A stretch of 61,923 nucleotides of DNA, filler included, from Bonamia ostreae (taxonomy: Eukaryota): assembly GCA_040357525.1 (NCBI GenBank). It is 26 parts of 26 records of this genome, joined end to end, with 100 filler letters (N's around TTAATTAATTAA, not from the genome) between each part and the next. Parts side by side here need not be neighbours in the genome. Positions count along the whole stretch, not along the records: positions 12,034 to 14,331 come from JBDODL010000915.1; 25 more parts are not named here. One strand, given 5' to 3'. Numbering within the stretch: the stretch's first letter is position 1; each line of letters opens with the position of its first letter. Under the pieces are notes generated by a model. The model ran no database searches, was not told where the DNA came from, and worked only from the letters and a program-made list of their open reading frames with translations. The position numbers were made by a program, and so were the translations under genes. Below are positions 1 through 61,923 of this stretch, piece after piece.

Positions 1-804
1 TCAGCAATCGGTTTATCTTTCCTTAAATTAAAAAAATAAAACGCCATTAACTTTGTACAGGTTTGTTTGGTCTTTTTATCAAATATGTATAACAATATAA
101 ACCCATTTTGCTATTCTTATTTTTTATTCAAAGTTAATTTCAACATTTTTTATTTACTCGTTTTTTTAATTAAAATACGATTGAAAGCCAAAAAAAACTG
201 AAAGTCGACGCTGCTAAAGAAATCGTTGTAGAAAAAATTATCGACGATTTTAAAGAGTCACTAAAGGTGTACGATGATTCAAAGACAAAGTTATGAACAC
301 AAGTGATGGAGAGACAGTCACTTCTTGAAGATATCTTTCCAACATTGTTGTATTTTCGCTTTTTCAACTATATTCAACGTTCGTCTCATTAGCGACTTGC
401 GTTTCTTGAAATTATCTGCATAAAAACTTAATGCTTTTGTTAATAGCTGTAATTTGCTCCACATCACAAATATTCCCAACATTAACGCTTTTGATTTTTG
501 CTTGTTTTTGTCTCCTTTGTTAAAAAAGTTTTTTATTTTTCTCATTCAATGCTTTGTTATTTTGTATTTTTTGTAACAATAAATTTATAGATTTTGATTT
601 TAATGCAAATAATTCTGACCGCCATTTTTGCCATAAAAATTCATTTTATAGCAATTTTAGACAGTCACATTTTTTTAAATTGCGAAGGATGAATTAAATT
701 TAATATGTGCACTACAAAAAAGAAGCAGTTAAATTTTCCGGGAAGGTCAAATTTGCAAAATTACTTTGCAAAGAAAATTAAAATTGATAAAACATAAATT
801 TAAT

Positions 805-1227
805 TTACTCAAACAAATCATATTTTTGTCTATTCTTCTCCGGACTTTTCTCGGAATTTTTAGCCAGTGATATAAACATAAACGCGGCAGTTGCAACAAA
901 GACTAAATATCTTATTTTGAAAATTCCATATTTTTTAAATATCGAGCTATTTTCCAAAGACATTTTGCTATTTTCCATATTAATTTTGTCTGCGCCATTA
1001 ACTTTGCTAATTCTATTAACTAATTTAGCTCTTAAAATTTTCTTCATTTCGTTTAAAAAATTTTCGAAAAGTTGATTTATCCCAAACAAATCGCCATTAT
1101 TATCGAATTCCATTAATGTGACCAACATTTTGAGAAGATCAAAATTTAATATTTTGATATTTTCAGTGCACATTTTTTCATAAATGGGCGCAATTTCATT
1201 CAAACAATAATTGATTTCTAAAATCAA
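805..1227 (-). CDS. Hypothetical protein fragment with C-terminal hydrophobic segment
   Basis: 140-aa ORF in very AT-rich DNA with a TM-like stretch (YLVFVATAAFMFISLA); no family recognised. Confidence 0.35.
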   Translation of the reverse strand: MILEINYCLNEIAPIYEKMCTENIKILNFDLLKMLVTLMEFDNNGDLFGINQLFENFLNEMKKILRAKLVNRISKVNGADKINMENSKMSLENSSIFKKYGIFKIRYLVFVATAAFMFISLAKNSEKSPEKNRQKYDLFE

Positions 1228-2314
1228 TTGATTTTTGTTTTGGAGATTATTTCCGTTTATCGAAAAAAGATTTAGAAAATTTAACTTTGAACAGAACTTT
1301 CGGATTAATGATTTTTGACTTTTGAGCTCTTCAAATTTTTTCTAATTTTTTCTTGAAAAAACTATTTTCTGTTTTAGCAGACTTACGCAGATTTTCAATT
1401 TGCCAAAATTTGCGTCTTTGCAATTTTCTGCATTTTTCGTTTTGCTGTTTATGCCGTATCTCTATTTTCAACCAAAATATTTTAAAAATGGCAAATTCAA
1501 ATATTTATTTTTAACCTTGTTAACAAAATCGATGATTTCAGACTGTTTAACAAACTTTCTTTCGCAAATTAAAAATGGCGGATAACCTAAATGATTATAC
1601 AAAAATAACCGCCGAGATGCGAAAAAGTGTTTTTGTCAAAGGAACGCAAACGGAAACCGATTCCAAAATATTTCAGATGAAGCAAAATCTTAAATGAATT
1701 TTTATCGACTACAAAATTTGAGTCTTTTTCGTTTTCCGTCAAATCTTAATTTTAACAAATTCCGAATTTTAGTAAAATCGATCGAGAAAATTTAAATTTT
1801 GTTTAAAATTATTTTAGAATTTTGGCTAAAACCGGATAATTTTATTCCGAAATTTAGTTTACTAGTAATTTTGTTTGTACCAACAAAGAGGATTAAATCG
1901 GCCATAAGTTACAGAATGCTAAATTTTAATAGTTGAAACCAATATACTTTAGACATAACATTCGGCAATAAAAAATTTATACAATACTTTGATAGATTGT
2001 GGCAAATTAATGGACGAAGAAACAAACTACAAAGCATATAACAAAGTTTCAAAATCATAAAAATCCGAAAATGACCGATATTTTCAAAAATCTAAAATAT
2101 TTTTTTGCAAAGTTGAGCAAAAAGGAAAAATCAGAATTAGAAAAAAGTAATCTTGAGATGTTTTCGGACTTTAAACAAGAATACGACGACAAAGCGCAAA
2201 ATCTCATGTACCAGATAATGCCGAGCAAAATCAAAACTTTAAACGACATTTTTAACGTTAAAACTCATTTTCGACATTTTAATAATTTCCAAAAATTTTC
2301 GATTACGAAAAACA

Positions 2315-2414
2315 NNNNNNNNNNNNNNNNNNNNNNNNNNNNNNNNNNNNNNNNNNNNTTAATTAATTAANNNNNNNNNNNNNNNNNNNNNNNNNNNNNN
2401 NNNNNNNNNNNNNN
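2315..2414. other. Artificial contig spacer N44-TTAATTAATTAA-N44 (first of 25, recurring about every 2.4 kb)
   Basis: Identical 100-nt spacer with stops in all six frames; flanking contigs shrink steadily from ~2311 to ~2267 nt, i.e. a size-sorted concatenation. Confidence 0.99.
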
Positions 2415-4725
2415 GGCGAACGATCCTGAAAACGGAAAATCTACGAGGCTAATAGTGAAAAACTTGCCGAAACATTTAAATGAAAAAAGGTTGACAACCA
2501 TCTTTAGCAAACATGGTGCAGTGACAGATGCTAAAATAATCAAAAGAAACAAAAAGTCTCGATTATTCGGTTTCATTGGATACAAAGATATTGAAACAGC
2601 AACTGAAGCGAAGAATTATTTTGATAAAACGTATATTGACACCTCAAAAATTCTAGTTGAATTCGCATTAAAACCATCTGTTTTTAATAATGGCAAAATG
2701 CCCAAAAACTAAACTTCAATGATTCTTAAAAATTAGGATTGCTCAGTGGCATGGTCGAAATATTCAAGTAACACGAAGAACAAAAGATCCAAAAATTTTA
2801 AAATAACCAAAAAGCAAAAAACAACAAAATCAGAAGACGAACACAAAATTGTCGAAAAATCAGAAGACGAAGAATTTAATCAATTTCTGGAAGTAATGCG
2901 CCCTAAAACGTCACTGAAACAATTTGTAAAAGGCGAAAAAGAACAACCGTTGAGCAAAATTGACAAAACTTCTCCCAAAAACGACTCAGAAAACGACAAA
3001 AATTTATCACTAAAAAGCACTCGAAAAAAAAGAATTTTTGTATTAAACATTCCATATTCGGCCACAGAAAAAGAAATTGCAGATTTCTTTTCTGTCTATG
3101 GCAACATTGAAGAGGTACATCTTCCCCAAGATATGTTAAACCGTTCAAAGGGATTTTGTTTTGTACGTTTTGTGGACACTAATTCGGTGCAAAAAATCTT
3201 AACAGAGCAAAAAGTAATATTTCAGGGCAGATTATTGCGAATAAAAGTTGCTGCAAACAATCCAAACGAAAATTTTGATGTTTTTACATTAAAATTTTTA
3301 CATTAAAATTTTTTTTCAAGTCAAAAAAAGTCTTTAAAAGACATTTTTAAGTTTTTTGTTTGTCCCAATTTTCGATATTTGTTTGTTGCAAAATTTAAAA
3401 AAAAAGATATTTTCGATATTAATAAAAAAAGATGGACGACAAAAACTACAAAAAAACGAAAATGAGAAAAATAAGAAAGGATTATCAAAAAGCGCCGAAA
3501 AATTATTGGAACAATCTCTTTCTTCGTTCTGACACAATCGCGGATGTGGTAGCAAAAGAAAAGAACATTTCAAAAGAAGATTTACTGAAAGACGACGACA
3601 AACAAAGCGCTGTAATTTCCACAACTATTTTTAAAGGCGGTCAAAATGGCGTTGAGCGAGACTAAAGTCATTTCCGAGACGAAAGACTATCTCATCAAAA
3701 ACGGTGTTAACGAAGATATTTTTTCTTTAGATTCATTGTCTAAATGCAAAAGAAGCAACCGCTGCATCATTGTAAAAAATCTCCCGTTTTCTACGAAAAA
3801 CGGGGAAATCGAAGAAGTGTTTACAAAACATGGCGCCGTCGATCGCATTTTGGTGCCACCCTCCAAAGCCTTAGCGATTATTTTGTTTATGGATTTTTTG
3901 GATGCAAAAAAAGCGTTGGATTCAATAATTTTTTAGGTACCAATTATTAGCTTACAGAAAATTCAAAAATGTGCCGTTATATTTGGAATGGGCGCCCGAA
4001 AATATTTTTTCGAGCAAATCAAATGTGCAAATGGACAAAAGCGAAAAAGCGACTAACAACAAAAACAAAAACGAGAGAATTTCTGGATTTTCTGGATTTT
4101 CGGTTCAATCTGAAAGTTGCACTGTTTTCGTGAAAAATATCAGTTTCCACACAAAAACGGAAAAACTGAGAAAGCTTTTTTCCACTGTAGAAGGATTTCT
4201 TTCGGCGACTGTTAAGACTAAAAAAATTATTGATGAAAAAACGTTTAGATTACGGACCATTTTTGTAGCTTTAAGAATATATGTAATGTCGTAATTTGTG
4301 TAAATATTTTGCAAATAATGGTAACAGATCAAATTTATAATAAAGTTTTGATCAAAATAATTTTTTGAAAGTTTGTAAAATAACAATTTTAAAAAATGGA
4401 CAGAAAAAAGCTAAAAGAACTGAGCTTGGGATACGGATTTATAGAATTCGACAATTCTGAGAATGCAAAGAAGGCCATTAAAACTTTGCACAACGTAAAA
4501 TTAGACGGACATGAATTGAGATTAAGCTTTTCATATAGCTCGACAGGACTGAAAAAGGATACAAAAAATGACGATGATATCAACTCTAAACTAATAATTA
4601 AAAATCTCCCGTTTGAAGCTACTTCCAATGAGCTTAAGCAACTTTTCGGTGAATTCGGAGTGATTAAATCATGCAGATTGCCAAAGCGAACTCAAAGCCA
4701 CCGCGGATTCGCGTTTATAGAATTC
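2415..4725 (+). CDS. RBM19: Multi-RRM ribosome biogenesis factor RBM19/Mrd1 (partial, spliced)
   Basis: Several RRMs (RLIVKNLP..FGFIG, KGFCFVRF, GYGFIEF, HRGFAFIEF) and the family motifs AWSKYS, WNNLF, AVKMALSET, AYRKFKNVPLYLEWAP. Frame is restored by GT-AG introns at 2680-2736, 3280-3431, 3612-3636, 3915-3936 and 4243-4403. Confidence 0.93.
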
Positions 4726-5487
4726 NNNNNNNNNNNNNNNNNNNNNNNNNNNNNNNNNNNNNNNNNNNNTTAATTAATTAANNNNNNNNNNNNNNNNNNN
4801 NNNNNNNNNNNNNNNNNNNNNNNNNTTTTATCTCAAAATTTCATTTCTTTTTATCTCAAAATTTCAAATTTTTATTTTGTTAAAATTTCATTTTTTATTT
4901 ATAAAACCCGTCGCGTTCGACAGCCATCCGGCGAACAACCTTAAATAAATAAGGATCTGCAACCGATATCGATCCGGCTCATCCAAAAACTCGTTGAGGA
5001 TCTCACTGAGCCGTGGAAACTTGTGCTCTGTAATGATCTTCTCCGGATGCTTCGATATGCTGTAAGTGTTTCCACTACGCGTTATCCTCTTTATTTTTGT
5101 GTTCTTTGCTGCCAGAAGACGATCTTTGAGCTCTTCGAACTCTTTTTCCGGAAACGGTTCTTTAATTTTAAACGCGAAAACCGAAATTTTTCAGCACTTT
5201 TTGGCGATATTTTTCGCTATAAATCTCGACGCCTTCGATCTTCACCAAATTGTCGTTGTCCAAACTTTGTGTTCGCTCTTCTTCCGGGTTGAATTCCGGA
5301 TATCTTAGCTCTGCAGCTTTTGGTGATTGGACAAAATTTAAAATCGATCGCAAATTTGTCAAAATTTGTTAAAAACATCGCAATTTTTCATTTTTGATCA
5401 CAGAACATTTTCCCATTTTTACTTTATTCGTCGCCATTTTGGACTTTCGGTCTGATTTTCCCACTTTTCTCTTTTTGTTCGAAAATC

Positions 5488-6962
5488 TCAAATTCTCTGA
5501 AAATTCGATTTCGGCCTTGAAATGAACGAAGGAACCAGATTAGTTTGACAGTTTGAACACAAAAATCGCGTCGTCCTCTCTTCGAAGTCGATTCTGAAGA
5601 CGTTCTCTTTTCCACATTCCGCGCAGTCGCGAGCCAAAGTTTTCGCGGGCGACGTCGCGATCTTCTCGAAAATATAAATCCTTTTCGCGACTTCGGCCGA
5701 TTTCGCCCGAAGCTCCGCCACCGCTTCGCCGATTTTCCGGTTCGTCGTGTTCCGGCTCGACAGAATTTCGCTTTGGCGTTTTTCGTTCTCAGCTTTAACG
5801 CGCAGCCGTTCGGCGAGAACAACTGCGACGTCCTGTTTCGCCGAGGCGATTTGTGTTTTGTATTTTTTCCGCCCGATCTTCGCCTCTTTCAGAAACGCGT
5901 TGTAACTGTTCTAAAAGTTGTTTGTCGGAACGATGTCTTTCAGTGAATCCGATTTGGCTTGCGCGAACTTTGCGATTTTGAGGACAGTCGAAAGCAGATT
6001 TTTTGAGTGTTCGCTCGCCTGGAACTGGCGATGTTTGACCTGCGAGATTTTTCCCAAGTGCTCTGGCTTTTTTCTGCGCTTTTCCTCCGTTTCGACTTTT
6101 TCGGCGAAGACGGCGAAATGGTCTTTCCGCGAGACGGCTTGCGAGATTTCGTTCCGCAGTTGTTTTATTTTGCTCCGGAGCTTTTATTTTGTTCAGAAAA
6201 CGATGTGGAACGACTTTATCAAATGGTTGAACTTGGCCTCTTCGGCCGAGACCGACTCGTTGAGCGAGATCTTCTTTCCTTCGATGAAGAACCTGTCCTT
6301 TTCGAGACTTTCATTGATCGCTTCGAGGACGCGTTCTTGTCTTTCTATTTCGTCCAAGTGCTCGATTTCGCGTTTTTTGAGTTCGGACGTCTTCTCTTTG
6401 AGAATGGCGATTCTTTCGCGGGACTTTTGATCGTCGAAGGAAAGTTCGTTCTTCTTCACGATGAGGCTGTTCAACGATTCTTCGAGTTTCTTGCTTCGTC
6501 TGTTCTCCCATTTTAGTTTTTCTAACTCGGTTTTCATCGTTTTGTATTCTGAAATCTTCGTGTTTTCCAAGTTTTCGAACGGTTTTCTGTTCGTCGAATC
6601 GCCCAGTTGCTCTTCGTAGTTTTGCTGTTTCTGGACTTGTAAAAGTAAACCGAATCGATTTTTAGTATCGAATTCTGCAATTTTCTGATTTTGCTTTGCT
6701 TTGCGTTCAGCTTTTCGGCGTGCTCTTCTTCCGAAGTGTCGTTTTCGCTCTTCTTTTTCAGTCTGTTGTATTGTTTCAGCAAGGAAGAGTATCTGATCAT
6801 AAAGGGCTTCTCTTCTCCGTCTTGGCCTAAAATTTTGTAATTAGCCAATATCCTGTTGGTCGGAGAATCGTTGTTTTTGAAAAGAATGTCCTTTTGGTTC
6901 AATGTCGAAACTTTTTCAAAGGCGGACAGGGAAACTAGAAGGGCGTCTTTTGCTTCCTCCAT
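5488..6962 (-). CDS. Long coiled-coil protein with C-terminal CxxC...CxxC zinc ribbon (spliced)
   Basis: E/K-rich ORFs 6534-6962 and 6193-6570 can be joined through 21-26 nt GT-AG introns to the frame ending CAECGK..FLCSNCQ at 5488. Confidence 0.55.
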
Positions 6963-7231
6963 TATATTCTTTAATATGATCTAAAATTGGCACTATATAA
7001 CATGCCGGTTAAATCGCTATTTAGACAAGAATGCTAGAACTGTCGATGTCCTCAATAACTGAAGCTTGGCAAATATGTAGCGGTGTAGAGATTTGATTAA
7101 ATCCAAATTTGTTTTAATAAATCGCCAGCTTNNNNNNNNNNNNNNNNNNNNNNNNNNNNNNNNNNNNNNNNNNNNTTAATTAATTAANNNNNNNNNNNNN
7201 NNNNNNNNNNNNNNNNNNNNNNNNNNNNNNN

Positions 7232-9369
7232 ATATCCTTCAATTATTTTTTGAACAGATATAGATTTCAGTAAAAATTTCGTTAATTTTTTTGTTTCTAA
7301 ACTAAGTAAATTTTTTTGTTTTGTATATCCTCTCATGTATCTTTTATTCATACTTTGCCAAATCTCCTCCAATTTCGTATTTATTTTATCTGGTTTATAA
7401 AACTTTAACTGGTATTTAAAGTTCTCAATATGGTTAATAACACACAAATTCGTTTTTTCTTTTAGAGAAATATACTTATTAATATCCTTCAAATTTATTA
7501 ATATGAACATCAAAAATATCTTTTTGATTATTTGCAAAGTCTTCATATTTTATAAACTGTTTAAGACACATATATTTCTTTCTAAAATAATCATTCTTGC
7601 TTATTAATGAAAAATTTATCCAGCTTTGTTGCCTTTCATATTCTTTCGTGAGCGATTTAATCTTAAATATGTATATAAATATTACTTTTCTAGGTTTATT
7701 ATAAAATTTTTCATGAAAAAGTGGAAATGTATCATTTTTAAAAGCTATGTTCATTATGTTTAGTCCCGATTTATCTGGAGGCATACAATCGTATTGGGCC
7801 TTGACTTTATTAAATTAAACTTTATGAATAAGAGTTGAATCTTTGATAAAATCACTTTCGGTATTATTTTGTATCTTTTCGTCGAAATACAAGACCCTTG
7901 AATCCAAAACATCCTATAAGTGTTGTTTAAAACATCTTTTAAACTTTCTAGAACCATATCTATAAAAGATTGGAACATTTGAGTATTCGATAACGATGTA
8001 AAAAATTTTTTTGTATCCTCAGTCTTTGAACTTATGAATTTTTCTTTATCGAAAAGTTTTATTTCTTACATATAATTTATATTACTTTTATCTGCATCAT
8101 ACACGATTGCTTTCCTATAATTTTCTAAAATGCATCCAAAAAATTCAATGAATGCTTCACGAATTTTGTAAATTTTGTAATTATATTCTAAGTTCTTTTA
8201 ATTTAAGTTTGTTTACCTTGATTCTTTTATCTTTTTTATTTTTGTTTTCAATCTAATATATTTTTTAATAACTAGTTTTTTGACTTTTTTCTGCAATTTT
8301 TTTGATAAGGATTCTGGAATTAAATCCAAATGCCTGCACTTAAATATGTTAATTGAATTTTCGTCTAAATCAATGATAATCGTATCTGAAAGTTGCATAT
8401 CTTGTCTAAGTTGAGATTTTAATATACCTTAAACATTAATAATAAAACCACATATAAATGGAATAGGTGCTACTAGATAATCAATATAATATATTGGAAG
8501 AACTGGAATGTATATGTGCATCCAGTTAAATGGAAAAATTAAAGTACGATATGATTCGGTGACACAAGTTAATTTAGAAATATCATTTGATAAAAATATT
8601 ATCCTTTTATTATTAATATTTTAAACCTTTTTTCATTCAAAATTCCAGATAAGCAATGGATTATATTATTAACACTCAAGCAATTAAATAATTTTAAAAA
8701 ATCGTAATGTAGATAGTTCAGCTCGTTTGGAGGAGCTCTGGTAAAAACTTGCTCTAAACCACTGAAAGATATAGTTTTAACTTTAATTTTTCCCCACGGA
8801 GGAAGAGGAACTTCAAAAATATAATTCGAAACAACTCTTTCGATTGGTATTTCACTAATTTAAATATTTAAAACTATTCATCGAACAAAACAACATCATT
8901 CCTTTTATTTTTGTCAGCCATTGTTCTTTCATATAATCCAGAAAGAAATTTTTTAAAATTGTCGAAAAATGGCCAATGAGAAGATATACATATCCCACGA
9001 TAGGTACTTTAAAAGTTTTGTTTATAATAGGATTATTGATTATTTGGAAACAGTGTTTACACGATTCCGGTAATTAAAACCTGTTAGACTCCTTATACAA
9101 TAAGCAAGATCCATATATCATACTTGCATTTTTTTCAGTAAGAATAAAAAAATGTTCTGAATTATTTTTAGAGGGAAGATACTTGCTTTCGTATGGATAA
9201 CAAAACTGCATTTTAATAAAAAAAAATCCACCTTTGCAATATTTTTGGGAAATACAGCGTCGTCGTGATCATTAAAAGGGTATCTTGATATAACTTTCGG
9301 AACTTTAGATTCACTTTTGTATTCAACTATGACAACATAATCACAAACTCTATCAGGAAGAGAATTCAT
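7232..9369 (-). CDS. DENN-domain Rab GEF (uDENN-DENN-dDENN), 3' truncated
   Basis: Spliced translation gives VISRYP..FP..IAKFCYP, YGSCL, GICISSHWPFF, EVPLPP, LIFPFNWMHIYIPVLP and APIPFICG. Introns at 9206-9231, 8855-8874, 8604-8626 and 8428-8448. Confidence 0.88.
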
Positions 9370-9634
9370 TTATAGATTTTACATATACAATAGTTTTATC
9401 GTTATTTGATAGAATTTACATTTTAGTGATACAAAATAGGATAAAAATTAGATAGTTTGTATACTGAAATACGGTAAATGAGAGGTAAGCAGTTTTTATT
9501 TTAGAAAAGATTGACAACACGTCATTTTAATTATANNNNNNNNNNNNNNNNNNNNNNNNNNNNNNNNNNNNNNNNNNNNTTAATTAATTAANNNNNNNNN
9601 NNNNNNNNNNNNNNNNNNNNNNNNNNNNNNNNNN

Positions 9635-11854
9635 NGACAAAACTAGCGATTTTTAAAGTTGCAAGATTTTAACAAAGAAAAATCAAAAAGCAGTTCTTTG
9701 CAACAATTTCGACATTGATTCTACATACATTACAGACATTGCAAAACTCTGCACAGAAAATCGAGCGGGCACCCGAAAGACGAGCGCATGTACACCGCCT
9801 TGACTTGTACCACCACATCTTCTCCGCGTTCGATTTTGAGTCTGATTTGGGCCCTCAAAACCGGGTTGCTCTTTTCGACGCGCAGCCGAGACACCACTTT
9901 CGAGTCGATTTTGAACTCGACGCGCGCTTCCTTCGAGCGGCAGAGCGGCACGCAAAGTTTTCGATCCAACGCCGCGGCCCACGCAGAGCCGCCCGGGGCG
10001 CACTTCACCTCGACGGCGACTTTCAAGACGGACTTCCCCTCGTTTCGCACTCGGATGGCGCGAGACACGCTCACGCCGAAATACATTTTTGCGAATTCGA
10101 GCGCCGTCGGGAAAACGGAGAGCTTCGGGCGCAGCACTTTTTTGAGCGCGCCGATTTTCGCGCCGATCCGCGCGGCGAAGTCGGCGAGGGCGGCTGGCTC
10201 GAAAGAGCGGAAACGGGCGGCGAAGAGCGCGCAGACGGGTTTGTGGTCGGAGACGCGCACTGCGGAGACGGAATCGTACTCCAAAAGAGAGAGCCGGTTG
10301 GATTTGAAGAGCACACGGTCGCACCAAGCGGGCATTCTGTGATTTAAATTGGACGAACCGCTGTTTTCCGTCTTCAGATTTGTCGTAGTTGGCCAAAGTG
10401 CCGGGAACGAATTTGTAGGTGGGGGCGAAGGCAATTTCGCCTTCGGTGAATTCTGCGAAGACGCTGTTGCGGGAGCGTTCGTTGTTAAGCTGGAATGGCG
10501 GTGAAAATAAAACTTGGTCGTTTTGGGCCAGTTCATTGAGCTCTCCGCGATCGATGAGACTGAAGACGTATCCGAGTTCAGACTCGTTTTTGAGCTGAAG
10601 TCGGTAGTTTAGATCGCCGAACCAGATGACGGTGCTTTAGCGAATTTTTGGTTTAAAATTATTTTTTTGCGCTCGTTAATTTTGCGAAAAAAGCAAAAAG
10701 TTTTTAAACGCAACAATGAAGTTTTTTTATTGAAAAGTTTTGTAACAAAGCAAAAGTTTTTTAAAAGTTTTTTAGCGCAACAAAAAAGTTTTTTTATTGA
10801 AAAGTTTTGTAACAAATCAAAAATTCTTATATTTAAAAGTTTTGTAACAGAGCAAAAAGTTTTTTAAAGTTTTTAAACGTAGCAATAAAGTTCTTTTAAT
10901 TTAAAAGTTTTGTAACAAATCACAAAGTTTTTAAACGCAACAATAAAGTTGTTTTATTTAAAAGTTTTGTAACAAAAGTTTTTTGGCTAAAATTTCGCAG
11001 CAAAATTAAAAACTCGCTGTTGAGCAGAGCACCTCCAATTCGATAATCCCATTTATTAAGTTTGAAGTCGAGTTTTTCCACACTCAAATCTTCACATTAC
11101 AAAGCAAACGGAAATCGCTGTTGCGGTCGTCCACGTTTGTTTTCCCGGAGGCGAAATGCGACGTCACAAAACAAATCGACGCGTCCATCAAATTGAGCCG
11201 CACCGCCACGCTCCCTTTGTTGCCCTTTTATACAAAATTTGCTCGAATCGACAAAACAAGTGTTCTCATCACTCCCAGCGCGACTGTTTTTACTTCGACG
11301 CCTGAAATCTGCCGAGCGACTTCCTTGCGCGCGAAGACGAGCAGAGCGAGTCCCATCATGTTTTTGTCCGCCATTAGCACGAACTCGAGACCACTTTTCC
11401 GCAGACTTTGCTTTATCGCCTCCCTCCACACACGCAGCAGTGGCTCCCACCCGCTCCAAAGCGATGCCGCGATCGACCCCGCGCGCATCTCCACCAGCTC
11501 TTGCAGCCCCACCGCGAACAAGTCCGCGTCGCCGGTGTCGAAAACCGCGCGGAGTTCCTTCGGAGGGCCTTTCCCGGAAGCGTTGAAAGTGACCACTTTT
11601 ATCTTGAGCGTCTTCGGGACGGTAGTCTGTTCCAGTTCGCAGGCGAAAAGAGCGGCGAGATTGTCGGGTGGATTTTCTGTGGAAGGCGGGGGGAGTCCGA
11701 AGGGGTCGTTTTCAGCGGCGATAACTTGTTCGTTTTCGTACAATTCTGTGGCGAGAGCGGAATGTTCCGAAAGGAGGAGACGGACCATTTCGCGATTTCT
11801 GAAGAAAGTCGGCGTGTCTGTGTCGGTTTCAATTAAGGGCTCCGATATGTCCAT
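9635..11854 (-). CDS. OCRL: Inositol polyphosphate 5-phosphatase, OCRL/INPP5B-like (catalytic plus ASH-like region)
   Basis: Motifs AVGLQELVEM, WFGDLNYR, FAPTYKF, PAWCDRVL and SDHKPV, followed by an Ig/ASH-like region ending SSFGCPLDFL. Confidence 0.85.
10690..10985. repeat. Degenerate intronic tandem repeat (core AAAAGTTTTGTAACAAA)
   Basis: Core recurs several times inside an intron of the 5-phosphatase gene. Confidence 0.8.
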
Positions 11855-13365
11855 TTTATGCCGTTTGTTTAAGAAAGTGTCAGTTTTTGTTTGCTTTTTC
11901 CAATTTTAGCGTGTTTTTTGTTAAATATTTGGTNNNNNNNNNNNNNNNNNNNNNNNNNNNNNNNNNNNNNNNNNNNNTTAATTAATTAANNNNNNNNNNN
12001 NNNNNNNNNNNNNNNNNNNNNNNNNNNNNNNNNAAAATAAGTAATTGCGAATTTCGAGTATTATTGTAATTATTTCAAGTTTGGCAGATGTCTACTGTAA
12101 TTTCGATGATAAAGAAATCATGTTATTTCAAAGGCATCTACAATCAAGGAGGTTGGAGTTATGTGACGAGAAAATAAATCTTCGTTGAATTAAAAATTGT
12201 AAAAATTGTCCAAAATTTTTAAAAGCGATTTTTTTCTAAATTATAATTCACCAAAATCGCAGTTATAATATCAATCAAAATCGTCATAAAAATTTTTAAA
12301 ATTGTTATTTTGTCTTTGTCACAATTTGACATAATTGTCGTAATAATATTTGTCATAATTGCCATAATCTTTCTTTTTAAAAGGCGACAGCATTTTAAGC
12401 TACGAGATAATGGTTCGTTGAATTGTAAATCTTCGTTAAATTAAATTACTTCGTTAAACAAAATTTTCGTTGTTATTTCTTTTTAGAATGAGATTTACTT
12501 AACACAATCGTCAGTTTATCTCTCTTTCGTCATCGCCAAATTTATAAAAAAAATTTTAGTCAATAAAGATTTAATCAAATCTCTCGTTAAAATATATTTA
12601 TCCTTTGTAGTTATGTCAACGCTTCGTTTTTGAAGATATTTTTGTAGTTAAATCATTTCTAGATAAGATTTATTACGAAATTTTTGAACTTGATATAATT
12701 TTTTTACGAAATTTTTGGATAAAATTTTTTAAATATTGTAAATTTTGCAAATTTTGGAATGCATCGACCAAAAAATTTAAATTCTTCAATTTTTGGTCGT
12801 CCTCTAACTTCTTCATCCATTAACGGAGTGGTGACAATACTGCAATTTATCTGCATTTTTATTCAAAATATTTCCTCTTCGTTTCGAATAGTTTGAATTT
12901 TCTTCTGTAAACAGAACTTGCTTTACTATCAATTTTTGTAGTTTATTCTGTAGTGGTTTAGAGAATTTTGGAATACAGACATTTGAAACACAAATTTGCA
13001 AAAAATTTAAAACGAAATTTTAACAATTCACAACATATTAATGTAATATATTTTAGTAAGCACGTTTACAATTGCCGAAAATTAAAAAGATTAATGTCAG
13101 TTTTAAAAGCATTGAGAATACCCAAAAGTTTCATTTTAAGATTTAAAAATTGCTCGTTGATGATTAAGAACCGCGTCCCAAATTATTTTGTACGAGGAAA
13201 ACAGTTATTTGAAACATCGCGTCTACAAAATCATCCAAAAAACTAATTTGACTTAATGTTTCGAATCACTGTTTTTCTTCGTCATAATAACTCGGGACAA
13301 GTTTTTTTTCGCAATGTTTAAACATCACAACAGCCGAAATAATGTTCCAAGACATAATTTCAGAT

Positions 13366-13443
13366 AAAAGACAGAACCGAGATTCGAACCCATGCACGCA
13401 CGAATGCGTACACTTAGTCCGTACCACTGAGCTATCACGTTCT
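13366..13443 (-). ncRNA. Pol III-type small RNA, vault-RNA-like
   Basis: Minus strand AGAACGTGA-TAGCTCAGTGGTA (box A)-CGGACTAAGT-GTACGCA TTCG TGCGTGC-ATG-GGTTCGAATC (box B)-TCGGTTCTGTC-TTTT. No anticodon arm or D-stem, but the two ends and boxes A/B can pair as a panhandle. Confidence 0.55.
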
Positions 13444-13839
13444 TTTACTGAAATTTTGCTTTTTGAAGAGTCCTTTTTCTTGAAATTAAAAGCATTCACG
13501 TCATGTTTCATATGGAGAACTTGTTTTTGTTATATGCAAATTTTAGCTTGGTCAATTCCAAGAACCTCATCGCTTCGTCGATGTCGGAAATAGAAGAAAT
13601 CAAAACACGAACCTAATTTAGGATCGATTTTTGTGTTGTTACATGTTTATTGGTTATCTACACGTTCACAAATCTTTTTTACCCAAAAAATTAAATCTTT
13701 ATTAAAATTTATATATAAACACTCGCTAGCTCCTCGATCGTCCATTTAACTGTCCAGGACACTGAAAGGCGTAAATTTATTTTTATGTACATTGTATATC
13801 AAAAAGTTTTAAATTTAAATCCAAATTTATTTTTGATTA

Positions 13840-14331
13840 ATGAAACATCTTTTAATTATTGTTTTTGTTATTGAAGCAAGTTTTGTTCAATATGAAGAGC
13901 CTTATGACGGTTGTTTTAATTTACCCATTTTTCTACTTTCTTGTTACTTTGACATTTTAAAATTTAAAAAATCAAATTAGCACATCCTTGGACATATGGC
14001 TCAGAAATAGAAGCCCAAGACGCTGAAACAGTATGTAACAATATGAACAAAAGGATATGTAACAAAGACGATCTGGAAGCGTTCTACCAACAAAACAGAT
14101 CAATATGCAAAAAAGCATGGGCGTATAACAGAGAGACAAAAGATATTTTCGGACACGTTGTTTCAGTGAACAGTTCTTGTTTTGAAAACGATTTCATCAA
14201 TGGAGTTTTTCCGCAACGTATCTTCACTCAAAGAACATACGATCGATTTTGGTGTCTTATCCCTAAAGAAGATTTTGAAAATACTTTTGGTTTTATTTTA
14301 TTATTACGCGTTTGATGCACAACAACACAAT
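13840..14331 (+). CDS. Secreted protein with Link-module/C-type-lectin-like domain (partial)
   Basis: Signal-like MKHLLIIVFVIEAS, intron 13910-13980, then AETVC..RIC..DL...C..AW...C...YDRFWC. Confidence 0.55.
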
Positions 14332-14490
14332 NNNNNNNNNNNNNNNNNNNNNNNNNNNNNNNNNNNNNNNNNNNNTTAATTAATTAANNNNNNNNNNNNN
14401 NNNNNNNNNNNNNNNNNNNNNNNNNNNNNNNTTCGACTTTTTTTAAATAAAAAATTATTAAAATGATTGAAAACGACAAAAAAAGAAAAT

Positions 14491-15651
14491 TTAAATTTTA
14501 GATTTAATTTTAGTCTGATTTTTCTCTTCTTTCTCTTCTTTTTTCTCTTCCTCCTTTTGCTCAGTACAAGCAACAACTTTGCAGAATTTCGGCGGCGTCT
14601 TATATTTCCAAACCGGCTTCACTTCCGGCGGAAAATTTATATCAAAGACATTGCAACTTCTTCCCAATTCCAAATTGGCTAAATTTATCCTCAAAAATTT
14701 TGGCAAATTTTTTTCTTTTCCTTTGTAAACGCACAAAATTTTGTTTTTCAATATTCTTAAAGCGCTTTTGGAAATTTTAATTTTGTAATTTTAATTTTTT
14801 TCTCTCCCAAAAAGCTAAATTTTGGAAATAATTTAGCAATTTTGGTTTCTGGAACAATTTGCAATTTGCTAAAAAGCTAAATTTTCGGATAAATTTTAAC
14901 CCGTTTTGTTTTCGAACTCCTTTGCACGATAATTTGTTTTCGTAAAAAATCGGAAATTGAATTTTTATTGGTTTGTCTTCAATAAAACGTTGAAACGTTA
15001 CGCTTAAAGGTTCTTGAGAGACTTTTAATTAAATTTTTTTTTATCGCAAAATCGATTTTGTCAAATCGAAAATTTTTACAGAAAAACATTTTTTACCGCA
15101 AAATCGATTTTGTCAAATCGAAAATTTTTACAAAATTAAAATTTTTATCGCAAAACTCGGATGATAAAAGACTTCTTTTGCAATCACTTTAATTTCCAAA
15201 TTATCCAAATTATCAGATTCATCCGAATTTAGATTTTTAATTTTAAGTTTTAGCAATGAAGCGCTAAATCCAAAAGTTTCCAACAAAGATTTTATTTGTT
15301 TGTGCGGAATCGCGATTCTTCCAAACCGTTTTTCTTCTGAAAAATTTGAAATATCACTCGGAACTAAACTAAATTTTGCATTTAAAAAATTTTGCAATTT
15401 TTTCAAATTTGGACAAAATTTTAAAATACTAAATTTTGGCTTATTTTAGCAAAATGTGTAAATTTATTGAAGGACCCGAATTCTCTCAGTTTTTTAGTAA
15501 ATTTTTTTCCTTTTTTGTGTAGATGAAATGCGTCTGCAACGGGGATGTCCCATTTGTTCTCAGGTTTGTCTCTTCTCAGATAATTGCACATTGGCGTCAA
15601 TGGAGGCAATTCCCTATATTTTATAAACCTGTTGACTATTCTCAAAGGCAT
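14491..15651 (-). CDS. Probable mitochondrial ribosomal protein bL25 (TL5/CTC-like, spliced)
   Basis: VIAKEVFYHP..VTFQR..FPIFY...CKGVRK..LPKFLRINLANLELGRS..DINFPPEV matches the L25 plus TL5_C pattern; basic N-terminus. Confidence 0.6.
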
Positions 15652-16417
15652 TTTTAACTTTAAAGCTTTTAAAGCTAAAAACGATTTATATTGTTTCTGT
15701 ATATTTTTGTTTAGCCAAATTGAAATTTTCGTTTGTTTTAAATAATGAAATTTTTTACTATTTTTGCAATTTTAACGTTATTTTAATGCGATTTTTTGCA
15801 ATTATTTTAATGTAATTTTTTGCAATTATTTGAATAAAATTTTTGCAATTATTTTATTGCGATTTTTTTTGCAATTTTAACGTTATTTACCTCGCTTTAC
15901 AAGTTAAAATAATTATGAAATTTTGCAAGTAAAAAATATATAAAAAATGTTTTAGTTTCGTTTCCAAAAATTTTGACGAGATTTCAAAAAAACAAAAATT
16001 TGAAAATAACGAAGAAAATATGAAAATCTATTTAAAAATTATAAAAATTGGACTTATTACAAATCTTCGAAATTAAAACAAATTAACAATTTATTCAAAA
16101 AAATTATTTTGGGTAAAATTGCAAAACTACAGATCAATTATCCACTTAAATAGTGACGCAATTTAATTAAATAGTGACCACAACGCATTTAAATTTTCCA
16201 AACAAAAGTGATTAATTTTACAGAAAATAAAAAAAATAAACAAAAAATTAATTTTACAAACAAAAAAAATATTAATATATTGCACAAACTTAAAAAAATA
16301 TAAAAATCCGTTATAAAAATCGCAAAACTAATTTTTTTTAACTAAACGGCGAAAATAGTTTCCGAATTTGTTAAATTGATTTAAATTATATGCAACCGCG
16401 CTCTGCTAAATTCGCTA

Positions 16418-16702
16418 ATGGAAAAACAAATTGATAACACAACAACAGAGTACACTTTAAATCTCCCATTCGACCTTAAATTTCTCGTCGTCGACATCGG
16501 CCCCAAAAAGATTCCAATTCTCCCTCCGACCGAAATTGGCGATTTTCATGTTCTTGTTTTCGAACCATTATCCAAAATCGCTCATCGACTTTCCCGTTTT
16601 TCAGATCGAACTCATTTTTTCACTTCCGCGGTTGGATCTTCTGAAGGAATCAGATTTCTCAGAGTTTCGAACTCTCCCGGCTTCAATGTGCGACTAAATT
16701 AA
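16418..16702 (+). CDS. Hypothetical protein (5' fragment)
   Basis: ATG-initiated ORF with coding-like composition after an AT-rich intergenic stretch. Confidence 0.3.
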   Translation: MEKQIDNTTTEYTLNLPFDLKFLVVDIGPKKIPILPPTEIGDFHVLVFEPLSKIAHRLSRFSDRTHFFTSAVGSSEGIRFLRVSNSPGFNVRLN

Positions 16703-16847
16703 TTTTTCGCAAATTTAATCGATTTTTCGNNNNNNNNNNNNNNNNNNNNNNNNNNNNNNNNNNNNNNNNNNNNTTAATTAATTAANNNNNNNNNNNNNNN
16801 NNNNNNNNNNNNNNNNNNNNNNNNNNNNNCAAAAATATTTTGATCTT

Positions 16848-18889
16848 TTACTGAATATTCGGAACTCCCTGTTGCGCCATTTGCTGCTGATCTGGATTTT
16901 TAGACACACCCGACAAAATGTCATCAATCCGCAACAAAACCGTCGCCGTCTCAAAAGCAGTTTTGATCGCTTGTTGCTTCACCGAAAAAGGTTCGAAAAC
17001 GCCCAGCTCAGAAACATCGCAGACTTCGCCGCTGTCGCCGTCAACTCCCAACAAACTGTCGTTTTCTTCGTGCGCAGACCGAAGCTTTGCGATGACTTGG
17101 GATACATTGGCGCCGGCATTTTCTCCCAATGTTTTCGGAATTATCTCAAGCGCGGAAGCGGCGCACGCAAAAACTCTCGCCGCGGCTTCGCTTTCTTCGC
17201 GCGACTGTTTTCTGAGCACAGTGGACATTGCCATTTCGGAAGCGCCGGCGCCCGGGACGACGCGCGGATCCATTATGATGTTGCGCACGACGCCCATTGC
17301 GTCCGTCAGGTTTCGCTCGATTTCCGCGAGGCCTTCTGAGCTTGACCCTCGCAGAAGAACGCTGCACGCTTTTGGCGAATCGCAGTTTTCAAAGAAACTC
17401 CAATAATCGTCGCCCAATTTTCTTACTTCGAAAAGAGCGCATTTTTTGCCCAAATCGGTTTCTTTCATCGAAGTCGAGTTGCTGCCGACGCGGGCGCCTG
17501 TCGCCATTGCTAGACGGTGGAGATCACTTTTGCGTACGCGGCGGAGAACTGAGACGTTTTTCTGGAGAAGAAAATGCTGAGCGATGTCAGAAACGCCTTT
17601 TTCGCAGATGACGATATCTGGTTCGAGGGCGGTGATGGCTTCACAGAGTTTTCTAATGTGTTCTTCTTCGAGGTCGAGGTATTTTCGCCAGTCCTCGGCT
17701 CTGTTCATTTCGATGTTCGTCTCGCTTTCTGCTTTTTTGTATTCTAACGGGCAATCCAACCTGTTTTGTAAATTTTTGTCGTTTTTGGTTTTGGGACAAT
17801 TTTACAGTTAAATTTTGTTTGGCAATTTGTGATTTGCAGTTGTTTTACAATTTGTGATTTGCCGACTTTTTTTCAACACACAAAAATTAATTTGTGATTT
17901 ACAATTTATTGTTGAGATGACAATTTTGAGATTGTCGACTCGACATTTGCGATTTTTTGGCGATTTTCGCAAAACATAATAAAGTTTTGAATAATTAATG
18001 AATAATTAATGATTCAATTACATGTGAATAATAATTAATGAGACGGAAGAAACATTCTCGCTAAAAATACTATATGGAAAATAACTAAATCTAAAAAGCT
18101 CTTATTAGCAGATATAATCAAAATTTCAAATCCGAAAATAGTTTGGAATGGAGTTGATGAGAAAAGTGATAAAAACAGCATAATGCGTGGATTTTCGATG
18201 CGTCTTCTCATGGCGGCGTGGAGGATATCTTTGTTCAGCATAACGCCCTTCAAAACTCTCGACGAATCTATTTCGCCGCCGGCCACCTTTTCGACTTTGA
18301 CCAGCGCTCTCAGATCGGACGTCCTCTTCCCCGATTCCTCAAAGGAAACAGTTCTGACTGCCTCCACGGCCAGGCGCGGGATCAAGTTTCCGAAACGCGA
18401 AACTTGTTTAGTGCCCAGAGCCGTCACCGCAAAAGACAACAGTTGTTTCGGATCAGTGGGATCCACCTCGCGCGCGCATTTTTTCAGAGCTTGGAGACTT
18501 AGGTCGGCTGCTCGACGATAGGCGCCGACGATAACGGAGGGATGCATTCCGCCGGAAAGCAGAGGGCGGACCGCTTCCATCAGTTCGCCCGCTAAAACGA
18601 CCACCGAAGTGGTTCCGTCTCCAACTTGTTCGTCTTGCGTCCGGCTCAACTCGATCAAACTTTTAGCGGCTGGATGGCGCACTTCAATTTCTCTGAGGAT
18701 GCTAGCTCCGTCGTTTGTGAGGACAACGCTTCCGGTGGGGTCCAAAAGCATTTTGAGCATCGCTTTGGGGCCGAGCGTGGAGCGGACGATGTCGGCGATG
18801 GCCTTCGAGGCGGTGATTATCCCCATCTGCGCCTCTTTGCCCGTTTCTCTTTGCGCGTTTTTGTTGAGAATAAGAATCGGCGCATTCAT
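16848..18889 (-). CDS. CCT3: T-complex protein 1 subunit gamma
   Basis: STLGPKAMLKMLLDP, QDEQVGDGTTSV, and RRRIENPRIMLLDCPLEYKK formed across one 416-nt intron (17761-18176, GTTTTT..CAG); also KACSVLLRG and LLRIDDILSG. Confidence 0.97.
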
Positions 18890-19223
18890 CAAATCGGCTT
18901 TAGTTTTTTGCGTTTAATGGTTAAAATTTAGGATTTTTGTCGAAAAGATCTGATTTGGATTTTTGTCGGCTTTGTGGGATGTCGGCGCCTCAAAAATTCA
19001 ATCTTTCGGGGCTATGTCGTTTTAGCATTTTAACCCTTTCTAGAAATTTTTATTTTTGGTTAAATTTTGATCTTTCACATGTTTCGTTCATTCTTATTCG
19101 TTCATCATTTTATTTTATTTTTTNNNNNNNNNNNNNNNNNNNNNNNNNNNNNNNNNNNNNNNNNNNNTTAATTAATTAANNNNNNNNNNNNNNNNNNNNN
19201 NNNNNNNNNNNNNNNNNNNNNNN

Positions 19224-21393
19224 TGTTCTCTAATTTTAATATTTTCATTTAAATCCATTTCGCTCGTTTCAAATTTCTCAAAAAATCTTAATTTTTAATA
19301 TTTAAAATTAAAACAAAACATTTAAAATTTGTTTTGAAATTTATTCTAAAATTAGACAAAAATTAAATTTTTAAAACTTGTTAATTAGTTCTGTCAGTTC
19401 CTTGTTTTTATCTTTTTCTACAATAAAATAGTTTTTCATTTTTTTGACAGATTCGCAAAATTGGTCAAATTTGTCCAACTTTTTATAAAATGCTAAATTT
19501 TAATAAAATGACTGTTTAAACTTTTCTCAATTTTCGATATTATAAAAATATGTAATTTTGAAGAGGATATCGGCGTTTTAAGTAAAGACGATCTAATTAT
19601 CTTTTAAATTTTAGCTTTTTTTATCAAAAATCTGAAATTTGGACTAATTTTTTTGGTTAAATTTTAAATTTAACTTTTGGCTAAAAATTGGTTTGAAATT
19701 TTGATAACAAGATTAATTGAATTTTTTAAATTATATCTGGCGAATTAAAAACATCAAAAATATTTAAAATTTCAATTGTGTTTGAAAGCGAAAATATGTT
19801 CCATTCAAACTCTGAAATTTCTTTGAAAAACGGAAATATTACAAATTCGCAAATTTTCTTCAAAACACTTTCAGTTTCTGTAAAATTTATTCTGAAAATT
19901 GAAGTTTAAAAATTTTAAAGAGATTTTAAAGCGAAAAATAAAAATGAATTTCGTTTTAGAAAACGGTCGATTTTTGGAAAATTATCTAATTTTGCTAAAT
20001 TTGTTGTAAAATTTTGCAAAATTTGTTTTGTGTTTTCGTCTTTAAAGTCGATGTTTAAGAAGAAATGGCCAACTAACGGGATTATTAGAGTCGGAATGCT
20101 TTCTGTTATGTAATTTTTTTTGTACATCTTTTTAATTTAAAAATCAAAATTTAATTGCTCAAAATTTTGTCTTTTGATTTAACAATCAAAACATCAAAAT
20201 CTAAATTTTTAGCCAAAATTAAAAGTTTTATGAATTCGTTCAAATCAAAAATGTCATCGTCGGTATCAGCAAAAATATTGTTAGCCTCAATTTTAACCAA
20301 TTTGCTAAATTTTTAATTTTGGAAACCATTTTTCTTCAAAACTTTTCAAATCCGTTTTTTCAAAATTCTCTTTTCGAATTTTTGTCAATTTATCCGCACA
20401 TTTCTTTAGTTTAATTTTTGTAAAATTTTAAATACAAAAATCGTTTTTAAAAAATTCAAGTTGAAATTTATAAAATTTAGCATTTGATGAAAACTTCAAT
20501 TAATGGAATTTTGAGATGTAGACAATAACTAAGCGCCATAATTCGTTCGTTTAAAAGTTGATAGATTTCGTACTATTAAATTTGCCGAGAAAACAGTTTT
20601 GTTTAAAGATGTTTCGTTTTCCAAAATTCCGTTTTTGTTGTTAAAATTTTTATTCAATTCGTCTTCAATTTTTTCTATTTCTTTGTTATTTTCAGTAATG
20701 ACTTCGTTTTGACCAAATTTTAATTCTTCAATCGACTTTTTTATATCTTTAAATGTTTCGCTTTGTTTTTCTTTAACTTCGGCTATTTTTTTACAATTTT
20801 TGACAATTTTTCTTGATTTTAAATTGATAAATTTTGGCAATTTTCGTCGATTTTTAATCAATTGTTTTGCAAAAAACGCGTTTGTTCATCCTTAATTTTA
20901 AGCTTAATATCTTCTTCAAAACTTTCGTTTTGGAGATCATCAGATTCATCAATTCTAAAATCGTAAATTTCGCGATTTTTCATTGATGTCGATTGATCAA
21001 TATCAATTTTTTCAAACATATTTCGTCTTTTTCTTTTTTAGTTTTTGCAAATTTTATTACTAAATAAGAAATTTCTGCGTTCGATAATATTAATTAGAAA
21101 ATATTTTTATAAAATTAAATTTTCAACTTTTTTAATTTGTCTCTTTTGGATTTGGCCAATTTAATTTGTTTTATATTCGGAATATTTTGATCAAATTGAA
21201 TATTTTTTGGGTTTGGATTCGCGTCTTCGTAAAATCCAGTTAAATTTGATTTTTTCAAAATTTTATTCTTTTCGGACTTTGGAACAAAATTATATGATAT
21301 ATTTTGATTTTTGTTATTTTTTGCTTTGTTTAATTTAAAATATGGAGCTTCATTGTCATCATCAGACACGCCAATTTTTATAAAATTAGACAT
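19224..21393 (-). CDS. Hypothetical K/N-rich multi-exon protein
   Basis: Chain of same-strand ORFs (21115-21393, 20529-20861, 19915-20127); no family recognised. Confidence 0.35.
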
Positions 21394-21614
21394 TTGTAAA
21401 TTTTTACTTTATTAAAAAGTCTATTCTTTGTTATTTAGAAATTTTAATGGCTAACTGGTTCTGTCATCGAATGGGCTAAAAATCATTTAAATTTTGACAA
21501 AAACGAATTTAGACNNNNNNNNNNNNNNNNNNNNNNNNNNNNNNNNNNNNNNNNNNNNTTAATTAATTAANNNNNNNNNNNNNNNNNNNNNNNNNNNNNN
21601 NNNNNNNNNNNNNN

Positions 21615-23902
21615 TTATTCCTTCAGAAATATATACATGAAAATGGTAAATTAGAATAAGAGTTACCTAGATATATCTAGTTTCAACTGGGAGAGAAAAA
21701 CATTGGGGTATATGACGATTTCGTTATCTCAGAAAGGCATTAACAACGTAATTCAAATTGGGAAAATAGTATCTAAGTTCGTGTACATGTAAATATAGTG
21801 AGATCATTTACGCATGTTTGCCATATTGCGTCTGTAGCAGCGGCAGAATAAAATCCTCTTTGGATTCTCAAATATTTTTCCAAAAAATAGATGACTACAT
21901 GTAATTATACATGCATAATTTCACGCTTCACAAAGGTTAACCAATTATCTCCTTCTTTAAACATCAAAATATAGGAAAGTGACAAGGCCAATAATATTTG
22001 ATAAGTACAGAAATTTAAGAAATATCGCTGTTTTAGAATAGTCATATCCAAAACCCGTTAGCTGCACTTCTACACAGAGAGCTTGCGAAAAAAGACCAGC
22101 TACTATGTTAACTTTATATTTGCCACGGCAGCCGTGCGATTTATGCGTGCGACGTCGTAAAATGTGCGGTCACTAGCTTTTATGTTTACAGTATACATTT
22201 GTAGTGATATCTTTATCACCTAAAATTTAATCACAGAGTCAGAAGTTCATCGTCTGTAGGAATTTGGGATCGCAACTTCCTAGGAGCACTCACTGTCTGC
22301 TCTATTGTTCTCATACTCATCTCACGTTACACTCTCAAGTCTCTGGTTCCCCGAAACTGGTCCGGTGGACTCGAAAAAACTTAAGTAAATCGTGTGCCAG
22401 TCAAGTATAACCAATTACTACACTCTTCTCCTTTTCAAAACATGGGATGCCCATGTATCCAAGATAGAGTCATTCGAAGTACACATTCTAAAACTTAAAA
22501 ACTTTCATTTCACATAAATTATAAATTCTGTACCAACACAAAAAGGAATTCAATACCAACCAGTTTCAAAATATACACAGCATAGCATATTTTTACTAGC
22601 ACAGCTACTTATCTTTACTTGAAAAACGAAAAAAAAAATTCACACCCTGCTTCACGTTGCTCTCTGTTATATCCATCATTCGCTACCAGCACACTGACAT
22701 TCATTGAATGTGAATGGACATGACCAACCTATGAGGTTTTCAGGTTCTTTATATCCGACATGAAGTCGTGTCTAAAGTTCAATTATTAAAGGCCCTGGTT
22801 TGGAAAAAAGTGTTAATATAAGAGGAAGTGGTATATCCACTGGATGAGTACTCCACGAGATTTCAGGGGCACCAACTCGAACTTCCCAGGATATGTCCAA
22901 TACAGCCATCTGCTGGTCCACACGTCCAGATCCCCCGCTTTCCCTGACTGCACCAAGCACCTAGACAGGAATAGTAAGACCTAGTAACGCTACTCCGTCC
23001 GCTTGCCTATTTCCATCTTCCTGACTGGGGATTATCCCATAAGATTATAGGCGATTGTACTGTGCATCTGTATGTGAAACTTGAGCTTTCTCCCTAGGAA
23101 ATGACATCCCATGATAGGAAAGGTAGAGTTTCTCACTTGAAGATTTTCTTTACCTTGGTAGAAGTGACACCTGCCTTCTGAGGCGACGCATGATCAGCCC
23201 AGTTTGAGTCGGATGTAATCTCTTCTGCATCGACTAGCATCTCTGACACCAACAATGACACTCCTGTACGAAATGAATCACTAACTCTCCATCTTCACCA
23301 TACTGAACATAGGCGTCATCTTCCGCCAAATATCCTATGGTGCTTCAACCTACAACACAGTAAATTCGCACTCTTTCTCGAAAACAAAATACCAAATAAT
23401 TATATTCAAGTAAATGGCTCATATTGACATCTTACATTTTTATGCCTGTCAGGCACGAGGGACAGATTTACTATCTCAGATGTCTGAATCCTAGAGAGAC
23501 ACACAAACACAATCACCATGGTGCCATTTGTCACACTTCCCCTTTCCGGTAAGACACAGGAGTCCTCTGTGTCCTGTAGCGCAGTCCCACTATCCAATAT
23601 AGGTAGTGAAATTACTCATTCGGTCATGGTTGATGACTGTTATGAACTTTTCCATTTGGACTTTATACATTATATGTACATATAGGTGGCGATCTTCTCT
23701 GATACCAAAAAGGACCCTTCCACAGAGAATGCAACTTCTTAATTATTTCTCTCACATGTACCATGTATAGAATATACATGTACACTAAATCTCCAGGTTT
23801 ATTCTCCCCTTCACCTATACGAACATCATAGTCCCTTTTCATTAAGCATGAACGGTGAATCTAACGAACATAGATCAATCTATCTCCTACAAGCAATACA
23901 AA
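21615..23902. other. Compositionally distinct contig, probably host or co-sampled DNA
   Basis: Lacks the long A/T homopolymers and the dense micro-intron genes of the main organism; only short exon-like pieces. Confidence 0.5.
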
Positions 23903-24523
23903 NNNNNNNNNNNNNNNNNNNNNNNNNNNNNNNNNNNNNNNNNNNNTTAATTAATTAANNNNNNNNNNNNNNNNNNNNNNNNNNNNNNNNNNNNNNNNNN
24001 NNACATTAAAAATCTCATTTTTCGATTGCGCTTTGATTGCCATTTCTTGATTTCATTGATACGCTTTTTATAATTGTCAAATGCCAAATTTTTGATAACC
24101 GCTTCATTTTCCATTTCCTCAGTTCGGATATTCTTAAGCTGCTTTAATATACAAACATTTATTATATGTAGATTATTTAAAAACAATCGAACGCTGAGAA
24201 TTTCTTCCGCCATTTTTTATTTTTGAAGATTTTTATATAATCGTAAATTAAAACGAACAGTTTCAAATAGAATTGATTATAAAAATTGAATAAATAGAAC
24301 TTTTTAAAAATTGAATTTTCAAAAAATCTTATTGTTAATAAAAATGATTGTTGTAAATTCGTTAATAAAAATATCGTGAGCGCATTTACTAAAATTCAAA
24401 CAAAAGTCTTAAAGAACTGCTTCAAGTCGTTTGTTTCATCTGTTTTCAACCTTTTTAACAAATTTAAAATTTATTAAGAAAAAATCGTCAAAACAAACTC
24501 ACTTTTTTTCAAATCGTTTAATT

Positions 24524-26290
24524 TTAAAAGATTTTTATTCCCAAAATCTCTCTTCTCACGTTTAAACACTTTGAAACTGTTAAAATATAACATTCATTTT
24601 GTTTGTAAAAAGTGTTGATTTCGTCCAAAGCTTTCGTCAAAGTAGCAAGCTTATACTTCAAATTCGATCTACTTCTTTTTGTTTCCATGGAATCTTCTAA
24701 AAAACGTCTTATGTCTTCTTCGTCTCTTTCAAACAATCCCAATCTTTGCACCAAGTATTCCAAAACTGAATTCTTTTTTTAATAAATGCAATCGCTAATT
24801 ATCAAAATTTTTAATTACAAAAAAATTTGAAAAATGACTTAAAAATCAAAAAAATTATCAAAAGTTTTTTTTATAAAAAAATTTGAAAAATGACTTAAAA
24901 ATCAAAAAAATTTCAAAATTTTTAATTACAAAAAAATTTGAAAAATGACTTAAAAATCAAAAAAATTATCAAAAGTTTTTTTTTATCAAAAAAATTACAA
25001 ATATTCAAAAAAAAATCTAAACGGCAAAATTGCGTAATAACAATCTGTCGATAACGAGCGGAATATTATCAGCGAACCGCATAAAACTTATTTTGAAATA
25101 AGCCATTGATGTCGACATCACTTTTAAAACGTCAGAAATTTCAGTTTTCGAACATTTTTCTTTAAAATTTTCTAAAAATATTGTTACCGTTATTTCTATG
25201 TACATCAACGTCATTTTGCTTGTGCACATGTAACAAATTGCTTTTCAGAATACAGTTGTAACGATCGATCATTCTGTTGAGATATAAACTGTTCGTTGTA
25301 AACGGGCCTTCTTCTTCAGCAGCGATTAACAGTTTCACTGTTTCTTTCGCTTTGTTGTAGTTTTCATTCATCAGTTCAATCAAAAAAGTGCTTTACAGAT
25401 TAATTAACAACAAGTTGAGGACAATTTTCAATAATCAAAAACTAAATTTTATCCCGCAAATCTTCATATTTGGAAAAAATTTTGTTTGTCTGGCAAAAAA
25501 TCTCTTTTTCCAATAACTTTTTAATCTCGTCTACACATTCTATCGATGGATGATCCCATTGCTTCAAAAAACAACTTTACAATTATTGAAGAATTTTCAC
25601 GGAAAAAAAACTTTATAATTTTAAAAATCGGTTCTGAAGTACTTGTCGGCACCAAATTTCGTCCTTTTTCTTTTAAAATCATATTTTCAATGTCTTCGAA
25701 ACTCCAACTTTTTTTCGTTGTCACCGCATTTGAAACTAGTATCATCGAGTCTTTGTCCTTACAACCTTCTGCTCCGACCGTAAACAGTGGTTTTGTTTCT
25801 TTAATCCTTTCAAAAAACAAAGTGAACACATTCCAAATCTCTTTGAAAAAATTTTTCGAGTCATCTTTTGCATCAACTGCTTTGGCCATCTTTATTTCGC
25901 AACAATGTTTTTGACAATAAAACATTTTTGCTCAGATCGTTGAGCAGCAACAACAAACTGTTTCTTGAACTATTTAACCCAATTTCCGGGCCCAATTCGG
26001 TACTTTCTGCTCTCACTTTTATCAACTCCTTTTTTATTTTATTTCTAATTGGTGTCGAACAAGTAGTTCACACTCGGGTTGTAACAATTGCAAACAAAAA
26101 ATAACGTCAGTGACGGCAATTGATTGCAAATATTCGACAACAACAAAGTGTTCAAACATTTTTTCAAATTTTTCCTCGCGAATCTTCTGGCAAAATCGCC
26201 ATGTTCGCGTGCGCCCCAGTGTTCGCTTGTCTGGAAATATTCTTCTTCTTTTCGTTCTGCAGTTGCGGAAGATATTCCAGCGTTAAGTTG
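24524..26290 (-). CDS. Dynamin-related GTPase, Mx/DRP4-like, C-terminal half (stalk plus GED)
   Basis: ERKEEEYFQTSEHW..LNTLLLSNICNQLP, EEEGPFTTN, MAYFKISFMRFADNIPLVIDRLLL and R..LKYKLATL.KALDEI. Confidence 0.72.
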
Positions 26291-26390
26291 NNNNNNNNNN
26301 NNNNNNNNNNNNNNNNNNNNNNNNNNNNNNNNNNTTAATTAATTAANNNNNNNNNNNNNNNNNNNNNNNNNNNNNNNNNNNNNNNNNNNN

Positions 26391-27134
<744 letters not shown>

Positions 27135-27394
27135 CTAGATTTAAACTTTTGCTATATAATTTCGAATTTAGCTTTTTCAGTTTGTTGCACTTTCAAACAA
27201 ATTATCTTTTCTGTTTGTTTTCGTGTTTTCGAATTTTATCTGTAAAAATCTCGATCTTCAACAGATAAATCGATTCTAAAAATCGATCCCTTCTTCAGAA
27301 ACTAAATTATGTCAGAAACGCCTACAACCGTAGATTCGTACGAAAAGTGCCATAACTTAAATCATCCCTTGCTAGAATCCGAAAACAGACAGAA

Positions 27395-28420
27395 ATGCCC
27401 CCATTTTTGAAACTCTTGTTATTGCTGTTTCTTCGCCCTAAAAACGGAGAATGCACTTTTGAAAACACTGAAACTCAATTCAACGTCTACAACGTCTCGA
27501 ATTTTTACGAAAAAATTACAGACGAGTCTTTTTCGATAAAAAATGGTCTCTCGATATTCGTAAACTGTGCAAAAAATATTTTATACGAACAAATAATTAG
27601 CATCGGGTACGTCATCTTGTATTGTGACGAAACCTCTCTAGTCTCGCAATGGGACTATGACAAAACAAATGCAAATTATCATTGCGATAACATATTGCCG
27701 GGCACCAAAATGGTGATGTGTGCTATTTCTGATTCGAGCCAAATATATTACCCGCACATTCAAAGCGCTCATAAGTACTTGCCAAACGGGCTCAAAACTA
27801 GCGCTACGTGTAAAGGCCAGGAATGGTACACCTTTAATGTGCAGTGCATGGAAGGGGAAAATGTCTACACAGACAAAAACTCAAACCTTCTAAAATACGA
27901 CCAAATCTGCACAGATTTGGTCAATTGCTGTGATCCATTGTTGGTGCCGCTCCCTTTGGTGCCTTCAACATACGAAAAGACGCCAAGCTCAAAATCACTC
28001 GAAATTACTTGTTTCTACGACCAAAAAAAATATGTTTTGGACTGCGAAAATAAACAGTTCGAATACGGGGATAACCAAACAGCAGTAACACAGGATTTCG
28101 CTTATTCGATTTGCGGAGACCCAGAATTGCAATGTGACACAGCAAACGTCGCAGCCCCCATTAAAGTAAAAGACGGAGACCAAAAGCTGAACAATGGAAC
28201 TAAAACAAAAGCATATTGTTCTAACGGCGCTAGCGATACCGAGTTTAATTTGCTGTGCGAGAATACTTTTTGGTACATTGAAGACGAAGAAAGCAACAAA
28301 GTAACGTATATAAACGTAACCGACGAATCAGCGAAGAGTTATTGCAATGGAGCAATTAATGATAAGAAAATTGCGTTTTTGGTCTTGGTTTTGAATTTTG
28401 TTCTGTTCTTGTCGATTTGA
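27395..28420 (+). CDS. Cysteine-rich secreted/surface protein with Sushi(CCP)-like repeats and hydrophobic C-terminus (GPI-like)
   Basis: Intronless 341-aa ORF with a signal peptide, repeated ~60-aa four-Cys modules, and tail GAINDKKIAFLVLVLNFVLFLSI. Confidence 0.75.
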   Translation: MPPFLKLLLLLFLRPKNGECTFENTETQFNVYNVSNFYEKITDESFSIKNGLSIFVNCAKNILYEQIISIGYVILYCDETSLVSQWDYDKTNANYHCDNILPGTKMVMCAISDSSQIYYPHIQSAHKYLPNGLKTSATCKGQEWYTFNVQCMEGENVYTDKNSNLLKYDQICTDLVNCCDPLLVPLPLVPSTYEKTPSSKSLEITCFYDQKKYVLDCENKQFEYGDNQTAVTQDFAYSICGDPELQCDTANVAAPIKVKDGDQKLNNGTKTKAYCSNGASDTEFNLLCENTFWYIEDEESNKVTYINVTDESAKSYCNGAINDKKIAFLVLVLNFVLFLSI

Positions 28421-28789
28421 TGCGCCAATAAATGTCATTGTTGCATTTTTTGTTGTGTAAAAGATTTTGTATGGGCAATGTTATATAATAATCTCCCATT
28501 ATTGTACTACAAATCTATAGTTAAGGAAGTGCAAAATATGAAGTAATTTTTATTTTAAAGAATAGATAGAAAAAATTTTCGGTTAATAATTATGCAATCG
28601 AATCAAAAAATGGACTAAACACTTTATTCAAAATCTGTTATAAAAATCTATTATAAAATGTTATCAAATTAGCCACANNNNNNNNNNNNNNNNNNNNNNN
28701 NNNNNNNNNNNNNNNNNNNNNTTAATTAATTAANNNNNNNNNNNNNNNNNNNNNNNNNNNNNNNNNNNNNNNNNNNNTTAAATTTTGAC

Positions 28790-28975
28790 GAAACATTTAG
28801 TCAATTCTCTTGTTACAATTGTTTCCAAAAAGAACTTTTAAACATAAAAAATATTCAAAGTCACAATTGACAGTAAAATGTAACTTTTGAAGAAACATTT
28901 AGTCAATTCTCTTGTTACATTTGTTTCCAAAAAGACCTTTTAAACAAAAAAATATTCAAAGTCACAATTGATCGT
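28790..28975. repeat. ~102-bp direct tandem duplication (intronic)
   Basis: AAACATTTAGTCAATTCTCTTGTTACA... occurs at 28791 and 28893. Confidence 0.85.
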
Positions 28976-28984
28976 AAAATTTAC

Positions 28985-29408
28985 CTTGTTGAAATTGTTC
29001 GAAATAAAAACCATTTCCAGATTCTTCATTTAACAATAAACACTCTTCCGGTTCCGCATATATATGAACTTCATCATCATCAAGAAGATCACAACCTGCA
29101 CGACACTCAACTATTCGAAAAGGGTTATAAATATCTGCACTCGTCCAAATACCATTCTCACATTTATAAAGAGAAAACGCCAACTGGAAACCCCCTCCGA
29201 TCTCTTTATTTGTCGGAGCATTGAAATACCCTTTTGATATGTCACATGTCATCAATGCCGATTTGTTTGCTTTGTTATACAAAACTGATTTGAGCACATC
29301 TGAAGAGGGTGGACTGTCACAAGTACTTTCAAAATTTGCTGTTTCTTGATATTAAAAACGAGTGTATGCTTGAAGCAAATTCAACAAACCCAAAAAAATA
29401 AAAGCCAT
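28985..29408 (-). CDS. Secreted Sushi/CCP-domain protein (5' part)
   Basis: MAFIFLGLLNLLQA signal, 21-nt intron 29339-29359, then CDSPP...TCDISKGY...YKCENGIWT...EC. Confidence 0.7.
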
Positions 29409-29489
29409 TTAAATTTTGTGTTGTAAAATTTAGCATTTCCGGCTAATTACGAACAATGTTTGTACAAATTTGGCAAATTAAAAAAATAT

Positions 29490-30429
29490 TTATCGTCTTT
29501 TTCTGCCCGAATATTTACTGTCCTTCGACAACTTTATCCCCTTTCTCCGCAGCCGATCTTTTTTGGCGATCAAATTGCTTTTAATTCTTTTCTGTTTTCT
29601 CGTCTTTCTTTTCGTAAATTCTGCAAATTGACCTTCCATTCCCGAATTTTTGGAATTAAAACTTAAACTTCTATGCTCCAAACCATCTCTCGAATTTTGG
29701 CCTTTAACGTTTTCGGAAAGGCTTGTTTTCATAAACTCGCCCGCCTTTAGACACAAATAAAATTTTTTGGCTTTTTTGCTTTCTGGGAAGTCGACAACCA
29801 ATCCCCCGCTGAAACCCGATTTCGCTGGGAAACGGGTCAACAAATCGAGTTGTTTTTTATTTTCCGGATAAAACTGGAAAACGGCCCTTCGAAATGATTT
29901 TTGTTGGGCGTTACAAACCAGGCGCCTGGTTTCATGCACCTATACAAAGAGTCGAACAATGTTCGAATCCTGTGGAGGGGGTTCTGCTTAGACGTGCTGG
30001 CATTGCAAATCCATTGCAGAGCAGAGACGCTGATGCAGCCGTCGAAAAAATTTTCTCTGAAAGGCAAACCGTGGCCCATATCGGCGAGGCTGATTTCTGG
30101 ATTCAAATGGCGTTCTCTGCAGATATCTTCAATTATTGAATAGAACCGAGCATTGAAGTCGAGATGTCGGTTCCGATCCAATAACAGTTTTTATCGCGCA
30201 GGATTTCGCCGCTTAGACCAGAACCGCAACCGATGTCTAAGACGACATTGGGGGTTTCCAGGTTTAACTGCATTAACTCGAATGCTCTTTCAGACATTTC
30301 TCTTTGGATTTTATAAATCCGAGAGCTTTAAATATGGATTTTTTAATGGGACTTTTTAGTGTAGTCTTTAGAGCGTTCTTGGTTGTAATAATATTCTGGA
30401 GGCGATGTTAATTCTGGTTTTTTCGGCAT
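29490..30429 (-). CDS. BUD23: 18S rRNA guanine-N7 methyltransferase Bud23/WBSCR22
   Basis: PELTSPPEYYY, SRIYKIQREMSERA, LDIGCGSGLSG, ISVSALQWICNA, FQFYPEN, GFSGGLVVDFPESKKAKK, DSKYSGRKR. Confidence 0.95.
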
Positions 30430-30835
30430 TGTTAATTGTTTTCTATAAAAATAAATTGTTAATTGAGCTTTATAATAATAGCTTTATAAATTGGGGATAT
30501 TGTTATTTTTGCGATTGAGTTAGATTTGGTTTGTAGTTGAAAAGTTGATCAGCCTCACAAACAATTAAATGGGAGCTTCGTTGTTGTAAATATTTAGAAA
30601 TTTGGCAAACGATTTTTTTGTTCAAACAATTTTATTTTTGATTTTTCGTCATTTTTAAATAAACAAATTTTCTCTGCTGAAAATGAAGATGGCCTATAAA
30701 ACTAAGCACTCTATTTCGAACATTACTGAGATATAAACAATCAACCATTACGATCCATATATTATTAGAACAAAATCAAAAAAACCGAAAGGTCTTTAAA
30801 TTAAAAAAATGGGAAGACAATCAGTTAAACGCGAT

Positions 30836-31060
30836 TTAATTAGCGTGCAAAATCTTTTTTTCGTCGATTTTGCTTTCGCCGGGATGAAAACAAAACCGCG
30901 TTTCTTTGCAGCCAAAAGCAAAAGGTTCTAGTTTGATAACAGTGTGAAGCGGCATGTCGATTCGAGGAATTTTGGTTTTTTCCATCCCGCAAAAATATCC
31001 GTACAAACATCTCAGAACAGCTCTATGGCAAACGACCAAAACAGGATTTTTTGATCTCTC
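30836..31060 (-). CDS. PFKFB: 6-phosphofructo-2-kinase/fructose-2,6-bisphosphatase, C-terminus
   Basis: VVCHRAVLRCLYGYF..IPRIDMPLHTVIKLEP. Confidence 0.85.
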   Translation of the reverse strand, partial: ERSKNPVLVVCHRAVLRCLYGYFCGMEKTKIPRIDMPLHTVIKLEPFAFGCKETRFCFHPGESKIDEKKILHAN

Positions 31061-31424
31061 NNNNNNNNNNNNNNNNNNNNNNNNNNNNNNNNNNNNNNNN
31101 NNNNTTAATTAATTAANNNNNNNNNNNNNNNNNNNNNNNNNNNNNNNNNNNNNNNNNNNNGACATATCCTCCAAAACGAAGCGTGACATATCGACAAACG
31201 ATGAAATATAAAATTCAGAAATTTGATCAACTCTGAATTTATTTCATCTTTGTGGGTATGGCCGCGCTTCGTTTTGGCGACTAAAAAAGCTTTGGAATGT
31301 TTGCGCCAACAAATTGCAAATAAAACCAACGAACAAGACGGAGGAGAGGGCCTTAGCCGGTTCAACATAAATGCCAAGTACGTAAACGATGAGTGGATAC
31401 CAAAATATTCATTTTTTAGAAAAT

Positions 31425-32403
31425 TTAAAACTCGTCTTCGATGGAACAAATCCAATCTTCGAACTCCCCCTCGTCTAAAGCTTTTTCACATATTTCGGGC
31501 AAAATCATTTCGTCGATAAAACTTTCTGACTTCGGACTATTCAATAAGCTGTCAACCAATGCCAGAGCGCTCTCCGATTTTATATAAGACATTCCAACGC
31601 TTCTTAAAAAGAGGCCCACAGAAGGAGCGAGAGGGATTTGTTGATCGCAGTTTCTGTGAAAACATCTTTCCAATTCTGATTTTGAAAAATCGTCTTTTCG
31701 GATTGCCCTTATCGCGAAAGCAACCATTTTCCTGATTTGGTGGTATATAAAGCTCTGACCTTCAACTTCTAAAATAATAAATTCTTCGCCTTTGTATCCA
31801 AACACGGTTCGCACTTTGAAATGATTAACGTAGCGCTGGAACGTGTGGAATCCCTTTTGACTCGCTTCTTTCATCCTCGAAAAATTGTGGAAAAAATGCG
31901 CTCCCTCGAAAAGCGACAATATATAATTTAGTCTGACCAGGCACTCCAATCTGCCTTCGAAATAATTCTGTGGCATTATGGAAGATGGAAAGACATACCA
32001 GTACTTTCTCGAAGAGCAATTACGATGACAGTCGAATTTCCTCGGGAAAATCGTCATCGTGACAACTCTGATGTCGAGAGGAAGGAATTTGTTTATTTGG
32101 CGTCGCAGATCTTTGATGTTTTCGAAAGGATTTTGTGTGTAGAAAGATATGGTCGACCCGGCACTGTGCACTCCCTTAAATCGGTCAGAAAACTTTGTCG
32201 GTTCTCGAAACCCGCTTAAAACTAATCTTGCTCAGTTTGTCTGCATTTCTATAAAAAATAGCGCCGGATTTGAAGAGAGCAAGTTGGAGACATCCTTCAA
32301 TGGTATCAGGAACAAGATTGCCGTTGATCTGAGATCCCTTGTAGCGGGTGCCGAGATAACTAATCAAACAAGCGACCTTAACTAAAAATTTGGTCGAAAA
32401 CAT
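31425..32403 (-). CDS. PUS1: tRNA pseudouridine synthase, TruA/Pus1 family
   Basis: SYLGTRYKGSQ; the catalytic SRTDKGVHS is formed only after removing a 19-nt intron (32175-32193); also FHNFS and GQSFIYHQIRKMV. Confidence 0.9.
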
Positions 32404-32592
32404 TTTTTACGTTTCCGGTTTTTATTAATCCACAAACAAGATTCTACAGTCATTAAAAAAATTTGTTGCAAAACCTAAACTGCAAAATTTACTTGTCTAA
32501 AAACACAAAAAAAACATTTTATCTGAACGTCTATCAAAACTCGAAAGCTAATTTTCTAAAAAGCTAAATAACTTTTCCGAGCGGAACACCAA

Positions 32593-33441
32593 ATGAACTT
32601 TTTGCAAAATCTCAACAAACGAAGCTTCAAACGAGTTTCCTTTAAACCACAACAGACAATCGTTCGGAGCCCCCAAAAGCACTTTCTGCGCCTTTTCAGC
32701 AACAAAATAGTCGGGATCGACCTCGGAACCACAAACTCCTCCGTGGCCATCCTCGAAGGCTCCAAGCCGAAAATCATCGAAAACTCTGAGGGCCAAAGAA
32801 CGACCCCCTCTGTCGTCGCCTTCACCAAAGACAAACAAAAACTCGTCGGTCTGACCGCGCGCAGACAATCCGTCGTCAACCCCAAAAACACTTTCTACGC
32901 CGTCAAGCGTCTCATCGGACGAAAATACGACGACAGCGCCACTCAGAAAGACAAAAAAACCGTCCCCTTCCAGATCATCCCCGGCCCCAACGGAGACGCC
33001 TGGGTGAAAGACGAGTTCGGGAAGAAGTACTCGCCGTCCCAAGTGGGCGCCTTCGTCCTCGAAAAGATGAAATCGACGGCGGAAGACTACCTCGGCGAGT
33101 CGGTGCAGAAAGCCGTCATCACCGTCCCCGCTTATTTCAACGACGCGCAGCGCCAAGCGACGAAAGACGCGGGGCGCATCGCGGGACTGGAGGTGAGCAG
33201 AGTCATCAACGAGCCGACGGCGGCGGCGGTGGCGTACGGACTGGACAAGAGCAACAGCGGCAAAAACATAGCCGTGTTCGATTTGGGCGGAGGGACGTTC
33301 GACGTGTCGATTCTGAACTGCGACGACGGCGTTTTCGAGGTGAAGGCGACGAACGGGAACACCTCGTTGGGCGGAGAAGACGTGGACCTCAGATTGGTGG
33401 AATATTTGTCTGCCGAGTTCAAGAAGCAACACGGGATCGAT
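32593..33441 (+). CDS. HSPA9: Mitochondrial Hsp70 (partial)
   Basis: Arg/Lys-rich presequence, [36 protein letters not shown] and EVKATNGNT. Confidence 0.95.
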
Positions 33442-33541
33442 NNNNNNNNNNNNNNNNNNNNNNNNNNNNNNNNNNNNNNNNNNNNTTAATTAATTAANNN
33501 NNNNNNNNNNNNNNNNNNNNNNNNNNNNNNNNNNNNNNNNN

Positions 33542-34385
33542 GTCCGGTGGACAATCGAATCCCACACCGGAAAAGTAAGATATTGCTTTTTCTGCATCCC
33601 CAAAATAAACAGTTTTCCCCATTGATATCAACAACATCTTATCGAACAGCTTTTGTTTTTCGAAAAAAACTTTGAAAATATTTGAACGCGGCTGATGTAT
33701 CGTAAAAATAACAAGTTTTTTATGTTCCTGTGCGAGCCGTTTCAAGTTCTTGATTACGTTCAGAGCCATAAAACTGTCAAGTCCCGTCGTTGGCTATTTT
33801 TAAATTTGGCCAGAAAACCTCGTCCAGATACAAAATCGAAAGGTCTCGGACACATTCGACGGCGATGCTGACACGTTTCTTCTCGCCGCCGGATATTCCT
33901 CTTTGGAACTCGTTTCCAATTTTGGTGTCTTTGACAGTGATTAATCCGAGATGTCGCATGACTTCTTCGCTCTTTTCGTCACAATCTTTCTGTGTGAAAT
34001 GGCTGGGACACCGCAAAACGGCAGAAAAACGAATCGTTTCTTGAACTGTTTGGTGCGAGAACATCAAATCCTCTTGGAGAACGTATCCTGTGATATCTTT
34101 CAAATTCGAGAAAGACACTTTTTCGCCATTCAAAAGGATTTCTCCCTCGGCGCTGACATTGGAGGGAACTCTCCCGGTCAACATATTAACGAAACTACTT
34201 TTCCCGGCGCCAGAGGCGCCAAGGATGGCCAGAACTTCACCAGAACAAACTTCTCCGTTGATATCGTCTAAAATGATTTTGTTCGATTTTTTGACTTTGA
34301 CACTGTATTTCAGCCCTTTGAAACTCAGTCGAACTTTCTTCGATTTGTCTGATTTTAGACTATATTTTATGCTTTGTTCACTCAT
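33542..34385 (-). CDS. ABC transporter G family, NBD (partial)
   Basis: GASGAGKS, ISGGEKKRVSIA, LDE|PTTGLD (intron 33794-33818) and TIHQPR. Confidence 0.93.
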
Positions 34386-34761
34386 TGTTTTGCGAAACCG
34401 AAATTAAATATATCGAGTAATCTTAAAAATGAAACTATTACATTGCAATATAACTTTTTTAGAGTTTTACGTAAATTTACGAATTAAATATATGATTTAC
34501 ATGAAAAATTTTATTGCAAATCGTTGTCTAAGAAAAACAACGAAAAGGGCGAAAACGACATTTCTTCGAAACGAAGCGTCGACTTTAATCAAATCTCTCC
34601 ACTTTATATTTCACCTTTTGTGTGCAGTTCGACGCTTAGTTTTCGAAGATATGTCGTTTAGCATTTAAACCAATTCTAGATGAGATTTGATAAAATCTAG
34701 TAAAATAGCTTATACAAATTAGATGTACATAAAACATTAGAAAAATTATATAGAAAATATA

Positions 34762-35469
34762 ATGTTCACAAAAGTAGAAGAAATAAATACAATAGTTGAC
34801 AAAACACGTTCATATTTTGAGAAAGGCGCCACAAAGAAAATCACGTGGCGCAGAAAACAATGGCTCGGATTGAGTCATTTTGTAAAGACAGAGGAAACCA
34901 AAATAAAAGATTGTCTCCGCAAAGACTTGAAGCAAACCGAAATTTTGGTCCAGGCTGGAGAAATCGCCATTATACAAAATGTTATTTTTAAACAATAAAG
35001 TCGGTAAATTTGGCATTAAAAAAACTTGACGACTGGTGCTATCCGAAAATAGTCAATGATTTGCCTTTGTCTGTTTTTCCGTCCAAAGCGTTTATAGTTC
35101 GGGAGCCACTCGGAGTGTGCGCGATTTTAGGGTAAATTTTAATGAATTTAGTGTTTGGAATTTTCCATTTCTGACTGTTTTGGAGCCTTTGGTAGCAGCG
35201 ATTGCGGCCGGGACCTCTGTCGTCTTGAAACCATCCGAAATTTCTTCACACAGTTGCAACTTGATTTTCGAAAAGGTTTGTCGTTTGTGCATATTTTTCC
35301 AATATTTACATAACATCGTCCATCAAATGCATTTACAAATTTTTGGTTCACAATAAAAAACTTAAAGCTGCCATTGTATGTTGATTCGCAAGCGATATCG
35401 ATTATTACCGGAGGACCGGAACAAGCTGTAGAACTTTTGAAACATCGATTCGATCACATCTTTTATACC
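34762..35469 (+). CDS. Aldehyde dehydrogenase family 3 (partial)
   Basis: REPLGVCAILG-VWNFPF, AIAAG..VVLKPSEIS and FDHIFYT; includes 20-nt introns such as 34981-35000. Confidence 0.88.
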
Positions 35470-35963
35470 GTTTTTAAAAGTTTATGCTTCGCCATCTTTT
35501 ATTTCCTATTTTCGGATTTTTCTTATTATATTTGTATTTTCTTCAAATCCTAAAGCTTTGTGTTTATAAAAATGGCCGTATTTCGTTATCACTGACTCGG
35601 CCAAAGTTAGCATCCGTGTAGCTAAAATTAGCAAAAAATTCTAAATATTAAATTTCCGAATTCTTAATAATGTTGGCGCCACAACTTAGTAATAAATTCC
35701 GACTTCAATAAACCCCAAAACGACAAATCTTCGATAACGAAGCGTCGTCCTTTAAACCCAAATATAAAATCATCTCAAAAATCTTCGATTTAAACATTGG
35801 CGTCGCCGACGGAACTTTTNNNNNNNNNNNNNNNNNNNNNNNNNNNNNNNNNNNNNNNNNNNNTTAATTAATTAANNNNNNNNNNNNNNNNNNNNNNNNN
35901 NNNNNNNNNNNNNNNNNNNTTTAATTTTATCAATTTAATTTCAACGATTGGTTAAACAAACAG

Positions 35964-36189
35964 ATACGCACGTCATATGAACTACACGGGTGATCTAATT
36001 ATGGCTTGTGCGTGGGGGTTAGTATGTGGAATAAAATCTTATTTTCCGTTTGTATATTTGACTTATTTGGGACCTTTGTTGATACACAGGGAAAGACGAG
36101 ATAACAATTTGTGCCTAGAGAAATATGGGGAGGATTGGGAAAAATATTGTAAAATTGTTAAATATAGAATGGTACCTTTTATATATTAA
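35964..36189 (+). CDS. ERG4/ERG24/LBR-family sterol reductase, last exon
   Basis: ARHMNYTGDL..LLIHRERRD..CLEKYGEDWEKYC..VKYRMVPFIY. Confidence 0.9.
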
Positions 36190-36237
36190 ATAGCGCATTT
36201 CGCCAATTTTTTATTGATGTTTTGTTAATTTTAAAAT

Positions 36238-37031
36238 TTAATGTTTTCTTATCAGATTACCTTTCTCCTCCGGCTGGTTTCTTTTGTGTTTCGCGTTTAA
36301 TCTTTTCTTCTTCTTATTAATAAATCTCTCCAAATTTCCTTCTTTCTTGAGTTGTTCAAACTTATCTCTCATAACCAGCTTCTTTATATCGGCTTTAAAA
36401 TTAGAATCATTATATTGTGAATCCTTTGTAGTTTTTATATTAGACATTTGCAACTATCTGCAATCAAATGATATTTCAATATCTAACCTACAAAAGTACA
36501 ATTATATTGAAAGGCGCAATGTTTTTCGTTTATTGCCCAAATCTCAAAATTTTTATAAAATCCTAAGAAGGCTTCAACAATGGCCAATTACGATTAAACG
36601 GAAAATTAAAAACATTGTTTTGGAAAGAACATTTTCTTTCCCTTTTTCGTAAGAGACCGTTCTCTTTTCAACAAATCGCTTTTCTTTTCGCGCAAAGCGT
36701 CGTTGTACTTTCTAGTTTGCAATTTGGAATTCTAAAGTTTGTCTTTAGGAACCAATTTTATCAATTTCTTTCCAAGTCGAGATTTCTCTTCTCGGGATTT
36801 TGAATGGCGCATATCGCTTTTTATGTTTTCGATTTCTTCTTCCTCCAATTCGTCCAAAAACTTATAGTTGTCCCTGAAATGAGTTTCATTAAAAGAGCCA
36901 TATTGCTTTTTAAAGCGCGGGTCGATTTTTCTCTTTATTCTTACACGTGGAATTGTTTTCTTCGGTGGCTTTTTAAAAGATATTTCCCGCGGTCTTTAAT
37001 TTCGGATTCAAAACCTGTCCTCGTTCGACAT
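36238..37031 (-). CDS. RRP36: rRNA processing protein Rrp36
   Basis: Spliced MSNEDRPREISFKKP, DPRF, NYKFLDE and KFEQLKKEGNLERFINKKKKR. Confidence 0.85.
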
Positions 37032-37086
37032 TCGAAAACGCAAAATCGGAATTATAGTCAAACTATTTAAAAGCCAATTTTGGTCA

Positions 37087-37767
37087 ATGCAGAGAAATTT
37101 GACATTTGTAACATCGAACAAAAATAAATTTATCGAAGCTAAGAATATTTTGAATTCGGACTTTTTAAAGCTCACAAATAAAAACTTTCCAAGTTTAGTT
37201 TCTAATAATCGACATTTTTGTTACTTAACGAATAGTCGAAGAGATACAAGGCAAAGCACTTGACATCGTTAAAGATAAATGCGACAAGGCTTTCAATCAT
37301 TTTAAAAGTCCGGTTTTCGTTGATGACGTTTCTTTGTGTTTCCAAGCTCTGGGCGACATGCCCGGGCCCTTTATGTTTTAGTTTCGCAATTATAAGAAAA
37401 TATTTTATCGATTCGATGAAATTGGAAGACATCGTCAAAATGCTATCGCCGTTCGAGGACAAATCCGCAAAGGCCGTTTGGTAATCTATTCCAAATTTCC
37501 AAGTCTGGTTGCGTTCAAAGACAAAAAAGAAAGTGAACCGATCGTCGTGGAGGGAGTTGTCGAAGGCAAAATAACTTTCCCGAAGGGAAACCGGTTTGGA
37601 TGGGATCCCATTTTCAAGCCAAACGGAACAGACAAAACGTAAAAATTCCAAGATTTAGATATGCTCAAATGACGTTGCAGGAAAAAAACTCGAAATCGCA
37701 CAGAAGATTAGCGCTTGATAAGTTGTGTGACCATCTTCGCCAAAATTGGCGTTTTGATAAAAATTAA
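37087..37767 (+). CDS. ITPA: Inosine triphosphate pyrophosphatase (Ham1)
   Basis: FVTSNKNK, EIQG, VDDVSLCF, PGPFIKYF, FGWDPIF and SHR; four introns (three of 20-23 nt). Absent from the ORF track as a single ORF. Confidence 0.93.
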
Positions 37768-38070
37768 AAAGGCGAAAATTTTGTGTTACAATTTTTGAAA
37801 ATTTTTGGTAATTGACATTTAAAATCTTGTTACAAAAAAGTAAAAATTTAACAAAACAGAGATAAAACAACTAAAACGGATGTGATCAAACTACTTTGAA
37901 TCACTGTTTCGAAAATTCCGATTCCGATGAATTTTGTGAATTGCTCCATTGGAACAATGGCTAATTTTTGATTTTTGCAAATTTTGGCTGATTTTGTTTC
38001 AACCGATTTCATCAAATCGCCTGTAAAAATGTCGCCGTAAAATATGTAAAATCCCGATATCGATGTTACT

Positions 38071-38195
38071 TTGTAGTTCGAACAAATATTGAAATTTAGA
38101 AAAAATTTGTAGTTCGAACAAATATTGAAATTTAGAAAAAATTTGTAGTTCGAACAAATATTGAAATTTAGAAAAAATTTGTAGTTCGAACAAAT
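38071..38195. repeat. 36-bp tandem repeat, ~3.5 copies, running to contig end
   Basis: Unit TTGTAGTTCGAACAAATATTGAAATTTAGAAAAAAT. Confidence 0.95.
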
Positions 38196-38296
38196 ANNNN
38201 NNNNNNNNNNNNNNNNNNNNNNNNNNNNNNNNNNNNNNNNTTAATTAATTAANNNNNNNNNNNNNNNNNNNNNNNNNNNNNNNNNNNNNNNNNNNN

Positions 38297-40572
38297 TATA
38301 TCAAGATCTTAAATCACATTTTAGTATGATCTGAGGCAGCCATCTCAGTCGGTGATTGTTTGAGGACTTCGGCCAATTTTGGCTTCTAGTGTAGAATAAA
38401 TAAAGCATAAGTGACAGTATTGGCAGCAGCCTATTTTCAGTCGTAAACAAACTAGTTATATCGACTTAGTTACTAGCTTGCATGAAATAATCTTTTCATA
38501 TAAATCCGTTCTCAGAAAAATCTTTCGACCTCATAAATATGAGATCCTGGTGACAACAATGCACACAATATTCTGACATTCATGTTTTCTCCGTTGTATC
38601 ACTGTTGTGATTATTTACACATTTAGAACTAATGATATTTTTAAAACTAGCATTACACATTGTCAGTTTCACCAAAATACACGTAAAGCTATATTCCATG
38701 TAAATTAAAAATGCAGTAGTTTAGTACTATTAATTTCTTTAAGATAAACAAATAAATGACAAACACATTGTAATGGCTGACTTCCTCGCGAACTGTTACT
38801 GAATAAAGAAATATCAATGATGCTCTCATCCTTTAACTTTATTACCAGACATATTGCACATCGTGAGTATATTTTTCCTGTGAATTTCTACTAAGTCTTG
38901 TATGAAACAAAGGAAATTTCAAAGTGTTAGATTTCAAGATATTATTGAACATACGTATCCTCTACTTTCCATTGATTTAAAGTTGTATCTGTTGTGGTAG
39001 TCGTCATCACTGAGTACACGATGTTAAATAGCGACGATTGCTACGTCGTTGCATTCCTTTGTATTGTATTGGAAATTGTCTGTTTTTGTTAAATGAATGT
39101 TTTTAATGGAGCAAAAAGCATTGGATGCTCAGTAGAAAAACATTTTGTCTGAAACATTGTGTTATAAATGAGGATCTATGAAGTGTAATAAATAATGGGG
39201 TACGTGATACATGTAGCGTGGTTTGTCGACAGAATAAATTTATGTGATGATTACGTTATCATGGATTGTGGAGACTTTTCAAAATCAATATTTTTAATCT
39301 ATCTCAAAGCTCTACAAAAAACTACCATGACAAGTTTATGGTGCATCATACATTAAGTTTGGTATGAAATTTACGTTAGCGGTGAACTCTTTAATTTTTG
39401 TCGTCGCATTCCGTTTTCACGACTGCTACACGTATGTATTTTAAGTCATGTGGAACATCGTCCAGGTTTGAATACAGAGAGCCCGTTCTTTGAAATACAA
39501 ATTGTCTTTATAATTGAAATCTTTGAATTCTGAGTACTAGATATCTGAACATTTTCGTAAAAGAACAATTAATACTTCTACGTTTCTACATTACAAAGCT
39601 AAAGCCTGGTCTAATACTAATACTTGATACTAGTCGGGTGGCATTTTTGTTCACGTCACCAAATGACAAACTCGCTTAGGATCATGATTCACCGGTCATT
39701 CACTGTTATCAGTCACCCGATCTTCGTTCAAGGTCATAACATATTGTTTGGTCATAATAGAATATTTGTGTCAATCATAGGCTTCTAACATCTTTCAATT
39801 ATAAAGCTAAAGTCCATATTAATAGCTTTGGACTTATTCATGAATTTCACCCTGGTCCAGGGTGATCACATATCGACTGGTTTTAAAAAAAACTTTGATC
39901 AAGGAGGAGCTAAATTTTCTGAATTAAACAGTATAACATAGATGTAATGTATTTTTAGTTGATCAGTCACAACGTCCCATCCTGGGAAATACCCACATTC
40001 ACCCCAAGGGATATAAGTTTCAAAATTTAGGCACAGGCGGTGTGCTCATTTTCGTGTGCATTTAATTCATATGCAGAAGTAATGGAGCTTTTTCCTCTTT
40101 TACACCTAACTCTCGGACCTCAGGGCAATGCATTTCACAATTTTTGGTATAGGTCCTAATATATGCTTCATGTGACTATCACATTTATTTCCTGGTTAAC
40201 ACGTATAAATGGTTTTTAAATATTTTATATGTTCTATGCATTTCTACAATTTAATTCATACAGTCCCTTCATGGGGCCTGATTATGCATATATAAATGAC
40301 ACTTAATAATGAGTAATGGGTTATATGATACACTGCATCTCATTCAATGACATATTTACCAAGTGTCAGAATGACTGTAACATGTTGCTCAAAATCAGGT
40401 ATAAATTCAACCAAACTTTAACCTCTTTTATCACCCGTGTGTTTTTACACAGTCGTCGACACACTATCGCCATGCTTGTTTCACTAATCCTATCATCTTT
40501 TTTGCTTCTAAATTGTTTTGGTTTTGTTTAAGTTGTCCAACTGCGTGATACCAGAATGAAGAACTTAAAGAA
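38297..40572. other. Non-coding contig, probably host animal DNA
   Basis: No convincing ORF over 2.3 kb; composition unlike the gene-dense contigs. Confidence 0.55.
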
Positions 40573-40671
40573 NNNNNNNNNNNNNNNNNNNNNNNNNNNN
40601 NNNNNNNNNNNNNNNNTTAATTAATTAANNNNNNNNNNNNNNNNNNNNNNNNNNNNNNNNNNNNNNNNNNN

Positions 40672-42922
40672 NCCCGTTGAACTACAAACAGATTACATCG
40701 AAAATTGCATCGAAAAAGCAAAACAAAATTTGAAAAGCCAAAAATTCGAACAAGTCCAAAAAGATTACATCGAATCCGTTCGTAAGTCGTCTTTGCTGGT
40801 TCAACAAACCGTTCGAGAACGATTTGAAATTGAAAAAGATGACATTCTGAAGAAAAAAATTAGCGCTCAATTTTCGTTATTTTTTGCTATTTGTTTTTCT
40901 GATTTTGAGAGGATTGAAGAAATGGGGATTGTCTATGAACTTGTTTTCGAGGATAAAAATGGAGTTTGTGATTTTGCTTTTAACGAAGTTTTTGCTAATT
41001 TTTTGTTATTTTCGCAATTTTTTTTACTATTTTTCCGCTTATTTTTGTGCGATTTTATTGCCATTTTCGCTAAATTTTTTTACCATTTTTTCGCTTATTT
41101 TTTTTACTATTTTTCCGCTTATTTTTGTGCGATTTTATTGCCATTTTCGCAAAATTTTTACTATTTTTTCTCTAATTTTTGTGATTATATTGCTATTTTC
41201 GCTCATTTTTTTACAATTTTTTCGCTAATTTTATTAATTTCTATTTTCGCTGATTTGGTTATTTTTTCTAATTTTTTTACAATTTTTCTCAAATTTTCAA
41301 TAATTAATTTTTAAAATTTTATAATTGAAAAAAGATAAAAAACTTTTTGGAAATTTGTATAAAAGACGAAAGAAAATTTGACATTTTGAGTCGTCAAAAA
41401 TTGCTAAAATCATTTATTCCAAAAAACGATTTTAGACTTTTGTCAATTGTTATTTCAGTTCTTTCTTCGCATTTAATCCGATCTCTGCGTTTCCAAGATC
41501 AAAATTCGCCCAATAAAAACGACGAAAATTTTGCCAATGAAAATATTGAAACTTTGACAAAAATAAAAGACAAAAAACAAAATTTAACAAAAAACGTCAC
41601 AAACATATTAGACGAAATCGAAAACAATAAAAAGCTAAATCAGAAAATTAGCCAAATAAAAATTAGCCAAAATAACGAAAATTTGGTAATTTATCCGATT
41701 TTCCCGTTATTGCCAAAAGAGCGAATAAAAAAGGAATTTGAAAAAATGGTGAAAGAAACAAATTTGGAAGAACTGAAAAAAATGATCGAATATTCATTTG
41801 GATATGCACACCATCTCTATTGTAACAACCAAAACGATCAAATCAGTTTTAAAACCGATAAAACGGATTTTAGTAATTTGGTTAAATTTTTGGATTTGGT
41901 CGATTTTGATTCGTTTAAAAAAATCGAGGAAATCGAGGAAAATGAAAAAATAGGAGAACATGTTTTTCGGCTCATTAAAAAATAAGAAAAAATGTGATTA
42001 AAAATTGAAATAAAATTGAAATAAAATGTAATTAAAAATGTGATTTAAAATTGCAAAAAAATTGAAATAAAATGTAATTAAAAATAAGAAAAAATGTGAT
42101 TTAAAATTGCAAAAAAATTAAAATAAAATGTAATTAAAAATATTTAAAAAATGCGATAAAAAAATTACAAAAAAAATGAAAAAATTTTGGAATTAAAAAT
42201 ATTTAAAAAATGCGATAAAAAAATTACAAAAAAAAATGAAAAAATTTTGGAATTAAAGGAAAGAAAATTAGCGATTTGGATTTTTGTAAAATTGCACAAA
42301 TTAGTCAACAACAAAAACGATCCCAATTTGCTAAAAACTTTGGAACTGATTAATCACTGCCTCAAAAAAGAAACTATTTTCAACCAAAAAGTTTTGACGG
42401 AAGCCGTCAACAAAATCATGCAAGGAAAAGAAACTTCAATTCTACTAATGCGCACTCTGATTCAAATTTATCTGGTTTTTGATATTTTTCCCAAATTTCT
42501 TTAAATTTTTTGCGAAACTTTAGTTGTACCCGGGAACAATAGATTTGGTGAAAACAGTATTGACACAATTATTGAGACGAAAAATATGGCAAAGTCCTTC
42601 AGTTTGGGAAGGATTTGTAAAATGTTTGGCTTGGACTTTGCCGGAGTCCATGTCAGTTTTGACTAAATTGGATTCAGATTTGATCAAAACTGCTTTCAAA
42701 AATGAGTTTTTAATGATCTATAAAATTGAAAATTTTGAGATTTGGTTTTAATGCTCAATTATTCAAATCAAAAGTGAAACGTTTCGAACAAAATTGAAAG
42801 AAGCGTTTAAAAAAGACGGATCTTTGTTGTTTAGTCTGCCGAGTTCATTGAGAAGGTTTTTGCTCAGTAAAGATACAATGAAAAGAAAATCGGAAAGTTA
42901 TCGGAAGAAGAGGAAAAAATAA
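40672..42922 (+). CDS. SYMPK: Symplekin, C-terminal part
   Basis: LLMRTLIQ..YP..V..VL..L..RKIW..PSVWEGFVKC...LPES; two repeat-filled introns (~40990-41330 and ~41975-42257). Confidence 0.8.
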
Positions 42923-43433
42923 ATTTTTAAAAATGCCTTTTCGTTTTTNNNNNNNNNNNNNNNNNNNNNNNNNNNNNNNNNNNNNNNNNNNNTTAATTAA
43001 TTAANNNNNNNNNNNNNNNNNNNNNNNNNNNNNNNNNNNNNNNNNNNNCAATTTTGCCGCTAAAATTTTCTGTTTTGGCAATTTTGCCAAATTTCGGAAT
43101 TTGGCTTTTTAAACGAAGCGATAAAATCTCTTTTTCCAGATCCAATTGCTTTTTCTCTTTTATCGCAACCAACTTTTCACGTTCCTTTTTAAAATTTTGA
43201 AAAAAACTGAAATTTCGTTCATCGCAGTTTCATATCCGCTTCTGTACAATTTCTGTTCATATTCCAATTTCTTTTGCAACGGAGTCCTAAATTTTACAAA
43301 TCAACTTTTTGCGCTCTCTGTGACGAAGCATGTATTGCAAATCTGACGAAATTTTCAAATTTGAGTCATTTTCGAAAAGCTTCATTTGTCTAAACATTAT
43401 TATATCACAAATTATTCAAACATTTTTTAGACA

Positions 43434-43570
43434 ATAATGTCTAAATTGTAATTTGATCTCAGAGGGAATTTAAAATAATGTCTAAATTGTAATTTGATCT
43501 CAGAGGGAATTTAAAATAATGTCTAAAATTGTAATTTGATCTCAGAGGGAATTTACAATAATGTCTAAAT
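43434..43570. repeat. 42/43-bp tandem repeat, ~3 copies
   Basis: Unit AATAATGTCTAAATTGTAATTTGATCTCAGAGGGAATTTAA. Confidence 0.9.
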
Positions 43571-43687
43571 TTTAGCTTTGTAGAAATCAGAAAAGCAAAT
43601 TTTGGCGAAAAATTATTCGAAAATGTAAAATTTTGCGAAAATATAAAAATGTAAAATGACGTGGCACAAATTTTAGCCAAAAAAGAT

Positions 43688-43912
43688 TTATTTTTTTGTA
43701 TCAACGTCGTCTTTGGAAGCATTCATATTGAATAGAAGAAAAGCAAAAATTAACAATAACAACAACGAAAATAACATAAAATTATTTTGCAAAGTCCGAG
43801 AGCTTTGTACATTGTTCGGAGTGACATTGTTGTTCAATCGCTTTAACACAATTTCCATTTCTTTCGACAGCTTCTTCAGTCCCTCCTCTAAACATTCACA
43901 GATATCTTTCAA
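43688..43912 (-). CDS. Small protein with one TM segment (last exon)
   Basis: Coiled-coil-like stretch followed by FMLFSLLLLLIFAFLLF. Confidence 0.35.
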   Translation of the reverse strand: MKDICECLEEGLKKLSKEMEIVLKRLNNNVTPNNVQSSRTLQNNFMLFSLLLLLIFAFLLFNMNASKDDVDTKK

Positions 43913-44335
43913 TTATCAAAAAAACAATAATTCGACATTTACTGTTTTCTAATACTTTTATACAAAAATTTTAAGCTCATATTGCAAAACAATATATCGA
44001 CCAAATCTATGAAAACGAGCTTAACCATTTTAATGTAAAAACAATTCAGCACCTTTTAGACCACCAACAAATTTCTAAAGCTCTTCTTTTTATAATTTTT
44101 CAAAATTAGCTCTCCCTCATATAATTTACTAAAGCTCGGTTTCAAAGCTTTAAACCCGAAACCGATTTCAGTCCCAATCCCGTTTTAACTGTTGCCACCA
44201 ACTCATCTATAATTCCCTCCACAACAAATTTTATTTCTTTTCATAATTTCCTAAAGCTAAGCTCGGAGCGAGCTTTGCCATATAATATGTTGTAACTGAA
44301 CACTGAAATTTTATCACACGGCCATAAACTGTTTA

Positions 44336-45264
44336 ATGGTTTCTAAAATTTCCAAACTGACCAAAAGCGACATTTACGCTGAACTGCAGAAGCGGCAACT
44401 CTCGCAACGAGAGATCGCCGCCAAATTTCAGGTCAGCAGAATGACGGTCTTCCGCATCAACCGTCAGCTCCGGCTCGCCACCGGAATGAAGAAGTACGTT
44501 TTCCTTCTAATCCATAGACCGTCAAGCGGGTCGCAGCGTGGCCTCCCCGGAAAAAGGCGCTGCCCAAAAATAAAGATGGCCGTTGCTCTTCGAACGGGGT
44601 CATCAAGATGGCCATCCCGCCGCCGCCTCCGCCCAAGAACGCCGGTCGAAAGACGATCAAACAGTACGAGACGCTCGACTTCCTCGTGCACCGCTGTTTC
44701 CTCCGCGCGAGCCCGTTCGTGCGCATCGACACGAAAGTTCTGAAGAAACTGAGTCTCGCCGTGGGGCAGCGCCTCGAGTTGGCGCGCTTCAAGGCGTCCA
44801 ACAACTGGATCGCCAATTTCAAGAAGCGGTTCGGCATCCGCCTGCGCGACCTGAACCGCGCAGGGCGCACGAAGGCGGAGCGCGCCGACTCGCCGACTTG
44901 GGAAGGGCTCAGCCCGGACGAGGTGGTGGACAAGTCGGTGGACAACGTTTTTAGGGAGTTCGGTCTCGGGCGCGGCGCGGCGAGTCTGATCAAGATGGAG
45001 AAGTTGCGTCAGACGGCGCCGGGGCTGGTGAAGAGGGAGAGCGGGATTGTGGTGAAGAACGAGAAGGGGCGGTTGCCGTTTGAGTCGCAGTACGGCAAGC
45101 AGAACGGGGGCCCGAGGAGGAAATTTAGGCGAGCGAGCCAGTCCTTGGAAGAGATGTTCAAGGATTTCGAGCAGGCCGTCGCCAGCTCTGCGCCGGCGCT
45201 GGTGAAGCGGTTTGCAAAGTTTAGGAGAGATGTTTATTCTGTCGTAGAGCAATTTGATAAATGA
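44336..45264 (+). CDS. CENP-B/pogo-type tandem HTH DNA-binding protein (~302 aa), no DDE domain recognised
   Basis: HTH LSQREIAAKFQVSRMTV; 20-nt intron 44498-44517 joins it in frame to the Tc5-type HTH FKASNNWIANFKKRFGIR; stop at 45264. Confidence 0.8.
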
Positions 45265-45424
45265 GTTCTGATTTTTATTTTTTGGAAAATTTATTTTAAT
45301 GTTTTTTTTTATTGTATTTTTTTTNNNNNNNNNNNNNNNNNNNNNNNNNNNNNNNNNNNNNNNNNNNNTTAATTAATTAANNNNNNNNNNNNNNNNNNNN
45401 NNNNNNNNNNNNNNNNNNNNNNNN

Positions 45425-47699
45425 CACCGACAAATCGACGAACAACAGACTCGACGCAAACTTGAACATCTCGTTGTATACGTGGTCCGCCAATAAAAGC
45501 AAAATAACTCTATCCGAATCGCCAATCGAAGCGCAGCACTCCGCTGCTTTTCCCAAAAATTCTGTCACCGCTTGTTTTGTTTTGTCGTCCTCTTTCAGTT
45601 CCGCCAATCTTTTGCCCACGACTTGCGGGTGCTCGTTCACCATTTTCGCCACGTCGTCATATCTGTTCTTAATCAAACTGCTTCCAAGCCGCTTTATCAA
45701 CTCGAAATTCGACAATTCATCAGTGTTGATTTTGTCGAAACTCAGTCTCCGATTAGTGCTCAAGCCGAATCTCTCAACTTCTTCATTCGCAAAATGTTCT
45801 CCAAATAGCAATTTTTCGGGGTTTCTGGGCCATTCCGCTTGTTGAACGCCGGAATTCATCGGAGCTGTGGCGAATGAGTCGCTTTGCAAATGTTCAGTAT
45901 TGTCTTCTTCGAAAATTCCGAAAAAAGCTTTTTTGTGTGGCTGCTCTCGTTCTAAGAGAGATTTTTCAATGAGATCGTCTTCTTCACACATAGAAAGGAA
46001 GTTTGCCTCCGTTTGCGCCCATTCACAGGTCTGGGAAAGATGGTTTTCGAATAAAGGAGCGTAGTTGTTGTAAAGGGATATTTGGTTCTCGCTAAGACCT
46101 CCTCTCCGCGGTTGCAGTTCAAACGGAAGACTGTTCGGATATATTTCCTCGTTGAAATTCGTTTTGAATTCTTTTTATTATTGTTGTTACTTGTTTCAAT
46201 ATAATAATAAATCGATTGTTGTTTCAATTTTATCGATTGTTTTTTTAAATTTTATCGATTGTTGTTTCAATTTTATCGATTGTTGTTTCAATTTTATCGA
46301 TTGTTGTTTTAAATTTTATCGATTGTTGTTTCAATTTTATCGATTGTTGTTTCAATTTTATCGATTGTTGTTTTAAATTTTATTGCGTTTAAACTTGATC
46401 GCTGAAAGGCAGTGTTCTCTCCGGGAAACTGCATTCCGCTGGAACTGTAGCGCTCTCTTAATTCGATCGAAGGCTTGATCATTTGTTCGACCTCCTTTTT
46501 GACGAAAATGGAAGCAACTTCGGTGACCGCTTTGCAGCAAATGCCAAAGTTCGCTTTTGCCAGCGAACTGGCGATCCGTTTCGCTTCTTCTCCGTCTTTC
46601 AGAATCGGCTTTTTGTTGAAAATTAAAAATCCATTAAATTTCCAAGTTGGCCATTTTTGCCATTACAAATTTAGACAATTTTTAAAAACCAACAAAACGG
46701 CTTTCAAACTATTGTAAACTTCCCATCGCAGCGGATCCTTGCAGATCGCGAGCACGAGGTTGCAAGCGAGACTTTCTGCGGTGCAAAGCGACATCGACTC
46801 GAAGACCGATCGATTTGGCTCGAACTCCAAATCTTTGCCCACTATTTGCATCGTCGTTCTGCTGGTTATCCCCACGCATCGATCCAGAACTGCCGCAAAG
46901 TTGTCTGATACCGCATGGGAGATCGTGTGCGTCAAAAGTCTGATCGTCTGCGGATTGCTAAGCGACATCGGGACATCTTCTATTTTCGTTCCTTTCTGAA
47001 TACCTTTAATAAAATTTAGGTCCAATTTTCGAATTTAAACTTTCTGTGATATAATGGATCGCAAAATCGGATCCTTGTCTCATCGGGTAATAACTTCTAT
47101 CTCTACCGTCCTGATAACTTTGTAAATACGCCGTTTGATTGCTCCCTTCGTTTTATGTGTTGTTGCATTAAAAAATAAGCAAATAGTCACAATGTGCAAA
47201 GATAGAAACAAACCAAAATCAGCGCCAAAATCAATCTGCTTTCCCATTGGACTGTAGGAAGATTCAGAACTCGGCACAAAAATCTCCGAAGAGCTCTTCA
47301 AGTTTTTCCCAAAATTGTGCAACAGCAACACGAAACTGCTTTTGATATCGGCCACGTCTAATCTCAAGGATTTGAGCAGCTCCTCGATTTCAAATTTGAC
47401 GTTTATGTCAACGTCGTCTTTGCTGTAAATTTCCTTCAGCAAACCCAGAATGCCCATTAACCATGGATTCGGAGGAGAGAAGACTATGCTGAAAGCGCAA
47501 GATTTGAGCACGCGAGAAACGAAGACAACTGTGGAAAGAAGAATGGCGTCTCGGTGTTCGCTTGTGAGCGCGTTCATCAAAATTCGCTTTAGGTCTAACT
47601 GCGACAGAACAATGGGTTTATCTTGTTCGATCAGAATGCCGCCTAACCATCTTGAAATGTTTGCGATGTTTTTGTTGTCCGTTGATTTTTTAATTGTGT
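45425..47699 (-). CDS. CNOT1: CCR4-NOT scaffold Not1 (internal fragment)
   Basis: WLGGILIEQDKPI, VFSPPNPWLMGIL..L.EIY...NVKFEIE.L, TTMQIVGKD and LACNLVLAICKDPLR. Confidence 0.9.
46211..46382. repeat. 21/22-bp minisatellite, ~8 copies, inside CNOT1 intron
   Basis: Unit ATCGATTGTTGTTTCAATTTT. Confidence 0.95.
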
Positions 47700-47799
47700 N
47701 NNNNNNNNNNNNNNNNNNNNNNNNNNNNNNNNNNNNNNNNNNNTTAATTAATTAANNNNNNNNNNNNNNNNNNNNNNNNNNNNNNNNNNNNNNNNNNNN

Positions 47800-48402
47800 A
47801 TAGATATTGCAAATGGTAAATTACATTTGCAAAATTTTGTCATTAGACAAATCCATTTCCGACAACGTTTTGACTCTCAAAAGAAGTTTGTTGAAGCTTC
47901 TTTCGATTCCCTTGTTTTCTCCCGACGCCATTTTTTCGGATCCGGGGCAATCTTTTGTTCTTCAAGACATCGTTTGCAGTTACTGTGCTGATTGCACCCA
48001 AATCGATCTATGCAAGACGCCGACTGCTCTGAGCAGAGAATGGCTTTGTGTTGTTTGTTCACACGATATTGATCTCTCCGCCATTGAAAATGCTGTTAAT
48101 GGCAATTTTTGGGATTTTGTTTTTGCTTTTATAACGCAAGTTTTTATGTTTTGACTAAGTTTTTTGTTAAATAATTTAATTTGGCAATTTTGTGTTTCTG
48201 AAAAAAGGATTTGGTCTGTAAAAGGTGCAAGAGACCAAAAAATCTGTATTTGGACAATGTTTGTAAATGCTCTGGACAATTTGAATTGAAAGTCAGCAAA
48301 AGGGAGTTCGAAGAAAAAAGAGATTTGTTTAGCAAAATTGCAAATTTTTACAATTTTGAACTTTTGAAAGAGTCCATTGAACAGTCTAATTTCGTCGAAT
48401 AA
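47800..48402 (+). CDS. POLE: DNA polymerase epsilon catalytic subunit, C-terminal zinc fingers
   Basis: FSDPGQSFVLQDIVCSYC..C..IDLC...WLCVVC and DLVCKRCK...CKCSGQF. Confidence 0.9.
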
Positions 48403-48601
48403 ATATTTTTTGCTTAGCAATTCTTTCAAGAAAGCATTTTTATACAATTCTAACGAATAAAGAAGAAGACTTTTAAATGGCTAAAAAATTTGCGAAAATT
48501 AGTTTTTAAGATTTTATCCATTTCTAGATAAGATTTATTAAAAGTTCAAACAATTAATACATTTTAGTTAACAAAATTTAGCTTTTGAAAATAAAACAAA
48601 A

Positions 48602-48907
48602 ATGGACGAAAAAGAAAAAAATATGATAGAAAAAGTTTCCGTAAAAAGATTTTTCAGAGAGTACAATAAGAGAGTTTGGCTAAATTTTAACGATTTTAAA
48701 GCTTAACTCTTGTTGCTTTCGATATTGTATTGAGTCGCCTTCAAAAAGGTTGAATTCAAAGCAAACGAAATGCCTCAAAAAATGCACTCGGTTGTTTTCA
48801 GAGGGACAAATCATATTCAGTAAAGCGCAGGAAGTTTGTTGTCCAAGTTAACAATTTAGGGACGTAATGATTCAGAAATTGAAGAAAGATGGGATGAGAA
48901 TATTTAA
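48602..48907 (+). CDS. Small Tim chaperone (twin CX3C, Tim8/9/10/13 family)
   Basis: Removing introns 48674-48701 and 48834-48859 gives 83 aa containing CFRYC-x14-CLKKC. Confidence 0.75.
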
Positions 48908-49142
48908 ATATTACATTTTCTAATTTTCATTTTAAAAATTACTTTCGCAGCTTAAATCGATTTACAGATGCCATTACCAAAATATTTTTTAAATCCAAAA
49001 AAATATTTACGTTTTTAAGTTTAATACATTTTAAACTATTATATATAGTTTAGACCTACGCAGCTCAGAGCTGTCAATTATTTTGATCCATTAATTTTTA
49101 AATTAAACTTTTTAAATATAATTTAAAATAACAATCAGCTTA

Positions 49143-50073
49143 ATGAATTTTGTATGGCTGATATTTAACTTCGTTATGAAATTTACTCATTCTAAACATT
49201 TTTCTAGAGAAGATATGTACACTACGTTGGGCGCGGATTACTGCATTAGACATTTAACAAGAGATTCTAAATATGGCTGTGCTAGTTTGCCTAATAAAAG
49301 ACATTAATTTGAAATTTTAAAAAGGTTCTTGGAAAGGAGAAAGCGGGCGAATGGTCACAAAAGAGGATCTGGATAATAAAAATTATCACGAAAACTTGAT
49401 TCTTTTGATTTCCGCTGATCTTTTTACGAAAGAAACGATCGATTTATTAATTTCAAAACATCGAATTAAAGGAATCGTAGTTAACAAAAACAAGGAACCT
49501 GAAAGTTTTTTCTTCGTTGAAAATTAAAGGTTCTTCACATGAAAGACAAAAGCCGTTTATCAGTTCAAAACCAAATGGCGTCGACGATTTTGTTTGGAAT
49601 GAAAAGGTTAAATTTGCTAAATTTTAAGGGAGATGGACTGATTTACGACGATTTTAATATTCCGGTCGCTTTCTTATCTTCGGGGCGCTACAAAAACTTT
49701 GAAAACGTAAATTTTTTTTCGACTCGAAAATTAAAAAAAATTAGTTGAATTTTTTGGAAGTACAAAAACATTAAAAATTAGACAAAGAGTTATTTAAAAA
49801 TGAAATCTGAAATGTTTGGAAAACAAAACTCGCAAAATTGCATTGAAAAAATGACTTGTTCTCCTGTTGGAGGATTTTCGCCCTGGTCTCTTTACGGAGG
49901 AGCCAAAATTAAAACGACGAAATTTTTGATACTTTCTGCTGGTCTGAACTCCAACGACTTTTTTTCTTATAGAAATCAAGGAGCTAGCACCTCCGTTTCA
50001 GGGCTCGCCGCTTTATTGTCGATTGCTATTACTATAAAAGAAAGCAAAGTTTTTGAGCCGAAAATTTTGTAAA
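49143..50073 (+). CDS. NCSTN: Nicastrin (gamma-secretase subunit), N-terminal part
   Basis: Signal peptide; CIRHLTRDSKYGC, WNEK-GDGL..DFNIPV, C....CSPVGGFSPWS and NSNDFF...GAST.VSGLAALL. Confidence 0.82.
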
Positions 50074-52143
50074 NNNNNNNNNNNNNNNNNNNNNNNNNNN
50101 NNNNNNNNNNNNNNNNNTTAATTAATTAANNNNNNNNNNNNNNNNNNNNNNNNNNNNNNNNNNNNNNNNNNNNGAGCACACCTTGAAACGTGTGACTATA
50201 CAATTGCCAAGGATAAAGGGGGTGTTTTTTAGAAGTGAGAATGTGGGTTGCTACCATTATGAGTGCTTGTGGCTGAATTTTCATGGAATTGGTGAAAGAA
50301 CATGCAAAAAGTCAATTGCCTGATGGGATTTTCTTAAATAATAAGATTTTTTCTTTGTTGTCACATATGCCGGTTGCATGTTTTTTCACTATGTTGGATA
50401 GAATGACAGTAATGTGATGCAAACCTTATATAGGAGGGACTCATATGCATTGTGCCTGTCTATTAAGACAACCATTTCTGTGGAAGATAATTACTTGGAT
50501 ATTTTGACAATTCTTGCTAAAACAGTTTTGTTTCCAGTTGAGTGTAGTTTCCCCCCTCCCGCATTTATTCACACAAAGTGTAGTACTTGTATGCAGTAGT
50601 TTGTATAATTTGGATACCTCGATCGGAATCGTAATTTCAACTGGTATATATACTCTAGTAATAGTTGAGTAACGATTTCAAATGATATAAATACCACACA
50701 ATTTTATGAATCCAGGTCAGTTTTATTTTTTTTTTTAAATGGATCTGATGTGTAATATGTTGACGACCCAGATTCCTTAAAACCGACTTTTTTCTCTGCC
50801 TGGTCCAAAGTCTTATGTGGAATAAAGAGCGCAACATTTCAACGTTTGTCTCTCTCAAGATCTAGATGGGTACAGTTTGTAAAACAGATATGAAACGATG
50901 CTGACATGATGTTGTCTTGAGTGTATTTAAACTATGATATGCATAACATGATATATCAGTGTAGTGTTTCAGACAAAGCATTACTATTTTATTGCATTCT
51001 AGATTTGTTTCTATATTTTGCTTGAAAGATGAAGATGTGATATTTAAGTATAATGTGTTGATGAAAATAAATTTATTTCAGGTATCAGCATAGTACGCTA
51101 TGACTTCAGTGAATTCCAGGTAGAGAAAAGTTGTGATGCCAAAATTACACACATGCGATTCATATTAAGGATGTTTGTTTCATATGGGGAAAATGTTGAC
51201 TAGTCAGTGGATCAAGGGAGTTACCAACACCAATAATCTTGCCTTTGAAGGAGATCAAACCACTGCCGGACATAGTTTCAATGTTGGTTTTGGTATCCAG
51301 ATAAAGAGAGAATATGTCGTAAAAGATGAATAGCTTGATACAAGATTCATCAAATTGTCCGACTCTGAAGATTCACCGAAGAATTATGGTTTGTTCTCCT
51401 CCCACAGAAGGAAAACTTTTTTCAGATACACATAACGTTCATACCAGTATTTTCCACTCTTCAGAACTAGGCTGTAATCAGCAGTTCTCTTCATACCAAC
51501 TTCTCAAAGAACATATTCTTCTTGATCAGTACAACATGTGCTAGAGAAAACTTATCCCTATGGTCGAATTTGGCTTCTTTGTCTGAGTCGAGTCATTCAT
51601 ATTCATATCCATATTCATATCTAAACAACTGATGCAAATAGGCACAGATCATCATACCCTTAAAGATTCCACTTCGTCAGTGAATAAGCCTCAACGAGGA
51701 TGAGCACTTAAACAGGAAATTTGCCTGCTTCTCTGTCAAAGTCCTAAAACAATCTATTAATATCCCGAAATACCTTAAAATTAGACTCATTTAGCGCATA
51801 GGATTGTATAGAAGTAGATGGAGTGTTGTTATTCTTCAAGATATATTCAAATAAATCGTTAGAAAGGAAAGTTTTAAAATAACGTTGATTGATTTGATCC
51901 ACGGGAGTGTTTTTGTACATAAATAGCCTTTATTTTTGCAGACATATTCTTACTATGACTTAAAAATACATTTCCATGTAACATAAAATATGCACGTTCC
52001 TTAAAAGGTAAGTAAAATCAAACATGGTTGTTTTCGCACCGTTTGCCTATAAATACCATTGTTAACTTGTGCGTTGTTAAAGATTATACCGTATTAGTAT
52101 ATCGGAACATGATTTTACTTTACACGTATTCTTGAATACTCAC

Positions 52144-52201
52144 CATATCCACACCATAGAATTGTTTGTAGGAGTAACAAAAATATCCCCCGGAGTTCCA
52201 T
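52144..52201 (-). CDS. Signal-peptide first exon in host-like contig (50174-52445)
   Basis: MELRGIFLLLLQTILWCGYG followed by a GTGAGT donor and >1.9 kb of non-coding sequence, as in animal genes. Confidence 0.45.
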
Positions 52202-52545
52202 ATTGATTTCAGTATCTTTTCTACGATGACCAAAAACAGGAAATTGTCTAGTTTGTTGATGGTTGGTTATACCTACGAAAACGTAAATATGCATAACGTA
52301 TAATATATCGGCATTCATACGCATGGATGCACATGAAAATCATAATTCGAGGCACTTAGCATCGTTTCTCGAGATTGTTGGGGGATGACATTACAATTGT
52401 TACAAATAAGAACTAATAACCTAAAGAACTTATATTGTGTAAGCTNNNNNNNNNNNNNNNNNNNNNNNNNNNNNNNNNNNNNNNNNNNNTTAATTAATTA
52501 ANNNNNNNNNNNNNNNNNNNNNNNNNNNNNNNNNNNNNNNNNNNN

Positions 52546-53930
52546 TTTGGAATTGGAAATAATGGCGCCTATCTAGTTCATCTAGTCTCTCGCGTTTGCA
52601 TTCTTCGCAAAAATAAGTTTCCATTTTGTCACATTTTTCTTGTGTTAAACCAACACAAATTTGATGATACCAAACTCTGCAAGAATCACATTGCACCATT
52701 GGCGCACTTAGCGAATATTTCCCGTTGCAGAAACAGTACGAGTTTCTTTTTTGACGACGTCTCGAAGATCGGCCATAGCGATCTTCGGAGATATTATTTG
52801 TTCTCTCTAAATTACAAAAATTTATTCAAATTTATAAAATTTGTCGAATTACAAAAAAAATCGATTTTGGCAATGAAACCCGAAATTTATAAATTTTATA
52901 CAAAATTGAAAAAAAAGTTTAAATAAAGCACTTTCTAGTTTAAATCGCTTTGATTTTTTTATGTCCTCGAGTTCTTCTGTAAGATTGGAAATCTCGTCTG
53001 AAATTTGTTCGACGGTCCAAGTTTCGGCTGATTTTTTGTAATAAGCAAGAGACTGCTGAGTAGTCTCTGGGGATTCCAAGTTTAATTTAAACGTTGCCAT
53101 GTTTTGAGCCAGTTTCGGACTTTTTAAGGTCTCGAATTCATCGTGATCAGAATCGTCGTCAGCAAAATTGTAATCAGAGTCACTTTTCTGTGTTCTATCG
53201 AAGACCATTTCGAAGTCTAATTTAGTATTTTAGTAATTCCGATATAATATTACAAGTTTTAGTTTTTTAGCTTTACGATTATGGCTTAAAAAGAGACGAA
53301 AATACAATAAACTCGTTTATTATTTTGATGATAATAGAGGTTGAGTATCAGTTGTCTCTTCTGTTTTATGGCCGTGAAGTTCTTCAGACAAATGGGATGA
53401 CCGCAAATTATCAAAATTTATGTTCAATTTTTTGTTTGAAAATGGGATTCTAAATGACCAAATATTTTCCTCTTTTTCATTGATTTTGTTGTTTCGGTGG
53501 TCAACAAATTCTACCAAATTTTAATTTTGGCCAATTTTAATAGCAAAGAACCTTCTCTTAATCTCGCTGGGATTAGTCTATAATTTTTAATGACTGTTTT
53601 GTTGCATAATATGTCGACGCTATAAATTCCGTCTTCCGGAAAATAATAAAAATAGACGATTCCGTCAATAGTTTTCTTCTAGATTTGAAAGGTTAAGCTT
53701 AAAACATCAAAATGTAAATTGTTCGCTTTGAATTCAATGAGATCGTTCGGTTTTGCTCCCGAAACGACGATTACTCTTTCGTTCGATCTTATAGAAATAT
53801 TTAGTGGCTCGTTGAAACCTATTTTATTAAAATCAAACCGTTCATTTTGCTAAAATCGAAACAACGTGTTATTAGCAGTTTTTCTATATAATTTAACTTT
53901 TGAACTTAGTTTTGTTATATGGTTGACATT
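52546..53930 (-). CDS. PHD-finger protein (multi-exon, partial)
   Basis: YCFC...MVQCDSCRVWYHQICVG...YFCEEC; upstream same-strand ORFs probably belong to the same gene. Confidence 0.75.
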
Positions 53931-55548
53931 TAAAATTGCATTGTTTGATTTGTTATAAAGCTTTAATAGATTTTCATGTTTTGTTCGTTTTCGAAGATTA
54001 TGTCGAATTTTTATTCAATTTAAGTTTCATTTTTTCTATAAATTTCAATAAAAATCTTTAAAAATGGCGAATATCGAAAATGCCATAAGGAGGTGTGTAA
54101 ATAGGATTTTAACAAAGATAGAAAAAATAAAGAAAGACATTGAAAGAAAAAAATTGAAAAAAAGTAATAAAATAAAAAAAAGTAATTAAAAGAAAAAATT
54201 GAAAAAAAAGTAATAAAATAAAAAAAGTAATTAAAAGAAATTAAAAAAAAAAGAAATTAAAAGAAATTAAAAGAAAATGAAAATTTTAAATATAAAAAAT
54301 CATTTTTTTATATTTAAATATTTTTTTAAGAAAAAGAGCAAAGCATAAATATTGGTCACATTACTGAGAATCTCGGACCGCATTAGTGATTGCTGAACCA
54401 TCTTGAGATATTTGTGTGTTTTTCAATTTTTCTGTAACTTCTGAAACTGTTCCCTCCAAACGTTCTTCGACTGCTTTTTCTTTAAATTCTTCGCGCTTCG
54501 AATTCTTGGCGCTTAGCTATTTTCAAAATTGTTTTTAGTACAATTTGGTCAATTAAATAAATGTCATTTTTGGTGGAATTGTGATGATTTTTATATTGTT
54601 TAAAAATACAATATTTTTTAAAATAGACAAAAACAAAAATTCAAAAAATAAAAAAAATTATCGCAAATTGTCTAAAAAAATTTAAAAAATCTCAAAAATA
54701 AAAAAAATGTCGAAATGTTAAAAACGTTTTGTTGCGACTTTTGATTGATTTTTCTGTCGGAATCGAAACTATTTTTTTTGCCTGAATTTCTTTTCTTCTT
54801 CTCGCTGCTTCGGAGACNNNNNNNNNNNNNNNNNNNNNNNNNNNNNNNNNNNNNNNNNNNNTTAATTAATTAANNNNNNNNNNNNNNNNNNNNNNNNNNN
54901 NNNNNNNNNNNNNNNNNCATTTCTAAATAAGTTTTATTGGAAGTTGCTATTTTTAAGTTGCTTTTGGCAATTATATTGAGTTGATCATCAATGTTGCTTC
55001 TATTCTCCTTCAATCCTTTCCATAACTACAATGCTGCTTCAATGTTTTGTCGAATTTGTGCTTTTATATATTTAATCATCAATTACTTCCATTTTCTCGA
55101 GAGATCTTATTAATTCCTAACTTCTTTATTACTCTTTTTTCACTTTGCGCCTGTTGTTTGGACTTATTTGAAGTAGAGATAAATGACTTACAATCTCTAA
55201 TTTTGACTTCTCTTTTCGCCACCGCTTTGGCCAGTTTTCTTCGTCACAAATTAAGGACGAACGTTTTCTTTAAATTTATGTCGATTATAAATAGAAACAC
55301 TTTATTTACAGTGCAGATGTCTACATTTTTAATACCTTTGCTACCTTTGACAAATAATTAGTAACGCTACTGCGTTAATGATGACGAGACAAGTTGGAAT
55401 TATTTCCATTTGGGGTGACGTTTTATTATAATGTGAAAATATCAAAAATGAAAGTTTTCCCTCAAATAAATTGTCAGAAATAATTTAAATTGAGCAAAAG
55501 AATTAGGAAAACAGAAAATTACTATTCAAAAAATTAAAGTAATCTTTT

Positions 55549-56401
55549 TTATTCAAAATAAGATTTTAGAATAGGCCACATCTTATCAACGCCCAAACGC
55601 AAATCAAATCTTTGAAGCAGCCCCCTCTCCAAATAAGCCCTTTTTATCGGTCCATAATTGTCTTTGTAAAGGTTCAATCTCTTTTCGATAATTTCTCTGT
55701 TGTCATCGGCTCTCTGAAACAACTTTCCGTCGCATTTGTCACAATGTCCCGTTCGTTTCGGAAGAAGCGGCGGCATTTTGTATTCTTTTGTGTCGATTGA
55801 GTACAAATTGTACGATTCGCCGCATTTTTCACATGCTCTTCGAGCTAAAGCTTTTTCTATCAAAATCTCTTCTTTGAGATTGATTTCCAAAACAAGATTT
55901 ATCTGTGATACTTTGTCTAGAAGATGTATTTGTTTAAGAGTTCTTGGCACTCTTTTCATTTAATTCAATTTTTGTTTAAAATTATTTTAACGTTCGAAAT
56001 GTCAATTTTTTTTTAATTATTTTAACGTTTGAAATGTCAATTTTTAAAATTATCTAACGTTCGACAATTTTTATTAAATTTTACAACCCGTCAAGAATAT
56101 AGCCGTTGAGAGCGTCTTTTTCGCGGATGCGGTCATTAATAATTTCCATTAACAAAAAATCATCAATAAAATCTCCTCTCGCAGTGATTTCTTTAACTTT
56201 GAGACCAGTTTCAGTTTTGTTTTTGATGTTTTCTCTAATAAGATCACCCGAAGAAATGTGAGGAATTTGCAGAAATGGTGCCAGTCTTTTCGCGTAAGTG
56301 CCCTTTTGTTGTATTTAAATAACTTTTCCGCTTCCTGGTGCACCAACAAAGACTATATTTTTACCTTTTCTTAATAAAGATGTTATAATTTTTTTGTCCA
56401 T
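55549..56401 (-). CDS. Adenylate kinase, long type with Cys4 LID
   Basis: GAPGSGK|GT (21-nt intron), HISSGDLIR, GYILDG, RRACEKC..CDKC..QRADD. Confidence 0.92.
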
Positions 56402-56767
56402 TTTTAAAGCTTTTTAAGAAAATATATATAAAGTCTTTCGGTTTTTATATTTGATTTTTTCTCTGAAATTTAAATACGCAAAATAAAAAATGGTCTTTGA
56501 CAATTTACAACGATCCTCTGTTCACGTCTATAGGCTGTTTTGTAAGAGGGTCAATAATGGCCAGAGCTTTCGATTTCCGCAACTTACACAGATACTTTGT
56601 CGGCCGCACCTTTGTCGCTCTTCTTCGACCTCTTTCATCGCTCACCACACAAAATCTCACTCTCGTTCCTTTCTTTTACAAAATTCAAATTTATGGATAA
56701 AATTTGCAAAATAAATTGGTAAAATCACAAAATCGATAACTTTCAAAAATTAAAAAATCGATTTTGG

Positions 56768-57187
56768 TCAAAAATTAAATTCGGCTATCAAAATTTTAAA
56801 AACACAAATTCCTTGCGCATCTGGCGTATCCTCAACAAAGAAATAGACTTCCTCCGGAGGTTGATCTACCGAAATAACACCAACGCCGCGACTTTCACTG
56901 TACCAACGCACAACTCCATCTTTCACACGTTCACTGCTCAAAGTAAGAGGCCCATTGAGCCGCTCCAATCGCCACCCCGTCCGACATTCTTCTTGGACCA
57001 AAGTGTTTTCGCGCGTCAAAAATTTTGACTCTTTTTGGCTTTGCCAGCGCCGCACAAAATCGCGCTCCGCGGAACTTATTCGCTTTTGCCGCTTTTTGCT
57101 CCAGCGAAAATTTTTCGACATCAATTTTTTGCTCTTTTCTGGTTGCAACAACGATTCGCTCTTTTTGTTTCCGTCGTTTTTCAGCAA
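56768..57187 (-). CDS. Cold-shock-domain-like protein fragment
   Basis: GVVRWYSESRGVGVIS...EVYFF resembles the CSD RNP motifs. Confidence 0.5.
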   Translation of the reverse strand: MLKNDGNKKSESLLQPEKSKKLMSKNFRWSKKRQKRISSAERDFVRRWQSQKESKFLTRENTLVQEECRTGWRLERLNGPLTLSSERVKDGVVRWYSESRGVGVISVDQPPEEVYFFVEDTPDAQGICVFKILIAEFNF

Positions 57188-57287
57188 NNNNNNNNNNNNN
57201 NNNNNNNNNNNNNNNNNNNNNNNNNNNNNNNTTAATTAATTAANNNNNNNNNNNNNNNNNNNNNNNNNNNNNNNNNNNNNNNNNNNN

Positions 57288-58631
57288 TTCTATCTCTCTA
57301 TGTAACAAAAAAGCATCTCTGATGCCCATGTTTAACCCTTGTCCCGCCAAGGGGTGTATAGAATGGGCAGAGTCTCCAATTAAAACAATTCTCTTTTTCG
57401 CAGTCGAGGGGCAAATGGCCTTGGATAACGGGAATCCAGCCCTTTTGCCAACAACTGATATCATTGATGGCGGAAAACCGCTTTTGTCATCATTAATGCC
57501 CGGGAACAAATTTGTAAAAACTTGCGAAAGTTCGCCCCAAAAAGTGCTGGAAATGCATTTGGGTTGGTTTTCAGCGTTTTTGCTCAATTTCACAGTCAAA
57601 AATCGATTCAGTTCATCGATAAAATCTCCATCCGCCATTCTAAGCAATTTTTGAGCATGTTGCGAGCTCGTCGACCAAACAACACTGCTGGTTTCTTCGT
57701 TCAAAGGTAATATCCCGATAGGGCCATCGTCAATGAATCGTTGGTAACAAGTCAAAATTTTATTCTTTTCGTGTTTTACTGTAGCCACAACAGCCATTTT
57801 GCCATATTCTTTTTTATTGTATTCAAATCCAAATGCTTTTCTTACCACAGAATTGGCTCCATCAGCGCCAATCTTTTATTTAAAATTTTTATTTACTTTT
57901 TAAAATGGCGGCAATCCAAAAACAACTGAAATTTAAATTTATATTGATTTAAAATAATCACTAAAGTCAAAAACGATTAATTTTGCATTAATTTCCTTAT
58001 TACCGATTTTGACAACGGGTGGATTTTGACCAAAGTTTGGTTTTTCGCAATTTAAATATTTTGTTTTCTCGTCATTCTTCAAAAAATATGTTTTGTTTTC
58101 ATTCAAATTTGAAAGTACATTGCTCAAAATTTTGTCCTCGACAATATGTCCCAAATTATCTAATTTGTTATATGTTAGTTCTCCTGCGATAAACTTGAGC
58201 CTACCCTTTAACAAACAATCATAAATTTCCATTTTTTTGTATGGCGTTTTTCCGCTGAAAAAGTTCCAAGCGTTTATTGATTCAAATACTGACCGGGAAA
58301 AATGATTTATTGCGTAAACTCTAACATCAAAACCGCCATTTTTTGGGGAATTTGGCGTTTTCTCCAAAATCAAAGTTTTTAAGTGGGATGTCAATTTGCT
58401 CTTTGCTGGTATTTTTATCGAGTAAGCAAAATTTGTGATTTTAGAAAATTTGATACATATATTCAAAATTGAATGGCAATAAAAACACAAAAGAGAAGCC
58501 AGTGTGTTCCCGACAATGCCTCCACCGACAATTACTACATCGTAGTTTGCCTCGGGAGTTTTTAAAGAGCATAATTTTCTAAGTGCTTTTAAATCAACTT
58601 TTATCCCACTTTTTTTATATTTAGCAAACAT
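57288..58631 (-). CDS. COQ6: Ubiquinone biosynthesis monooxygenase Coq6 (partial)
   Basis: YDVVIVGGGIVG, RVYAI, GADGANSVVR, YQRF..DGPIGILPL and LIGDSAHSIHPLAGQGLNMG. Confidence 0.9.
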
Positions 58632-58764
58632 CTGAAATCGATAATTTTAAGTGTTAAAAAGCAAAATTAAACTTAGTGCTAAAATGTAAAAATTATAAAA
58701 TTAAACCTGTTGTAAAGTCTAAATCTAAGATTTTGCTAAATATCCAAAAGACGGAAATAATCTG

Positions 58765-59499
58765 ATGCTAAGAGGTGTTAAATTAGCTCAATTGAAACCA
58801 AAAATTGGGTTTCTTCAAAAAAGGAACTTTCGTTCCGATTTCGCCGGAGTCAGCGGATTTAGCCGCTTCATGCTTCACAAAGATCCTTATTATGAGCAAA
58901 GAGTAAAGGAATACACCGAACCTAAAAAACCCGCCATTACAGTTTCGGTTACAGGCGCTGCTGGGCATATCGGATATGCTCTGCTTTTTAGGATCGCTAG
59001 TGGACAAATGTTCGGGCCAAACCAGCCCGTTTATATAAACGCGATCGAACTCCCTTTCGTTCTTAGCAAACTTCGCGGAGTCGTTTAATCAATTATAGCC
59101 ATTCTAAAAGGAAATGGAATTGAAAGACTGTGCGTTTCCACTTCTGAAAGGAATAAAATGCACTGACAAATATGAAGAAGGTTTTGCGAATACCAATTAC
59201 GCGATTTTGGTCGGGTCGAAACCTCGTGGCCCAAACCAAGAACGATCTGATCTAATAAAAGACAACGGCGTGATTTTCCAAGGCATTGGCAGAAGCTTAA
59301 ACAAACACGCAAACACGAATTGTAAAGTGTTTGTAGTCGGGAATCCGGCGAACACAAATTGCCTGATTTGCGCACACAACGCTCCCGATTTGGATCGGAA
59401 AAATTTCACCGCAATGATGCGTCTAGACCACGACCGGGGTTTGGCCATGGCTGCTGACAAAGTTGGGCAGGATCCACAACACTTAACAGAATATTTTGT
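58765..59499 (+). CDS. Malate dehydrogenase, cytosolic/Thermus-type family, with presequence-like N-terminus (partial)
   Basis: [37 protein letters not shown] (28-nt intron 59083-59110), VVGNPANTN and RLDHDR. Confidence 0.93.
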
Positions 59500-59825
59500 G
59501 TACTTCTTATTTTGTAAAACTAATTTTAAATAAATTTTGTATAAACGAATATTTTGNNNNNNNNNNNNNNNNNNNNNNNNNNNNNNNNNNNNNNNNNNNN
59601 TTAATTAATTAANNNNNNNNNNNNNNNNNNNNNNNNNNNNNNNNNNNNNNNNNNNNTTGCATTGGCAAACTAGATCGTTGTAAAGATCATATAATTCGCG
59701 AAATGCTGACTCTAAGCTTTAAACATCAAGTTTGAAACATTTTTAGAGAAATGAATTTTTGATCTAAATTTGCAATAGCAAAAATCTCATTTTAAATTGT
59801 CTTTAAAAGTCTTTTATCGACTTAC

Positions 59826-61585
59826 TGCGTACTCTCGCATAAATCCATCATCATTATTTTCTCTTTCGTCCCAAATTTTTGACTCCAGTTTATCTAAATG
59901 GATATCTGGTATGACCATCTCATTCAAATAATCGTTTCTGTAAGGATGTTCTGAGTGAATCCGCTCGTACTCATCAACTTCAGCCCCATGACTCAAATTT
60001 GAACGTATTTGCGGCTTCTTGTTTTCTGAATTCATATATACGATTTCCCGGTTTTTCGAAGGAGATGGACGTTTTTCATCAACAGTGTTAAAGTCTTCTT
60101 GAGAGTCGTTTGTCTTAGCTACAGTTGCAAAAAAGGAGCATACATTTTTTTTTATAATGTTCTCATATAATGATTTTATACGTTATAAAGTGAAACAGCA
60201 ATCATGAAAACCATTCCTGTTAAAAATGTGTAGGAAGTATCTTTTGTGAGTTACACATTATTTTGCGAGGAATAATTCATATCCAAGTACTTTATATGTA
60301 AAAAAAAAACAAACCCAAAACGAATCAATAGAAATATGTAGTGGTTAGGTTTGTCACGTCCGAACTGGGAGGTCCAAAGTTGGCCTCTAAGATGTTGAGG
60401 ATGAATAAAGATCCCTCTTCATTACGATCTTCAGGGTCATGTATAGGTCACAACCTTTGTGACTTCACAAAAACAACATACATAGCACGGTACACATTGC
60501 CATGTATATGTCAACATTAGTTGGAATTTTGCCAAAAGTTTGGGCATAAAATTACACACACGTTACACATTGACAAACACGAACATGTGTATGTAGGATT
60601 TCTAATAATTCAAAGGGTCATTTCACTCACACATTTTAAAAATATAACGACAACAGTTTGTTCTCATACTTTGCGTGACGCCTTGTGTCTTCCTTCCTTG
60701 TTCCTGTGNNNNNNNNNNTATATCTGAAATAATATGGGACAAGTTTGAAAAAATTAAGAAGATACATGTAGAACTGAAGTCAGAAAATCATTAAGGTGTA
60801 TAAGAAACAAATCTTCAACATTTCCAGTCTTAATGAATCATATGAGAGTCCATTCCTATTCTAAAGTGAGAAGTTGCTTTTACATCCACATGTGAAATTT
60901 AAGGCAAGTGTAATTGTATGCATTGATTGACCTCCATTCCTCTTCCTTCCATTTTAAAATGTTAATCATATTAATGAAATTAAAATTTTATTTTTACAAG
61001 TATTATCTCTATTACCCTCAAAGTCTATGTATCAATAAAAGTACTGAAAGTGCCCGAAATGCGGAATTTAAAATGGGAGTCATGCGGTTCGTTCCTATAT
61101 AGGGCCAACGCGTCAGCATCTCTATTAGAACCGTTCACTACCAATCTCAAAGTGTTCCGTTCCCTATCAGAACCGTTCCGTTTAAACCTGTCAGCGTTTG
61201 TTCACCGTTCCACTGATGTAGTAGCATGCTTCAGGGTATGTAACTTCAAATTCTTGTTTACCCTGCATTTATACATACATACCAAGATACACTGTTTCAG
61301 TATTATTTTTGGGATATTGTATTATCAAAGGAATATCCACTAATCTTACAGAAGGATTATGGAAACGATTTCCAATTGTTAGGATATGAACCTTCGATTC
61401 CACAGATACAAAAAATCACTTGCAGCTTCTTTATACATCAGTTTTAGTGTAGACACGAGCAGTGAGTACCTTCTCAGCATCAACAATATTACAACAACCA
61501 GCAAACAAGCTAATGCCACGCCGACAACACCACCTAGGATAGGAACTAGATTGATATCTTCAGGTCCGACTTTCTGTTCTTGTAC
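59826..61585 (-). CDS. Exons of an animal receptor-type tyrosine phosphatase-like gene (TM plus juxtamembrane), probable host DNA
   Basis: TM exon ILGGVVGVALACLLVVVILLMLR; exon ending IHLDKLESKI..ENNDDGFMREYA|GTAAG resembles the segment preceding a PTP domain; introns of hundreds of bp to ~1 kb. Confidence 0.55.
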
Positions 61586-61923
61586 CTGATGAAAGAATCG
61601 TATAGATTTGAACATACGCTCAACACAATGTTTATTTCATCATCATTGAATATTGCCTTGTATATCTATTGTTTCAACCTTGATTGTAATTGCTCACCGT
61701 CATCATTTGTAAACACGTTCCGTCAATGGAATTACAGGTTTGATTGACACATGCTGTACTACATTTATATGCACAGTTATACCCATGGTACTGCGATTCA
61801 CACTCAGAAATATTACGTTTTTAAATATAATGTATAAGAATACGTACTCCGTGAAATAATATCAGTTCTTATGTTATATTACCTTCTCCACATAACATCC
61901 CATAAAACACTCTGTCACACCCA

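Follow-up and report, generated by a model that had tools for sequence, protein, structure and literature searches.

Families of repeats and pseudogenes that descend from tRNA genes are common, and RNAs of tRNA ancestry may fold otherwise than as a cloverleaf, rodent BC1 RNA with its hairpin fold being an example. Rodent 4.5SI RNA is derived from a tRNA as well (PMC10137851), and its complementary ends are reported to stabilise the RNA and to prolong its life (PMC3440375). Vault RNAs, 88-140 nt in length, employ a type-2 Pol III promoter whose boxes A and B are placed inside the RNA (PMC7904556), and the vault RNA of T. brucei is described in connection with TEP1 and three MVP paralogs (PMC12547018).

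The locus described here, a short unit on the minus strand of a window of 61,923 nucleotides (the whole stretch of DNA that was analysed), can be set beside each of these systems. With vault RNAs (human vtRNA1-1 to 2-1; T. brucei vtRNA) it has in common the internal boxes A and B of a type-2 promoter, a predicted fold that pairs the box A side (5') with the box B side (3'), a variable centre and a U tail. Like 4.5SI and BC1, it combines tRNA ancestry and internal boxes A and B with a non-cloverleaf fold that has complementary ends, both latter features being present in the unit by prediction; these RNAs are, however, about 100-150 nt long, shown to be expressed and restricted to rodents, whereas the unit is known here from DNA sequence and belongs to an unsampled eukaryote. 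The likeness to the heads of tRNA-derived SINEs extends to the A/B-box region of about 70 nt, the degraded cloverleaf, the many diverged copies with unlike 5' flanks and the common sequence that some copies of the family have beyond the head, yet the unit lacks a body, a tail and a target-site duplication and has its T4 run directly after the head. Genes and pseudogenes of class II tRNA-Leu(AAG), finally, share with the unit the two boxes, the C-U-AAG loop remnant, a hairpin at the place of the variable arm and a length of 75 nt; the unit differs from class II tRNA-Leu in that its D arm is a stub, its anticodon and acceptor stems are mismatched and it goes undetected at normal thresholds. Class II tRNAs are about 8 nt longer than the 75 nt drawn for the unit at relaxed threshold.

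Considering the evidence together, we hold with good confidence that the unit (Table 1) is derived from tRNA-Leu without being a tRNA, that its type-2 Pol III promoter remains intact and a T4 run is present, that it is one of a family and that it is not demonstrably a vault RNA. As regards the nature of the family, we assign a probability of about 0.5 to the reading of the unit as a member of a dispersed pseudo-tRNA family of about 71 nt, originating from class II tRNA-Leu(AAG) and representing a tRNA-derived repeat or pseudogene. Such a family would be of the SINE-head or pseudogene type, perhaps still transcribed and presumably without a dedicated cellular role.

Table 1. Features of the tRNA-derived unit, with positions counted along the window
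Feature	Position	Strand	Basis
Unit as first delimited (78 nt; i1 = 13443, i78 = 13366)	13366..13443	-	sequence
71-nt core common to related units in sequencing runs	13366..13436	-	contig loose ends, aligned records
Box A TAGCTCAGTGGTA, exact, tRNA positions 8-21	13422..13434	-	pattern search
Box B GGTTCGAATC, exact, tRNA positions 52-61	13381..13390	-	pattern search
Central 9-bp hairpin with UUCG loop (i31-39 with i44-52)	13392..13413	-	fold prediction
CTAAG, probable Leu(AAG) anticodon-loop remnant (C32 U33 A34 A35 G36)	13413..13417	-	relaxed ARAGORN drawing; contig loose ends
T4 run, candidate Pol III terminator; family homology stops here	13366..13369	-	sequence, contigs
Flanking inverted repeat, right-hand arm (RNA sense), copy-specific	13353..13368	.	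16 nt, 81% complementary
Flanking inverted repeat, left-hand arm, copy-specific	13443..13458	.	16 nt, 81% complementary

The geometry of a type-2 Pol III promoter is complete in the unit and is joined by the T-run. Box A (TAGCTCAGTGGTA) has its single exact match in the window at this place, two sites being found against 0.30 expected when up to two mismatches are allowed; box B (GGTTCGAATC) is likewise matched exactly only once in the window, and its 10-mer is not rare at one mismatch (4 found against 4.54 expected). The consensus patterns of the two boxes are TRGYNNANNGG and GGTTCRANNC. Searched as a pair separated by 28-58 nt, these degenerate patterns occur together once in the window, at the unit, and any such pair appears in 3 of 300 composition-preserving block shuffles. 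With T8 at i10 and G52 at i54, the boxes are spaced as in a tRNA gene that lacks an intron, and because this spacing is exact, the unit must be tRNA-derived and not a chance match. The minus-strand reading from 13443 to 13366 given in the preliminary description is accurate in each element it named (box A, box B, the hairpin and the CTTTT end at 13366), and the tRNA promoter boxes it claimed are confirmed as two exact boxes at tRNA spacing that form the single A...B pair of the window. The combination of type-2 promoter and T-run occurs in tRNAs and SINEs also and therefore does not discriminate vault RNA. The unit has a G+C content of 50.7%, compared to 27% in the surrounding spacer.

The unit fails as a tRNA. 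ARAGORN at default thresholds, with or without introns, found no tRNA gene in the whole window, and Rfam 15 at gathering scores gave no match for the unit. Searched at E <= 10, Rfam returned eight weak and unrelated matches on 311 nt and two on 98 nt (12.4 and 10.8 bits), with none to tRNA, tRNA-Sec or Vault among them. The earlier statement that the boxes lack a cloverleaf is upheld by both detectors at these settings. The best of the eight matches on 311 nt, to snR47 at 23.1 bits, lies outside the unit; a dicistronic tRNA-snoRNA arrangement, for which this match at E = 2.1 was the sole support, was dropped. Placed in the canonical register, the unit forms 14 of 21 cloverleaf pairs at +9.8 kcal/mol, and cloverleaf-type folds in which the central hairpin serves as a fourth arm reach -5.9 to -7.7 kcal/mol.

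Remnants of a specific tRNA can nevertheless be traced. Run on a 111-nt stretch at 70% of its threshold (-ps70), ARAGORN calls a sub-threshold tRNA-Leu(AAG) of 75 nt with a stub D arm; the relaxed search yields 104 and 60 junk calls when applied to the whole window. The acceptor stem in the drawing has two mismatches and three G.U pairs, the discriminator is T, and the D arm has shrunk to GCU-CAG-UGG. The anticodon arm comprises three standard pairs and one G.A with the loop C-U-A-A-G-U-G, which places a pyrimidine at position 37, and it is followed by a variable region of 13 nt and a T stem with 4 of 5 pairs. As read from the sequence, GGAC would make three of the four D pairs with a D loop lengthened by one base. 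The D-stem partner and the anticodon arm had been called missing: this is correct for detectors at default settings, but remnants of both appear in the GGAC pairs and in the anticodon arm of the relaxed call. The central hairpin occupies the place of the class II variable arm together with part of the anticodon stem, and it directly adjoins the T stem with ATGGG, as a class II variable arm does. A class II tRNA-Ser of Streptococcus (L005) joins its variable arm to an ATGGG T stem in the same way; it is one of four loci from a pattern scan of prokaryote genomes in which the other three were chance matches; among JGI metagenomes the pattern gave four loci, none of the four tRNA-like, and the viral scan gave none. 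The unit may accordingly be described as what appears to be a former class II tRNA-Leu(AAG) gene that lost most of the D arm and gained mismatches in its stems.

In the predicted MFE structure, the 78-nt and 71-nt forms both adopt a rod of -27.6 kcal/mol, with z -3.21 and 1 of 200 shuffles as stable for the former, z -3.68 and 0 of 200 for the latter. The 71-nt rod is predicted to be closed at its first base and to leave UUUU free at the 3' end. The rod is made up of the helices G8AUAG12/C70UGUC74, GGU19-21/AUC61-63 and CGGACU23-28/GGUUCG54-59, the last involving box B, together with the 9-bp central hairpin. This hairpin, GUACGCA-UUCG-UGCGUGC with 7-9 bp and pair probabilities of 0.69-1.0, is the only robust helix and the sole part that the MFE structure shares with the structure drawn originally. 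The helices proposed in that drawing are all legal pairs; jointly, however, they reach -15.9 kcal/mol compared to the -27.6 kcal/mol of the MFE, their pair probabilities do not exceed 0.01 outside the central hairpin, and the model prefers GAUAG/CUGUC, GGU/AUC and CGGACU/GGUUCG as outer helices instead. The more general idea of a box A side paired with a box B side is retained, this being the arrangement preferred in the predicted rod.

Relatives of the unit were sought in contigs from sequencing runs. Seven run entries from five studies contain part of 9600-14300, with none on record as RNA, and the interval 12034-14331 was compared with the contigs of four of them (X1-X4) at a likeness of at least 80%; parts of X3 and X4 without cover were left out of the reading, and X1 or X2 may be the source of the window itself and is to that extent not independent of it. 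Exact contigs confirm the locus (records 5 and 8 of X1, records 13 and 14 of X2). Among the matches listed, which leave aside 238 further records, at least 14 contig records (X1, X3, X4) align only to the unit, over 52-74 nt with 4-12 other letters and no gaps. Related units from the contigs of three studies are 83-93% alike over the 71-nt core. Their 5' flanks are unlike, agreeing (0.52) no more than AT-rich noise would, and the 3' flanks show partial agreement (0.71 over about 30 nt), which implies that some copies share sequence lacking from the copy at 13366-13443. Loose ends occur at 13366 in seven X1 contigs and at 13436 in seven, the median length of the extra sequence being 255 letters, and the homology of the family runs from the closing base of the rod to the last T.

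At position 13397, depths sum to 338.6 in X1 (26-fold the 12.8 of the locus's own contig) and to 296.2 in X2 (30-fold the corresponding 9.83); these sums may include other organisms and are not a copy number, hence they are taken only as pointing to dozens of related units. One relative shows depths of 14.2, 9.77 and 3.5 in X1-X3 and is probably located in the same genome, because these depths match the organism's single-copy DNA. In X4, a run only guessed to be RNA, cover in 13 of 30 bins and a very high summed depth of the unit could reflect RNA, uneven amplification or other organisms. Within the window, neither blastn-short nor nhmmer detected a second copy. Many degenerate genomic copies had been named in the preliminary description as an observation that would refute it, and as far as the contigs show, such copies exist: the units at 83-93% likeness with unlike 5' flanks resemble a SINE-type head dispersed in many diverged copies, in contigs of three studies and at a copy number that is rough.

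The relatives are informative about which parts of the unit persist. CTAAG is kept in both of the two loose-end strings that reach this part, and CGGACT, which pairs with box B, is kept in the loose ends as well, once as CGAACT, which turns a G.U pair into A-U. The relatives vary inside box A, and in one, seen in the loose ends, the central loop has 7 nt. The changes C36>U and G47>A were considered as a compensatory pair and discarded, since in X4 they reside on separate contigs (depths 5222.4 and 2165.7) and do not constitute covariation. The depth peaks at 12188-12264 and 12496-12726 belong to AT-rich low-complexity sequence on which unrelated contigs pile up in four runs, and are not repeats of the unit.

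The repeat or pseudogene reading can be cast into a proposed sequence of events. Collapse of the D arm and weakening of the acceptor, anticodon and T stems would have left boxes A and B and the T4 run intact. TFIIIC would bind the two boxes, TFIIIB would be placed upstream, and Pol III would start about 10 nt before box A and stop in the T-run. The resulting RNA of 75-85 nt, unable to make the L-shaped tRNA, would collapse into the rod. We lean towards a repeat or pseudogene family because the copies are 7-17% diverged, box A included, because useless tRNA remnants persist in them, and because some copies are embedded in a longer shared unit and families of this kind are common. Differences in box A and in the length of the central loop are as expected of decaying copies, and the presence of other repeated long hairpins in the same window favours the reading additionally. 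Counting against it, the copy at 13366-13443 carries neither the 3' extension of other copies nor marks of retroposition (a target-site duplication, an A-rich or LINE-like tail and a body are all lacking), and the bounds of homology, the closing base of the rod and the last T, are as expected of a defined RNA. Among the 45 window ORFs scanned there was no reverse transcriptase or LINE partner. The perfect boxes and the high G+C content within an AT-rich spacer may be fitted by youth of the copy and may also be fitted by constraint.

Constraint leads to the second reading, that of a stand-alone family of functional Pol III genes for a small RNA, recruited from tRNA-Leu, the product being a rod-like RNA, about 71-78 nt long, that has paired ends and carries a U tail; we entertain it tentatively, as a possibility that falls clearly short of an even chance. 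The RNA could be part of an RNP or act as a riboregulator, comparable to 4.5SI, BC1, Y and vault RNAs, or it could be a substrate of Dicer like hairpins driven by Pol III. Such a function would be in accordance with perfect promoter boxes followed by a T-run, with the stability of the predicted 71-nt rod relative to its shuffles, with a homology that coincides with the closing pair and the terminator, with a G+C content far above the spacer and with the missing retroposition marks at this copy. Provided that the partner strand is unchanged, 4 of the 5 one-sided differences that the loose ends reveal in the predicted helices keep a pair (i10 U>C, i11 A>G twice and i25 G>A, as opposed to the pair-breaking i19 G>C). 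In the X2 strain no differences fall in 13379-13443 and 8 fall in 13444-13805, about 1 being expected in the former, so that the comparison is not significant. End complementarity is moreover a feature reported to stabilise 4.5SI (PMC3440375). The lack of an Rfam match and the differences of 7-17% between copies, with variation in box A and loop size, argue in the opposite direction. In its more pointed form, the reading implies a tRNA-Leu gene turned into a multi-gene family of rod-shaped Pol III RNAs of about 71 nt in an unsampled eukaryote, with either a small RNP RNA like vault, Y or 4.5SI RNA or a Pol III-driven precursor of small RNAs having been invented independently, and this would be a somewhat unlikely outcome.

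The proposal of a minimal vault RNA, made originally for this locus, is disfavoured by the absence of a Rfam Vault match at E <= 10 on 98 nt, by a length of 71-78 nt compared to the 88-140 nt of vault RNAs and by the absence of MVP, TEP1 or another vault protein from the 45 window ORFs scanned. A further difference from vault RNA is that the unit is one of many divergent copies and that remnants of tRNA-Leu are clear in the family. Vault RNA proper would hence be a small subset of the functional small-RNA reading, with a very slight probability of its own.

Two further readings are improbable to a similar degree. The unit might belong to a palindromic, MITE-like DNA element, or to a hairpin small-RNA precursor, that encloses the tRNA relic by chance, the flanks extending the stem past the T-run. 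Folded with its flanks over 121 nt, the sequence indeed reaches a predicted -39 kcal/mol (z -5.12, 0 of 200 shuffles as stable), the flanking inverted repeat (Table 1) lengthening the stem; another long hairpin lies next door, and the hairpins at 31171-31290 and 34546-34665 are related to each other. The relatives, however, share 13366-13436 only and lack the flanking arms, a target-site duplication is missing, and the unit shows no likeness to the other hairpins (scores of 14-20 compared to 47 for the related pair). Long hairpins are not rare here: in a window-wide hairpin scan, the unit's own 120-nt stretch ranks about 21st of 7490.

According to the other of the two, the locus would be an exapted chromatin site for TFIIIC and Pol III, a tRNA relic that lies between divergent genes and resembles an ETC or insulator, any RNA from it being incidental. 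The setting is suitable, as the unit is found in an AT-rich spacer of about 2 kb between a minus-strand gene of the inositol-polyphosphate-phosphatase type (exons 9686-10636 and 11231-11905) and a plus-strand ORF at 13968-14312, and perfect preservation is limited to the two boxes; the conserved non-promoter core of the relatives and the stable rod are left unexplained by it. A working though aberrant tRNA-Leu(AAG), as the C32 U33 and AAG anticodon of the 70% ARAGORN drawing might suggest, is close to refuted by the miss at default thresholds and the lack of a tRNA covariance match at E <= 10, by the unusable D arm, the pyrimidine at 37, the two acceptor mismatches and the T discriminator, and by a cloverleaf less favourable than the rod by about 20 kcal/mol.

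Our analysis has significance for annotation in that a unit missed by tRNA finders and Rfam alike is aptly labelled as a tRNA-Leu-derived pseudo-tRNA or Pol III-type repeat, and not as a vault RNA. As things stand, it is an annotation point. If the family were expressed and structurally constrained, it would present a clean case, from a protist lineage about which little is known, of a tRNA gene put to new use as a small RNA with a rod shape, and would offer a handle on Pol III transcription in that lineage.

Regarding the wider window, Pfam matches were obtained for 17 of the 45 ORFs; apart from a Tc5-type HTH, these are all ordinary nuclear housekeeping genes. The exons of CCT gamma (TCP-1) at 16851-18913 on the minus strand show at most 57% identity to any protein in the collection, with named CCT gamma matches of about 50% in fungi, green algae and an oxymonad, and because of this low identity the DNA is assigned to a poorly sampled eukaryotic lineage. 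Masks that recur every ~2.4 kb (e.g., 11934-12033 and 14332-14431) consist of 44 N, TTAATTAATTAA and 44 N; they are non-biological, break ORFs and dominate inverted-repeat scans. A scan for promoters and terminators of bacterial type, which is irrelevant to Pol III, gave no sites.

The second long imperfect hairpin, at 13166-13307, adjoins the unit downstream and has 52-nt arms that are 73% complementary; the fold predicted for the plus strand has -46.8 kcal/mol (z -7.35), that for the minus strand -47.6 kcal/mol (z -5.66). A relationship between it and the unit was rejected as not significant, 35 of 300 shuffles scoring as well. A contig of X4, the run only guessed to be RNA, spans 13063-13358 with one other letter. 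The hairpin contains a box-B-like GTTTCGAATC at 13258-13278 on the plus strand, with a T5 run four bases on; the site is complementary to the box B region of the unit, and no matching box A was seen. Farther away, the hairpins at 31171-31290 and 34546-34665 are very stable (residual z of -6.5 and -4.0 in the window-wide scan) and mutually related, with a local score of 47 compared to 12-20 for unrelated pairs, and they probably represent a MITE-like palindromic repeat family. The block at 44300-45260, with 54-63% G+C and overlapping ORFs on both strands, includes one ORF with a weak match to a Tc5 transposase HTH (E 4.7e-05), and is possibly the remnant of a DNA transposon.

Follow-up and report, generated by a model that had tools for sequence, protein, structure and literature searches.

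The smallest intron that can be removed, and why, is an open question in splicing. In humans an intron fails once fewer than about 46-50 nt separate its donor from its branch point (PMC11291888), and several protists splice introns of 15-25 nt; what is said here of the cited work is confined to the parts of each paper that were available. The described introns that the short introns of the present genome (Bonamia ostreae, GCA_040357525.1) work most like are those of the heterotrich Stentor coeruleus, which are 15-16 nt long and carry a putative branch adenine at position 10 or 11 followed by a 5-nt tail, as given in the available part of PMC9505925. Both sets are GU-AG and AU-rich, with a position-fixed putative branch adenine, a tiny predicted lariat, a short 3′ tail and no strong branch consensus, but the predicted lariat is 12-14 nt here rather than 10-11, the tail is at least 6 nt rather than 5, the donors are GUU rather than GUA, and the sizes are non-uniform (19-30 nt together with 80-400 nt).

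Mikrocytos mackini and Paramikrocytos canceri offer a second point of reference, as reduced eukaryotes with very short GT-AG introns: the accessible text of PMC10245619 describes 224 introns, all of 16-17 nt, sequence-conserved and with none in metabolic genes, and proposes a functional length threshold that acts against deletion bias. The floor described below fits that proposal, though here the introns are many, at least 19 nt long, weakly conserved and accompanied by long introns, and they do occur in the genes for malate dehydrogenase (MDH) and aldehyde dehydrogenase (ALDH). The nucleomorph of Bigelowiella natans has introns of 18-21 nt in which the branch adenine is said, in the part of PMC6009652 at hand, not to be discernible. 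Its modal size is almost equal to ours and it shares the high density and the GU-AG ends, but it is a 0.37-Mb nucleomorph, whereas the present genome is nuclear, measures 10 Mb and includes genes for mitochondrial proteins, and in our case a branch-like adenine can be discerned and long introns are present. Entamoeba, for which a partial view of bioRxiv 10.1101/2022.06.08.495308 gives GUUUGU(U) donors, a co-evolved U1 and, in E. invadens, a putative branch adenine about 8 nt from the 3′ end, resembles this genome in that adenine and in a donor U at +3 and mostly at +4, but the +5G/+6U consensus is absent here and only 9 of 449 donors read GTTTGT, which is not the GUUUGU code.

Abundant introns below 30 nt with reduced splice-site motifs are found as well in lineages that differ from this one, namely the myxobolid myxozoans and Dicyema (median 22-27 nt; PMC13644364, in part) and Paramecium (about 25 nt; PMC8997360, in part). 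Closer to the organism, the available text of PMC13746701 states that intron numbers and sizes are drastically reduced in ascetosporeans, and PMC11069148 reports that B. ostreae has canonical introns, the lengths being absent from its main text and four supplementary files; our search of papers outside subscription found none with haplosporidian intron lengths or branch positions. Tiny introns being already known in several lineages, the surprise is moderate, and what is new here is that four features occur together: a floor of 19 nt, GUU donors, a candidate branch window that can be read from the sequences, and long introns alongside the short ones.

Short and long introns in the window

The window, meaning the whole stretch of DNA that was analysed (61,923 nt, filler included), is made of 26 unrelated contigs of 2267-2314 nt each, ordered by length and joined by N44-TTAATTAATTAA-N44 spacers (for example at 2315-2414), and genes on either side of a spacer are unlinked. 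Its first contig is G000:C909 of a fragmented assembly of 10.29 Mb in 7503 contigs. The genes in it are eukaryotic and nuclear, among them CCT3, PRMT1, DENN, RRP36, CNOT1, nicastrin and a mitochondrial-type Hsp70 whose database matches are bacterial, and no tRNA or Rfam match was obtained in the window. An earlier note on this DNA had named 11 segments of 19-28 nt as spliceosomal introns, as follows.

32175-32193, minus strand: 19-nt intron of a PUS1/TruA-like pseudouridine synthase gene, exons 32194-32403 and 31425-32174
8855-8874, minus strand: 20-nt intron of a DENN-domain gene, between PF02141 positions 4-34 and 36-110
8604-8626, minus strand: 23-nt intron of a DENN-domain gene, between PF02141 positions 36-110 and 108-162
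8428-8448, minus strand: 21-nt intron (3n) of a DENN-domain gene, giving a stop if retained; the downstream exon has no profile match
3612-3636, plus strand: 25-nt intron of a multi-RRM gene, GTA donor, restoring a 623-aa open frame
3915-3936, plus strand: 22-nt intron of the same multi-RRM gene, inside an RRM, where the RRM_1 match ends at position 57 of 70
26812-26837, minus strand: 26-nt intron of PRMT1, between positions 7-75 and 76-145 of the PDB 8z2z chain
29339-29359, minus strand: putative 21-nt intron (3n) with an in-frame stop, after a hydrophobic N-terminus
34981-35000, plus strand: 20-nt intron of ALDH, between NF045701 positions 3-75 and 73-117, with weak E-values
44498-44517, plus strand: 20-nt intron of an HTH/Tc5-type DNA-binding gene, from frame restoration and ab initio prediction, with HTH matches in both exons
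59083-59110, plus strand: 28-nt intron of MDH, between NF003916 positions 3-55 and 56-185

The multi-RRM gene is presumably RBM19/MRD1-like, Pfam itself having returned RRM only. All 11 segments begin with GT, end with AG, have the lengths first given for them and leave an open frame once excised; the donor is GTT in ten and GTA in one, and six lie on the minus and five on the plus strand. Such ends are common by chance, with about 245 GT..AG pairs at every length in the window and no peak relative to 30 dinucleotide shuffles, and even the GTTT..AG spacing departs from the shuffles at 20, 21 and 22 nt by z of only 2.3, 1.9 and 1.4. The spacing taken alone is uninformative rather than negative, and support must therefore rest on homology and RNA. 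Homology bears out the reading of these segments as real introns at six of the 11 sites, where excision joins consecutive profile or PDB positions (PUS1, MDH, PRMT1, ALDH and two in DENN). For another four (3612-3636, 8428-8448, 29339-29359 and 44498-44517) the evidence is frame restoration or an in-frame stop, and the weakest case is 29339-29359, for which neither a homologue nor a Pfam match was found.

The 19-nt PUS1 intron, as first proposed, holds up well. The junction joins TIGR00071 positions 2-53 to 54-224. Six GT..AG excisions open the frame; against an HMM built from homologues the highest score goes to the 19-nt one (275.4 versus 262.6 bits), which leaves an RTD motif that P0242, a relative with 47% identity, also has. 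Its sole candidate branch adenine lies at +13, which in this intron is also -7.

Further introns, both tiny and long, were placed in the window beyond this list.

36994-37014, minus strand: predicted first intron of RRP36, 21 nt
36732-36752, minus strand: RRP36 intron, 21 nt, between PF06102 positions 6-88 and 90-127
36393-36613, minus strand: long RRP36 intron, 221 nt, between PF06102 positions 90-127 and 127-165
30127-30146, minus strand: intron of a BUD23/WBSCR22-like methyltransferase gene, 20 nt, between Methyltransf_11 positions 1-31 and 25-94
55952-56087, minus strand: long intron of adenylate kinase, 136 nt, between PF00406 positions 9-81 and 83-148
17761-18176, minus strand: long intron of CCT3, 416 nt, between PF00118 positions 1-207 and 206-487

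RRP36 thus carries introns of 21, 21 and 221 nt in one gene, and two more, of 27 and 32 nt, are predicted in the BUD23/WBSCR22-like gene; the 416-nt intron of CCT3 is the best-looking among several candidates that open the frame. Long introns of 81-416 nt therefore share the window, and genes, with the tiny ones.

Length distribution and RNA evidence

Lengths were taken from a gene finder of our own, with a flat intron-length prior from 10 to 120 nt and no branch-point model, which was run on the 26 window contigs and the 80 longest contigs (788 kb, with only the first 10 kb used of any contig above 10 kb), and an intron was counted if both flanking exons were at least 45 nt. The 981 predicted introns include 6, 8 and 7 at 16, 17 and 18 nt, followed by 72 at 19, 113 at 20, 53 at 21 and 57 at 22 nt, and then by 36, 24, 26, 22, 14, 15, 17 and 11 at 23 to 30 nt, beyond which the counts level off at a background of about 4-6 for each length, false calls included. 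In 40 held-out contigs alone the same step is seen (3, 26 and 45 at 18, 19 and 20 nt). The length floor therefore lies at 18-19 nt: introns of 18 nt are rare, those of 19 nt are the first to be common, and 20 nt is the mode. Two other gene models were dropped: a loose one over-joined genes, and a length-informed one run on the window was set aside as a catalogue, having recovered only 4 of the 11 named introns since in the window it fuses genes and chooses the wrong strands.

Introns of 19-29 nt make up 449 of the 981 predictions, occur at about 1.3 per kb of coding sequence and are present in 231 of 357 predicted genes, which justifies the word pervasive used for them in the earlier note; they are pervasive but not exclusive. 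The size range proposed there, 19-28 nt, has to be redrawn, for while the tiny introns are real, the modal range is 19-22 nt, the tail runs to about 30 nt, and introns of 81-416 nt stand alongside. The same spread, with 449 of 981 predictions at 19-29 nt and homology-supported introns of 136, 221 and 416 nt, differs from a uniform range of 2-4 nt, and because long introns coexist with short ones the genome falls outside the uniform-length class of Stentor, the mikrocytids and the nucleomorph. Micro-introns likewise account in part for the fragmentation of open reading frames that had been attributed to them, long introns and the division of the window into 2.3-kb contigs contributing as well. 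A gene finder or aligner whose shortest permitted intron is 20 nt or longer will overlook or wrongly place introns of 19 nt, which are 72 of the 981 predictions.

RNA was compared at L017 (G000:C16:1-10000), a long contig rich in predicted introns that lies outside the window. One data set, X1, consists of assembled contigs from one study, is RNA by guess only, and shares 0.48 of words; a further run, X2, shares 0.00 of words, and nothing from it aligned. In the eight of 316 X1 records that were listed, seven segments of L017 are missing, of 19, 21, 19, 24, 21, 23 and 23 nt, and all seven are GT..AG once the 24-nt gap is shifted by one base. The predictions made before the X1 alignment included six of them, and the seventh belongs to an unpredicted transcript on the opposite strand. 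Every predicted L017 intron that is bridged by the eight records is absent from them, and two records start at the first base adjoining another predicted intron. The contigs that carry the deletions are otherwise 95-100% alike, and in one record a deletion is opposite in strand to four others. Short GT-AG segments have thus been removed from these putative RNA contigs, and the RNA comparison suggested in the earlier note was to that extent favourable, with the reservation that it concerns DNA outside the window and contigs that are RNA by guess. For 13 other predicted introns in covered bins of L017 there is no gap among the eight of 316 records listed, and positions 5679-8016 have no X1 cover. 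RNA contig 5 runs through a predicted 17-nt intron at L017:5343-5359 (minus strand) with no gap, extending only 9 letters past it, in line with predictions below 19 nt being false. Lariat or branch reads were not seen.

The 21-nt intron with RNA support at L017:3273-3293 (plus strand) lies between a cullin-like and a Na+/H+-exchanger-like gene, both named by inspection, and implies that a small gene or spliced transcript missed by the predictions lies at that place.

A positioned adenine and a probable basis of the length floor

Among the 449 predicted introns of 19-29 nt the donor is GTT in 402 (about 90%, a share that may be slightly inflated because the donor PWM was self-trained) and GTTT in 296, while GTRAG occurs once, a G at +5 in 48 and GTTTGT in 9. 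The acceptors are AAG in 226, TAG in 133, CAG in 84 and GAG in 6, and there is no polypyrimidine tract, with 51% pyrimidine at -12 to -4; the canonical GTRAG donor and polypyrimidine tract, which are typical but not defining of U2-type introns, are absent from this set.

Within the short introns an adenine recurs at a restricted position. For a window of [+13,-7], fixed from a first data set before the held-out test, held-out introns have an adenine in 16 of 26 at 19 nt (9.5 in shuffled interiors, P=0.0085), in 40 of 45 at 20 nt (28.0, P=0.0005) and in 24 of 25 at 22 nt (20.5, P=0.032); the excess is not significant at 21 nt (22 of 23, P=0.17) or above 22 nt, the test having little to no power at 23 nt or more. 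With a wider window of [+12,-7], picked after seeing the data, the counts are 66/72, 113/113, 53/53 and 57/57 at 19, 20, 21 and 22 nt. Decoys, that is GTT..AG segments matched in length and similar in A content that were drawn from coding and non-genic DNA, have the adenine less often, in 158/246 and 277/378 at 20 nt against 105/105 introns and in 149/280 and 218/397 at 19 nt against 59/63, and overall they reach only 53-86%. The adenine is present in 7 of 7 RNA-supported and 11 of 11 named introns. An EM fit places it at +12/+13 in 19-nt introns, at +13 (then +14 and +12) in 20-nt introns and up to -7 in those of 21-22 nt, in the context Y-Y-A-[A]-not-G. This context resembles the canonical branch motif. 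Predictions of 18 nt that start with GTT have an adenine at +12 in four of six, which is not significant, and there are fewer AG dinucleotides with the A at +18 to +23 than expected (7 versus about 25).

We put at about 0.8 the probability that the short introns belong to the ordinary major (U2) type of spliceosomal introns and have shrunk to a geometric floor. Each would open with GUU(U), go on to a stretch rich in A and U and a weak branch motif (Y-Y-A-[A]-not-G), and close with A/U/C-AG, with the positioned adenine as the putative branch point and the spliceosome as the probable agent of cutting. No fewer than 12-13 nt would separate the branch adenine from the 5′ end, this being the smallest lariat loop that could be closed (a loop of 12-14 nt), and no fewer than 6 nt would follow it up to the 3′ end, which puts it at -7 or further upstream, and the first usable AG past the branch and the tail would be taken as the acceptor; from the lariat and tail limits together a floor of 18-19 nt would therefore follow. 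Deletion bias would drive the shrinkage and bring many introns to the floor, with others remaining at 80-400 nt. The 19-nt floor and the candidate branch window (+12 to -7) agree numerically, which gives a testable minimal geometry between that of Stentor (a 10-11-nt lariat) and those of ordinary eukaryotes. We would give even odds to the stronger proposition that a lariat of at least 12-13 nt and a tail of at least 6 nt form a two-sided ruler that can be read from sequences and, if the organism is a haplosporidian, an intermediate stage (19-nt floor, GUU donors) towards the 16-17-nt introns of the mikrocytids. If the geometric reading is true, the coexistence of short and long introns would make the minimum geometry of the spliceosome visible apart from selection for uniform length, and, should the organism be a haplosporidian, the published idea of a functional threshold would become a measurable prediction.

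The adenine might instead be a by-product, arising because the 3′ ends are A-rich or because early AGs are selected against, with the floor set by some other length sensor. The predominance of AAG acceptors (226 of 449), the missing polypyrimidine tract and the report that in the B. natans nucleomorph the 18-21-nt introns have no discernible branch adenine (PMC6009652, in part) would all suit such an origin, yet the peak drops sharply at -6/-5 (27% and 25%), so that it is separate from the acceptor, its 5′ edge stays at +12/+13 over lengths of 19-23 nt, the adenine has a Y-Y-A context, AG with its A at +13 occurs 0 times versus 14.5 expected, and decoys of similar A content have no such peak; we regard the by-product origin as improbable. 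It counts against the geometric reading that long introns have no 3′ adenine peak. A far more sceptical view, that the segments merely resemble introns and arose from misassembly, from frameshifts in decaying genes or from DNA insertions specific to a strain, could appeal to the plentiful chance GT..AG pairs, to the fragmentation of the assembly and to the guess on which X1 is taken as RNA. It is already largely refuted by the exact continuity of homology models at six sites, the sharp onset at 19 nt, the common donor and adenine position and the seven precise GT-AG deletions in X1 contigs, features that errors would not have in common, and we give it hardly any weight.

More serious, although we hold it somewhat less probable than even, is the proposal that the spliceosome itself has been rebuilt, with GUU(U) donors that lack +5G recognised either by a U1 that has co-evolved with them, in the manner of Entamoeba, or for the most part by U6 together with proteins, and with a reduced or trimmed core setting the floor. 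The donor counts speak for it (GTTT 296, GTTN 402, GTRAG 1 and +5G 48, each of 449), and there are precedents in Entamoeba (bioRxiv 10.1101/2022.06.08.495308) and in the reduced spliceosome of the mikrocytids (PMC10245619), both as described in the available parts of those papers. Against it, GTTTGT is too rare (9/449) for the Entamoeba code, the same genes also have long introns that are spliced, and Stentor, according to the accessible text of PMC9505925, splices introns of 15-16 nt with conserved U1, U2 and U6, so that tiny introns need not imply altered snRNAs. The machinery itself is partly in evidence, with 14 LSM (Sm/Lsm) matches on 13 contigs and SKIP/Prp45. The inventory proposed in the earlier note thus succeeded for these, and U6 and U2 were not found by an Rfam search of the 7503 contigs, nor were three domains of Prp8 by Pfam searches; a U6 motif gave six two-mismatch matches, the same count as in the reversed control, none of which scored with Rfam. 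In so fragmented an assembly the missing U6, U2 and Prp8 say little. The claim that the spliceosome is specially adapted to very short introns gained no support from these searches; the same genes carry introns of 81-416 nt and the machine is therefore not restricted to tiny substrates as it is in mikrocytids, nucleomorphs and Stentor. A rebuilt spliceosome is nevertheless compatible with a geometric floor, and neither excludes the other.

Genomic setting and other observations

The code is standard, with genes ending at TAA and TAG. Ciliate-type reassignment, by which TAA and TAG are sense codons in Paramecium, is thereby ruled out, as are a nucleomorph, from the genome size and the genes for mitochondrial proteins, and gene-sized nanochromosomes, from the absence of telomeres at contig ends. 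The description of the introns as lying in nuclear genes with a standard code, near the low end of the known spliceosomal size range, agrees with these results. Contig C1 is nuclear rather than mitochondrial. An AT-rich contig, L001 (G000:C7503:1-2932), has a bacterial-type SSU rRNA, one tRNA and a partial LSU rRNA, and is probably a fragment of the mitochondrial genome.

The placement of the organism was approached through several markers. At least two divergent actin genes are present, on L022/L024 (G000:C259) and L023 (G000:C159); the nearest database actins are 92%, 85% and 81% identical and are environmental sequences, the nearest PUS1 being P0242 at the 47% given above. A metagenome scan returned a best identity of only 73% and no close relative. 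Thymidylate synthase, wanted as a fusion marker, was not found in the fragmented assembly. Rhizarian polyubiquitin has a one-residue insertion at the monomer junction that some rhizarians have lost, according to the part of PMC6133090 that was available, and at the only junction assembled here the insertion is absent and F replaces M; given those losses, its absence does not exclude Rhizaria.

Across the window contigs GC ranges from 23% to 47%, and several of contigs 4, 9, 10, 17, 22 and 26 have no confident gene; some of these may be repeats or non-target DNA. The 303-aa gene at 44336-45264 (plus strand) has an N-terminal HTH and a Tc5/CENP-B-type DNA-binding domain, with no transposase domain found, and is possibly a domesticated transposase. 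Cysteine-rich proteins with hydrophobic N-termini and no Pfam match are encoded at 27395-28420 (plus strand) and 28965-29400 (minus strand), and a similar one is predicted on L032; together they possibly represent a lineage-specific family of surface or secreted proteins. Finally, in the polyubiquitin gene (L042, the last 330 nt of G000:C1173) the third codon is interrupted by a GT-AG segment of 23 nt, excision of which, read by eye, restores the invariant start of ubiquitin.
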